NCBI GenBank assembly: GCA_009103225.1
Contig: RHPI01000575.1
Span: 91,317-155,316 of the forward strand
DNA: 64,000 nt
Reading direction: 5' to 3'
DNA from: Chlorokybus atmophyticus
Lineage: Eukaryota > Plantae > Mesostigma and Chlorokybus algae
Positions 1 to 64,000 of the stretch are shown here, one piece after another (the stretch's first letter is position 1; each line of letters starts with the position of its first letter). The notes under the pieces were generated by a model. That model saw nothing but the letters and a program-made list of their open reading frames with translations. It was not told the DNA's origin and ran no database searches. Both the position numbers and the translations under genes were made by a program.

Positions 1-551
1 AGCGAAGCGATCATCATCCACTGTCCTGCACAAGATGGACAAGTTTAGTACTATGTCCACCTCGTTTATGCAAACAGCTGCCGTTCAGTAGTGTTGTTGT
101 GTTGACGGTTTCATGTCAACTGTGCAGGAATTTCAGCGCGAGCATATAAGCGGTTAACAAGAGACTTGGAGGCCGAGCGTGCAACGGCCAAGCGGGTTGG
201 TCGATGCGCATGTGGCTGCCACCACACAAGGCAAGGATGGTTACTTGAGGGGTGAACGGTATCGTTCAAGCTTTGGCATCAGGAGGATGATAGTGTAGTG
301 GAAGGTCAACTAGCGTGTTGTGAAGCGAAGTTGTATGTCGCTGTGTTGCAGTGATGTGATGCGGGGCCGCACATGGCCACGTCACTGCACAGTTTGTATA
401 GTCACTGTTCTTTACAGCACGCGTGCACGTAGTGCCCATGCACGTGCGTGTGTACGTGGCATGTGGTGTTTGTACATCCAGCATACCACTGACTCTGAGC
501 TGAGTGTCGTACATGCCTTGTTGTCGTGCGTGTGTGTGTGTGTGTGTGGGN

Positions 552-2487
552 GCTACTTCTTCTTCTATTATCACCACTCCTCTTCACCTCAGCAACAGCA
601 ACAACAACAACACTCCAGGCTGGATCCCCTGTTAACACCAACCTTGGATCAAATGATACAGCCGCCTGGGCTTGGGACACCCCACAGCCAGGCACACAGA
701 TGCGGTAAGAACATCATGTTGGTTTGTTGCCTGTTGTTGTGTCAACTATGCTGGTAAGTGTTGTCAAACTCAAGTTGTTGCTGTGTGTCAAACTGTAGTT
801 TGGATGTGGTGTCTTTGTCGCCTTCACTCTCCTTCACTTTGATGAGTTCCTCTGCTGGCGGCAATCACACGCTTTCCTCCCTGACTCTCACTCCCAACAA
901 CAACCACAACAACAACCACGATATCAAGTACTATGCGTGGGCGCTGGTTCATGTCACTCAGCAGCAAGAAGAGGGGAGTTATGGGTTGACTGTGGCGAGC
1001 AATGTGCAGGGAGGCAATTACAGCCTCGCCTTGACAGTGAGTGTGGTTGCGTGTGTGTGTGTTTGTATGTGTGCGCGCGCGCGGGGTATACTGAGTGCAA
1101 TCCCTGTTTACCGCGCGCGCGTGTGGATGCGTATGTGTGCGTGCATGTGTGCGGTTGCATTTTGCGTGCATGCGTGTATCGTTGCACACATGTACAGTGT
1201 CAATGTTTGTTGTCACTCAGGCAACGTCTGCTTGGCCAACTGCGTTGGTACCCGGGTCTGATACCCGTGGAACTGCGATAGCGGGCCTGCGCTCGTACTA
1301 CAACATCGAAGCCGGGAGCGCATCGATATCAACGGGCTTCGTGCGTTACAGTTTTACTTTTCAGGGGTACTCTCAAACGCCGGTGTCGATATCGGTCTCT
1401 CCTTCGATTTCAACAACTTATCAGGAGTCTCACCCTCTCGGTCTGGTATCAACCACCCAGCCCGTGAGTGGGGTTGTGTACGCGAATGCACTCACGAGCC
1501 TGGACGCCTACATTGCCGGCATACTCGACTGCAGGCAAGTGCATTAACGTGTTGTTGCAACGGACACACGCCTGTGCGCCACACAAACGCACACATCCAT
1601 GCGCACGCACACGCGCATGTGCACACGCGCGCACACGCACACGCACCGATACCAACTCGCTCCGTCCAGTGCGTACGCGGCGATATCAGGCGTGTCCTGC
1701 GTCGCCACGCCACTATCCTACTTCCTGACTCTCTCTGCGACACAACAACAAGTGGACACACTCTCCGTCGATGCGCCGGCGTTGCATCGCACCAACACGA
1801 CGCTGTTCCAGTTGAGTGGGGTTGATGTTGATGTTGGTGATGTCGTTGCCGTGCGGGTGGAGAGCGAGAGTGGCGTGAGCGTGAGAGTGTATGTTGGGGA
1901 TGCGTGGACATACGACACAACAAGCGCAAAGGTGAGTGTACTCTCGCTGTTGTTAGTATCGACATGATGGCTGATATCAGTGCTTTTTCCAGGTGTATCG
2001 GGACACTTGCACTAACTGCAGCTTTGTCCTTCTCCCCGATATCGCTGGTGCTGCGGATGGCGTGTACATCGTTGTTACGGGTGTTGAGGTTGTGAAAGAG
2101 TTCTCCATATCGGTCGTGAGATTGGGCCCAGCGTGCGGCTTCCGACCAACATGCTCAGCATGTCTCAAGGTGTTGCAGAGGTTGCGCATGCACGCACGTG
2201 GCATGCACATGAACACCGCACGCGCACGTGTGTGTGCACACACGTGGGCTTGCGCATACACATGTGCATGCGCAAGCCCATGCATGACCAACCCAACATG
2301 TCACAGGATATTGGAGACGTGCGCTGCGAGTGGTGCGACGGCGTGTGCACGTCACCATCAGACTCCACATACGCCTCCCTCTCCTGTAACGCAAATGCGG
2401 ACACCTGTCCCGAGAGCGATGTCTGCACCACGTACACTTCCAGCAGCACCGGTGATATCGCCGCCGGCTGCGAGGCGTGCCTGACCC
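552..2487 (+). pseudogene. Truncated copy (end of exon 1 to the second PSI repeat) of the membrane-protein gene at 10146-14721; possibly an assembly duplicate
   Basis: Matches 10199-12134 at a constant offset of 9647, with identical ORF translations. Begins right after a single N (551), lacks the ATG, and stops matching mid-exon at ctgaccc (2487). Confidence 0.85.
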
Positions 2488-4590
2488 CGCATGCCGACAG
2501 TAATGTGTTACTGGGGTTGGCAACAATTTTTGGTGTGTGTTGCGGCTGCCCAGGCTTGGAAGCAAGAGCAAGCCACAAGCATTTAAAGTTTCTGGGAGGT
2601 TCCTTCCAGATGCTCTCCCTTCACACGACAACAGGTTTGTCGTATATGCACGCACATATGCAGACGCACTCTCGCCCACCTGAGCTTTCTGTCAACAGCA
2701 GCAGCATTCAACTTTGTACGGCAACTGCAATCTCAGGTGTTGTGCAGTGTTGTGCAGTTGCACACATCAAGAGTATGACATCGCTATTATGCCATGTATG
2801 AGCAGCAGCATGCGCAGCGGGGCGAGTGAGGACCAGGAACCAAGTGATTGATTGGCGAGTGAGGTTTTTGGCAACATCAGTGTCCAACGGGCCCGAAGCT
2901 TCAGGGTCTGATGCACTTCAGTCCCTTGACACAGCGCAATGGTCGGCACGCACGCAAGCCAAGCAGATCAGACAGCAGTTGGGTGAGAAAACTGTGTTGT
3001 ATATACTCGCATGCAGATGCTGGTGTGTGGAAGCACCTACAATTCTTCAGTCTGTACGCGCTTTGTGCTGTGGAGTGTACACAATCTGGAAAGTTTATTG
3101 GTACCTAAATGTGCTGTCGTAGGCATCTCTTGCGTCCTCAGCGCCAGTACAAGACTCCACAAAATTCTGGATTAGATATCTTCGGGAAGTGGACTAGGTT
3201 TGTCCTTTGACCATGCATAAGTGTAGCTCTAGTAGTGGACATGTGGCTGTTGTACATATGTTTGCAATCTTGGCGTTGCACGCAGGCAACAGCTCAAAAT
3301 GGCGAAGATGATGCATGTTAAGGAGCAGATACTGCAGTCTCAGAGCCAAGTTCAGGTGCACAGGCCCCTGGATGTCATTTGCAATGTTTATCTCATCTGC
3401 CGTGTAAACTGCAACGTGCAGGTTTGCCCCATTGATGTCTCGCCAACTTCTCTATCGTTGTTATCTTGAACAGGCGTAGGAGGCCGCTCGTTAAGATGAA
3501 AAACCCAAGAGCAAGGTGTTGAAATGCAAGTGCAAGCCGCTGCCAAAGGACCATGAAGCGGGAGTCAAAGCGCAGGGATAGCAAAAGATTTCGCACATAT
3601 CCATGGGCACTTAACTTCACACTTGTATACACATTCGCATTTGTGTGCTCGACACAAGTGTTGATGCATGATGCGATTCACTATTTGTGCAATTTGGTTC
3701 TTCATGTTGTCGTGCCTGATGTTGCTGCTGCATACTGCATGTGTAAGTATGCTGTTGAGGTGTGCGAGCGCGCGCGTGCGTGTGCATGTGCGCGTGTGCA
3801 TGCACGCACAGGCGCGCATGTGTGAGTGTGCGTGTGTGTGTTGACTGTGATTGGGTGCTTCGTGCTGGTGCTGTGTGTGCGTGCGTGTGAGTGTGTGCGT
3901 GCTTGTGTGTGTGTGTGTGTGTGTGTATGTGTGTGCATGTGTCAAGTGTGCGTGTGTCAAGTGTGCGTGTGTGCATGTGTACAACGTTTGTTCATTTCGT
4001 GTTGCTGGTGTACAAAAGATGCATGCATATGTGCATCGCGTTATGTGCTGTATAAGCTGTGATTGCGCGCGCGCGAGCGTGGGGCTGCATGCGCGCTCCT
4101 GTGAAGGTGCGTGTTTATGTGTTGCTGTGTTAGGAACGACTTGCCTAACTTTCTGAGAACCCCGATGTTCATCTATCTTATTGACTGTGACTTTCAATCT
4201 TGCGGACCAATGACCTAGCTAATCATGCGTGACTGCATCATGTGTGTCCATTGTTTCTTGCCATGGATTATCAAGATCTCAAATTACACAACTAAGACAT
4301 GATGTATTTCTTGATATATGTATTTGCATAATGTGTGCAAGATCGATTGAGTCATGATGCTATGTACACCGTGTATGAGATCTGACAGTGCATGCTTGAA
4401 GCTACCAAGCTAATGCCAAAAGCGACGCATAAGCAAGTGCACTAGCGGTGGTTTACTCGTAACATCAACCTACGTTGCCTCCAACCTGCTGATGATGCAG
4501 CTAACTAAAATCCGTAGAGAGTAGGCGCTCAACACCAGTGCTGTTGGTGTTGAGCGCTAACTGATAAAGCTTACTACACGTGTACGAGCT

Positions 4591-4702
4591 TTATGTGCAC
4601 AAAGGCAGGGTGCATCCGTCCACACGATTGTTCTGGCGTTGGAATGTTTTGAAGACGGTGCGTGCTGCATAGTACCGCAGTGGTAAGTACACATGAAGGA
4701 GA

Positions 4703-4791
<89 letters not shown>

Positions 4792-4792
4792 N

Positions 4793-4880
<88 letters not shown>

Positions 4881-5665
4881 CTTTTACCCTCTGCCGAGTT
4901 GACGCCGTGGTACAGAGCGTGTCTGAACTGCAACTTGACGCCGGAAGGACACTGCGCATACGGCAACGTCAAGGCATTAAGCAGCGCCGCTGCAGCCTCC
5001 GCCGCAAACACAATTGCCTACAACACAACACAAAGTCAGACGCGTGCCATACACTGTCCAGAACCAGCCAACAGCTCTCATCTATTCAACCAACCGACCT
5101 GATTCCTGCGTCTGTAGCTTATGGCATGTTCCATGGTGCGGTTGCCATAGACGCGCCTGATGACGGCCGCGTCCTCCGGGGCACGGCTCGCGAACGCCGC
5201 CCACAGCGTGGTGGAGAGCTTGATGCCACGTTGGTAGTTGCAGTTATAATCCCGCGATGTCCATTGATACTTGGTGCAGCCCCGCCGCCCTGCGGCTCTT
5301 CCACTCGGGGGAAACTCCGCTCTGTTCATGGAGGAGACAAGCGTAAGCATGAGTTGTGTTGGAGCTGGAGACAGACACGAATGCATTGTGCTGCTGTGTG
5401 TGTGGGGGTGGGTGGGGGGATGGGGTGGGGCAATTGACGTACGGGGTGCATGCTTGCTTGTAGTCCACCACGGTGATGTTGATGGAGCCCGAGGCGCTCT
5501 TGCCATTCTGCGTGATGTTGACGCTGATGGTTTTTACTCCCGTGGTGCTGTACCGACAGATCCCATTTTCCTGCACGCAAACAATGGAGGGTTGTGAATA
5601 TGTAGGCAAGCACATGTACACTTGTACGAGTGCTGCTGTGCGCGCGCATGCACGCATGTGTGCAC

Positions 5666-5749
<84 letters not shown>

Positions 5750-5750
5750 N

Positions 5751-5812
<62 letters not shown>

Positions 5813-7559
5813 ACCTCAACGGAATCAGCACCGCAATCAATGGTCGTAACATTGTCGTTGCAAGAGTTTACGTAGAGGGTCAAATCGACGAGCACGGGTT
5901 CGCCAATGTACGGCTTGGGGTTGCCAGAGGCTGCGTCCGCGGCAAAGTAGGTGATGATCGGTTGTGTGCTGCCGCGGACTGCGAGAGTTGTGTTGATCAC
6001 AAGCGGGGCCGAACCAGGGCATGGTGAGGGGGAGCTGACTCGAGCATAGATGGGGTGCGTGCCCGGGGTCAGCCGCAGAGCATCGGTGTTGATGTAAGGT
6101 GCAGAGTCATGCGTCGCGTCATCAAACACGCCGTCGTTGTTGAAGTCCCAATCCATAACTCGATGGTTGCCGCACGCGTCCACGCCGCCATCGCCATAGA
6201 GTCTCACGTCTTGAGTGCACGCAGTAACCCAGGACGGTTCATTGATGCTGCAAACATGCACGAACACTGTCTCAGCAAGGGCATATTGGCATTGGCACAG
6301 GGCCATCTCAGCTGCAACTCGCGGCGTGCATTATGCCACTCACTAGGCAAAGGTGCCGATGGTGGCGTTGCTGATCGAGTCAAGTCCAAACCACCACTTG
6401 CCCGTCTGCCAAGGAGTAAACATGTCACATGCACATGTGATAACACGAGGAGCCAACAGAGTATTTGCTTACGCTTGCTCACCTGGCCAACGTTGGAGAG
6501 CTTATCGAACGAGGCGCCGGCAAAAGAGAAAGAGGTGGGCAGCCGAAACGAGTGCACGCCATCACCGAGATTGAAACCCCCTTGCGCGTCGTCTACATGT
6601 GGCAAGCATCGCATACGGACACTGTCATTGATGCATTCTAAGTAGGCATAGTGCGCACTTAAGATAAGTGTTACACGTCACTCAAACACAAATTGCTACT
6701 CACCGCCATAGTATTGATAGGTTAGGTCGGGGTAGAGTAAGCCCACGAAGACCGTGCGTGTGTTAAAGGCTATCACCGCTTGGAATGTGTGGATCGGTGC
6801 ATCCGGAAAAGTCCCCAGTTCAAAAAGGGTCACCTGGATAAGAAAATGAATGAGACTCATAACATCTGTGCAGCATGCACACGCACATGCACGCGTGTTC
6901 ATACATTGATCCATGTCGCGATGAGCGCCGACTCGGCGGTGAAGCCGCTTGCAAGTGCTTCATTCGGGAAGGCGCTGCGTATGTCGCTGGTGATGCCTGC
7001 AAGGAGGTTGGTGTCGTTGACGGGGCGAAAGGCCATGCCTGTGCAAGTCCGGCAATCGGCGACAAGGTCCGTCCAGTACGCCGCCACCATGCTGTATTCA
7101 TCGCCAGGATCTGGGAACACGTGCGCGGAGGCGGCAAAGTTATCGCTCGCAACGCGGAAATGCACTGCCCCCTTCAGGTTCATGTAGGCTCCGCTCACGC
7201 CGGTGACGCCGAACACGGGCACGGGATAAGGCAGTGGGATGAGACCTGAAGACATGTCTTCGCCCCTGTGATGACAGCTGAATGAGTAGTAGTCGTAGTG
7301 GCAATCTACTGCCTCTGGCATTGCATGTGACATAGCTCAATGCACACGTGCTGACTGAAACAACATGCATTGCTGTGAGTGCGTGCGTGTCATGGCAAGC
7401 GTACCCCAAGATGACGGTGTCGCCATTGTCGGCGCCAAAGGGGTACAAGTCGTCAATGGTGATGGCGCCCACGTGCAAGCAGGCGTGCAAACCACTCAGC
7501 AACAGCACAACCAGCAGCAGCGGCAGAGACAGGGTAAGCTTCTCTCCAGAAGAAGCCAT
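4591..7559 (-). CDS. Spliced gene: secreted protein with signal peptide, NIDO (nidogen-like) domain, PKD-like beta domains and a C-terminal PDF1/FOCL1-like domain
   Basis: ATG at 7559 gives MASSGEKLTLSLPLLLVVLLLSGLHACLHVGA (signal peptide) then IDDLYPFG. NIDO-like motifs: MVAAYWTDL, ALIATWINV, TFQAVIAF, AQGGFNLGDG...SNVG. PKD-like: DWDFNNDGVFDDAT, YSTTGVKTISVNIT. In-phase GT-AG splicing gives the C-terminus GCTKYQWTSRDYNC...AAF...YGNRTMEHAI / EAAAALLNA...ALYHG / FKTFQRQNNRVDGCTLPLCT* (TAA at 4591). Confidence 0.8.
4705..4878. repeat. (GA)n/(CT)n microsatellite in the last intron of the NIDO gene
   Basis: Pure dinucleotide run with one N at 4792, so its length is uncertain. Confidence 0.95.
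5673..5808. repeat. (GA)n/(CT)n microsatellite, intronic
   Basis: Pure dinucleotide run with one N at 5750. Confidence 0.95.
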
Positions 7560-8416
7560 CACTCTGGGCACTGCTCAGGAAACAAACAGCAAGACCCTCA
7601 CGCTTGCAGTGAAGAAAGCTTAAGCTTAAGCTTACTTGCTACGGCGTCTAGTCAAGAGAGCGCCCAAACACACTCGCCAGTGCACGCGCACAGAAAGCAA
7701 TGCGTGCACGTACCGGCGATGGTGATGGCCTGCCGCTGCACAAGAGACAAACGCTGAAGTGTGGACGGACACTTGCTGGAATTTACCTTTACCTTTCTAT
7801 CTCTTGACAAGCGGTTGCATTGTCAGTGGAAAAATGACATGCAGTACCGGTATGTCTTGTCACGCATGCATGTCGGACTGCCAGTAGTAGGCCTATATAC
7901 TCAATTCCTGTTTCATCAGCCTGCTATGCTGATGGTTCAATGGGCTTAAAGACGCTCTCTCCCACCAGCGTGAAAGGCATGCACTGCAACAAGTGGTGCT
8001 ACTGACTGATGCAATGATAGGCCTGCACTAAGAGCAGACCAATGGTATAAGTCAACACCATTGCAGCACTGAGTGCATTTGCAGCATCCCCTGCCGATAA
8101 AGCAGCACGGAACAAACGCAGGCGGTGCGTGCGCTGATTTTCTTTGGCCGTGATGATTTCGTGACGCGTGACGACGTCGGGCATGTTCTGGAACAGAGGC
8201 AAAGCACTGCCATGATAGACGACATGAGCAGCAGACCCGGCAGACACATTAACTTACATGCTGCTATGTGTGAACGTTGAAAAGACGCATACACCGATAA
8301 TTGCTTGAATTTGATGCATATAGGTAAGTGTATATGGATATATATCCGTACATAACTTAGCAACCCTTGTTTGTAGTTAATGAAATTTATACAAGTGTAT
8401 GAGGCCAGAAATAAGC

Positions 8417-8418
<2 letters not shown>

Positions 8419-8476
<58 letters not shown>
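8419..8476. repeat. (CT)n microsatellite, intergenic
   Basis: Pure CT run. Confidence 0.95.
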
Positions 8477-8480
<4 letters not shown>

Positions 8481-10145
8481 GACATGCTCGTGCACGCGCA
8501 CGGGCATATTACTAGAGCTTCTCTTGCCTCTATCCCCTCACGCGTATCAAAACTATTTTTACCACCAAATGCAACGGTTCAATCGTGACAATTGTATATG
8601 TATTGCATTTCTTTCTTGAAGTCTCAAATGTAAGACTTGGAATCATTTTATCAAGTTTCTTATATTAATAAAATGTGCACAAAAATGTATAGCAATACTC
8701 TGTTACGCACGATACATGCAGCGTGTACAAATACGCATTAGCATGGACCATCAGGAGATGAGAGTCTCATTTTAAGCACGATCAACGGGCTAGGCACCTG
8801 TACACACCAGCCGCCTACTTCACTACCCTTGGCCCCATTACTGCTCAAACCCGTCAGTTGAGGATGCATGCATGGATAAGCATGTCATCCGAAGATGAGT
8901 ATCAGCTGCCGGCAAGGCATGTATGCATGTTCAACCTACTGTATCTGGTCCAGCTTCAACGCAACTCTACGCGGGTTACGAGCAACGAGCTATCAGGCAA
9001 GCCGCAAGCGCTGTCGCTAAGCTAAGCAAGCCATGAATTGGCCCAATCTATAGCTTACTTAGCTTAAGGACTTAAAATATCAATCATATAAATGTTGCAT
9101 AACATTGCTTACCGTACATCATCATGTGTGTGCTTGTCTTGGTGGTGCAATACATTGATGGCCAAAGAGTTTGTGGCATTGTACTGGTTAAGTTTTCACA
9201 TCTGATTTGATTGCCAAGGCTCGGCCTTATTGTTGATAGCTCCGATAGTGTGTGCAATGCATTGTTGTTGAGTGCAGCCCAAGCGAGACGGCATGCCAAC
9301 GCTTGCTGCGGGTTGCTACATAAGTTATTATATTTCTTCGTCTCGCATCAAGCAATGCCTCCGTTTCGATGTTTTCGCTTAATGGCAATAGCCATATGAT
9401 GCATCCTGCCTAGCAATGGCATGCCACTAAGTGGCCGGCATTTGTGTTACGAATATAAATTAGATGTGCCTCATGTGGACGGAGCATGTCATGATGCGTT
9501 GAACTGCACGAGTATTTAAGGCGTGAAGCATACATGTTGCTAACCGCCTGCCGTATTGCCATTGCATTGCACATAGCAGCACTTGAGGTAGCGAGTAGGT
9601 GGCCCCAAGTGTAATAATAACTGCCTGTGCTTGTTGTGCCTCTGCTTGCTTTGCTATGCATCACTACCGGTGAACGCATGTTTGTGCATGACAACACGAT
9701 CCACGCCTATAGGTAAGTTATACAAGGTGTGTGAGTCATGATTCACGACTCGTAAACCTACCGGTCAGCCATGGCATTGATTTCACACTCGTATTGTAGC
9801 GAAGGTGACGCTGACGTGTTTCGACTGCTGTGTACCGCCGCCCGTTACGAAAGACGTCACGTGACTCTGCGGGCGGCCTAACAACATGATAGCGAATGGA
9901 TTTGTTGATTGATCATGTGTTTTGGTGTGTAAGCAGAGTGGTAGAGATGGGTGTGTGTCTCACTCACATCCAACAAGCGTAAGGCCAGACTGCGTCACAT
10001 CAGAGCTTGGTTTACAAAATCAGTGTATTGTCCAACACACGGCTCTTTCCCTACACACAACTCAAGCGATGTTGATAGACAGTCTTCGTCATCATGATCA
10101 ATATAGTTTGTGTCATTTCCACTTGTGAGAAAGTATAATACCACA

Positions 10146-13100
10146 ATGCCACGTCCATGTCGATCACCTCACCATCAAGCTCTTCCCTTCACGTGGCTGC
10201 TACTTCTTCTTCTATTATCACCACTCCTCTTCACCTCAGCAACAGCAACAACAACAACACTCCAGGCTGGATCCCCTGTTAACACCAACCTTGGATCAAA
10301 TGATACAGCCGCCTGGGCTTGGGACACCCCACAGCCAGGCACACAGATGCGGTAAGAACATCATGTTGGTTTGTTGCCTGTTGTTGTGTCAACTATGCTG
10401 GTAAGTGTTGTCAAACTCAAGTTGTTGCTGTGTGTCAAACTGTAGTTTGGATGTGGTGTCTTTGTCGCCTTCACTCTCCTTCACTTTGATGAGTTCCTCT
10501 GCTGGCGGCAATCACACGCTTTCCTCCCTGACTCTCACTCCCAACAACAACCACAACAACAACCACGATATCAAGTACTATGCGTGGGCGCTGGTTCATG
10601 TCACTCAGCAGCAAGAAGAGGGGAGTTATGGGTTGACTGTGGCGAGCAATGTGCAGGGAGGCAATTACAGCCTCGCCTTGACAGTGAGTGTGGTTGCGTG
10701 TGTGTGTGTTTGTATGTGTGCGCGCGCGCGGGGTATACTGAGTGCAATCCCTGTTTACCGCGCGCGCGTGTGGATGCGTATGTGTGCGTGCATGTGTGCG
10801 GTTGCATTTTGCGTGCATGCGTGTATCGTTGCACACATGTACAGTGTCAATGTTTGTTGTCACTCAGGCAACGTCTGCTTGGCCAACTGCGTTGGTACCC
10901 GGGTCTGATACCCGTGGAACTGCGATAGCGGGCCTGCGCTCGTACTACAACATCGAAGCCGGGAGCGCATCGATATCAACGGGCTTCGTGCGTTACAGTT
11001 TTACTTTTCAGGGGTACTCTCAAACGCCGGTGTCGATATCGGTCTCTCCTTCGATTTCAACAACTTATCAGGAGTCTCACCCTCTCGGTCTGGTATCAAC
11101 CACCCAGCCCGTGAGTGGGGTTGTGTACGCGAATGCACTCACGAGCCTGGACGCCTACATTGCCGGCATACTCGACTGCAGGCAAGTGCATTAACGTGTT
11201 GTTGCAACGGACACACGCCTGTGCGCCACACAAACGCACACATCCATGCGCACGCACACGCGCATGTGCACACGCGCGCACACGCACACGCACCGATACC
11301 AACTCGCTCCGTCCAGTGCGTACGCGGCGATATCAGGCGTGTCCTGCGTCGCCACGCCACTATCCTACTTCCTGACTCTCTCTGCGACACAACAACAAGT
11401 GGACACACTCTCCGTCGATGCGCCGGCGTTGCATCGCACCAACACGACGCTGTTCCAGTTGAGTGGGGTTGATGTTGATGTTGGTGATGTCGTTGCCGTG
11501 CGGGTGGAGAGCGAGAGTGGCGTGAGCGTGAGAGTGTATGTTGGGGATGCGTGGACATACGACACAACAAGCGCAAAGGTGAGTGTACTCTCGCTGTTGT
11601 TAGTATCGACATGATGGCTGATATCAGTGCTTTTTCCAGGTGTATCGGGACACTTGCACTAACTGCAGCTTTGTCCTTCTCCCCGATATCGCTGGTGCTG
11701 CGGATGGCGTGTACATCGTTGTTACGGGTGTTGAGGTTGTGAAAGAGTTCTCCATATCGGTCGTGAGATTGGGCCCAGCGTGCGGCTTCCGACCAACATG
11801 CTCAGCATGTCTCAAGGTGTTGCAGAGGTTGCGCATGCACGCACGTGGCATGCACATGAACACCGCACGCGCACGTGTGTGTGCACACACGTGGGCTTGC
11901 GCATACACATGTGCATGCGCAAGCCCATGCATGACCAACCCAACATGTCACAGGATATTGGAGACGTGCGCTGCGAGTGGTGCGACGGCGTGTGCACGTC
12001 ACCATCAGACTCCACATACGCCTCCCTCTCCTGTAACGCAAATGCGGACACCTGTCCCGAGAGCGATGTCTGCACCACGTACACTTCCAGCAGCACCGGT
12101 GATATCGCCGCCGGCTGCGAGGCGTGCCTGACCCATGACAGCTGCGCGTGGTGCGGGAAGGAAGGCTATCCTGGTCTCTGCGTGAGCAGCAACATGTGGG
12201 TGGTGTCATGGTTATGTTACTGGTAGACACAGATGCGTGCACACGTTCATGCCAACACTGTGCGTGTGTCTGTGGACAGTGGCAACAAAGGCGTGTGTCC
12301 ACTGTGGGCGTTATCTAGCAACTCCAGCAGCAATATCACTGCCACATGCAACCAGCTGTCAACTCTCCCTCCAGCGATATCCCCTTCTCCTTCTCCATCC
12401 TCTCCTCCACCGATACCTCCTTCTCCCTCTGTATCACCCTCTCCTTCTCTCTCTCCACCATCCTACCCTCACGTCGATATCGGCACCCAGTGGTGGGCAA
12501 CCATCGCCGATACAAACCAGACCGCAGGGGCCGAGTGCGATATCGGCTCCATCATCCAGGGCAATGCTGCCATAGTCACGCTTGAAGTGCAGAGGGTGGG
12601 AGTGATGTCCGGGTCTCAGATGCGGATAGCGGCTGGGTTTGAGTCTGGTGGGATGAGGCAATCGCTTGGAATTGGATCTCAATATCAGATGTTCTCCATC
12701 GGGGTGCCGCCGATATCAGTCACTGCCCAGCAGCAAGGATATCGGAGTGTGTACTGGCTCGCAAGTGGGCAAGGAACAGTAAGTACACTACCTTCACAGT
12801 CGTGCTGGGCTTGAGGGTGACATCATTAACCACACACGCACACACGCACGTGCGCGTGCACACATATGCATGTACATGCACACACACTCTGCATATACAG
12901 GTGGGTGTTCTTGTTGGTGTTGTGGACAGCAACATCAAGGTGCCGGCTTACGCAAACAAGACGAGCGGTGATGGTGGTATGACTGACAAGCTCACACATG
13001 CATCTTGTGTTGGGAAAGCGTGTTGTATTGCATACTAACACATGTGTTTGGGCGTGACAGATGTTGTGATGAGTCAGAGAGGCTACGCATGCTGCGGCGC

Positions 13101-14721
13101 GCCTCTCTACTACACTCTTGCCATTGCCAATTCCAACAAAGTGACGAGCAATGAGGGCCTTGTCACCCATGTCCAGGTAGGTATATCGTGCACGCGTACG
13201 TGCATGCATGTCAGTGCGCGCGTGAGCGCGTGCATGATAGCGTGGTAAGTAGGTGCGTGTGCACATGCATGCATGTGCGTACATGCGTGTGCACGTGTGT
13301 ACGCACACGCAGACGTGTGTGTGCCTCTTCATGTACATTGATTTGGGTGTATGTGCACGTGAACACGCATGCAATGCAGTCCCACCTATTTAGGTGACGG
13401 TATCTGTCACCCTGGGCGCAATGACAATCAGCACATGGAGCCAAACACAACAACAACAACAACAACAAACCAACTTCAACCGTACAACTACCGCGAGCAC
13501 CGCAAGCGAGGGCGTCCTGTTGCTGGACGCCTCATCTCTCCCTCTCACCCTCACACTCCAGGCGAGACACACACGCACACGCACACCCCCTCGCACACAA
13601 TGCTCTGTCACACCAACAACCATAAGCTAGTAACGACCATAAGCTGATATTGCTTGCTGCAGGCGGATTCAACGGTGCCGATATCGTACGAGTTGAGTGT
13701 TATGGCAGTCTCTTATGAGGATGAAGCTGGGTCCAACAACAACAGCAAGGGAGAGGGGACGTCTGTGCCGGCGTGGGCGTGGGGACTCATCAGCATTGCC
13801 ATCGGCATCGGCCTGGTAAAGAGAGAGAACATGGCATGCACATGCGCAACACATACGCATGCACGCACACAGATACATGCGCTCATCACACGCAACGACC
13901 CGCGCATGCACGCGCGCACACACACACGCACACACATATGCGGGAGCGTGCTTCTGCACGTGCACGTGCACCTACTCCTGTTGCAAACAACATACCAATA
14001 TCTTGCTGTGCTCACAGGGTGCGGTCGTTGTAGTTGCGGCTCTCCTCACCCGCCGCATCGCTCGCCACCTCCGCAAGCGTCGATACCGTCGCACCGGCGA
14101 GGGCAAGAATAACGTTAGCGAGGGAGGAGAGGGTGAGGAGGGCAATGAGACAATGCCAGTCGAGGTGAGAGACTGAGTAGTTACCATGTTGGGCAACATG
14201 TCATCAACACAACAAGCACAGGTCCCTGCGGCTGCGGGTGCGGGTTTCTTCACGCACGAGGGCAAGGCGCAGCACGGCAGGACAAAGTACTCGCTGCGGG
14301 TGCGGACGGCACCCATGGCGGGTGAGGAGCGTGACAGGCAAGTCAATTGTGTGTATATGAGTATATGTGTGTGTGTGGGTATGTGCAAACAATGCGAAAC
14401 GGAAAGGCACATGTGTGGGTATGTGCGTCACCTCCTGACCTTTACTACTCTGCTGCAGCTCTGTGGAGAATGCGGACAACATGTGGACTAATGCAGCCTT
14501 CGAGAGCCCGCGACAGGAGGACACCAACACAGGGTGAGCACACGTGATACAGCAGACTCTCTTTACCGATGTTGGGTCGCTGCTTAGTGGTTCCGTTGCA
14601 CAGTGATGTGGCGCTGCGTACGCGAGCGGCGTTGGAGTCGCCGCGAGGGAGCCTCGCGAGGGGAGGCGAGGGGGCGGGAGAGGGGGAGGAGGTCGAGAGG
14701 CTGCCTTGGAGAGAGACGTAG
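10146..14721 (+). CDS. Spliced gene: type I membrane protein with signal peptide, beta-rich ectodomain, PSI-like Cys repeats, Ser/Pro-rich linker, one TM helix and a cytoplasmic tail
   Basis: ATG at 10146 (MPRPCRS...WLLLLLLLSPLLFTSATA). Exons join in phase. PSI-like segments CGFRPTCSACLK/DIGDVRCEWCDGVC and CTTY...GCEACLTHDSCAWCGKEGYPGLC. SPSPSPSSPPP linker. TM WAWGLISIAIGIGL/GAVVVVAALL followed by RRIARHLRKRR. The 3' exons (stop TAG at 14719-14721) are less certain. Confidence 0.75.
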
Positions 14722-15248
14722 AGCGCGTGCTGTACATGTGTAGGTAAAGCATTGTTGAATTGTTGTGTTTGTTTTGCTGGTGCGCGGGCGTGCGGGCGTG
14801 TATGTCACATTGGTTGGCTCCCCTCCCTTGCAGCAGTCTGACATGCTGACAGTGCGTATCGCGGTGTGTCTTCCTCATACATTGGTACATGACTTATTAC
14901 ATGGCAGCACACTCATCAGCACCACTCACCACTACAGGAGATCCCCCAAACTGCTAATGACATAAGTGACACGGGAATTTAATGCCATCTTTGAGTGTTA
15001 ACACCGAGGTCAGGTGTTAATCGCCGAGACAGAACAGAGTGCAGGTGAAGTTTGATGCTGAGTTGAGCGCAGTGTACGACATGCAATATTTCACAAAACC
15101 AGATCAACATCGCCTTGACACTGGCAGCACATCAACAACTATCACAAAAAGTACAAACCGAGACAGTCCTTGCCTAAATGTTGCACCATTCGATTCTGTA
15201 AACATGGGGCTTTGGGAAGGGATGCACAGGCTGAATCACACGGCAGAA

Positions 15249-17377
15249 CTAGTGGCCCACTTGTTTCATCATGGCTGGACTCTTGCGCTCACCAGCCACT
15301 CCAATGCTGTCCACAATCGCCCTCACAGCTGACAAATCCTCCTTCGACAGCTGGAGCACAATGCAAAAGCCACACTATATGTCAGTCAGTCTGTAATGAT
15401 CTTAGCTAGTACGATAAGCATAATACCTGGACGCTTCCACCGGCAATGTTTTCCAGCAGGTACTTCTCCCGCTTCGTGCCCGGGATGGGAATGAAGCAGG
15501 GGTCCTGCGCAAGCACCCATGCCAGCACGAGCTGCGCGGACGTCACGCCTGCGCAACAGACAGCCAACGAGCATAAAGAGACTGTTACCAACCTTTACGC
15601 ACAATCAGACCATGCTGTGATGTATCACCAAGTACTGTATGTAATGCACTGGCTGTCAGTACCTTTCTGTTTTGCCAGTTCTTGGAACTTTTCAGCCAGC
15701 TGCACGTTCTTGTAGAAGTTGTCTCCCTGGAAGCGCGGGCTGAGGGCCAGACGGAAGTCATTCTGCGCCAAGTCTTGAGGGCTCTGCACAGCAGTGTCAG
15801 TTCCATATGAAACCAGGCCAATCACAGGCACACACACGCGCACGCGCGCGCAGGCCTTGGAAAAAGCACATAGAACACATACTCGTGCCATACCTTGAAT
15901 CTGCCTGTCAGAAAGCCATTGCCCTGGATCAAGCAGAGCGCATTGTTAGCAGCCAGTTAATTGAGGCGTTATATTGGAGATATAAAACCTCTGATTATCA
16001 GTATCCTGAAAACTGATACTTACTTACCAGCGGTGAGTATGCCACAACAGACACACCGAGCTCTCTCGCTGCATCCAGTATGCCATTCTCCTCTATATCA
16101 AGCGTCCAAGGAGAGAACCTGTTTCATCTGCCATGCTGTGAGAGGCAGGATGCATGATCGTGATGTCCACACCCCTTGACATTGATATTGAGTGTGACTT
16201 ACTCCATCTGAACTGCTGTGATGGGATGCACTTTGTGCGCCCGTCTGAGCGTCTCGGCAGAGCACTCTGAGAGACCCAAAAACCTGCAAGAAGTGGAAAT
16301 GACAACATGATTGATGGCTATGAGCTTGCATGCGTACTTACAAAAACCTAGCGCACCTGACTTTTCCATCATGCACCAGGTCTGCCATTGCGCCCACCGT
16401 GTCCTCGATCGGCACAGTGGGGTCCACTCTATGCTGCAACAAACCAAAAGCGCAGTGTGTACAAGTTGGCCCAAGGTGAGTGAGTTACTTGGTTGGTTGC
16501 CAAGTAGCATGCGCTGGATTGCACACGTGCATGCGTGCGTGTGGACAGAGCTGCACACGTGTATACACTTGTACGCGTGCGTTGCACATGTGTACACCAA
16601 CGGCTGTGTATGTTAGTGTGTATGCGTGCGAAAGCAGCCGGGACTGCAATGCAATGTGAAGAGAGAGGATCACACGTACTTGATAGTACAGGTCGATGCA
16701 GTCGACTCCCAGGCGGTCCAGACTGGCCTGGCACGCTTGCTTGACGTAGCTCGGGCTGCCGTCCACCGCACCGCCGGCCTTGAAGCCGAACTTGGTGCAG
16801 ATGAACACCTCGTCACGCCTGTCCTTGAGTATCTGTCCATCCAAGGGAAGACATGTCACAATAGTCCACAACCATACTCGTTGGGTTTGTTGTTGTTGGG
16901 TTCTACCTTTCCAACTAAGCGCTCGTTGTGGCCTCCTCCATACGCGTCCGCCGAGTCCCAAAAGTTGCATTTGTAATCGAGGGCGGTGTTCAACAGCCGC
17001 AGCGACTCCTCCTCATCTGCAAAGCATAGCAGCCAGAAAAAATATCACCATGCCAGCCACACACACACACGCTTAGCAACGCATACACTTGTTGTGACTT
17101 GACGCAGACTTCCATCTACGGGCGCATGTGATCAAATAACCTCAATGCATGATCGAGAGGGCGACACAGTGCCGACTTGAAGTGCAGCAAGGTGCAAGTC
17201 AGCTTGCTATTTGATCTTGTGTGTTCATACAGTGCATGCATGTGTCACACTGCAGTCTGCACCTGCATTGCCGTAAGCTCCGCTGAGTCCCATGCAGCCC
17301 AATCCAATGGCCGACACCTCAGGTCCATCTCGGCCGAGTCTCCTCGTGGGCAACTGCTGCTGCACAGCTTCTGCCAT
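15249..17377 (-). CDS. Spliced aldo-keto reductase (AKR13/auxin-induced PCNT115-like)
   Basis: [36 protein letters not shown]; [19 protein letters not shown]; VFICTKFG; [20 protein letters not shown]; PRFQGDNF; [27 protein letters not shown]; last exon ...[16 protein letters not shown]. An upstream extension is possible. Confidence 0.93.
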
Positions 17378-17825
17378 CGCCTTCACTGGTGGTTGCGCAC
17401 TGCAACTGTGTCTCCTGCACCGCAACAACGCTTCAGCACACTGCGCAATGCATACAAGTTGTTGTGAAAGAAGGAGCAAGCAGCAAGCAGACACAGCCTC
17501 ACCTGCTGGTCTCCAACGCTAGATGCAGCTGCCCGCAGCTCCGGCCTGGCCTCAACACCGCCACCGCCGCTGCCGCCAGCATGAGAGTGACGCTACGGCA
17601 CGCAGCAGCATCAAGCTGGAAGCAGCAGGACACACACGGACAAACAAAAAACCAAGGAGTATCCGGGAAACACTATTCAGGCTGCCGTCAGTCCAGTCCA
17701 TTTAGCTACGTAACCGAACCCCAAAACTATTCCCCATATCCCCGATCACTAGTCGCTCCGATTGCTTGTCAACAATTAAACCCCAGAAAGGCTGGGCTTA
17801 GTTTGAGTTGGTTGTTGGCTTGGGC

Positions 17826-19740
17826 ATGGCTGCGCGTGTCGCCGGCGGCGGCGGTGGGGGGCTGCTAGGCCGCCTAGCCGGGAGCAGCAGCTTGACAAAG
17901 CCATGGCATGCGGCTGGGGCTGTGAGGTTCATCTCCTCCACGTCTCCTCCTCCTCTGGTGGCGTATGAGGTGGCCGGCGGCGAGGAGAAGGCAGAGAATG
18001 GCAAAACGGCGCTGCTCATACACGGCCTGCTGGGAAACGGACGCAACTGGCGAACGTTCGCGAGGAGATTGGCATCCGAACTTGGTACAACGCACGCACG
18101 CACGCACTCTGTGTTGGTGCATGCATTGCATGCCGTGCATGCTGCGTGATAGATTGATGATGCTGTCTGTGCTCATTGCATGCCAGACTGCTCACCTCAT
18201 TGATGACTAGCGTTTCCTTGTAGCCAAATACACGCAATGCATTCTGGGGCATCGCCGTGTTTGCCTGACTTGTCCTGTGCGTTTGGTCAGGCAGTGATTG
18301 GAGGATAGTAATGGTGGACCTGCGCAACCACGGCCAAACAGCAGCACTGCCAGGTGAGACACTCAGGACTGTGCACGCTTACAGACATACAAAACTATAC
18401 ACCCCAACTCTAATCTTTGCTCTCCAGGCTTTGACCCGCCGCACACGATCGCCTCCTCAGCCTCAGACCTGATCTCCCTCGCCGAGTCGCCGGACATCGC
18501 TTCCCCAGACGTCGTTATTGGCCACTCGCTCGGTGGCAAGGTGCTAATCCAGTGGGGGCTGAGACAGGGGATGCCAAGGTTGAGGAGGTCTCAGTAGGAA
18601 CAGGAGCTTGCTGTTTGTTGAGTCAATTGTGTGCGAGTGGAGTGGTGACTCGTACGGTGGTGTGTGATCTGCTGCACACAGGTTGCGTTGGAGTACCTGA
18701 AGCAAGCGGTTGAAAAGAAGTCGAAACGCATCCAGCAGGCAAGTGAGTCAAGGCCAATTAAGACTACCTCCCAGTGCATGCAAGCGATAGAAACTAATGT
18801 GGCAACCCTTCGTCCTTTCTGGTGCAGGTCTGGGTGTTGGACTCAATCCCAAATGCAGTGCAGGTAAGGCTTTGCCCCCNNNNNNNNNNNNNNNNNNNNN
18901 NNNNNNNNNNNNNNNNNNNNNNNNNNNNNNNNNNNNNNNNNNNNNNNNNNNNNNNNNNNNNNNNNNNNNCCCCCCCCCCCAAATTGATCACACACGCACA
19001 AAACTTAGTCTACTTTCTCCACTGCAGGAGTCACAGGACATAGGTGATGTGCCTCGTGTGCTTCGCACTCTGCAACAACTACCACAGGAAATTCATAGCC
19101 GGAGGTACCCCTGATCCCAGCCAATCTGTTTGTGAACTGGAGGGTTGTGAGAGACAGTTTTGCACCAAAGGTTTCACTAAGACAACCAGTGTCCCTCAGG
19201 TGGTTAGTGGACCAGATGACCGCCAAAGGCTTCTCCAAGATGCTGGTGGACTGGATGGCCAGCAACCTGATGCGCAAGCATCCTGACGCAGCAGAACCGC
19301 TCGTTTGGACTTTTAACTTGGAAGGTGCCTCAGACATGTATGCATCTTACAGGTAAGCTCCTTCACACGCCTTCCGTTGCTGTGTGTTGGACATCCGTCT
19401 TCATGACCAGTGCAACTATGTTCCCAGGAGGGAAGACTACGTGAAATTCCTTGAGGAGGGCGTGCCGCAAGGTTGGTGTCGTGTGAACAGTCTGTTGGCA
19501 ACTGCATCAGTCTCATCTGGATCGTCTACTTTCGCAGATACAGCTGTAAACATTGTGCGGGCAGAACGAAGTGACCGATGGACGCCGCAAGTGTTGACTT
19601 CCCTGGAAAGGTTGAGCAAAGCCAGGCCGAATGTTGCGCTACATACGTTGCCCAAGGCAGGCCACTGGCTGCATGTAGATAATCCGATCGGGCTGCAGCA
19701 GCTGCTGGTGCCTAAATTGAAGCAGGTGACAGCCAACTGA
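17826..19740 (+). CDS. Spliced alpha/beta hydrolase, ABHD11/YbfF-like, with a putative mitochondrial presequence
   Basis: Oxyanion region LLIHGLLGNGRNW; VDLRNHG; nucleophile elbow IGHSLGGK; VWVLDSIP; catalytic His in AGHWLHVDNP; stop at 19740. The N gap 18880-18969 lies in an intron. Confidence 0.92.
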
Positions 19741-20896
19741 TGGCGTGATCAACTCCATCACAGGTAGTTTTGCATGACACCAGGGGTGAACTGGTTGAAA
19801 CGCATGCAAGAACGTCAGTAATATACAGCTATGATGTAACACTACACCACAAGTTCTCAAGAAAAGCACATCTGGTAGCACAGTTGTCATGCGTATTCTT
19901 GGTTGTATCAACTTACATTAGTGACTGGCAAGTACGGGTGATGTAGATACTGTGTAGAAAGAGCACTCCGATGGCACATCCATTTATCACAAGTCCGTGC
20001 CAGCATTGTACATCGGGATGAGCACCACACCCGGTAACCTTTGGTGTAGGCCCGGTGGCGCGGCAAGTGCAAGGGAGTAGTGTAGCTGTGTGGTGAGGTA
20101 TCGCTACAACCCATCCTCTACTTTCTTGCCCTATAATACCCTATGCATGTGCATATGCATAGGGTATTAGTCATATTTGCAAGAATGCAAGCATGCATGC
20201 AGTCCGTGCTCATAGCAGCCAACAGTTACAGGCACACACAAGCTAGCAAGGCAATACACTTACATTACACCAGGGCTAATCTACTACTATGCGCTAAGCG
20301 ACCTATGCGCAATGCCGTTGGTGAGGGCAGCAGCGACAGCAAACACCAACCAACCAACCAACCAAATTGAGTTCACAAGCGTAGGCAAAGTTAGCGTTGA
20401 AGCAGAGGGTTTGGTGTGGACGCACAGCAAGGACGTGTGATGTGGTTTGTGTGTGATGGTGTGCTATGCTCTACGCCTGCCCTCTTCGGCTCCACTCTCT
20501 CCCCCGCTCTGATGTTGCTCTGGCGGCTCGTATTGCGCCAGCAGCACAGCAGTAGTCTTAAATCGTAGTCAGTAGTTGTTCATAGGCTAGTTTCATGTCG
20601 TCAGTCAGTCATAAAGCAGTCAGCATGATGCCATGGCATTGTGTACACTCGCAGCACAATAGCGATAGCTACAAGGCAGACTTTATCAAACTGCATGAGG
20701 GCAGACAAGCTGCTCCCCTCATATATGAGCTCACCTGCACCTACCTGTCACCCTAATTGCCTCGCAATCACACCTACGGGTTGTTGCGGATGCCCTCACA
20801 AGCTTTGACCACCTGCATATACAAATTCAATGGTGAGAGGTCATAAATGTACCTATTTGCCTTACCATCTTCGCCCTCAGGTCACGGTTTCTATGG

Positions 20897-21400
20897 CTAT
20901 ATAAACACATGGCTGCTATCAGCCATTTTGAAGAGGGAATGGGGGCTGAATGTGCATACTCTAATGAACCTGACATATTGCGACACAACCACGTTCATCT
21001 TAGTAACAGTGCCGAGATCAGATAATTGATGCGGAGCCCGCAACACAGGCACGGACTGAAATGCTGGCTCCCACAACTTGTTATACAACCTGGTGCAAAC
21101 ACCATGGTTAGATGTCTGAAAGATCAGCAATTCCAGAAAGGGCACTGCTGTTTTAGATGCTGTTTGTGGTAGGGTCAGCATGTTCTGTGGGTAAATACCA
21201 CCAGCAAGTGCAGCATCTGCCATGTACATGAACTCGGGGAACTTTGGCAACGCAATCACTAGCAAGTCATCCATAAATCGTCGGACACAGTGTGCCAGCC
21301 TGAGGAAAAGGGGCCTATCCACAGGGGTTGCAACCGTCGCGGCCACCTGAGCTCATAAGCAAAAAGGTTCTGCATTTGATGTACAACTTGCTTGCGCATC
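20897..21400 (-). mobile_element. Penelope-like element reverse transcriptase remnant (Naiad/Chlamys-like motifs)
   Basis: NLFAYEL (frameshifted, upstream), RRFMDDLL (catalytic DD), GGIYP, VPFLELLI, TRLYNK, PH..SD...K.NVVVSQYVRFIRVC. The flanks are broken by stops. Confidence 0.8.
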
Positions 21401-21679
21401 TTGCTCTATCGTTGGGTTTGCATCATCGCCACTATATAAGGTTGAAATATCAGATCTTATACAGCATGATGTCAATTGCACAATAAGAGTCAGCAAGCAA
21501 TGCATCGTAGAATGCATACCCGATAGCAGGTATTGACAAGCCTTGCATTACTCGCATGAAATGACTTCAATCAACATTGAAGACTACTCACCACATTCTT
21601 CGGTAGCATTCAACGGTGGCATGCAACCACATGATCAATGCGGTGTGCCTTGCATGCATGAACCCGCCTGCATTTTTAT

Positions 21680-22624
21680 GGTCACTACAAGCGCCAATCT
21701 CAGCAATCGGACGGCTTTCCCTCACCGCATAGCAAGTGACGCCCGCAGATCAGACGCTTCTCGTGAGTCCGCGCGCTGTGACGCGCGTGAGTCCTGACGT
21801 AACATGCGTGACTTTTTATTTTCGGCAACTCCTTTTGACGGCTATTAACGCCGTTAACAGGCAACCTCAGACGCATTTAACCCAAACTCGCTCAGTAACC
21901 TACTGCGTCGCCTGTTACGAACGCATTCAGGCCGTCAGATGGATCAACAGCTGATTCGATTGATGTGACGCGCGTGACTTGTCACGTAATAGGCGTGACG
22001 TTTGCTATTCATTACTACATTCATTACAAGTCATGTATGTACAATAAGATAATACATAATACATTACCGCACATAGTACATAATGTACATCATATAAATA
22101 CTATATTAGAAATAATTATGGATATGGTTGTATGTATTATACATACAATGCAGACCATGTATGTATGTGTACGATCATATGGAAATACTTATATTTAAGT
22201 AATAATATATATATGCATATATAAGCAATGCATACACTTACGAGTGCGATTGTGTGTAACATCGTTAATAATAGTGTATAGATTGCAGATTGGGTACATA
22301 TTTGCATGATATTACACGAACATTAGTAAGTAAGTAATGTATATATATGTATATATTCTCGTGTATACTTTGCACATACAATGCCGTATCGTATAAACTT
22401 GTATATGTGGATTAAGTCATTGTTTTGCAAATCGCGATACAACGACGCGGATGGTGGTATCGATGGCTCGCATGGTATCAGTGGATCCAACGGTGAACGC
22501 TGGTAGCTTGCCGCTTAGCCAATTAGGGGCTGGCGGCGCATCGGTCAATTTGAGTCCACCGATCATGGTCGCTCAACCGCCGACCGAAGCAACTGACAGA
22601 GCTTGCAGTGACCATCACTTCTGG
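21680..22624. repeat. Dispersed non-coding repeat, copy A (homologous to 54200-55083); probable non-autonomous transposon
   Basis: Collinear shared blocks: ggtcact(a/t)caagcgccaatctca; gcccgcagatc(a/g)gacgcttctc; aataggcgtgac; cgct(t/c)agccaattag; gcttgcagtgaccatcactt. AT-rich core in both copies. Confidence 0.75.
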
Positions 22625-23016
22625 TTTCCAGCAGCAGTCATGTGACACAAGGTTGATGCGCTTGTTGAACTAGGCTCAGTGGGGCTGGCCACTGACTAGT
22701 GGACACGTCGACATGGTTAATGATGTAGCCCACCTCGGGAACACAGCCTTACTCAAGACCCGTATCCTGGCGACAGATGACACCTTAGTACCGGGCATTA
22801 CGCGGTCAGTTGCCCTTCGATGACGGTTAAGTCAGCCCCTCAGTCGAGGTCCGGACCGTCCGAGGCCAAGAGCGTAATGTGTGCGTGTTTTTTGCGTATC
22901 CCTGTACGAGGGAATTACGCCTACGTGGTGCACTGGCCTAAGGGCTGGTGAAAAGACTTGGGCGGCGGCAGTGGTGGTGTTGTCGGCGGTGGTGTTGTTG
23001 TCGGTGGTGGGTCACC

Positions 23017-26000
23017 ATGACGACGACCGCAGCGCTGTGCATGTGGTCGCTGGCGCCACGCAGCTGCCACGCTGCCGCTGCCGCCTCGACCCGGACGTCT
23101 CTACGCCGGTCTCACCACAGAGTAAGTATCCAGCTGCCAGCTTTCTGCCTTAAGCCAAAAGCTACTCACAAATGTTGCCATTGCGCTGTTTCTTCCTATA
23201 GGAGTTCATGACGAGCTCATTACTTGATGATGTTGACATTACTTCTCTTCGTTACAGAAAGCTTGCAAGTTGCAACAGCATGCATGGCTGTGACTGAGAA
23301 CATTGCCATTGAAAAGACACATCAGTCCTATCAGCATTTAGAGAAGCAATCCGGCATGTTTGTTGCTGAGCGTCGTAAGCAATTCGGTATCTTTTTACAC
23401 AACCGTGACAGCTGTTGTTCCGTGACAGCATGTTATGACAGCAATATCTGCTTGTGTGTTGCATCCTAGCTATGTAGCACACAACAGATCTCTGTTGCAT
23501 CAAGGTTGCTAACTACTGTCTGTCGTCTCTTCCTGTAACAGATACCATCTCAGGCAAGGAGCACCTTCATCGGCTCCCCTCGCTCCCTTCTTTCACACAC
23601 GCGCGCAATAACCAACAGACACGGATCCAACGCACCCCGTTGGCGAGTCCTTACACGCTGCGACAGCGAGCAGGACTCCGCCGCCGCGACAGATTCGCCC
23701 GCGGCGCAAGCGGTTGCTCCGGCCTCTGCGCCTGGAAAGTTATCGAAGCTCGATGGCGAGGAGGAAAGACCGCCGCTGCCAACGGGGGAGCTGGTGTACA
23801 CGCCCGCATCGTCGTTTGAACGGGTGGGTGGATGGTGTGCATACTCACATATTTGTGTAACATATGTATGCGTGGACTTGGGTGCTGGGACACGTGCTTG
23901 TTGCACGCGTGCGCATGCGCATGCACACGTACATGTGTGGTTGGTGTGTGTGGATGTGTGCTTGTGTTTGTCAGACAGTTAGTTCACTATGGCTAGTGGA
24001 GGGGTGTATGCACATCCCTTGCACATGCACGCATGCATACGCGCGCATGTATGCGCGTGTACTCGCACGTACACTCTGCACAACGCTCACACACGCCTCC
24101 TCACCCTCTCCTCTCATCCCCTCTCAGGCCTGGACCCTCCTGCGTCTCCGTTTCTCCCTCCCCTGGCGCCGCTTCAAGTATGGTTCCATCTTATCCTTCG
24201 AGCTGGGCGGCGGTCCCATCCCGGAGAAACCCACCGGCGGCCTCCCCTTCTCCGGCGTCGGGAAGAGCCTACCGCAGATATGCCAGAACCTGGTGAAGGC
24301 AGCCAATGACCCGAGGGTGGTGGGAGTGTTTATCAAGGTTAGCCCGGTGCAGTGCGGGTGGGCCAAGGTGGAGGAGATTAGGAGACACATTGCATACTTC
24401 CGGAAGTCAGGTGGGGCGTAGTGTGTGTGTCCACTTGTCCACTATACGAACACATGTGTACTACTCACACACGCGCGCATGCGCATATTGTGCACGTATA
24501 ATGCTGTATGCGTATATGCAGTACAGGTCTTGGTGGCAGACATGTTCTGATTATAGTCATTCGCGTGTGGCAGGCAAGTTCACCATTGCTTACATGGAGG
24601 TGGGAGGAGAGAAGGAGTACGTGTTGGCTCGCGCGTGCGAGGAGGTTTACGCGCCTCCCGGAGGATACGTCACCTTGCGCGGGCTGAGCGTACAAGGCTC
24701 ATACCTACGCGGTACGCCCTTCTATCCACATCTACCCAACATCTCAACATAACCCAAGTTGCTTATGTGAGTATGTTGTGTGCAGGTGTGCTCGACAAGG
24801 TTGGCGTGGAGCCGCAAGTGAAGAGGATAGGCAAGTACAAGTCCGCGGGTGATCAGATCGCGCGGCGCGACATGTCGGAGCCCAACCGCGAGATGCTCAC
24901 GGCCATACTCGATGACTTGTACACGTACTTCAAGAACACAACGGCCGCAGACAACGGTAGGTACTGTGTGTTTTGCTGTATGTCTGTCATGTGTGACGAT
25001 TGTCTCTTGGCAGGGAAGACTGCGGAGGATGTTGAGAAGTTGCTTGATGAGGGCGTGTTCCAAGTGGAGAAGCTGGCGGAGCAGGGATGGATCACGGGCA
25101 CGCGCTATGAAGATGAAGTCATTGAGGACTTGAAGAAGCGCACGGGCGGGAAAGAGGATGAACTGAGGTATAGCTGGCGTGTGCACTTGTGTGTGTGTGT
25201 GCATGCGCCTGTGTGCGTGTGTGGGCACACGTGCGGGTGCCTGTGCACGTGTGTTCACCTCTGTATGCATTCGTGTGTTCGTGCGCTTATGCATGTGTAT
25301 ATGTGCGCGCATGAGCTTGTGCATAATCAAGTGCATGTGGGTTTTGCGTGTGTGCGCGCGCAAGCGTGTGTGTGTGTGTTTATGTGTCAACAGAGAGTCT
25401 TAACTCACATGGTGCTTGCGCAGGAGTGTCGGCTTCAGTCGCTACAGCCGCGTTCCCCCCTCCGCCCTCGGCCTCTCCTCCGGCGGCGGCGACATCATCG
25501 CCATCGTCCGCGCCAGCGGCAACATCACCCGCGGCGGCACCACCTCTCCCTCCCCTCTCTCCGGCGGCTCCGACGGCATCCGCTCCGACTCGTTCATCTC
25601 ACAGATCCGCCGCATCGCCGACAACAAGAGTATCAAAGCAGTCGTGTTGAGGATCGACTCGGGTGGTGGAGACGCACTCGCGTCGGACCTCATGTGGAGG
25701 GAGCTGAGACAGCTGGCGAGCAAGAAGCCGCTGGTGTGTTCCATGGGAGATGTGGCGGCGAGTGGAGGGTATTATATGGCCATGGCGGGAGATGTCGTGA
25801 TTGCGGAGGAGCTCACTATCACGGGCTCGATTGGTGTTGTCACAGGTGAGAGAGATGGTATACCAACATGTTGGTTTGCGAGCGCAGGCATGACGTGTTG
25901 GGTGGCTGATGTGGGTGTGTTGGGTGCGACTGTCTTTTGTGTGGCATCGTCTTGTTGTGCACTGTGTGTGTGCCTGAAACACAACGCGTGACTCATATGT

Positions 26001-27069
26001 TGGGTGCTCTCCCGCCTCTCTTGCGTGCAGGCAAGTTTAGTCTGGCGGAGCTGTTTGACAGGGTTGGTTTCAACCAGACCACCATCTCGCGGGGGCGTTA
26101 CGCGGAGGTGTTGGTGTCGCAGCGGCCGTTCACGGAGGACGAGAAGGACTACTTTGACCGCAGCGCAGAGCACGCATATGAGTCGTTCAGGAATAAGGCC
26201 GCGGAGTCAAGGAGAATGCCAGTAAGTGTGTGCGGGTGCGCGTTGCACATACACTTATGATGTGCGCGCATTGTTCATATATGTGCACGTATGGTGCGCG
26301 CACGCGTTGGCATGTGTGTGCGTGTGTGTATGCGCGTGCGCGTGTGCGCGTGCGCGTGCGTATGCATGCTTGTTGTTCCACTCATGCTACAGAGAGTATG
26401 TGTCTCAGCTGTGTCGTTGTTTGGTCTCAGGTTGAGCAAATGGAGTCCGTAGCCCAGGGCCGGGTGTGGACGGGTCGGCAGGCGCTGGAGAAGGGACTCG
26501 TTGATGCGTTGGGAGGCATCTCAACTGCTGTGGCCATTGCCAAGCAGTACGCCAAACTTGAGGGAGGGGTAAGTGCAACTGTCGTCAAGCTAGTACTTGA
26601 TACCCAACCCAGACTTGACCAAATGTGTCCTACAAGCACGCATACATGTGTATGCACACCTTGTTCAAGTGTGCGCGCATATGCGCGTGTGCATGCATGT
26701 GTGCTATGCACAGGCTGTTGCAAGTTGCTGCCGTCAGAGCACACCATTTCACTTATGAACAAGTCACCCAATCACTCGCAGGTGAGGTTGGTGGAGTTCT
26801 CTCGAGGGCAGGTGTCCCCGCTCTCGCTCCTATCCGGTGGCGCCTCCGTCTTGACGGCCTTATCATCCTTAGGCTCCGCCATCCACCTCCTTAAGGAAGA
26901 GGCTGCTTCGCTCCAATCGGGCCGCGTGAGGGCTTCACTTGATGAACCCGCGTTGCGAAGCCTCACGGGCGAGGACTCGATGTCAACAGCGGTGGCGATG
27001 GTTGCTGAAGCGGGGAGTGCGCTGGCGCAGTTGCTACCGCTTCCAGCCTCGCGCGAAGATGACTTGTAG
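23017..27069 (+). CDS. SPPA: Spliced plastid signal peptide peptidase SppA (protease IV, S49) with transit peptide
   Basis: Exon 1 MTTTAALC... (23017-23121) and exon 2 (from 23542) are in phase. LRFSLPWRRFKYGSIL; SLPQICQNLVKAANDPRV; GWAKVEEIRRH; RIGKYKSAGD; RIDSGGGDALASDLMWRE; SMGDVAASGGYY; TITGSIGVV; AQGRVWTGRQA..GLVDALGG. Confidence 0.95.
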
Positions 27070-28079
27070 CGTTGAATTGAATTGAGTTGATTTGAAGCAT
27101 TGGTTGCTTTGAATTGAGGGTGTTTGGCAATGTACAGGGTCTGATCTCGCATCTTCTTGCTCTAGCATTGATGGATTGGTTGAAGTCTCCGTGAGTGCGG
27201 TGTCGGGGGTGTATTTGAGACTTGGGGGGCGGGCTTGTGGCACATGAGGTAACACAGTGGTTTGATGTGGCGAACATACGCACAAGTTGTGCAATGCGCT
27301 CTTGCCTTCTTCGGTGTCTTCTGTCTCGCATGGTTGCTGCTATAGGCACCGGCGCTGCTTGTAGCAGCGACAGTAGTATATGGGGTGCTTCCTAGTGTGT
27401 GTGTGTTGCCTCCTGCTGCTTAAAAGCGAGGTTTGGTTCCAACCATTGCCCACCCATTGTTGATGAATGCGCAACACACGCTTCCGTACTGATCATTGTT
27501 GATGGCATCACAACCGTACATGGAGTGTACCACACATATGCGCAGCATTGTGCGTGTGACAGGCGGAGACGGCGGCGTTGGTGAAGGTGACGTGAACGGC
27601 GTTGTGCGTGGCGGAGGGGCAGTCGGGTAGGCTAGCTCGCTGGCTGGCTGACTTGTTGGCTTTCAGCAGGTTCGGGGGTCCGTCCGTCATCTAGACTACT
27701 CCTGTGGCCAGTTGGCAAGCGCAGAGGCCATTGGTTGAATGCAAGGGTTGTGCATGGCTTGCGTGCAGTGGTTGTGCTTGCAGTTTGTACACAAGGATTC
27801 AAGCCAGCTGTCTGCCATGGCCACAGCTTGCATGGCACAAGTTGCACTCGCACACCACCAACAACAACTAACAACAGAGCAGATTACTCCGCCAGTCTAA
27901 GCGGGGACACTGTTGTATGCACATCAATGAATCCAAGCTTGCGCACTCTGTCCTGCCTGGTGCTTGCCATTGTTCCATAGCATGGTCTGTGATCCAGCAT
28001 TAGGCCAACCGTACTGTCGCTGACCGCATTGATGCATTTGGCACAGCAGGTTAGTGCTGTGGCAGGAACACATTCATGG

Positions 28080-29332
28080 ATGCTACAGTCTTCACCACGG
28101 TTCGATCGGGAGGAAACATCACAGCCCGCATCGGTACGCTTCATCCAGCTTATTGGTTTGTTGCGTGTGTGCGTGCTTGCATGCATGCATGCATGTGGGT
28201 TGTGTCATGAAGAGCTAACAACTTGCCTCTATGATAATTCTCACGTGCGCAGCTCCTGCCTCTTGACGCGGGGCTGCTGACCCAGATTCTGTTGAAGGCA
28301 GGGCCTACAGCGGTAAGCACACAATTGTGCATGGTGCGCACAAACAGCTAAAGCAAGACCCTCCCTCTCAAACTCACAGCAGCTTCCAGCATGCAGAACG
28401 ATGCTGCGCGGCTGCTACTTGTGTGTAAGGTGTTCTGCGACGTGCCCTTAGGCGACAAGCGTTTCTGGCGACATGTACAAATCATGGACCCAACAAGCTG
28501 TCTCGTTGATGTGCTGAATTCTATTCAAGCCAATGCGGAAGGGCGCTTCGCCCTCAACGCGTCATTCGTGCGTGGAGTTGAACTGAAGCAAAACAGCTGC
28601 GAGGGTCTGCAGCTGCTTGGAGAAGTGTTTCCTGAGGTCACATGGGTGGACTGCTTCCTTGGAGTTGTTGACGTTGACACGGAGGATATTGCTCTAAGCC
28701 TCAGCAGCTGCAAGAATGTGCAAGAGTTGGGTCTCTCACTGTCTCCCTCTGGCCAATCCCTAGACCTCAGCGCACTCGCAGCATGCAACCAGCTGCAGAT
28801 GCTCAAGTTGGAGTTTGCAGAGCAGAGTGATGATGAGGAGGAGGAGGAGCAGGCAGAGCCTACAGCAGGCAAACAAGTGCTCATTGCAGGGTTGAGTGCC
28901 ATACCGCAGCTTACCAATCTGACCATTTCTGCATCGTCCTGCGCTTTGTCACAGCTCCCGAAGACGCTGCAAGCCATTGAGTTGTTTATGGATCGCTTAC
29001 GGTTTGATGGAAGCAACCCTAAGGATCAATTGTATGGCACTGAAGCGCATCAACAGATGATGAACTTGGTGTCCATGTGCGACCTGAAGTCCATCTTGAT
29101 ATGCGCTTTCGGTCGTGATGAGAACGTGATGAACGTCAATGGACGCGAGTCCACGGACATGGTTGGCACTCTGGCGAGCATGCTGCTACAGAATCAGAGA
29201 CAACGTGGAGCTGAGCGCGCGCGGGTTGTTGAGATCAAAGGCCCAGATGGACAGGTAGCTATAGAGCACATTCTGATCAAGTGCGCTTGTCCTTCGATCA
29301 ATGTGCGCCAAGTGAGTAGTAGGCTGTACTAA
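28080..29332 (+). CDS. F-box/LRR (RNI-like) protein
   Basis: Phase-0 splicing of MLQSSPRFDREETSQPAS / LLPLDAGLLTQILLKAGPTA / NDAARLLLVCKVF rebuilds an F-box motif. The long last exon has LRR-like units (SCKNVQELGLSL, ACNQLQMLKLEF, AIPQLTNLTISA). The start codon is uncertain. Confidence 0.7.
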
Positions 29333-29895
29333 TCATAATCTGCATGCAGATGTGGCGCAGGGGAATTGCTACCGCTAGCCGATTGGCGAAGTGTGTGTCG
29401 CTGTTAGCGCACAAGAGTCGAAAGTCTGCTCATAGTAGACAGCAGGACGCCAGTTCTGCTGAGAAGAAGAGAGGGCTAGACTATTTGAGAACACGTACCT
29501 GGAAAGGCAGTGGAGAGGCTTCACTTGCAACCCGCTGCCGATGTCACATCTTTACCGAACTGTGGGCGTGCTCCCGCTGAACCTGCAGGCAACAGGACCT
29601 CCTCAGGGGTTGCAGATAAGGGATGCAAGGCCAGTCGAAGTTGACATTGTCGGTGTATAGGTTGAAGGGCACTTGTTAACCACCTAGAGCATTAGTATTG
29701 ATGATGCGATGCGTCAAAGCAGCCATGTGCAGTCCTAGTGCAAGCGCATGCCATACTGTTCAAAGCGAGTGATCATGCGCATGGTTACTACCTTTGGCAT
29801 GCGAGTTGATAAGTGCTCATCCATTGAATTGCAATGAACTTGTTGCATAGCCACAAACAACAACCACTGGCTGTTGTTGTGACATCATGTTGATG

Positions 29896-29960
29896 CAATG
29901 GTTGAGCGCTTAGCCTAAGCGTTCAACCATTGGCAGGGGCCAAAGGCTTTGGCCCCTGCC
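29896..29960. other. Two abutting inverted repeats (hairpins)
   Basis: caatggttgagcgcttag/ctaagcgttcaaccattg (18 bp, 1 mismatch) followed directly by ggcaggggccaaag/ctttggcccctgcc (14 bp, perfect). Confidence 0.85.
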
Positions 29961-31748
29961 TTGGAGGCAAAGTCATCTTTAAGTGACACGTGTGTGTATA
30001 TGTTACTCTACTACTAAGTTGAGGGTTTCAATGATGCCTTCGTGAACTAATCAAAGGTAAATTGAGTTACTAGCTAATACTACGGTAGTATTATCGCACT
30101 ATTTCCTTCAGCTCGAGCGATCAATACAAGGATTATATCAATTGCAAAAGCTAATACGAGTGAGTACAAACTTGAGCGGATTGGTATTTGCTCAAATTCC
30201 GGCTCAGATACCAACTTGCTTGTGTATTTGCTATAGCTAGCTCGCTTAGCATATAGCATGTACCGTACATCACTGCAATAGGCGCAGATGAATATACCGG
30301 CTATTGTGCCACATTTAAAGCATAACAATGTAAAAATCAAAGCATAATGACGTGAGATTATAAATGTTTTCACGCCAAGCATACGTACCAAGCATGTTTG
30401 GGTTTTAAGTTAAACGCTGCTCGGGCAATATATTCATATTGCAATAATAACTTAGTATTGCAATGCTTGTATTGAACACATGATTGTTCAATAAGTATAA
30501 TATTAATGCATCAAGTTTAGGTGACGTGATGGCAACATGTTACACGCATTGATGTAATTAGCATCATCCATATTGGAACGACTCACTTGAAATTGCTAGC
30601 TACGTACAACTAGGTACATCAGGTCATTCACATTAAGTCCGAAAAAAATAAAGCCTACCACATCACCTAGCGTATTATCACGAGCTGGCCGAGCGTCTCG
30701 CAATGAGGCTCCCACGTACAGCACCCGCCACCAAAGCCAAGACAGCGAATGCCTGCGAACGTTGCAGAACGATGAAGAAGGCGACCAACCCGCTAAATGA
30801 AATGAGTCTCTTGCTCACGTGCATCAACCACACGTCGAGCACTCCGAGATAGACGAGTCGTCACGTCCAGTGGACAACAGCTCGACCGTCGATGCTCCCA
30901 TCTAATAGCGAACTTTTATAGCCTAAGGGATGAAGGTGTCGCAATCGGCGTCGTCACGTCAACAGGCTGACAAAATTCGCTTTCACTTCGTTACTTAAGT
31001 AATAAGAGGAACGAAATGAGGAATTTGCATGTCATGATATGTAGCACTTGGCACTGCAATGTGTGCTTATGCGGTCGGTCCTTATGTTTTTGATAGCTAT
31101 GGCTATATAGGTGCACAAGGCGTTGCAATACGGTATCATCGTATGTGCTGATGTAGTATATCAGCACATGCAGCGCTGGTCGGTGCCATATGCTCAGGAT
31201 GACTTGTGAAGTGCCAGCGATGTGACATTATGGCAGCATACGTGCTGCAAGTGACAAATTGTATAGCTTAAATGCTGTGTACCATGATGTGATGTGCATT
31301 ATATAATGCGCATCAGCGTATCACACATATATGCGTGATACGCTAATGTTTGCTATTGAAGTAATACCGAAACAATCTACCCTCACTGTAGTGACACTTG
31401 TTCTTACAACACCCTGTCGGTAGTGAAAGGATACGGATTAACCATTTTATATGATGCAAGACTTCATTTTCACAATGACTGTCACACTCTCCGTAAGGAC
31501 AATTCGTGCCAGTAGTGAGCGTCACTGTAAAGAGGGTATCATATATAGAATTGATTAGGGTTTGTACACCTCGCTATAATAACCAATTGTCACTACATGG
31601 AGTGGCATGAACATTGTAATGTAGTGATCAACTGACATTACATACAGGTGTCCGGATTTGAGTCAATGCATATCAGGCAATATATATATGATATTATGCT
31701 ATTAAATTCCTCGTTTCAGTGATAAATACCATACTTACTTTATTTGAG

Positions 31749-31883
<135 letters not shown>

Positions 31884-32796
31884 NTTGCTAGGAGTTACGC
31901 TGGATAGCGTAACTCACAGCAAGTTAGCAGCCTGGTCATCATAAGGAGAGGTTTGCCGCGCCATCTAGCTGCCTGCCGCGGCGGCGGCGGCGAGCTATCG
32001 ATAGGCGGGCTACGGCTCGGCGGCCGTTGGCTGCGTGCAATGTGGTAAATAGGCCTATAAACATGTGCATAATGCAATAAATTCATCAATAAACCCCCTC
32101 TAGGAGGAGGGGGAGGCTAATTAAAAAGATAGGGNGGGGGGGGGGCTTGTACATGCGCTTAAAGCCCCCCACCCTTCTTTGTTGAGGGGGGCTGTATTAG
32201 GGGGGGCTGTAAAAGAGTAAATATGGTAGTCAGTGTGTTGCGTTGATGCGTTACAATGATTGTCCGTCACTATGTGGAGGGAACGACACCTCCGTATATT
32301 GAAAAAAGCCTCCATACATTCGGTCACTACATTGAGGGTGGACTGTACAATGATTCTTGGATGGTAGTACCACCGTTGTACTATACCAACGTACCACGGC
32401 ACTTGCTTGCTGTCAATGTCTGGACCTCAAAGTGGATGATGCTGCGGAATTTGCCATGTGATTGAAAAGGAAGTACCACGCACGCTTTCACACCGGTCCT
32501 TACTTAGCCAGTCGTGTCAATGTGGCCACCGCAGTGTGCGGGTGTATGAAGAGCGAGCAAAGGCTTGACCGCTGTTGACAGTGGCGGTTGCAGTGAGTCT
32601 TTGTCGTTGGTTGTGCGCCTTTGCGGTGGGAAGTCCTCTGCTTGTCCTCTCCCTCTCTCTTCCTCTCTCCCTCTCTCTCCCTCTCTCTCCCTCTCTCTCT
32701 CTCTCTCTCACACGTTGCATACTGTCCTGCTGACGCTGCAACCACCATGTCTAAAGTGCGAAGTGCCCTCTCCAGCTCAGCCTCGTCCTTGACGCC

Positions 32797-33474
32797 ATGG
32801 CCTCGCTCGTGCGCCCCTGCATTGCTGCCAAGGCCCGTCTACCTGTCTGCCTGCTCCTCCTCCTGCCAATCCTGTGCTGCGTCTTCTTGCCTGCTGGAGC
32901 CGACGCTGCTGCAGGTAAGCCAAGTGTTAGCGGTGACTATGCACTGCTTGATGTGCGTGTGTGCTCTGTCCATTGCCTGCCTGTTGCAGCGACTCGCTAG
33001 GTTGTGGGTGAAGTCGGTGTTGTGTCAACAAAGTGCATTGTGCGCTTTGTGTGATAAGCAGGCAGGCTCCCCCATGCAAGCGTTCAGCGGCGCCAACTAG
33101 CCACCGCTTACTGCAATGGCCGTGCATACGACACCAGCTTCTACATCTGCTGCAACGGTGTAGTCAGCTCCAAGGGCAGCAACGCCTGCAGCAACACAAG
33201 TCCCTACAACACCAACTTCTACATCTGCTGCAACAACGTCCTCAGCTCCAAGGGCAGCAACAACGCCTGCTGCAACACCAAGCCCTACAACACCGACTTC
33301 TACATCTGCTGCAACAACTTCCTCAGCTCCAAGGGCAGCAACAACGCCTATTGCAACACCACCCCTTACAACACAAGCTTCTACATCTGCTGCAACAACG
33401 TCCTCAGCTCCAAGTTAAGGCGCCCAAGATTGAGTGTACAATACGATGAAACTATTATCTCAACTTGCTTTTGA
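32797..33474 (+). CDS. Small secreted cysteine-rich protein with four galaxin-like di-Cys repeats
   Basis: Exon 1 (32797-32914) encodes a signal peptide, MASLVRPCIAAKARLPVCLLLLLPILCCVFLPAGADAAA. A phase-1 intron (GTAAGC...AAGCAG) joins exon 2 at 33062: ...AYCNGRAYDTSFYICCNGVVSSKGSN ACSNTSPYNTNFYICCNNVLSSKGSNN ACCNTKPYNTDFYICCNNFLSSKGSNN AYCNTTPYNTSFYICCNNVLSSK...TCF* (TGA at 33472). The 3' end could be spliced further. Confidence 0.75.
33106..33414 (+). repeat. Coding tandem repeat, 78-81 bp unit x ~3.8
   Basis: Units start at 33106, 33184, 33265 and 33346; core ttctacatctgctgcaac...cagctccaag is conserved. Confidence 0.95.
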
Positions 33475-35105
33475 TGGTTTGGAAAGGCATCATGTAATGA
33501 TAATAAACATGGTAATATGGTGGTATCGTTTTCACATTGCTTACAGATGACGCTGGCTCTGGGAGAGCCAAAAGCGTTTAACCATTACATAATCAACATG
33601 ATATGACATATGCGTGTTGTGATTGTTTTCCACTTACATCAATGCAAAAATTCTGCTGCAACTCAGTCAATTGCTGCTTACTTTATCAATGACCAAGGTA
33701 TTTCGAATGCGATGCATGCGCATGTACTATTACGTAAAGTGTGACATGCGCTTATCAAGCATTGCAATGCAGTAGGCATAAGGTTGGCATAAGCGGCATG
33801 CACTGACAGGCTGTGCCGTGTATTTCAATAATCATTCTTGAACAGTCCGACCATGTTTAAGTTTGTATTCATGCAAGCTCTTGTTACCATATTGCAACAT
33901 GAATTAGGCTATTTTATTGTTTTGACATTGTATGTCATGGTTCAACCGCAACATACAATGGCATAATAGTCTACAAGGTTTGTAGACTAATATCCAATTG
34001 GTGCTCATGCAATGCTGTCATTAGCATTATCAATGCAATTGCACGTCATTAGCTGTACTGAATAAGAAGTGCCATGCATTGCACGGCACTTGCTTGGCGT
34101 ACAATGTGATGATATTGATATTCAACACATGTTGTCATGACGCTACTCAATAGTGACTACATGTCACGCCCAAAGGGCTGGCAAAAGTCACTCTCGGTTC
34201 CTTACTTATGTAGTAAGTAACAGGGACTAAGTGAGGATTCCGCATGTCAAGCTGTGTAGTGCTTGGCAGGTGTACTCATGCAGTCGTCCATGTCTCTAGG
34301 AGTCTAATAGGTTTGGGAACAGCTTAAGGTAGCTCAACTTCAATTTTAGGCAGCGTGCATGCACGCGGTTCGCCTCTGGCTAATGGTGGAGTTCGGGAGT
34401 CTTGGGTATGACGCCGCCGCTTCCACCCTAGTCCGCTCACTTGTAACTTACTGCCGACCGTCTCGTTGGGGTTTGCTTAAAGGAACTGTCGATGTCGGCC
34501 GCGGCCATAAGCCTTGCTTCCGATTGGTCGATGCTAGCAACTGCATTGATGGGTCTCATCACGATGATCACGCTGTCAGCCAACATTGGATCAGCTTCCA
34601 GTGATCCTGATGAACAGGTTGGAGTGCGCAAAGAGTGCGTTGAAAAGGTGCGTGTCGAGGGTCATCACCGAGAAATGTAGCGCTATGATATATATATACA
34701 AATGTTTATACCAAGACTCCATTATGTCATTCTTGTATATAGTGCTATTATATATTTCAATTTTATGTAAGCAAAACCTAGCATACTCAAGTTTAATTTG
34801 TATATATACATGCATATACATGTGCATGTACTTATGCACATTATATATGATAAATGTGTGCATCGTGGTAAATCTATAATGCATGCATAAGATTCCTGAA
34901 TCGAGATGTCGCATGCACGATCGGCATCTTTACAAAACAACCGAGTGGCCGGATTTTTTTTTTTTTTTGAGCCCAACAAAGATTGCATGAAGCATAAGGA
35001 CAAGAGTTCAGAGTGATACAACTACGTGCTAAAGGAAACTAGAGAATTACACTAACCATAGCGAACCAAAGACTGAGCATGGAAACGGAAGATGTCCCTA
35101 GTCTA

Positions 35106-38100
35106 TCATATCTCAGTGACTGAAGAGAGCGCGAGGCGAGGGCAGGGTAGAGGTGAGCGTACAGAGTACCCCCCCGCTACCCCACGAAGAGGAGAAGGCA
35201 GAAAGAGCACCCTCCCTCTTGCCATCAGCAAGAGGGGTGGTAAGAACCGAGAGACACTTCTCTCGTGCTCGTAGACAAACAGCTTGGAGAATCCGGGCGC
35301 GAAGAACGCTAACAGGAACAGGTGTGCCATACCGGTTGGCACACCGGTAGCACCATATGATCCACAGAACAGTGGGGCGCATAGCCTGTCAGAGCGGTGA
35401 GAAAGCCTGCGGGGAGACCGCAGGACCCACCCCAAACAGCACTGAGCGAGGAGAAGTGACGAGGGAGGCCCCCATCCTGCCAAACACTGCGGAGAGACAA
35501 GACCAAGCGTAGGTGGCTGAAGAGCAAGAGAAAAACAAGTGCAATGTAGTCTCCATGCCAACCGCGTGACAAGAGAGGCACGAGGTGTCTGCATCCAAAA
35601 ACTGGAGGCGCTCCCCCGTAAACAGAGCCTCCTGCGCTATCAACCAAAGCAACGTGCGTTGCTTTCCTACAACCGGTGCATTGTGCACCGTACGCCACAC
35701 CTGCTGCCATGGAATGTCCGGAGACAGCAGCAGCCAATGTTTCGGCCCGGGCACCATTGCCACCGCTTTGCGCGTGAGGACATGATACCCCAACTTCGAA
35801 GTGCAATCCCATAGGGAGGACGCCACAAAGCCCGCTCCTGGCTGCAGCGTCCACCTCATAGCTTGCGGGTCGCAATGCACATCCGCAACAGGTGCTCCCC
35901 CTACTGCGAACCAACCGTGATGGCGGGCAGTAACCGGGAGAGACAGCCAGGCCGCTGAGCGAGGAGCATGACCTTTTCTCTAACGTGGAGGAGGAGGACG
36001 AACCCGCACTCGCCTGGCAGCTTGAAGGAAGAGCGAGCTACCTTCCACCCCTTCACCCAGCGTAGTACGCTCGGGGCCCACGAGAGGGAAGCGTGTGCCA
36101 ACGCAGCGTGCTCCCTGCACATGGGAAACCAACAGCACTGCATCAATGCTGCCGGCAGGAGTGGGAGAAGCCCACCACTCATCGTGCACCGCAAGGCCCG
36201 GACCATCGTCCAGCAAGGCCCTCCACTCCGGTGGGACAGCAGACCAGAGCACATCCAGTCGTTGCTGCGTGAGCACCGGCACCCAGAAGAAGAGTTCCTC
36301 CGCGGTGTATGGCCTGCGGAGGAGAGGATCCCACAGGTCACACACACGGTGGAACCCTTCCCGAGCCCAGGGGCGGAACCAGCTCTTGGTAGCCCCCGAG
36401 CCAAGCACTTTGCCGTCCTGCATACAGAGGAGTCCGTTGTAGAACAAGTGCTGCGCCAGCACCTCCTCGTAGTTGGTGGGAGGAGCGCGCGAGGGAGGGG
36501 AAACCGCCTGCCACGCTCGGAAAATAGCACGCCAGTGGCGGGCTACGCGTGCATGGACAGGCAAGCTGGTGGAGAGCAAGGCAGCGCCGGGTGGGAGCCA
36601 TAAAGTGGAAGGCTCCCGTGCGTCCGATGCCCACACCGCGAGCTGCTGATACCCCATGACCTTCCACGGTGCCCACGTCGGGTTAGCCAGCCGGACAGCC
36701 CACCTCGCCAGCAAAGCTTGCGATTGCAACGTGGGATCCAAGATCCCAAGACCCCCCTCGGACTTCGGGAGGCAAACAACAGCCCAGCGCACCTTCCCAC
36801 GTGTGGGGATCCCGTCCAGGCCAGCAGAGGAAGACCACAGAAAAGAGGTGCACTCCTTGCGCAGCTGCTTCAGCACGGAGGAGGCCGGGGAAGCCACTGC
36901 CGCGATGTACCACATGCACGCGAGCACGGACTGATTGAGCACCAGCGCCTTGCCAACAAGCGAAAGGTAATGTCCCTTCCACATGTGCATGCGCTTCCTC
37001 ATCTTGTCAAGCACAGCCTCGAAGAGCTGAGGCTGTTGGAGAGACAACCCCATGGGGACGCCGAGCAACGAGGCGGAGGCCCCCTCCTGCAGCCACTTCA
37101 CCCCCCATGCGGGAGCAGGTTGGGAGGTAGCTGCGCCCAAAAGGATGCCCACCGACTTGTGCAGCTGAGTTGCGAGTCGGAGGCGAGACAATACAAGCGC
37201 GTGATTGACGAGAAGGCCTCGATCGCTGAGGGGGAGGTCTCGAGCAAAACAGCCGTATCATCAGCAAATGCAAAGTAGCGAACCTCGTCGTAATCTCCTG
37301 CGTGCGGTAGATCATCCGAGGGAAGAACCAGGCCTTTAATGGCCGGGTGACTCTTGAGCATGCTGCCTAACGCTTCACTAGCGATGACAAACAAGGCAGG
37401 GGCCATCGGACAGCCCTGCCTCACACTCCGCTGCAAGTGGAACTCCTCTGAGAGAAAGCCATTCACCATAACGGAGCTGCTGCCACCACCATTGAGCGTG
37501 CGTATCCAACCCCGAAAGGTGTGGCCGAAGCCCAAAGCCTGCATCACTCTGTCCAGGAAGTCCCAGTCGAGGCGATCAAAGGCTTTCTCGAAGTCCAACA
37601 AGAGGAGGGCGACCTCTTCTTGCGTAGCATCCGCACAATGAATGGCATCGAGTGCGGTGAGCAAGTTGTCCAAGATGTACCTGTGTTTGACAAAGCTCGT
37701 CTGTTCCTCGGAGAGGATGTTCGGAAGCAAGGGGGACATACGCAAAGCAAAGGCCTTCGCTAGGATTTTGTAGTGTAGAGACAGTAGCGTGATAGGACGC
37801 CAGTTGCGCAAGTCGGACAGTGCACCCTTCTTGTGCAGCAACGTGAGGACCCCCGCCCACTGAGAACAACCCATACGAGACCGCTGCAACACCACGTGGC
37901 AGTATGCAGTGTAGTCCTATCACCGGCCACATGTGCAACCAAAAGGCTGCAGTGAGGCCATCCCTCCCCGGGCTCTTGTGAAGGTTCATCGCCCGAATAG
38001 CTGCGTGGAGCTCCGAGCTGGTCACTGGTGAGTCGAGCCGCGCTCCCTCTTCCGCCAACAGCAAGGGTTCCACCGCTCGCAGGCATTCCTCCACAGCAGC

Positions 38101-39710
38101 GGACTTGGCAACCTGGTCCACTTGCAAGGAGGTGTACAGCTGCGCATAAAAGTCCCGCGTGGCCGCGAGGAGATCCGATTGCTCGCTTAGCGGGGGATTG
38201 TGAGGGACCGTCGTGTGATTAAGCTCCGGCATCGGGGAAGAGAGTCTGTCTGCCCGCCCCTTGGCAAAGAAAGAGCTGCTCATCCTCTCCCCCTCCAGCC
38301 TCCAACGCGAAGAAAAGCGGATGAAAGAGCCTTCCACCGCCCGAGTTTCCAACGCCCGCAAGGAGGATTGTAGGCGCAGGCCTTCTTCTTGCCAACGTGC
38401 GTCTTCCGGAGACAGGCATAATGCCTGCTCGTTGGCATGCAGCAGGAGGCGAAGGTTGTTCTCGTCCCTTCCTCGCTCCGCCTTCCTCCGCGTAGCATGC
38501 TGCTTGGCGAGCATCGCCAAGGAGTCAAGGCCGGCCTCGAACCACTCAACGCGCTGGGCCGGGGGCGGGTGCTGAGCTTGATGATGAGACCAAAGTTCTT
38601 CCGCGTCCGAGCAGAAAGAGGGATCCTTAAGCAAGGAGGGGTCGAACTTTCAATACCCCGGCCCTCGTGGGACCGAAGCGGGTGAGTGCAGGCTGAGAAG
38701 GACGGGTTTGTGGTCTGACAACGTCTCCCCCATGCGTACCTCGGCTTGCACAGTGAGCGTGCGCATGTCGATGCTCATATACAGCCGGTCGAGCCTGGCA
38801 GCCCTGCGTGCAGCACCCAGGCGGGCGTTGCACCACGAGTGGCTGACGTCCTCCGGGTGAAGAGCCCGGAACGTATCTTCCACCTCCAGTCCGTCCGCGA
38901 GCTCAGCGAATGAGGCAGGGGAGAACGCGGACACGTCCGAGGAGCTGTGCGAGCGGTCCAACCGCGCGTCCTCGACAAAGTTTCAGTCCCCCCCCAGCAC
39001 GCGCCAATCCGCGGGGGGGAGGAAACTAGAGAGCTCCGAGAAGAAGGAAGATCTCTCCGAGGAAGTGTTGGGCGCGTATATTGAAGCCAGGAGGAGGAGC
39101 TTTCCTTCCCAGCGCACGCGCACCCAGCAGCAGCGAGAAGCCACGCAAACTCCGGAGTCTAACACCCTTTGTTTCCAGCTCGAGGGGAAGAGGATTGCCC
39201 CCCCACCNNNNNNNNNNNNNNNNNNNNNNNNNNNNNNNNNNNNNNNNNNNNNNNNNNNNNNNNNNNNNNNNNNNNNNNNNNNNNNNNNNNNNNNNNNNNN
39301 NNNNNNNNNNNNNNNNNNNNNNNNNNNNNNNNNNNNNNNNNNNNNNNNNNNNNNNNNNNNNNNNNNNNNNNNNNNNNNNNNNNNNNNNNNNNNNNNNNNN
39401 NNNNNNNNNNNNNNNNNNNNNNNNNNNNNNNNNNNNNNNNNNNNNNNNNNNNNNNNNNNNNNNNNNNCCCCCCCCCCCGACTGCCCTCCGCAGGCGCCCA
39501 CACCGAACCCCCTTTCCAGAAGCGTTGCAGCCACTGGGAGTCCGACGAGGCATCAAGTTTGGTTTCCTGAAGAAGTAGGAACATGTTGTCCCCTTCCTCC
39601 CATTCTCTTACGCGACGCGCTAGGGTCGAGCGTTTGCTGCGCCCGAGATAAGACGCAGCGCCCCCCAAACCCCGCACGTTCCAGGCACACACTGTGAGTG
39701 CGGCCTTCAT
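35106..39710 (-). pseudogene. L1 ORF2: APE endonuclease, reverse transcriptase and C-terminal zinc-binding region; stops and frameshifts
   Basis: APE: VCAWNVRGLG, LLLQETK, ASIYAPN, LGGD*N, RLDRLY, SDHKPV. RT: KSPGRDG, NWRPITLL, LLLLDFEKAFDR, SVRQGCPMAPALF, FAFADDT. C-terminus: CLSCHAVGMETTLHLFFSC. Tx1-type LFYN...GK...W...G..RVCDLW. Confidence 0.93.
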
Positions 39711-42418
39711 GGTAAGAGAAGAAGGTCGTCCTCGTGGGGAAGGCCGAGCAGCTCCGAGAGGAAGATGTCGCCCCAGTCCACGGCTGCCCACTGCAGGGCG
39801 TCAATCAGCGTGGTATCTGCGTTGCGGGGGAGGGGGAGCAGCTGTGTGAGGCCTGTCTCCGCAGCAACCGAAGAGCGGAAGCCACGATGGGGCCCACCAA
39901 TGCATCCACCCCACCCGCCACGCCATGAAGTTTGCGGACATTGGCCCACACCACGTCCCCTTCCCCCGTGGCGTGGAAGGAGTCCGGGAGGGTGACCACC
40001 CACACCTTGCATTGCGGCACCCCCTCGTCCTGCAGGAGGAGCGACAATGAGCTGGAGGCCGCTTCCCACTCCTCCCATGGCACATCCAGGGGCAGTTGAA
40101 GCGCTCCCGCTGCCAAGGTGCGCAACTGCGGTTCCGAGGCTGTCTCCTCCGAGCCAGCCAAAGCGAAGGGCACGGGAGACAGCTGCGGGCTGTCTCCCGT
40201 GCCCTTCTACCCAAGCCCAACCACCATTCCCCTTCATGGCAGCGCAGCACAGCCATGATGGCACGCACCGCGCGAGGGGGTGGCGCCTTCTCCGGGGAGC
40301 GAAAGCGAGTGCGCAGCGCAGGCTGCAAGTGCACCGGACTGGGCGGAGCGTCTGCTGCTGCGTGCAACACCGGCTTGGGTGGAGAGAACAACCTCTTCAC
40401 CACGGACAGCCTCGGAAGCGTGCCGGCCGAGGAAGAGGAGGGGTCCGTCAGCAGCGGGGAAGTGGGCTGCTGCTGAGCTGACTGCCAGGCCTGGAAGGCC
40501 GCCAGGAGCATGAACCCCAGCGTCGCCGTGCGCCCCGCTGCGCTCGTGCGTAGGCCCTCCTCCCACTCCGCGATGGAAGCCCAACGTTGCTCGAGGCCGA
40601 GGGGCTGAGTGTGGGAGCCATCCTCCGGGACAACAATCAGCAGGTAGAGCTTGACCCGTCGTGTGCCCTTGCCCCGGACAGCGGCAATGTTGGAGAGCGC
40701 GGCCGACAACGCCAACTCCTCCGTTGTCGTGTTCAGCGGGTAGCCGATGGAGAGGAGTGTCTCCCTCAGCTGTGCACAGAACCATGACTCGGTGGGGGGA
40801 GAGGCAGCGAGAGGGGGAGGGAGCTTCTCCACCCGCATACCCGAGCTTCGCCCCACATCCGAGAGTAGCACTTTGGCCTTGCCTTCGGCGTACCCGCGCG
40901 CGTGGAGATGGCTCCCAACCACCGGCACCACATACACCGTGTCGAAGACGCCCTCCCCCACATCCACCCCGAGAGAATGGAGCAGTGGAGAGAGCACCTC
41001 GGAGAGAACAGGTGCGGGGGGGTCCTGGGGACGGGCCTCAGGCTCCGCCAGCTGTTGTTCTTCCTCCAACATGTCACACCATTGACGGGACGGGCTGTCC
41101 CCCTGCAATGCGGGGAGGAGCCAGTCCGCAACGGAAGGCTGCGCACCAGCTGCAGGCGGGGAGGAGGGAGGTGCAGACGACGAGGCAACTTGGCGCTTGC
41201 CCTTGCGTTGCGCCTGCTGCCAGCCCTCCTTCTCCTCCTCCGCGGGCGCCACGAGCATGGCCTCTGATACCTCCCGCTGCGCAGGCAGACGCGGACGGGG
41301 AGCTAGCTGGTTCGTCGTGCGCTCGGATGCAGAGCGCCTGGTGTCCTCTCGCCTCTCCGCTGCATGTGTGGCAACAGTGGGAGGGGGGAGGGGAGGTGCT
41401 GCTGCTGCGGGAAGAACTGACGGGGCAGTCGAAGCAGCTTGTCCAGCTGCGCGCGCGCGAGGGCAGCGTGCACGAACATGGCCAGGCTGCTTGCACAAGA
41501 AGCAGGTGGGAGGAGTGGCAGATGTCACCACGTCCACCGTGTATGTGAGCCAGCTGTCCGCTTGCTTCACGCGGAATGCAAGCTTCTTGGGAATCACCGC
41601 CTCGGGCGTGGAAGGAAGCGGTAGCGTGTGCTCGAAGTTTCGAAGAGCGGAACCTCTCCTGTCTGAGCGTTCGGGAGAGCCTCGCCCAGCACCCCTAGCT
41701 GCTGCACGGCTGCCCGGATGAAGGGGAGAAGCTCCGGCCTCATGCCCAAGAAGGAGATCCAGAAGCGGGAAGGGGAGGCCTCCTCCCACCGATGCACACG
41801 AACGGTCTTGTGGCTGCACGGAGGAAGAAGGTTGCGCTTGGCAAGGGAAAGGACGTGCTCCGCACCTGCCACGGATGTGAACACGCATTGCACATCCCCG
41901 GTTCCGGCAATTGGATGCACCGAGGACAACAAGCTAGCCTGCTGCCCCTCCGAGCACACCGCTTGCAACCAAGCAAGCCGCACACTCGTAGCTGATGTGA
42001 GAGATGCGGCGAAAGGAAAAGTAAAGACGAGTGCGCGCGAGCGGAGCACGCACAACCAGTCCTCAAACAGTGGGGAAGCTACCGTGATCTCTAAGCATTC
42101 AGCAGGCCCCTCCAGAGAAGGGGTGACTAGCAAAGAGCCAGGGCAACCCGACACAACCGTAGCTAGGCACTCAGCTGTGGGAGGAGGGGCCTCTTGCGAA
42201 GCCCTGGAAAGCGTGGTAGACAAGCCCGGGGCAGGACGGCCAGCAGGGTGCCGTGGGTCTCCTGCGCTCCAGGCGCCTCCGGCCACCTCAAGCGAGGCGG
42301 TGGCCTGGGGCAGCCCCTCCCCTTGAAGGGGGGGAGGGGAAGGCTGAGCTGGCTGAGCCGGTAGAGGGGAGGCAGGCGCAGCAAGCATGGCCTCCGCGCT
42401 GTCCATCTCCTCAGTCAT
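39707..42418 (-). pseudogene. L1 ORF1 (gag-like): RRM-like region, CCHC zinc knuckle, Pro-rich linker and a long C-terminal globular region; frameshifted
   Basis: ATG at 42418; zinc knuckle CFLCKQPGHVRARC; about 2.7 kb over at least three frameshifts; final frame stops at 39707-39709. Confidence 0.8.
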
Positions 42419-45400
42419 GTTGACCAGGGTTGACCAACCCAAAGATAGATTTGCTACAAAGGGCGGCGGGGTGGCCAGGTCAGGGGCAGGACCCCATCCC
42501 CAACCACCCCCCCAACGACGTGAAAGCTCCCCCCCCCTCCCAAGCTACTCCGCCGCCGCCGCCGATCACTAGGCTCCCGTTGTTCGTCCGCCAGCGGCCG
42601 GATGTTGGTACTTGCAGCTGCGCCAATCAGAGAGTTGCATCGCTTCTGCCGTGGTAAACGGGGCCGTTAACCGTCAACCACCGCTGGCTTGCGGTGCGCA
42701 TCACCCTTGGTTTTGCACAAAAGTCCGTACTCACGCGCATTTTGCGCAAAAAAATACAGGTTTCTAACGCACGCCGCCCTCATAGAACGGCCGCATAGGG
42801 CCGCTTGCCCCGATTGCCAGCGCTTCGATCAAAATTTCACGTCGGTCAAAAGGCGAGAGAACGATTAGGGCTTAGCCCTAGGGGGGGTTAGGGTTATCGC
42901 CAGGTGACAGAGCCGACACCCGCGTGCCCGAGTCTTTAAAGTCTGCAGACTCTGCAGAGCCTGCGCCTAAGCCTTCAGGGCTACGGATTAGGCCTAGCCA
43001 CACGCGCGCTGTCTCGTGGTGCTTGCAAGCGGCGTGAATGCTGCGGCGGATGCAGAGGATTTGTCGAGTAGAGTAGTAGCACACAAGCCACACCTCTGCA
43101 TGGGGCGGCTCCGACGTCGCGGCGGCGGCGGCGGCGGCGCTGTGCACGTCTTGGTGGCCGTGTTTGCTTTGACCTAACCAGGATTTCCAAAGAGCTCGCC
43201 AGGTTCCCAACGCGGTGAGGGCCCGTTGGCCGGCACACAGCACCCACTGGCAACTTGCCAGCAACTACTGTCCCAGCATTCGTCAGTTTGGCAAGAGACT
43301 CAGGCGAGCACTGCATGCAATGCTCGCCTGAGTCTCCTCTTGGGCAAAAGGCTGCGTTGGCCTCTCTTGTTAATCAGCAGTTGCGTGTTGTCCCCAACTA
43401 GAACGCCGCGTCTCACGCGGTTCCTGCTGCATGCCGCTGCCTGAGGTGCAGGCTGCCCAACATCACACAACCAGATGCATGTGAACTTCGTCACGCACAC
43501 TCTGAGGAGGAGCGTCATTGAGCGCACGGTCGTGGCTGCAGAGTACTCACACATGGACAGGCCTGTGTATCCATGTTGGCATGTGCCGTGCACATGCATT
43601 GCCCCCTCATGTTGGTTGACCGGGTGTCGCGTGCACACCGCAGGACTGCTAGTGACGCAAACCAGCCACTTGCGTGAGAAACGCATCAACGACAAGTTGA
43701 TCGCTTGACAAGAGCGCCAGCTCACCCACCCGCTCCAGATCTAACCATGCTTCGTGCTGCTCGTCCTCATCCCCTCTTGCTCCGCCTCCTCCTTGTTCTG
43801 GTCGTTGTCCACCTCGCCGGTGCCTCTACTGCAAGCGGGGAGCGCGCACCGAGGAGGGCGCTGCTGCTGGCTGGAGGGAGTGGCGGTCATAATGATGAGG
43901 TGTTGAGCAGGACCGCGGGTGGCGTGCCGTGCTACGAAGGCCGCCCGCTGCCCAACCTCTTCCTCATTGGTGGGCAGAAGTGTGGCTCCACCACTCTCTG
44001 GGGCTATTTTGTCAGATGTGTGCTTGAAACGCGCAACGCTGACAGCGCGGCCTGACATTGACACACTTCATGTGCTTCTGCAGTGAAGCCTTTGGCAAGG
44101 GAGCGGTAAGCCCTTTGGCGTGTTTGAGATGCTTCAAGATGTGTACTAACTGAGGCCACGCACAACACACGCACGCACAGCATTGGTGTGTGTGTGTGTG
44201 TGTGTGTGTGTGCTTCAAATCAATCAAGCAGGTTTTCAAGTACGAAAAAGAGCTTCGCTTTTTACAACAACGGCTGTTGCCGCAAAGAACACCGGATTTT
44301 TTGGCAGAGTACTCAAAGATCTACCCCCGGTGCTCTGACAGCCGCCTCGCAGATGGGGTAAGAGCTGATATTGTCAACAAGGATGCTCTAATGCACTTGT
44401 CGTTTCAACATCAGCATGCAAAAGCCCAACCGTGACGTGCACACCCTTGTGTATGCACTCGCTTGTGGCCCGTGCATGCCGCACTACATATACATACATA
44501 TAGACCGCGCACGCAAGCAACTACATAGATTAGCACAGGCATATGCCCGTGCTCACATGCACACACACATGCACTAACATACACGCATATGCAGAGGGTG
44601 CGTTACGTGACGGACAGCACACCGATTTATCTGCTCTTGCTAAACACACCGATGCACATTGGCCAGCACTACTCCCGTTACGGGCTCGACGCAGAACTCA
44701 AGTTTATGGTCAGTCCTGACCTGTGTGACTTGTGTGACCTGTTTATATTTACGGTTTATGGTTTAGGTCTCCCTGCGCGACCCCGTCGAACGCACCCTCT
44801 CATGGTTTGGGCACACTGGCCGAATTACATATCACATCCCGTGCCACGTTGAATTTGATCCATGGGCCCAACAGGCCCTGGCCGAGGCCCGCACCTGCAT
44901 GGCCGCACGCCAACATCTGCCCAAGCCACGGGTGCTTCAGCTCGTGCATCGATTTGTACGACATGCACTGCCTGCATTGAAAGAGATTTTGATCAGCGGT
45001 TGTGTGCAGGTTTATGAGGAGTGTCGGCCTTCTATTCTGTTGGACTCATGGTATGCCGTTCAGTTGAACTTGTGGTGGAGGCTCTTCCCACCTCAGAGGC
45101 AATTTCTCATCGTGGACTTCCACAAGTTAGTGTACCAGCGCGAGGCCACTATCGTGCGCATGCTCGACTTCCTCGGGATCGAGTACGAGCTCCCGCTCCC
45201 GGACCTAGAAGTGCACAACAACCCCATGTCCAGTCACGATGTCTGCGCCATGCCAACCATGTCGAACGAGACGCGTGCAATGTTGGTGGAGTTCTTTCAA
45301 CCGCTCAATGAGCAGTTGAAGTCGTTGTTCGAGCGGTATGGTGTATCTAAATGGTTGCCAGAGTTTGTGTAACCGAGAGTATGTGGGTGAGGCGGGACGG

Positions 45401-47043
45401 CAAGATGAGCAACTCAAACGGGAGAGGATGCGGGAAGACGGTAAACACTTGGACAGCAATGAGGAGGATTTGGAGCTTGTGGAGCAGGGTTTAAAGCTTG
45501 AGGAGGATGCTAATGATACCGATATGTATGAGTATGACGACGCCCCATAGATAGCAAGGATTTGTGAAACTTGACCGGTTGTGTAGTATTGTTGTTTGCA
45601 TAAGCACTGAAGTAGCATCTAAAATATGTGCATATGTGTTTTGTAAGTTTTTTATGTCTCTGTGCGCACAATCAAGTATAGGTCTACGCGGTGTAAGAAC
45701 CAATGAGTGTAGAGACAGCAGCAGCGTTGGTTATAATGTCCAATATTGTGTCATAATAATGTTGTTGCTAAAATTGCGTACAGTAATCATGATGTACCAA
45801 GTCACTATGCGGTTCAATTTATTAGCTAACCTGGGCCCGGAACGAGGACGCCAAAGGGAGGTTAACTTTTGCAGTTGGAGAGCTGGCGTGCTAATGAGGC
45901 GTGCTACGCAGTGTCTGCCGCAGGAGGGGCAAATGCAAGAGCAAGGGCGAAGGCCGTGACAGCGTCATTGCATCGCCATAGTCCTTCGAGGACTCCTTGT
46001 CTCTTAGCACCGAGGCCACGAAGGGGGTGGTGGTGATTATGGTGCCAGCAGTGCTGCTACCAGTGTCAGTCTTTCAAGCAGCGGTGGTTGTGCGTGTACG
46101 CAAGACCACTCCTGGAGCAAGAGGCAGCGCAGATGGTGCTCCCAACCCTTCGGCAGCGAACCTGACATGACTCTGGCAGAGCCGAAATGGACGCAGTCGC
46201 TTGTCTTCAAGAAGATTGTGGGCAATGGCGACCTCGTGCCACACAGCTGCGGTGACGTCATCTAGGTAGTCCGCGGCAAGGACAAACTTTTGGTGTCATT
46301 CCATTGGTTTTTGGCTCGATGCTTCACGGTCAAGATGATGGAGTTAAAGCAGTGTATCAAGTTCCGCAAAGAGATAGCTCCTGCAGCGCCGATGAAGACC
46401 AACCTTCTGTTGCTGTTGCGATTGCCAATCGCAACTGCCCCTTCAGACGGCCTAAAGGGCAGCCGTATCTTCTTCGCTATTGGAGCTGACAACGCGGTTG
46501 AAAGGAAGCCAATAACTTACAGCAGTGGGTGCGTCACCAATTTGAGTGTACATGAAGTTAGTGCAGAGGTTGTTTTGATTAATGCAGTATTCATGTTAAA
46601 TCAATCGTGATTAAACTTCATACGCATTTTATATGAAGGTCACAATAGCACATAATAGTTTTTATTGATGCAGTATCAAATCCATACACTTCACATGGAT
46701 TCAACGTAATATCACTTCATGTTGATTCATGTGGAAACGATAGCAATGTGCGCTCATGTCCGTGGCATGCATATAACATATAACCGTTATATAACTTGAA
46801 GTCTTTTCATGCAATGCACACATAGTAAATACTTGATATAGGCAGCATGATCAGCAACAAGTAGCAATGCAAGGTGCATGCATGTTACCATCACGTACAC
46901 CTTGCTGCTATCACATACAACATATCGCTACTCGCTGAACTGTACAACCTCTAGGGACATAAGCTAACTAAATATCAGCCATATTATCACACATGCCGCC
47001 AACGCCTTCATTAGCGCCCTCGTGCGCCACCGCCCGCCATTAA
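41684..47043. repeat. 5.36-kb segmental duplication, copy 1
   Basis: Matches 47690-53049 at offset 6006. Confidence 0.95.
43747..45372 (+). CDS. Spliced PAPS-dependent sulfotransferase, heparan-sulfate sulfotransferase (HS3ST/NDST)-like, with N-terminal signal/anchor
   Basis: Hydrophobic N-terminus LLLRLLLVLVVVHLAGA; 5'-PSB loop LPNLFLIGGQKCGSTTLW; KELRF; VTDSTPIY; 3'-PB VSLRDPVERTLSW; SWYAVQLNLWWRLFP..QFLIV; FFQPLNEQLKSL. Confidence 0.88.
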
Positions 47044-47070
47044 CCCTGTCAAGTCTTTCAAACCTCACCA

Positions 47071-47600
47071 TTGAAGCGAACTCTGCGCCGGCATGTGAAG
47101 GCTGGCCCAAGTGGCGTCCACAACTACACCTTGTACCAGGCATCAATGGGTGCGGTGTGTTGGCAAGAAGACTCGGTGCAAGAACAAGTGGTCCTTAAGA
47201 TCATCGTTCCAGCACGTCGTGGCAGCAGCACCACTGGGGGGCACTGGACATTATTGTACACTAGCTGCAACCACCCCGTCGGTGCCGGCATCAAGCCCTC
47301 GACCCCTTTGTGCATGGCATTTGCGAGCCGCGCTAAGCAAAACACGGCTGTCATCAGACGCTTCTACGGCAACCGCACCATTGCAGAGACCCATGCTCAA
47401 AGTCGACAGTGTAATAAATTACCTGACGGGAAATGTTCATCGTATCACGATCACGTTTATTTATGATGCAAGCAAATCTCTTCGTAAGGAAGACTGCGAC
47501 GGCGCTGCTCAACGCTTTCACATTACCGTATGCGCAGTGCCCTTCCGCCATCAGGCTCATGTTTCGCCACGCTCTGTACCACGGCGTAAATCTTGACCAG

Positions 47601-47601
<1 letters not shown>
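47071..47601 (+). pseudogene. Diverged paralogue fragment of the PDF1/FOCL1-like exons of the NIDO gene
   Basis: GIKPSTPLCMAFASRAKQNTAVIRRFYGNRTI vs GIKLSTTLWAAFASRAPEDAAVIRRVYGNRTM; TALLNAFTLPYAQCPSAIRLMFRHALYHGVN vs AALLNALTLPYAQCPSGVKLQFRHALYHGVN. The equivalent acceptor reads tgcaa instead of tgcag; no last exon follows. Confidence 0.8.

Positions 47602-47602
<1 letters not shown>

Positions 47603-47646
<44 letters not shown>
47603..47646. repeat. (CT)n microsatellite directly after the paralogue exon
   Basis: Pure CT run, then a G-rich tract joining to the L1 fragment. Confidence 0.9.
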
Positions 47647-47653
<7 letters not shown>

Positions 47654-47689
47654 CTCTCTTTGTGAGGTGGGGAGGGGCGCGGGGGGGGG

Positions 47690-48598
47690 GCCCAGCACCC
47701 CTAGCTGCTGCACGGCTGCCCGGATGAAGGGGAGAAGCTCCGGCCTCATGCCCAGGAAGGAGATCCAGAAGCGGGAAGGCGAGGCCTCCTCCCACCGATG
47801 CACACGAACAGTCTTGTGGCTGCACGGAGGAAGAAGGTTGCGCTTGGCAAGGGAAAGGACGTGCTCCGCACCTGCCACGGATGTGAACACGCATTGCACA
47901 TCCCCGGTTCCGGCAATTGGATGCACCGAGGACAACAAGCTAGCCGGCTGCCCCTCCGAGCACACCGCTTGCAACCAAGCAAGCCGCACACTTGTAGCTG
48001 ATGTGAGTGATGCGGCGAAAGGAAAAGTAAAGACGAGTGCGCGCGAGCGGAGCACGCACAACCAGTCCTCAAACAGTGGGGAAGCTACCGTGATCTCTAA
48101 GCATTCAGCAGGCCCCTCCAGAGAAGGGGTGACTAGCAAAGAGCCAGGGCAACCCGACACAACTGTAGCTAGGCACTCAGCTGTGGGAGGAGGGGCCTCT
48201 TGCGAAGCCCTGGAAAGCGTGGTAGACAAGCCCGGGGCAGGACGGCCAGCAGGGCGCCGTGGGTCTCCTGCGCTCCAGGCGCCTCCGGCCACCTCAAGCG
48301 AGGCGGTGGCCTGGGGCAGCCCCTCCCCTTGAAGGGGGGGAGGGGAAGGCTGAGCTGGCTGAGCCGGTAGAGGGGAGGCAAGCGCAGCAAGCATGGCCTC
48401 CGCGCTGTCTATCTCCTCAGCCATGTTGACCAGGGTTGACCAACCCAAAAATAGGTTTGCTACAAAGGGCGGCGAGGTGGCCAGGTCAGGGGTAGGACCG
48501 CAGCCCCAACCACCCCCCCAACGACGTGAAAGCTCCCCCCCCCTCCCAAGCTACTCCGCCGCCGCCGCCGATCACTAGGCTCCCGTTGTTCGTCCGCC
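47690..48598 (-). mobile_element. 5' fragment (5'UTR and start of ORF1) of the same L1 family
   Basis: Homologous to 41684-42592 with about 15-20 substitutions (e.g. MAEEIDSAEAMLAALAS vs MTEEMDSAEAMLAAPAS). Confidence 0.9.
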
Positions 48599-49752
48599 AG
48601 CGGCCGGATGTTGGTACTTGCAGCTGCGCCAATCAGAGAGTTGCATCGCTTCTGCCGTGGTAAACGGGGCCGTTAACCGTCAACCACCGCTGGCTTGCGG
48701 TGCGCATCACCCTTGGTTTTGCACAAAAGTCCGTACTCACGCGCATTTTGCGCAAAAAAATACAGGTTTCTAACGCACGCCGCCCTCATAGAACGGCCGC
48801 ATAGGGCCGCTTGCCCCGATTGCCAGCGCTTCGATCAAAATTTCACGTCGGTCAAAAGGCGAGAGAACGATTAGGGCTTAGCCCTAGGGGGGGTTAGGGT
48901 TATCGCCAGGTGACAGAGCCGACACCCGCGTGCCCGAGTCTTTAAAGTCTGCAGACTCTGCAGAGCCTGCGCCTAAGCCTTCAGGGCTACGGATTAGGCC
49001 TAGCCACACGCGCGCTGTCTCGTGGTGCTTGCAAGCGGCGTGAATGCTGCGGCGGATGCAGAGGATTTGTCGAGTAGAGTAGTAGCACACAAGCCACACC
49101 TCTGCATGGGGCGGCTCCGACGTCGCGGCGGCGGCGGCGGCGGCGCTGTGCACGTCTTGGTGGCCGTGTTTGCTTTGACCTAACCAGGATTTCCAAAGAG
49201 CTCGCCAGGTTCCCAACGCGGTGAGGGCCCGTTGGCCGGCACACAGCACCCACTGGCAACTTGCCAGCAACTACTGTCCCAGCATTCGTCAGTTTGGCAA
49301 GAGACTCAGGCGAGCACTGCATGCAATGCTCGCCTGAGTCTCCTCTTGGGCAAAAGGCTGCGTTGGCCTCTCTTGTTAATCAGCAGTTGCGTGTTGTCCC
49401 CAACTAGAACGCCGCGTCTCACGCGGTTCCTGCTGCATGCCGCTGCCTGAGGTGCAGGCTGCCCAACATCACACAACCAGATGCATGTGAACTTCGTCAC
49501 GCACACTCTGAGGAGGAGCGTCATTGAGCGCACGGTCGTGGCTGCAGAGTACTCACACATGGACAGGCCTGTGTATCCATGTTGGCATGTGCCGTGCACA
49601 TGCATTGCCCCCTCATGTTGGTTGACCGGGTGTCGCGTGCACACCGCAGGACTGCTAGTGACGCAAACCAGCCACTTGCGTGAGAAACGCATCAACGACA
49701 AGTTGATCGCTTGACAAGAGCGCCAGCTCACCCACCCGCTCCAGATCTAACC

Positions 49753-51378
49753 ATGCTTCGTGCTGCTCGTCCTCATCCCCTCTTGCTCCGCCTCCTCCTT
49801 GTTCTGGTCGTTGTCCACCTCGCCGGTGCCTCTACTGCAAGCGGGGAGCGCGCACCGAGGAGGGCGCTGCTGCTGGCTGGAGGGAGTGGCGGTCATAATG
49901 ATGAGGTGTTGAGCAGGACCGCGGGTGGCGTGCCGTGCTACGAAGGCCGCCCGCTGCCCAACCTCTTCCTCATTGGTGGGCAGAAGTGTGGCTCCACCAC
50001 TCTCTGGGGCTATTTTGTCAGATGTGTGCTTGAAACGCGCAACGCTGACAGCGCGGCCTGACATTGACACACTTCATGTGCTTCTGCAGTGAAGCCTTTG
50101 GCAAGGGAGCGGTAAGCCCTTTGGCGTGTTTGAGATGCTTCAAGATGTGTACTAACTGAGGCCACGCACAACACACGCACGCACAGCATTGGTGTGTGTG
50201 TGTGTGTGTGTGTGTGTGCTTCAAATCAATCAAGCAGGTTTTCAAGTACGAAAAAGAGCTTCGCTTTTTACAACAACGGCTGTTGCCGCAAAGAACACCG
50301 GATTTTTTGGCAGAGTACTCAAAGATCTACCCCCGGTGCTCTGACAGCCGCCTCGCAGATGGGGTAAGAGCTGATATTGTCAACAAGGATGCTCTAATGC
50401 ACTTGTCGTTTCAACATCAGCATGCAAAAGCCCAACCGTGACGTGCACACCCTTGTGTATGCACTCGCTTGTGGCCCGTGCATGCCGCACTACATATACA
50501 TACATATAGACCGCGCACGCAAGCAACTACATAGATTAGCACAGGCATATGCCCGTGCTCACATGCACACACACATGCACTAACATACACGCATATGCAG
50601 AGGGTGCGTTACGTGACGGACAGCACACCGATTTATCTGCTCTTGCTAAACACACCGATGCACATTGGCCAGCACTACTCCCGTTACGGGCTCGACGCAG
50701 AACTCAAGTTTATGGTCAGTCCTGACCTGTGTGACTTGTGTGACCTGTTTATATTTACGGTTTATGGTTTAGGTCTCCCTGCGCGACCCCGTCGAACGCA
50801 CCCTCTCATGGTTTGGGCACACTGGCCGAATTACATATCACATCCCGTGCCACGTTGAATTTGATCCATGGGCCCAACAGGCCCTGGCCGAGGCCCGCAC
50901 CTGCATGGCCGCACGCCAACATCTGCCCAAGCCACGGGTGCTTCAGCTCGTGCATCGATTTGTACGACATGCACTGCCTGCATTGAAAGAGATTTTGATC
51001 AGCGGTTGTGTGCAGGTTTATGAGGAGTGTCGGCCTTCTATTCTGTTGGACTCATGGTATGCCGTTCAGTTGAACTTGTGGTGGAGGCTCTTCCCACCTC
51101 AGAGGCAATTTCTCATCGTGGACTTCCACAAGTTAGTGTACCAGCGCGAGGCCACTATCGTGCGCATGCTCGACTTCCTCGGGATCGAGTACGAGCTCCC
51201 GCTCCCGGACCTAGAAGTGCACAACAACCCCATGTCCAGTCACGATGTCTGCGCCATGCCAACCATGTCGAACGAGACGCGTGCAATGTTGGTGGAGTTC
51301 TTTCAACCGCTCAATGAGCAGTTGAAGTCGTTGTTCGAGCGGTATGGTGTATCTAAATGGTTGCCAGAGTTTGTGTAA
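49753..51378 (+). CDS. Second, apparently identical copy of the sulfotransferase gene
   Basis: ORF translations identical to 43747-45372; may be an assembly duplicate rather than a real locus. Confidence 0.65.
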
Positions 51379-54199
51379 CCGAGAGTATGTGGGTGAGGCG
51401 GGACGGCAAGATGAGCAACTCAAACGGGAGAGGATGCGGGAAGACGGTAAACACTTGGACAGCAATGAGGAGGATTTGGAGCTTGTGGAGCAGGGTTTAA
51501 AGCTTGAGGAGGATGCTAATGATACCGATATGTATGAGTATGACGACGCCCCATAGATAGCAAGGATTTGTGAAACTTGACCGGTTGTGTAGTATTGTTG
51601 TTTGCATAAGCACTGAAGTAGCATCTAAAATATGTGCATATGTGTTTTGTAAGTTTTTTATGTCTCTGTGCGCACAATCAAGTATAGGTCTACGCGGTGT
51701 AAGAACCAATGAGTGTAGAGACAGCAGCAGCGTTGGTTATAATGTCCAATATTGTGTCATAATAATGTTGTTGCTAAAATTGCGTACAGTAATCATGATG
51801 TACCAAGTCACTATGCGGTTCAATTTATTAGCTAACCTGGGCCCGGAACGAGGACGCCAAAGGGAGGTTAACTTTTGCAGTTGGAGAGCTGGCGTGCTAA
51901 TGAGGCGTGCTACGCAGTGTCTGCCGCAGGAGGGGCAAATGCAAGAGCAAGGGCGAAGGCCGTGACAGCGTCATTGCATCGCCATAGTCCTTCGAGGACT
52001 CCTTGTCTCTTAGCACCGAGGCCACGAAGGGGGTGGTGGTGATTATGGTGCCAGCAGTGCTGCTACCAGTGTCAGTCTTTCAAGCAGCGGTGGTTGTGCG
52101 TGTACGCAAGACCACTCCTGGAGCAAGAGGCAGCGCAGATGGTGCTCCCAACCCTTCGGCAGCGAACCTGACATGACTCTGGCAGAGCCGAAATGGACGC
52201 AGTCGCTTGTCTTCAAGAAGATTGTGGGCAATGGCGACCTCGTGCCACACAGCTGCGGTGACGTCATCTAGGTAGTCCGCGGCAAGGACAAACTTTTGGT
52301 GTCATTCCATTGGTTTTTGGCTCGATGCTTCACGGTCAAGATGATGGAGTTAAAGCAGTGTATCAAGTTCCGCAAAGAGATAGCTCCTGCAGCGCCGATG
52401 AAGACCAACCTTCTGTTGCTGTTGCGATTGCCAATCGCAACTGCCCCTTCAGACGGCCTAAAGGGCAGCCGTATCTTCTTCGCTATTGGAGCTGACAACG
52501 CGGTTGAAAGGAAGCCAATAACTTACAGCAGTGGGTGCGTCACCAATTTGAGTGTACATGAAGTTAGTGCAGAGGTTGTTTTGATTAATGCAGTATTCAT
52601 GTTAAATCAATCGTGATTAAACTTCATACGCATTTTATATGAAGGTCACAATAGCACATAATAGTTTTTATTGATGCAGTATCAAATCCATACACTTCAC
52701 ATGGATTCAACGTAATATCACTTCATGTTGATTCATGTGGAAACGATAGCAATGTGCGCTCATGTCCGTGGCATGCATATAACATATAACCGTTATATAA
52801 CTTGAAGTCTTTTCATGCAATGCACACATAGTAAATACTTGATATAGGCAGCATGATCAGCAACAAGTAGCAATGCAAGGTGCATGCATGTTACCATCAC
52901 GTACACCTTGCTGCTATCACATACAACATATCGCTACTCGCTGAACTGTACAACCTCTAGGGACATAAGCTAACTAAATATCAGCCATATTATCACACAT
53001 GCCGCCAACGCCTTCATTAGCGCCCTCGTGCGCCACCGCCCGCCATTAANACGTTCGTCGCGGTGGATGTACCCTATCACGCGTCATAAATCGTGGAACG
53101 CTTGTAAACCCAAGTAGCATACCAATGAGCACTATATGTTGTTTGAAGATGGAGAATGTTGTTGGTGAATTTAATGCCTATATATTGTCTTACGCTTGTG
53201 CAATTGATCAAAGTGGGTCAATATGCCTTTTGTTTTGCTGTTATACAAATCTTGCCATCAGCAAACATAGTAGAAGTTACTTGTTTATGGTCAACCATAA
53301 CTTGTGGTTGGTTTTGATAGGAGGGAGAAATGGTAATATTTATTTGATATCAATTGTCGTCGAATATCCCCCNNNNNNNNNNNNNNNNNNNNNNNNNNNN
53401 NNNNNNNNNNNNNNNNNNNNNNNNNNNNNNNNNNNNNNNNNNNNNNNNNNNNNNNNNNNNNNNNNNNNNNNNNNNNNNNNNNNNNNNNNNNNNNNNNNNN
53501 NNNNNNNNNNNNNNNNNNNNNNNNNNNNNNNNNNNNNNNNNNNNNNNNNNCCCCCCTTAGGACTAACACCCTCCATTAAGTTTGGTGGTGGTGGTTGGTG
53601 GACACCTCCCTTGTACACTCATTTCGTCTTTTTTTACAACACCCCCCATGATTTAGCGGTGTCATGCCATGAGCACTCGTTGCCACGAGCACTTGACACA
53701 ATTAGCGTTGTACTGAGCACATCATTGAGAGATACAAGCATTCATGCGCACACGCACCAGTGGGGGCTATTTTCAACAAGTAGAGGATGCTCTGTGCATA
53801 CATATACACTCAACCGTATGTACACCTATGCAAGATGAGGGAAACTATGCCATAGCCCGTCCGTGGCGCTCTTGTGACTGAAGAGCGGACCATTTTGCCA
53901 ACACGCAGGGTAGCAACCTCGCAGACATTTTCTCTGACCACACCACGGGTCGAGCTTTCATGCGACACCGATAGAAATGGTTCCCCAACAGTCTAACTTT
54001 GACCACAACCTGATTGAAAAACTACCTCTAAATCAATTGGAAATTTGGTGGCAACCGAGGTATTGATTTCTCTCTTTTTCTGTTTTAGTCACAACTCAGT
54101 TTGGTATCTAGCGGCCATCAAGGTAAAGTAGACGGCGTGCATTCAGTTTAGTATCCGTCTTATCTTCAACTTAATAATGGTTACATCCTTCATAATTGT

Positions 54200-55083
54200 G
54201 GTCACTTCAAGCGCCAATCTCAAATATCAGACGGCGTTTTCGCGAGCTGCGCGGCCCGCATTGCGATGTAATGCCCGCAGATCGGACGCTTCTCATGAAT
54301 CCGCAAGTTGTGATGAGCATTGTAATCACGCTTAATGCGCGTGACTTTTGATTTTCGATTGCCCTTTTGGCGGCCATATTAACACGCTTAACCGGAAAGT
54401 TAAGACGCTGTAATATCGGCGCCTTAACCATCAAGTCTAATAATGTCGTAGCCTAGTGGTTAAGGCGCCAATGTTACATTGCTCCGATACCACTGTAACA
54501 TCGGCGCCTTAACCACTAGACTACCGCAGCAAAAGTCGCTGCCATAGGGGGAGCCACATGCCCCATATATGTCCCATAACCATATATGTTACAGACGCGC
54601 TTAACCCGGACGTCGCCCAGTAATCGATGCCACGATTGGCCACGTTGCCCGTTGCAAATGCATATAGGTCATCGGATACATCAGGCACATAAATTGAGTT
54701 CATATGACGCGTGACGCGTCACTAAATAGGCGTGACTTTTGATTTTTGGCGGCCCCTTTAGCCCAAAGGCTTTGGGCCATTTCTATAATGCATTTCATAC
54801 ACATGTGTATGCACATATATACATATACTTACATAATTTATAAAAAGACATATAGATACCATAGGTACATTGATATTAAAAATGCATGCATTGAAGAATG
54901 TCAAACGCCGGGGATGCGGTTTGGATAGCTCAGATATGTACTTCCCGTAGATACAACAATCTATGATTGTATGGTCACCGCTCAGCCAATTAGAAGCTGG
55001 CACACCAGTCATTGCTCGATGTCCGGTCCATTAACTGCCGACCGTGCAAAAGCACACGCGCTTGCAGTGACCATCACTTGTGG
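54200..55083. repeat. Dispersed non-coding repeat, copy B (homologous to 21680-22624)
   Basis: Same collinear blocks as copy A. Confidence 0.75.
54409..54524. other. Three copies of a ~26-bp motif (direct, inverted, direct) forming a long hairpin
   Basis: tgtaatatcggcgccttaacca (54409); ctagtggttaaggcgccaatgttaca (54453-54478); tgtaacatcggcgccttaaccactag (54494-54519). Confidence 0.85.
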
Positions 55084-55699
55084 TTGGTGGATAGATCATG
55101 CATTAAGGAGATCTTAATGCATGATCGGTGTGATGGCAGCAATCCGCGGTAAAAACCAAAAGAGTTGCTATACCGCTGATTTGAAAAACCTCGCGGGTAA
55201 AACGGCCGGGCTAGCAAATAACGATATACGATCAAAGTACACTCGACGACACGAGACGCACGCTCACCTGTTTACAGATGATATGTAGCATTACAAAAGC
55301 TGCCTCAATGGTCTCATGTGCCGCCATGTATGCATACCAGATGTACCGGCATTCATGTAATACGCAATGCACCAACAGCTGCATACAACGGCATCATATC
55401 TATCTATACCTATATCTATATCTAAATCCATATAATAATATATCAATACATATATGTATATACATCTACATATTTGTGTATGTATGTATATATATCACAA
55501 TTACATTACAGTGATACATAGTGACCCATTCACGGCGGAAAGCCGTTCTGCACTAGGGTTCCACGAAACCGAACCAGGCGTGGTACGACCGGCCGCGCCA
55601 GGGAGGCCGCGCCAAAATCCTCGTGCGATGGAATCCGCGCCAAGTATGGAGCGGATCGACCCTGGTTCGTTCGCCGCAGACGTTCGCACCAGGGTTTAT

Positions 55700-55975
55700 T
55701 CCTGGTGCGGCCGGTCATTTGCGACACGCCTACACAGGGTGTGTCGTCTTCCGCACAAAGTTGGCGAAGAGTGTCCGCCACCGGCAGTCATGAGCCGCGG
55801 ACGTCTGCACCATGCAAGGTTTGGGGTTTCTTCCGCACCAAGCATGGTGCGGGGTGGTCGCCACCGGCAGTCTTAAGTTGCGGACATCTGCACCATGCAA
55901 GGTGGGGTTCCTTCCGCGCCAAGCATGGCCCGGTGTGTACGCCACCGGCAGTTTTAAGCCGCGGACTTCCGCGCC
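55700..55975. repeat. Tandem repeat, 81-83 bp unit, ~3 diverged copies
   Basis: cgccaccggcagt recurs at 55776, 55859 and 55940, with shared ctgcaccatgcaaggt...ttccgc(a/g)ccaagcatgg. Confidence 0.85.
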
Positions 55976-56767
55976 ATCTGGTTGCGGCGTACGTTATTGA
56001 TTGCTCACAAATGCGCTTGCACCTAGCTATAAGAATGCAATTAATGTGGGTGATGGCTTGTTGAAAAGCCCTTGCAATCTATTATGTGACACATGTCACA
56101 GCATACTTTTAGGGTTAGCACTGCTCTCACAGCAGTCTCACAAGTAGGGATCTGTCGCTTCATAGGCTTAAAGCCTGTCAAGCCAATTTTGGACGCTTGA
56201 AAATGGAACGTCATTTCAGGCTGTTGTCAGGCAATGTGCTTTTTAACGTTCATCGTTGCGGTGTGCTGGCATCTGACAGGCCTGTGCTGACATATCGTTC
56301 TCACGCAAATGCAGTGTGTACGACACTACTCCGTTATGCAGAATGAGTGTGTGCGGCGTTGCGCTGAAGTTCTTGAAAGCTACGTCGTGAGATGGCTGTC
56401 ATTTGAATGGCATCGATTTGGTCCGGACCAACCTCAAGGCGGGACGCGTCAGCAGTCAGCGGTTTACTGGGATCTTCATGCCGAGAGCGATGCACTGTTG
56501 TGGCGTGGGTCACGGTATGCAGACCTGCTTCTTAAGCTTGCGTTTGCAGAGCTTGTAGAGCTTGCGGAGCATGAGCTTGCGGAGCTTGTGTTTGCTTGTG
56601 GCTTTGCGTGTAGCTTGCGGACTGCTTTAGCTTCAGCTTGCTGTTTTTGCGCTTGAGCTTGGTTCAGCTAGAGCGTGTGCATGCAAGTGTGCTTGTGTGA
56701 GCTTGTAAGAGCTTGGTTGCATGATTTGCTTGGTCATTTGCTGGTTGGTGTAAGTTGCCAACTGACA

Positions 56768-58920
56768 ATGGCTCCCTCCGACACTGACGATTGCTTCAGA
56801 GCAAAAGGCATCAAGGTAGCCAAGAAGAAAACTGGGTCGCAGTTCTTGCGCGAACACTTTGGGCTGCTGCTTCCTGTGCACAAGAGCGACCTGAAGCTGC
56901 TGAAGCAGCGCATGCAGGAGACCTTTCCAAATGGCATGAGCGGTTTGAAGTTTAAGGACCACGACACGGAGCACAAACGGCAAACCAAGGAGATGATCCG
57001 TTCTTTGAATTGGAACTGTCCCTCAAGTGGACGGAAGGTAGATTACTGCTTGTGGCTGCTGTTCTATGTTGACAATGTGCGTGCTCTCTTTTACTTCAGT
57101 GAAACCTTTGGTGTCTGACAAGCTAGGATTGTTGCCGTCAACATGTTATTTTCAGCTGACATTTTGTTGCTACCGTTGGAAACTGAGTGACTAGTAGTAT
57201 TTTTATGTTAACCAACTTGCAAATTGGCTCTGCGGACCACATTTGGAAGTACTTCCAGGAGAAGCAGTACTCAGACGCAGGCAAAATGCGAGCTGCTGAC
57301 GGCGGTTAGTTCATAGAGGAGCGCAACCAGGAAGCCAAAAAGAAGCGCGGAAGCAGTGGTTCCTCCAGTTCTGACAGAAGAGGTGGGAGTTGGAGCGCAC
57401 ACTTCACCAGCAACAACTGCACAGCCAATGCGTATATAATGATGTTGGCGCCAATGTCCAATCAGCCTTTGACCGAAGAGGAACTTCGTGCAACCTGGCT
57501 AGGCGAAAGGTCAGTGCACCTGCAGTATTTTCATGGAGTGGAGTGTGCTTCTTATGTTACACTTGAGTTGCTTGCAGGGAATTGGACGAGTATGACAAAG
57601 AGCTGGTGTACGACATCAGCAATTGCGTGGGCAGTGGGCACTGCCATTATGGAGGCTGTTTCCCAGGCGGAGACACCATGCCGCTGCTACCGCGTCAAGG
57701 TGACAGCTTGGTTCAAGGTGGCCCCTACTGGCACAGACAAGCTGTGGCTGCCGGCCAGACGCGCGGACTTCTCCCACGGTTGGCAAACGAATGAAGTGTC
57801 GGCAAAACGCATGCTGGTAGGCACTGCTCATGCCCACCTTTTGCTGCTGTAACAACCCCACTGCTCACTTTTTGCTGCTGCGTGCATGTTGGCATCCACC
57901 TTTTGCTGCTTTGACAACCCAACTGCCCACTTTTTACTGCTGCATGCATGTTGGCATCCACCTATTGCTGCTGTGTCAACCCCACTGCCCACCTTTTGCT
58001 GCTGCGTGCATGTTGGCATCCACCCTTTGCTGTTGTGACAACCCCACTGCCCATCTTTTGCTGCTGTGTCGACGCCCCATCCACCTTTTGCTATTGCAAG
58101 ACACCCCTTGAGCACTTTTTGCTGCTGCGCGACTTAACCTATCCACCTTTTGCGCACGCGTGATTGCCATTGGCCACCTTTTGCTGTGGCGCAACTCCGA
58201 CTGAGCATCTTTTGTTACTGATGTCACCTTGTGCTTGCTATTGCTGGGTTTAACACTTGTTTGTCATGCAGGGCCGTTGCTGCGAATGGCCATTCACATT
58301 CGTGGCCACTTCTGCTCAGTGCCCTTGCATGGATTGCCAAGACGACATGCGGGTGCGGCTAGATGAATGCGTAGCCGACTTGGTGCGTCCTGTGCAGAGC
58401 CAATGTGAAGAGGTACACTGTTGGCGTGTTCAACTGATCATACAGTCTTGCACTTGAGTCATTAATGTGCGATTGCGTGTGCGAATAGGAACAGTACCCA
58501 AACAAGAGCAGCTGCCCCAATGGGCTGCGATGTGTTGCGGTACTGTGGACGTTCTTAGCAGAGTGCAATTGCAAATGATGAACGTCTACGAATACTGGCG
58601 ACGGAAATACAGCTCTCTGCTGGAGGATCTGCCCTATAAGAGCCCCAAGGGTGTAAACGTCGTCTCCGACCTACGCATCATGAATGCCCTGTACCAATCG
58701 GCTGTTGCCAAAAGGTGGCTGAGAGCAGACCCTGATGTAGCGGGCGAGTTGCGATGGGAGTCTGCACGCATGCTCCCAGGTACAGCAGACTTTGCATAGA
58801 CTTTGCGGCAGCTGCTGAAGGTGACTGACATACCCATGTAATTGACAGGCCTCCGCAATGAAGAGAAGAAGCCAAAGGAGCAGAGGTGGAGGCTAAAGCG
58901 CAGGTGGCTGAGACCCAGCT
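56768..58920 (+). pseudogene. Decayed spliced gene of unknown function, probably transposon-borne
   Basis: Protein-like exons MAPSDTDDCFRAKG...IRSLNWNCPSSGRK / IGSADHIWKYFQEKQYSDAGKMRAADGG*FIEERN / DEYDKELVYDISNC(fs)...CRCYRVKVTAWF / MMNVYEYWRRKYSSLLEDLP...ADFA*. In-frame TAGs, a frameshift and a broken acceptor. Confidence 0.45.
57834..58192. repeat. Minisatellite, ~62-bp unit made of two ~31-bp subunits
   Basis: ccaccttttgctgctgtaacaaccccactg ctcactttttgctgctgcgtgcatgttggcat; three good units followed by degenerate ones. Confidence 0.9.
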
Positions 58921-60946
58921 GAAGGTGAGAGTTACGAGATGTTATCATCATGTGTGCCCAGCATGCACACTTGTTCAAGGTGGTGACTATGCTTTAAGTG
59001 CAGGTGTGCACGTGTGCGCAACGCTGGTTGTCATTACCACCTTTCGCTGTGCAACGCGAGGAGGAGTGGTGTAGATAGTAGTCGCAGTTAATGTAGACAG
59101 CTTGTTGAACTTTTGTGCATGCCTATACTGCTCTTAGCATACATTCTTGTACCACGTCTGGCTGGACTGCATGTATGCATGCACCATGATATGGGCCACA
59201 TGTAGCACCAGCAAAGCCCACCAAGCATGCACAGGGCAATTTCCGCGCAGACCACCGTTCCATGAGGCCGGTCCAGTGCTGGCGCGCAACTGGGCCCACT
59301 ATTGGTGGTCCCGTCGACATACCGGCCCAATAGTGGCCCGCCAACCAGGGTTTACGAGTCCCGTCAACGTCGAGATCAATGATGGTGCCGGTCATCGATG
59401 GCTCTCATATTAGCGCCGACTCTGAGGCGCAATACTATGGCAGATTGTCACACTGTTGGACCATCACCGGACCTCCATGAACATCATAACGATTCTAATC
59501 CGGTCATCGCTTGGCGCCAGTCATGGTTAGTTACTGGCGGGCAACCATGTCCGGACTAATACCGGTCTTCAAGGGATTTGACTAATGTGACCCTCGTTGT
59601 CATGTGATGTTGGTCGTAACAATAGCCGGCACCGCACCGGCGCTGGGTTGCAATTGTGACCGTGGGATCATTTATTGCCTACCAGTCAGGCATTAACGAA
59701 TGTTTGTCCGTCAATCGTCTGACAATGTCTGCCAGTACTACTACTACTACTACTACTGTACGCCTTGCAGCACTGACAGTTGCGGATGTGCTCAAAGCAA
59801 TCTATCTGTGGGGTTACGTCAGCCGGTACCTGTTACTAACTCGGTGGTGACCGGCACTTTGCTCGGCAGTAATCTCCCCACTACAGGCCGGCAGTGACGA
59901 CCCGTCTGCTGCACGGTCCGGTACCAACCGCACCGTGCAGCACGATCCGTTCTTATCTAACGATCCGTGCTGATTTCCATCATACCGTGGTCGTTAGCTT
60001 AACCGCAACAATGTATACATGCCAGTTAAATATTGCAACACAACATGATAGGTAGCTGAACTTTGCAATTGATTTGGCGCCTAAAACAACTTACCGGTAT
60101 GTTAACTGAACCATGTAGGAGTCCGCATTCGCGATGCCCATCACGGTTACTTCAACCGTGTTAGGGCTAAGTACTAGGCGTCTGCAGAGCTTGCCTTGTT
60201 GCGCACAACCACTGCACGGCTGCTGGCCAAGCTTGCACTGCTCGGTATACGGGCAGCTGAACGTGCCGGCGGCGGTATCGGCGGCGGCGGCGACCGGTGG
60301 CTACCGTTGCCGCAGCCGCTAGTGGTAAATGGCTACACCAGGTTGCCTTTAAATGCAGGCGTACTGCTCCTCGCCGCCTGCTCGTCGCCTGCTCTTCTAG
60401 CGCGCCTGCTCGCCAGCTTCTCCACCGCACCTGCTGGCCAATTCGCCTGCCCACCAGCTTTAAGCTGGCGGGCAAGTTGAGCTCGCCTGCACAGATGCTC
60501 CTCTTTCATCGCGCAACACCCGACACCAGCACTTCTCCAACAGGCCGTACTGGTTGCAGAAGCCGCAGTTGCGGAGGGGATGTAGAGTCCCCTCATCAGC
60601 TATTAACACCAGCAGATCTGCTCATGGCACAAGCATTGGCAGCTTCCGTGCCCATTGGTGCGGGCACCACCTCCAGCACTACAGCAGCCCTTAGCGGCGC
60701 CTCAGCCGGTGCTTTGGTGCCCTCTTCAGCACCCTCCGCACCAGCAGCAGGCAATGCAGCGCAGCGCGTTGCGCGATCCTTTCAGGGTCCCCTCCCCGGA
60801 CACTCCTAGAGTGCCTGGCCAACAGGTAGCCGGGTTCCGCATCACACACGCGTTCCTTCCGCACCTGACACCACTTTTGCACCACCACCCAACGTGAACG
60901 ATCGCGAGGATGTCAAAACACCGTCCTGGCCAGGGAGGGACCCGAG

Positions 60947-62870
60947 GTGGACCCACGCAAGGTTCAGTTCCACTTCGGTGCCATTGTGGTGAGCCGGTTG
61001 GCACGAAGGTTGCTCTGGTACCTATGGCAATGGTATCAAACCGCTCCGTTCCTATATCCCTACCACGCCATCACTCAGCACCCTTCTTCGCTGCCTCTAC
61101 TGTACGATTACGCCGTCGTGAGGCGCGCAGTCAACCAGCCCCTCTACAACGACACCAACCTCTTAGGGGATCCACGTCAGCGTGACTGGGTACGACGGCG
61201 ACACGCACTACAACAGGTTGGTCGATGGGTACAACAGGAGCACGCTGCTGATTAGGCACAGGCATCCCCACGGGGACTGATACTGGAGGAGGGGACCAAC
61301 GCGATTGTGGAGAACTTCTCTCCGGGACCAACCGCGGAGGGATACATCACCCTCACTGGCTACCACCATCGCCATGGCCAGGGGCTTTATGGAGAACAGG
61401 AGATTCGGGCATACCTACTGCTGCAACTCACATGGCTGGAAGGCATCCCCACCAACTTGTTGAACTTGTTGGGGTACCGCACCATGACCCGTGCCCGAAC
61501 CCGTTTGCTTCGGTGGCTGGTGACCACCCATCCCGCCATGCCGCAGACTGCTTTCAACAGCCGAGCAAGATGGCTGAGCGCGTTTTTGCGCTCACTCATG
61601 CAGGCATTCCAGGATGCAGACGGGGAACAACTTCGCACCGTCGCAGCCGCCCGAGATGCCATTGCCACCCTTCCTAGTCTGGAAACGGCACGATAGCGTG
61701 ACAGGATTGGCAACTGCTATATGCACTACAGGCATGAGCGTCCGGCCGAGACTGCGCCGTCGGTGCATGCGCATGCCATAACCAATCTCGACATGGGCAT
61801 CACCCATGGTCGTTGGGATTCTTTTATGGCAGGCATCCTGAGCGTACCCATCCTCACCAATGGCATTCACGACGAGGTAGTACGCGCCCTTTTTCTGATG
61901 CCCATGCCACGATGGGACTGGGGCAATAACGATATTTTGGGGCACCCCACAGCCTCATAGGAAACCACTCTGGTGCGCGAGGCAGCCCATGCCGTGCGCG
62001 CCGCACGAACAGAGGCAACTGCGTCTACGCCTCCCGCAGGCAGCTCTCCTCCTCTTAGTCCAAGACCGGCATCCGCCCCAAGACCAGCAGAGGGGGCAGG
62101 AGAAGGCGCACCACCGGGGGAAGGCAACGAGGCTGGGCCACCAGAGCAACGCAGCGGCATGATGGCACAACGTCTTGGCCACCCCTCGCCGAGCACATCA
62201 GCGGGCAGCGCTCCACAACGCACTACGAACCGCACCAGCGTCCAACCCAACGCCATCATGGTGGCAAACCAGGGCAAGCATGTCCTGATCAGCGGCAAGG
62301 CACCAAAACGGGTGTTACTGAACACAGGGGCTCAGCCCATCTTCATCGGCAAGTACATGGCGCGCGCGCTCAACATTACTGCTGCCGACCTGGACGCATG
62401 CCCGTACACGCTCAATCCTGTGATGGACACCGCCCAGAAGGCGCTTGGCCTGACCAAAAAGACGATCCCCATCACGTTGGTTGGTCACAACTCCACACAG
62501 GCAACCACATATGACGTCAAGAATGTCGTGTTCGACTCTCGCAACTACAATCTGATCTTGGGGCAGGAGTTTAATTATGTGATTGGGGTGGTCGTCGACA
62601 GCTGAACAAAAAGGGTTTGGTTCCACCCACAATGGCGCACTGGCCACAGCCCACGCTGTGAGTTGCCAGCAACGTTCCTGGTGGGAGGACGCCATCTCAG
62701 CAGCTCCACTACGGTGGCAGTTGCAACTACTTCGCCCACCATGCGTCGTATGCTCCCAGCAGCTGTCGCTGGATTCGAGCGCAAACCATATGACGACACG
62801 CAACAGCCCGAGGACATGGAGGTGGCACTATGGGACTCTGCACGACGACGCCAGCAGGCCACCATCGCCG
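60947..62870 (+). pseudogene. Gag-like region and retroviral-type aspartic protease
   Basis: ORFs 60947, 61307, 61721, 61973 and 62663 share one frame separated by single stops. Protease motif VLLNTGAQPIFIG (D(T/S)G with D>N) at ~62312 and YNLILGQEF. Confidence 0.75.
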
Positions 62871-62989
62871 CCAACGCTTCTACGCACCATCGGGCTCACC
62901 AAGCTACCTGCATACGAAGAACCCAAGGGTGTGCAGGAACAATGTCGCGTGGCCCCGGGCGTGGTGGAATTCCACACATTTCGCCGCAG

Positions 62990-63940
62990 GCAGGGTACGT
63001 TGCTGAAACTTTTTAGCGGCATTAGCAGTGGACTGGCCGCCGTCCTCAACGCCGGCGTCAAGGTGAACCAGTATTACTATTGTGATCCTGATCCGTTGGC
63101 ACAACAGGCTTTACGACACCATTTACACTAGTTGCATCAGCGTTACCCCGATCAGCTGCCGTTGTCAGCACTCAATGCAAATTTAAGCACGCTCCCGCAA
63201 AACATCCGGCTGATCATCATCTCCGATGCGCACCTGCTGGCACTCGGCAACATTGACCTGCTCATCGCAGGATGGGAATGTCAAGGCCACTCTCGCGCAG
63301 GGTCAGGAAGGGGTCTACAGGGTCCACGCTCCAACCTCTTCTGGGAACTGCTTCGTGTTTTCCACGTCGTCCAGAATCATCAGCTGGCTCGCCCACTGGC
63401 TTACATTCTAGAGAACGTCCACTCCGAAGACGACAACCGGGCCAAATGTTCGTGATGACTTCCACATGATCTGCTCCATGCTGGGTCATCCTCTGCGCAT
63501 AAACGCCGCCCGCCACGGTTCGCGAGCACGCCGCATACGCGCCAAGTGGACCAACGTGGCCACTATAGAGGAACTGTTCGTATCAGAGCACCACCTCAGT
63601 TAAGGTCCGTATAACCACACAGTGGACGCAATTCTTGACCATGGCAGGACAACCCAGCCCGTCAAAAAGCTGGATCACGCACGATTCCACCAATGCAACC
63701 AGCCTGCCTAGCCAGGTCGCGCACTACCCATGCTCGTCTCCTACCCCGGCTCTTACGCCTATCGAAACAACGATGAAGGCATGGTGTGGGACATTTCCAC
63801 GGGTAGGCTCGAAGAACCAAACGCACGAGAGCGCGAACGCGCCATGGGTTTCTTCCCAGGTACTGTCACTACTTCCGCACTCACCGACAGTCAACATCGC
63901 CAGCTGCTGGGTCGTGCCATGGACCAGAACATGGTATGGC
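62990..63940 (+). pseudogene. C5 cytosine DNA methyltransferase domain (DNMT3-like) inside the retroelement polyprotein
   Basis: Motif I LLKLFSGISSG; IV IDLLIAGWECQGHSRAG..GLQGPRSNLFWEL; VI YILENV; VIII INAARHGSRARRIRAKWTN; IX EEPNARERERAMGF; X HRQLLGRAMD. All in canonical order, with three stops and one frameshift. Confidence 0.9.
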
Positions 63941-64000
63941 TGTTAACAATGTGTTTCGCCACTCAAGACCGTTATGTGTCCTTGGAGGACGCTGCACACA

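Follow-up and report, generated by a model that had tools for sequence, protein, structure and literature searches.

Here, we report a new member of the known Galaxin_repeat family in an unexpected lineage, the deep-branching streptophyte alga Chlorokybus atmophyticus. The best explanation of its locus, in the 64,000-nucleotide stretch of DNA analysed as a whole (the window), includes an unannotated two-exon nuclear algal gene for a small secreted protein, a reading to which we give about an even chance. Galaxin repeats have so far been discussed almost only as animal skeleton, shell or symbiosis proteins, and a gene in such an alga, closest to rare soil-bacterial genes, makes the known range of the family wider. 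Feature coordinates are collected in Table 1, and in every search, the query was exon 1 or exon 2 by itself.

The repeat was located with Tandem Repeats Finder (33127 to 33414, forward strand; period, 81 nt; 3.6 copies; 88% matches; score, 420), and self-BLAST recovered the same 81-nt shifts at the locus, so that the repeat noticed in an earlier inspection of the DNA (the sequence-only reading) is real and lies where it had been placed. Translated in the frame from 33064, the array gives four units, AYCNGRAYDTSFYICCNGVVSSKGSN(A), ACSNTSPYNTNFYICCNNVLSSKGSNN, ACCNTKPYNTDFYICCNNFLSSKGSNN and AYCNTTPYNTSFYICCNNVLSSK, of the general form A-x-C-N-T-x-P-Y-N-T-x-F-Y-I-C-C-N-N-V-L-S-S-K-G-S-N-N (26 to 27 aa). 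Because this frame contains no ATG, GTG or TTG, the list of open reading frames holds only an off-frame, Q/L-rich frame at the locus (33033 to 33449), just as had been described. The (A)CC form proposed for the repeat fared less evenly: the four units of 26 to 27 aa are present, but the first di-Cys is complete as ACC in unit 3 only and reads YC in unit 1, CS in unit 2 and YC in unit 4. For the first units of the galaxin-repeat family, YC is normal. Outside the Cys columns, units 2 to 4 differ at columns that are also variable across the family, and the conserved non-Cys columns are all retained in all four units.

Exon 2 matched Pfam PF24748 (Galaxin_repeat) with 66.8 bits (E value, 2.4e-18; curated gathering cutoff, 28 bits), exon-2 residues 16 to 118 aligning with profile positions 3 to 109 of 131, and the predicted profile similarity to galaxin repeats is thereby borne out. 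HMMER searches of 1.84 billion representatives returned 303 relatives at an E value of ≤1e-3, 66 of them at ≤1e-10; together with the PF24748 E value, this puts the repeat far beyond chance. The di-Cys sites fall at exon-2 residues 29, 42, 55, 69, 82, 96 and 109 with alternating spacings of 13 and 14, and this strict 14/13 spacing is common to the alga, to three relatives labelled P0001, P0002 and P0006, and to a Mercenaria protein (P0015). The algal layout is one Cys, seven di-Cys sites and one Cys, with 5, 7 or 9 sites in the bacterial relatives. A literature search found no paper naming both "galaxin" and "Chlorokybus"; a Hydra "usherin-like" entry has moderate similarity to galaxins (PMC2726143).

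Two side observations concern other members of the family. A subfamily (P0023, P0095 and P0121) has C-x-x-C in the same place at every second di-Cys site, over 32 sites, a regular ladder variant hidden by the Pfam family name. In P0043 (JGI; 154 aa) and P0015 (Mercenaria XP_053406371), the repeat is followed by poly-F and I/L-rich runs resembling translated introns or 3' read-through; start-less repeat exons of the family therefore seem to be mismodelled elsewhere too.

Table 1. Features at the galaxin-like locus (positions within the window)
Feature	Position	Strand	Basis or remark
CT-rich microsatellite in 5' flank, candidate promoter or 5'UTR	32647-32709	+	Tandem Repeats Finder
Upstream out-of-frame ATG, A at -3	32747-32749	+	50 nt before 32797
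Exon 1: GCCATGG start context, 39 codons + 1 nt, signal-peptide-like	32797-32914	+	Translation
Intron: 147 nt, GT-AG, phase 1	32915-33061	+	In-frame stops at 32998 and 33052 if retained
Exon 2: leader with dibasic RR, four galaxin-type units, tail, stop 33472-33474	33062-33474	+	Translation, PF24748, AlphaFold2
Repeat array: four 26-27 aa units, predicted as eight beta-hairpins	33106-33414	+	Third-position GC 0.89
Ser43 (AGC) at the family's second Cys of di-Cys site 3	33190-33192	+	Partner Cys55 would be left unpaired by the proposed ladder
Tyr96 (TAT) at the family's first Cys of di-Cys site 7	33349-33351	+	Partner Cys83 would be left unpaired by the proposed ladder
Nonhomologous tail, 19 codons (LRRPRLSVQYDETIISTCF)	33415-33471	+	Third-position GC 0.32, AT-rich, no match
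TGTAA and AATAAA, possible poly(A) signals	33493-33497 and 33502-33507	+	19-30 nt past stop
Probable decayed extra repeat, other frame (ACCDCFPLTSMQKFCCNSVNCC..., then stop)	33612-33692	+	Weak tblastn matches from all four queries

Exon 1 reads by eye, under von Heijne's -3/-1 rule, as a putative signal peptide, with a basic start, a 17-residue hydrophobic core (LPVCLLLLLPILCCVFL) and the residues A-D-A ahead of the probable cleavage site. The donor (CAG/GTAAGC, 32914/32915) and acceptor (AAGCAG/G, 33061/33062) make the 32914/33062 junction proposed in the sequence-only reading a consistent one, canonical GT-AG and in phase. The dibasic RR of the exon 2 leader (nt 33088 to 33093) stands in the context VQRR/QL, which is RRxL-like. 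The repeats have a third-position GC of 0.89, exon 1 has 0.69 and neighbouring Peptidase_S49 exons have 0.68 to 0.79. Downstream, the role given to TGTAA and AATAAA follows known algal and plant poly(A) signals. Upstream, the ATG at 32747, if transcribed, would open an overlapping upstream frame ending at 33098 to 33100, and being out of frame, it could suppress translation of the galaxin frame. The 5' microsatellite lies ~90 nt before the galaxin-like start codon, and CT/GA microsatellites of the same type occur in the window at 4699 to 4878, 5673 to 5811, 8418 to 8476 and 47603 to 47647.

No identical or near-identical protein was found among 5.8 billion clusters or the 1.84 billion representatives, and the gene is absent from the protein databases searched, in keeping with the earlier remark that it would be easily missed by annotation. 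As no matching database protein was returned, the gene appears to be unannotated and without an assembled transcript product. The locus shows how annotation misses a repeat exon that lacks a start codon and follows a short exon for a putative signal peptide. The window holds one copy only, tblastn having found no paralogue in it. Neither tblastn with four queries, nor a DNA pattern search, nor reading of 33400 to 35100 turned up a third exon that would supply the RCCPG...C cap, a feature of the bacterial relatives that the algal copy is missing. The element at 33612 was ruled out as such an exon, being out of frame, AT-rich and without an AG acceptor. A transposon insertion at 33415 was also rejected, since self-BLAST found the downstream DNA only once in the window.

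The fold of exon 2 was modelled with AlphaFold2 from a 60-sequence alignment (mean pLDDT, 89.6; pTM, 0.71), with pLDDT mostly >94 over residues 11 to 120 and 61 to 64 over the last 19 residues. The model contains 16 short strands forming eight beta-hairpins, one per half-unit and two per 27-aa unit, so that the ~125-aa product is predicted to be a rod of eight stacked hairpins. The way in which the hairpins may be tied together was read from Cys covariation in 161 relatives, not from coordinates or chemistry. Neighbouring di-Cys sites each with a single Cys were counted at 74 places in 35 proteins, and in 66 of these 74 pairs, the residues that remain are the first Cys of the leading site and the second Cys of the following site; the second Cys of the leading site and the first Cys of the following one have thus disappeared as a pair. 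In addition, the N-terminal unit of the family lacks the first Cys and no other, and the proteins close with a lone Cys. Co-loss, the first unit and the single terminal Cys together imply a disulfide ladder, with rungs that would run from the second Cys of site i to the first Cys of site i+1, and the co-loss analysis thus offers a concrete candidate disulfide topology for the whole family.

Solved structures related to the protein were found neither by sequence profile nor by Foldseek at an E value of ≤0.001. The best VIA-align match was zebrafish granulin 6cku (Z, 2.6; 47 residues; rmsd, 3.8), too weak for fold assignment. Granulin is a beta-hairpin stack pinned by a disulfide ladder from C, CC and C motifs, and the granulin/epithelin module would thus share the building principle suggested by our model. 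Cys spacing and unit length differ between the two, with no sequence or Pfam match, and the algal protein falls outside the granulins by each comparison made (no Pfam granulin match at an E value of ≤10, a VIA-align Z of 2.6 and no Foldseek match at ≤0.001). At ~100 to 125 aa, this is a small, tractable family member for solving a fold and a disulfide map that no solved structure covers.

Within this family, the algal copy is atypical and divergent and looks partly damaged. The family keeps both Cys at each internal di-Cys site or loses them as ladder partners, a rule from which Ser43 and Tyr96 depart. Isolated losses of a ladder Cys occur at 5 of ~2,022 family sites, and two among seven sites in one copy have a P value of ~1e-4 at that rate. 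Homology and codon bias both stop at 33414, where third-position GC falls from 0.89 to 0.32. From there, the tail supplies the final Cys (C135). The pattern CC-x3-P-x7-CCN was found in the six frames of the window only in unit 3 and, as ACC-x3-P-x7-CCN, in the element at 33612 to 33692, which has a third-position GC of 0.28, lies ~140 nt beyond the stop codon and cannot be joined through any AG acceptor; we take it to be probably a decayed further repeat.

Two readings of this state were weighed. The copy may be an expressed working variant with free thiols, on which we put about half of our weight, or a young pseudogene, descended from a working galaxin-repeat gene and no longer yielding a working protein, which we regard as possible but doubtful. 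The two uncoordinated Cys losses, the abrupt end of homology with its drop in GC, the decayed out-of-frame repeat past the stop without a usable acceptor, the out-of-frame ATG 50 nt upstream and the want of a matching database protein all speak for decay. They are set against 137 exon-2 codons free of any stop or frameshift, splice sites and a start context that are intact, conserved non-Cys columns kept in all four units, an even Cys count with the terminal Cys present, and well-placed poly(A)-like signals. With two rungs of the ladder broken (Cys55 and Cys83 unpaired) and the 3' end remodelled, the gene would be either a free-thiol variant or one starting to decay. If the protein is made, one may speculate that the Cys55 and Cys83 thiols could form intermolecular links.

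As a working variant, the gene would act as follows. Exon 1 would provide a cleavable signal peptide, the 147-nt intron being removed by splicing, and the short leader with VQRR/QL may be trimmed at RR. The ~125-aa basic product would then form the rod, each hairpin disulfide-tied to the next, and would serve outside the cell, at the surface of wall or mucilage, as a stable nonenzymatic module for binding or protection.

Coral galaxins have a signal peptide, a basic endoprotease site and tandem di-Cys repeats (PMC2726143; PMC7533068); they are acidic (pI, ~4.5) and ~290 to 300 aa long, with ~10 repeats of ~30 aa (PMC2726143). Set beside coral galaxin (Galaxea/Acropora) and animal galaxin-like proteins, the algal protein has PF24748 in common with them, and it resembles coral galaxin in its predicted signal peptide, putative basic processing site and tandem units of two di-Cys sites, with a Cys content of 10 to 12% in both. 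It differs in having ~4 units of 27 aa, a basic product, RR only in place of R-x-R-R, and two degraded di-Cys sites. With a pI of 8.4 to 8.9 (4 Asp+Glu against 9 to 12 basic residues in the exon-2 product), ~125 aa and four 27-aa units, it falls outside coral galaxin sensu stricto. The product also carries three N-x-S/T sites.

The sequence-only reading had proposed an extracellular scaffold for biomineralisation or organic scales, akin to coral skeletal galaxin. Zoospores of the algal lineage of Chlorokybus bear scales, and the repeat family is that of coral galaxin, with a putative signal peptide, a candidate dibasic site and repeats in what would be the same order. We nonetheless consider such a scaffold improbable, since the product is basic and poor in acidic residues where coral galaxin has a pI of ~4.5 (PMC2726143), and galaxin-like proteins are present in non-calcifying animals (PMC2726143) as well as in soil bacteria, while cationic squid galaxins give rise to peptides with antibacterial action (PMC12773714). 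The occurrence of the repeat in non-calcifiers, bacteria and antibacterial squid proteins means that a galaxin repeat does not imply mineral. On the same grounds (a basic product, galaxins in non-calcifiers and bacteria, and antibacterial squid peptides), we favour, by analogy, a secreted binding module of high stability, acting at the surface or facing microbes, in preference to a scaffold for mineral or scales, and because of the positive charge, a defensin-like role facing microbes seems likelier than a mineral-matrix role. Squid galaxins EsGal1 to EsGal10, which would serve as a model for such a role, are likewise cationic galaxin-repeat proteins and are secreted, as the algal one is predicted to be; the similarity is at family level only, the squid ones being animal proteins with repeats more numerous and longer than in the alga.

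The nearest relatives of the algal protein are products of small bacterial genes from soil, with 62 to 71% identity. They include a 17-member cluster drawn from metagenomes of soil and other sources (P0001; 66 to 68% identity) and a protein from a Thermoanaerobaculia soil MAG (P0002; DASYJD010000053; 62 to 71% identity); a further relative, P0006, has 61% identity. Apart from one soil-bacterial MAG, all named relatives found are animal proteins (Mercenaria, Cyprideis, Littorina, Saccoglossus, Nematostella, Ciona, Lepisosteus and Ancylostoma), with ≤53% identity to the alga (Mercenaria P0015, 53%), and the ESM Atlas returned two mollusc galaxin clusters only (scores, ≤0.82). A pattern scan of 185,579 prokaryotic species genomes gave one match, and the family is therefore rare in bacteria. 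The bacterial proteins (P0002, the P0001 cluster and soil-metagenome genes, all "hypothetical") have in common with the alga the 27-aa unit, the KGSNNACC linker, a distinct first unit (C-x-G-R-x-Y-D-x-x-F-Y-I-C-C-N-G-V), an N-terminal signal sequence (putative in the alga) and an odd number of di-Cys sites flanked by one Cys at either end. Unlike the algal gene, the bacterial genes are intronless with Shine-Dalgarno sites, and their products have the RCCPG...C cap and keep every di-Cys, where the alga does neither. DNA identity between algal and bacterial genes is 66 to 75%.

Three of the related loci were inspected. Locus L001 is bacterial, with AAGGAG 7 nt ahead of the ATG and a gene for a TonB-dependent receptor close by, and L002 is bacterial with an AAGGAG site. 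In L007, the galaxin-repeat gene follows a glycosyltransferase-2 gene and an ABC-2 permease/ATPase exporter pair and has an AAGGAGG site; its product (L007:2853-3182; 109 aa) scored 69.3 bits on PF24748, another bacterial relative scoring 55.4 bits. This gene has a GC content of 0.52 against 0.69 in its flanks and has the look of a foreign gene, a hint that bacteria may have received such genes instead of donating them.

In a tree built from 107 segments (101 columns), no decision between bacterial and animal affinity was reached, the alga falling in a polytomy with P0001, P0006, Mercenaria P0015 and P0021; the evidence for bacterial affinity left after it is the ranking by identity, together with the first-unit and linker motifs found on both sides. 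These similarities suggest a link between the alga and soil bacteria, with no direction or date of transfer claimed. A bolder and tentative reading, which we put somewhat below an even chance, is that the galaxin-type module of disulfide-laddered hairpins passed, in either direction, between soil bacteria and a land-dwelling streptophyte alga that branched early. In the alga, it would have gained a signal-peptide exon and an intron and afterwards multiplied into a small local family of genes serving at the cell surface, against microbes or with them. If this is true, the "animal" skeletal-matrix repeat would be a mobile, cross-kingdom extracellular module, and exchange of genes between a terrestrial alga and soil bacteria can be put to the test at this locus.

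That the locus is not algal at all, being bacterial contamination in the assembly or a chance frame in a noncoding minisatellite, we consider scarcely credible, even though the closest relatives are bacterial and the DNA here is tandemly repeated and, in its other frame, Q/L-rich and of low complexity. The galaxin frame is without a start codon of its own and depends on a GT-AG intron for access to one, a Shine-Dalgarno site of the kind found in the bacterial genes is missing, the codon bias fits the host (third-position GC, 0.89 against 0.68 to 0.79 in nearby Peptidase_S49 exons), and the surrounding 64 kb are of eukaryote type, with microsatellites and intron-split Peptidase_S49 exons; the algal copy is therefore not taken as contamination. 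A DNA identity to the bacterial genes of merely 66 to 75% also argues against it, and chance is excluded by the PF24748 E value.

Elsewhere in the window, two long open reading frames at 24635 to 27069 contain Peptidase_S49 (SppA-type signal peptide peptidase) parts matching profile positions 51 to 105 and 110 to 153; both are exons of one intron-split gene (third-position GC, 0.68 to 0.79). At 34493 to 34617, a possible first exon of another gene was noted by eye, with an ATG, a hydrophobic stretch (MSAAAISLASDWSMLATALMGLITMITLSANIG...) and a CAG/GT donor. Identical weak tblastn matches were obtained at 1742 to 2035 and 11389 to 11682, at 43277 to 43327 and 49283 to 49333, and at 45711 to 45812 and 51717 to 51818, and their fixed offsets of ~9.6 kb and ~6.0 kb point to large segmental or tandem duplications inside the window.
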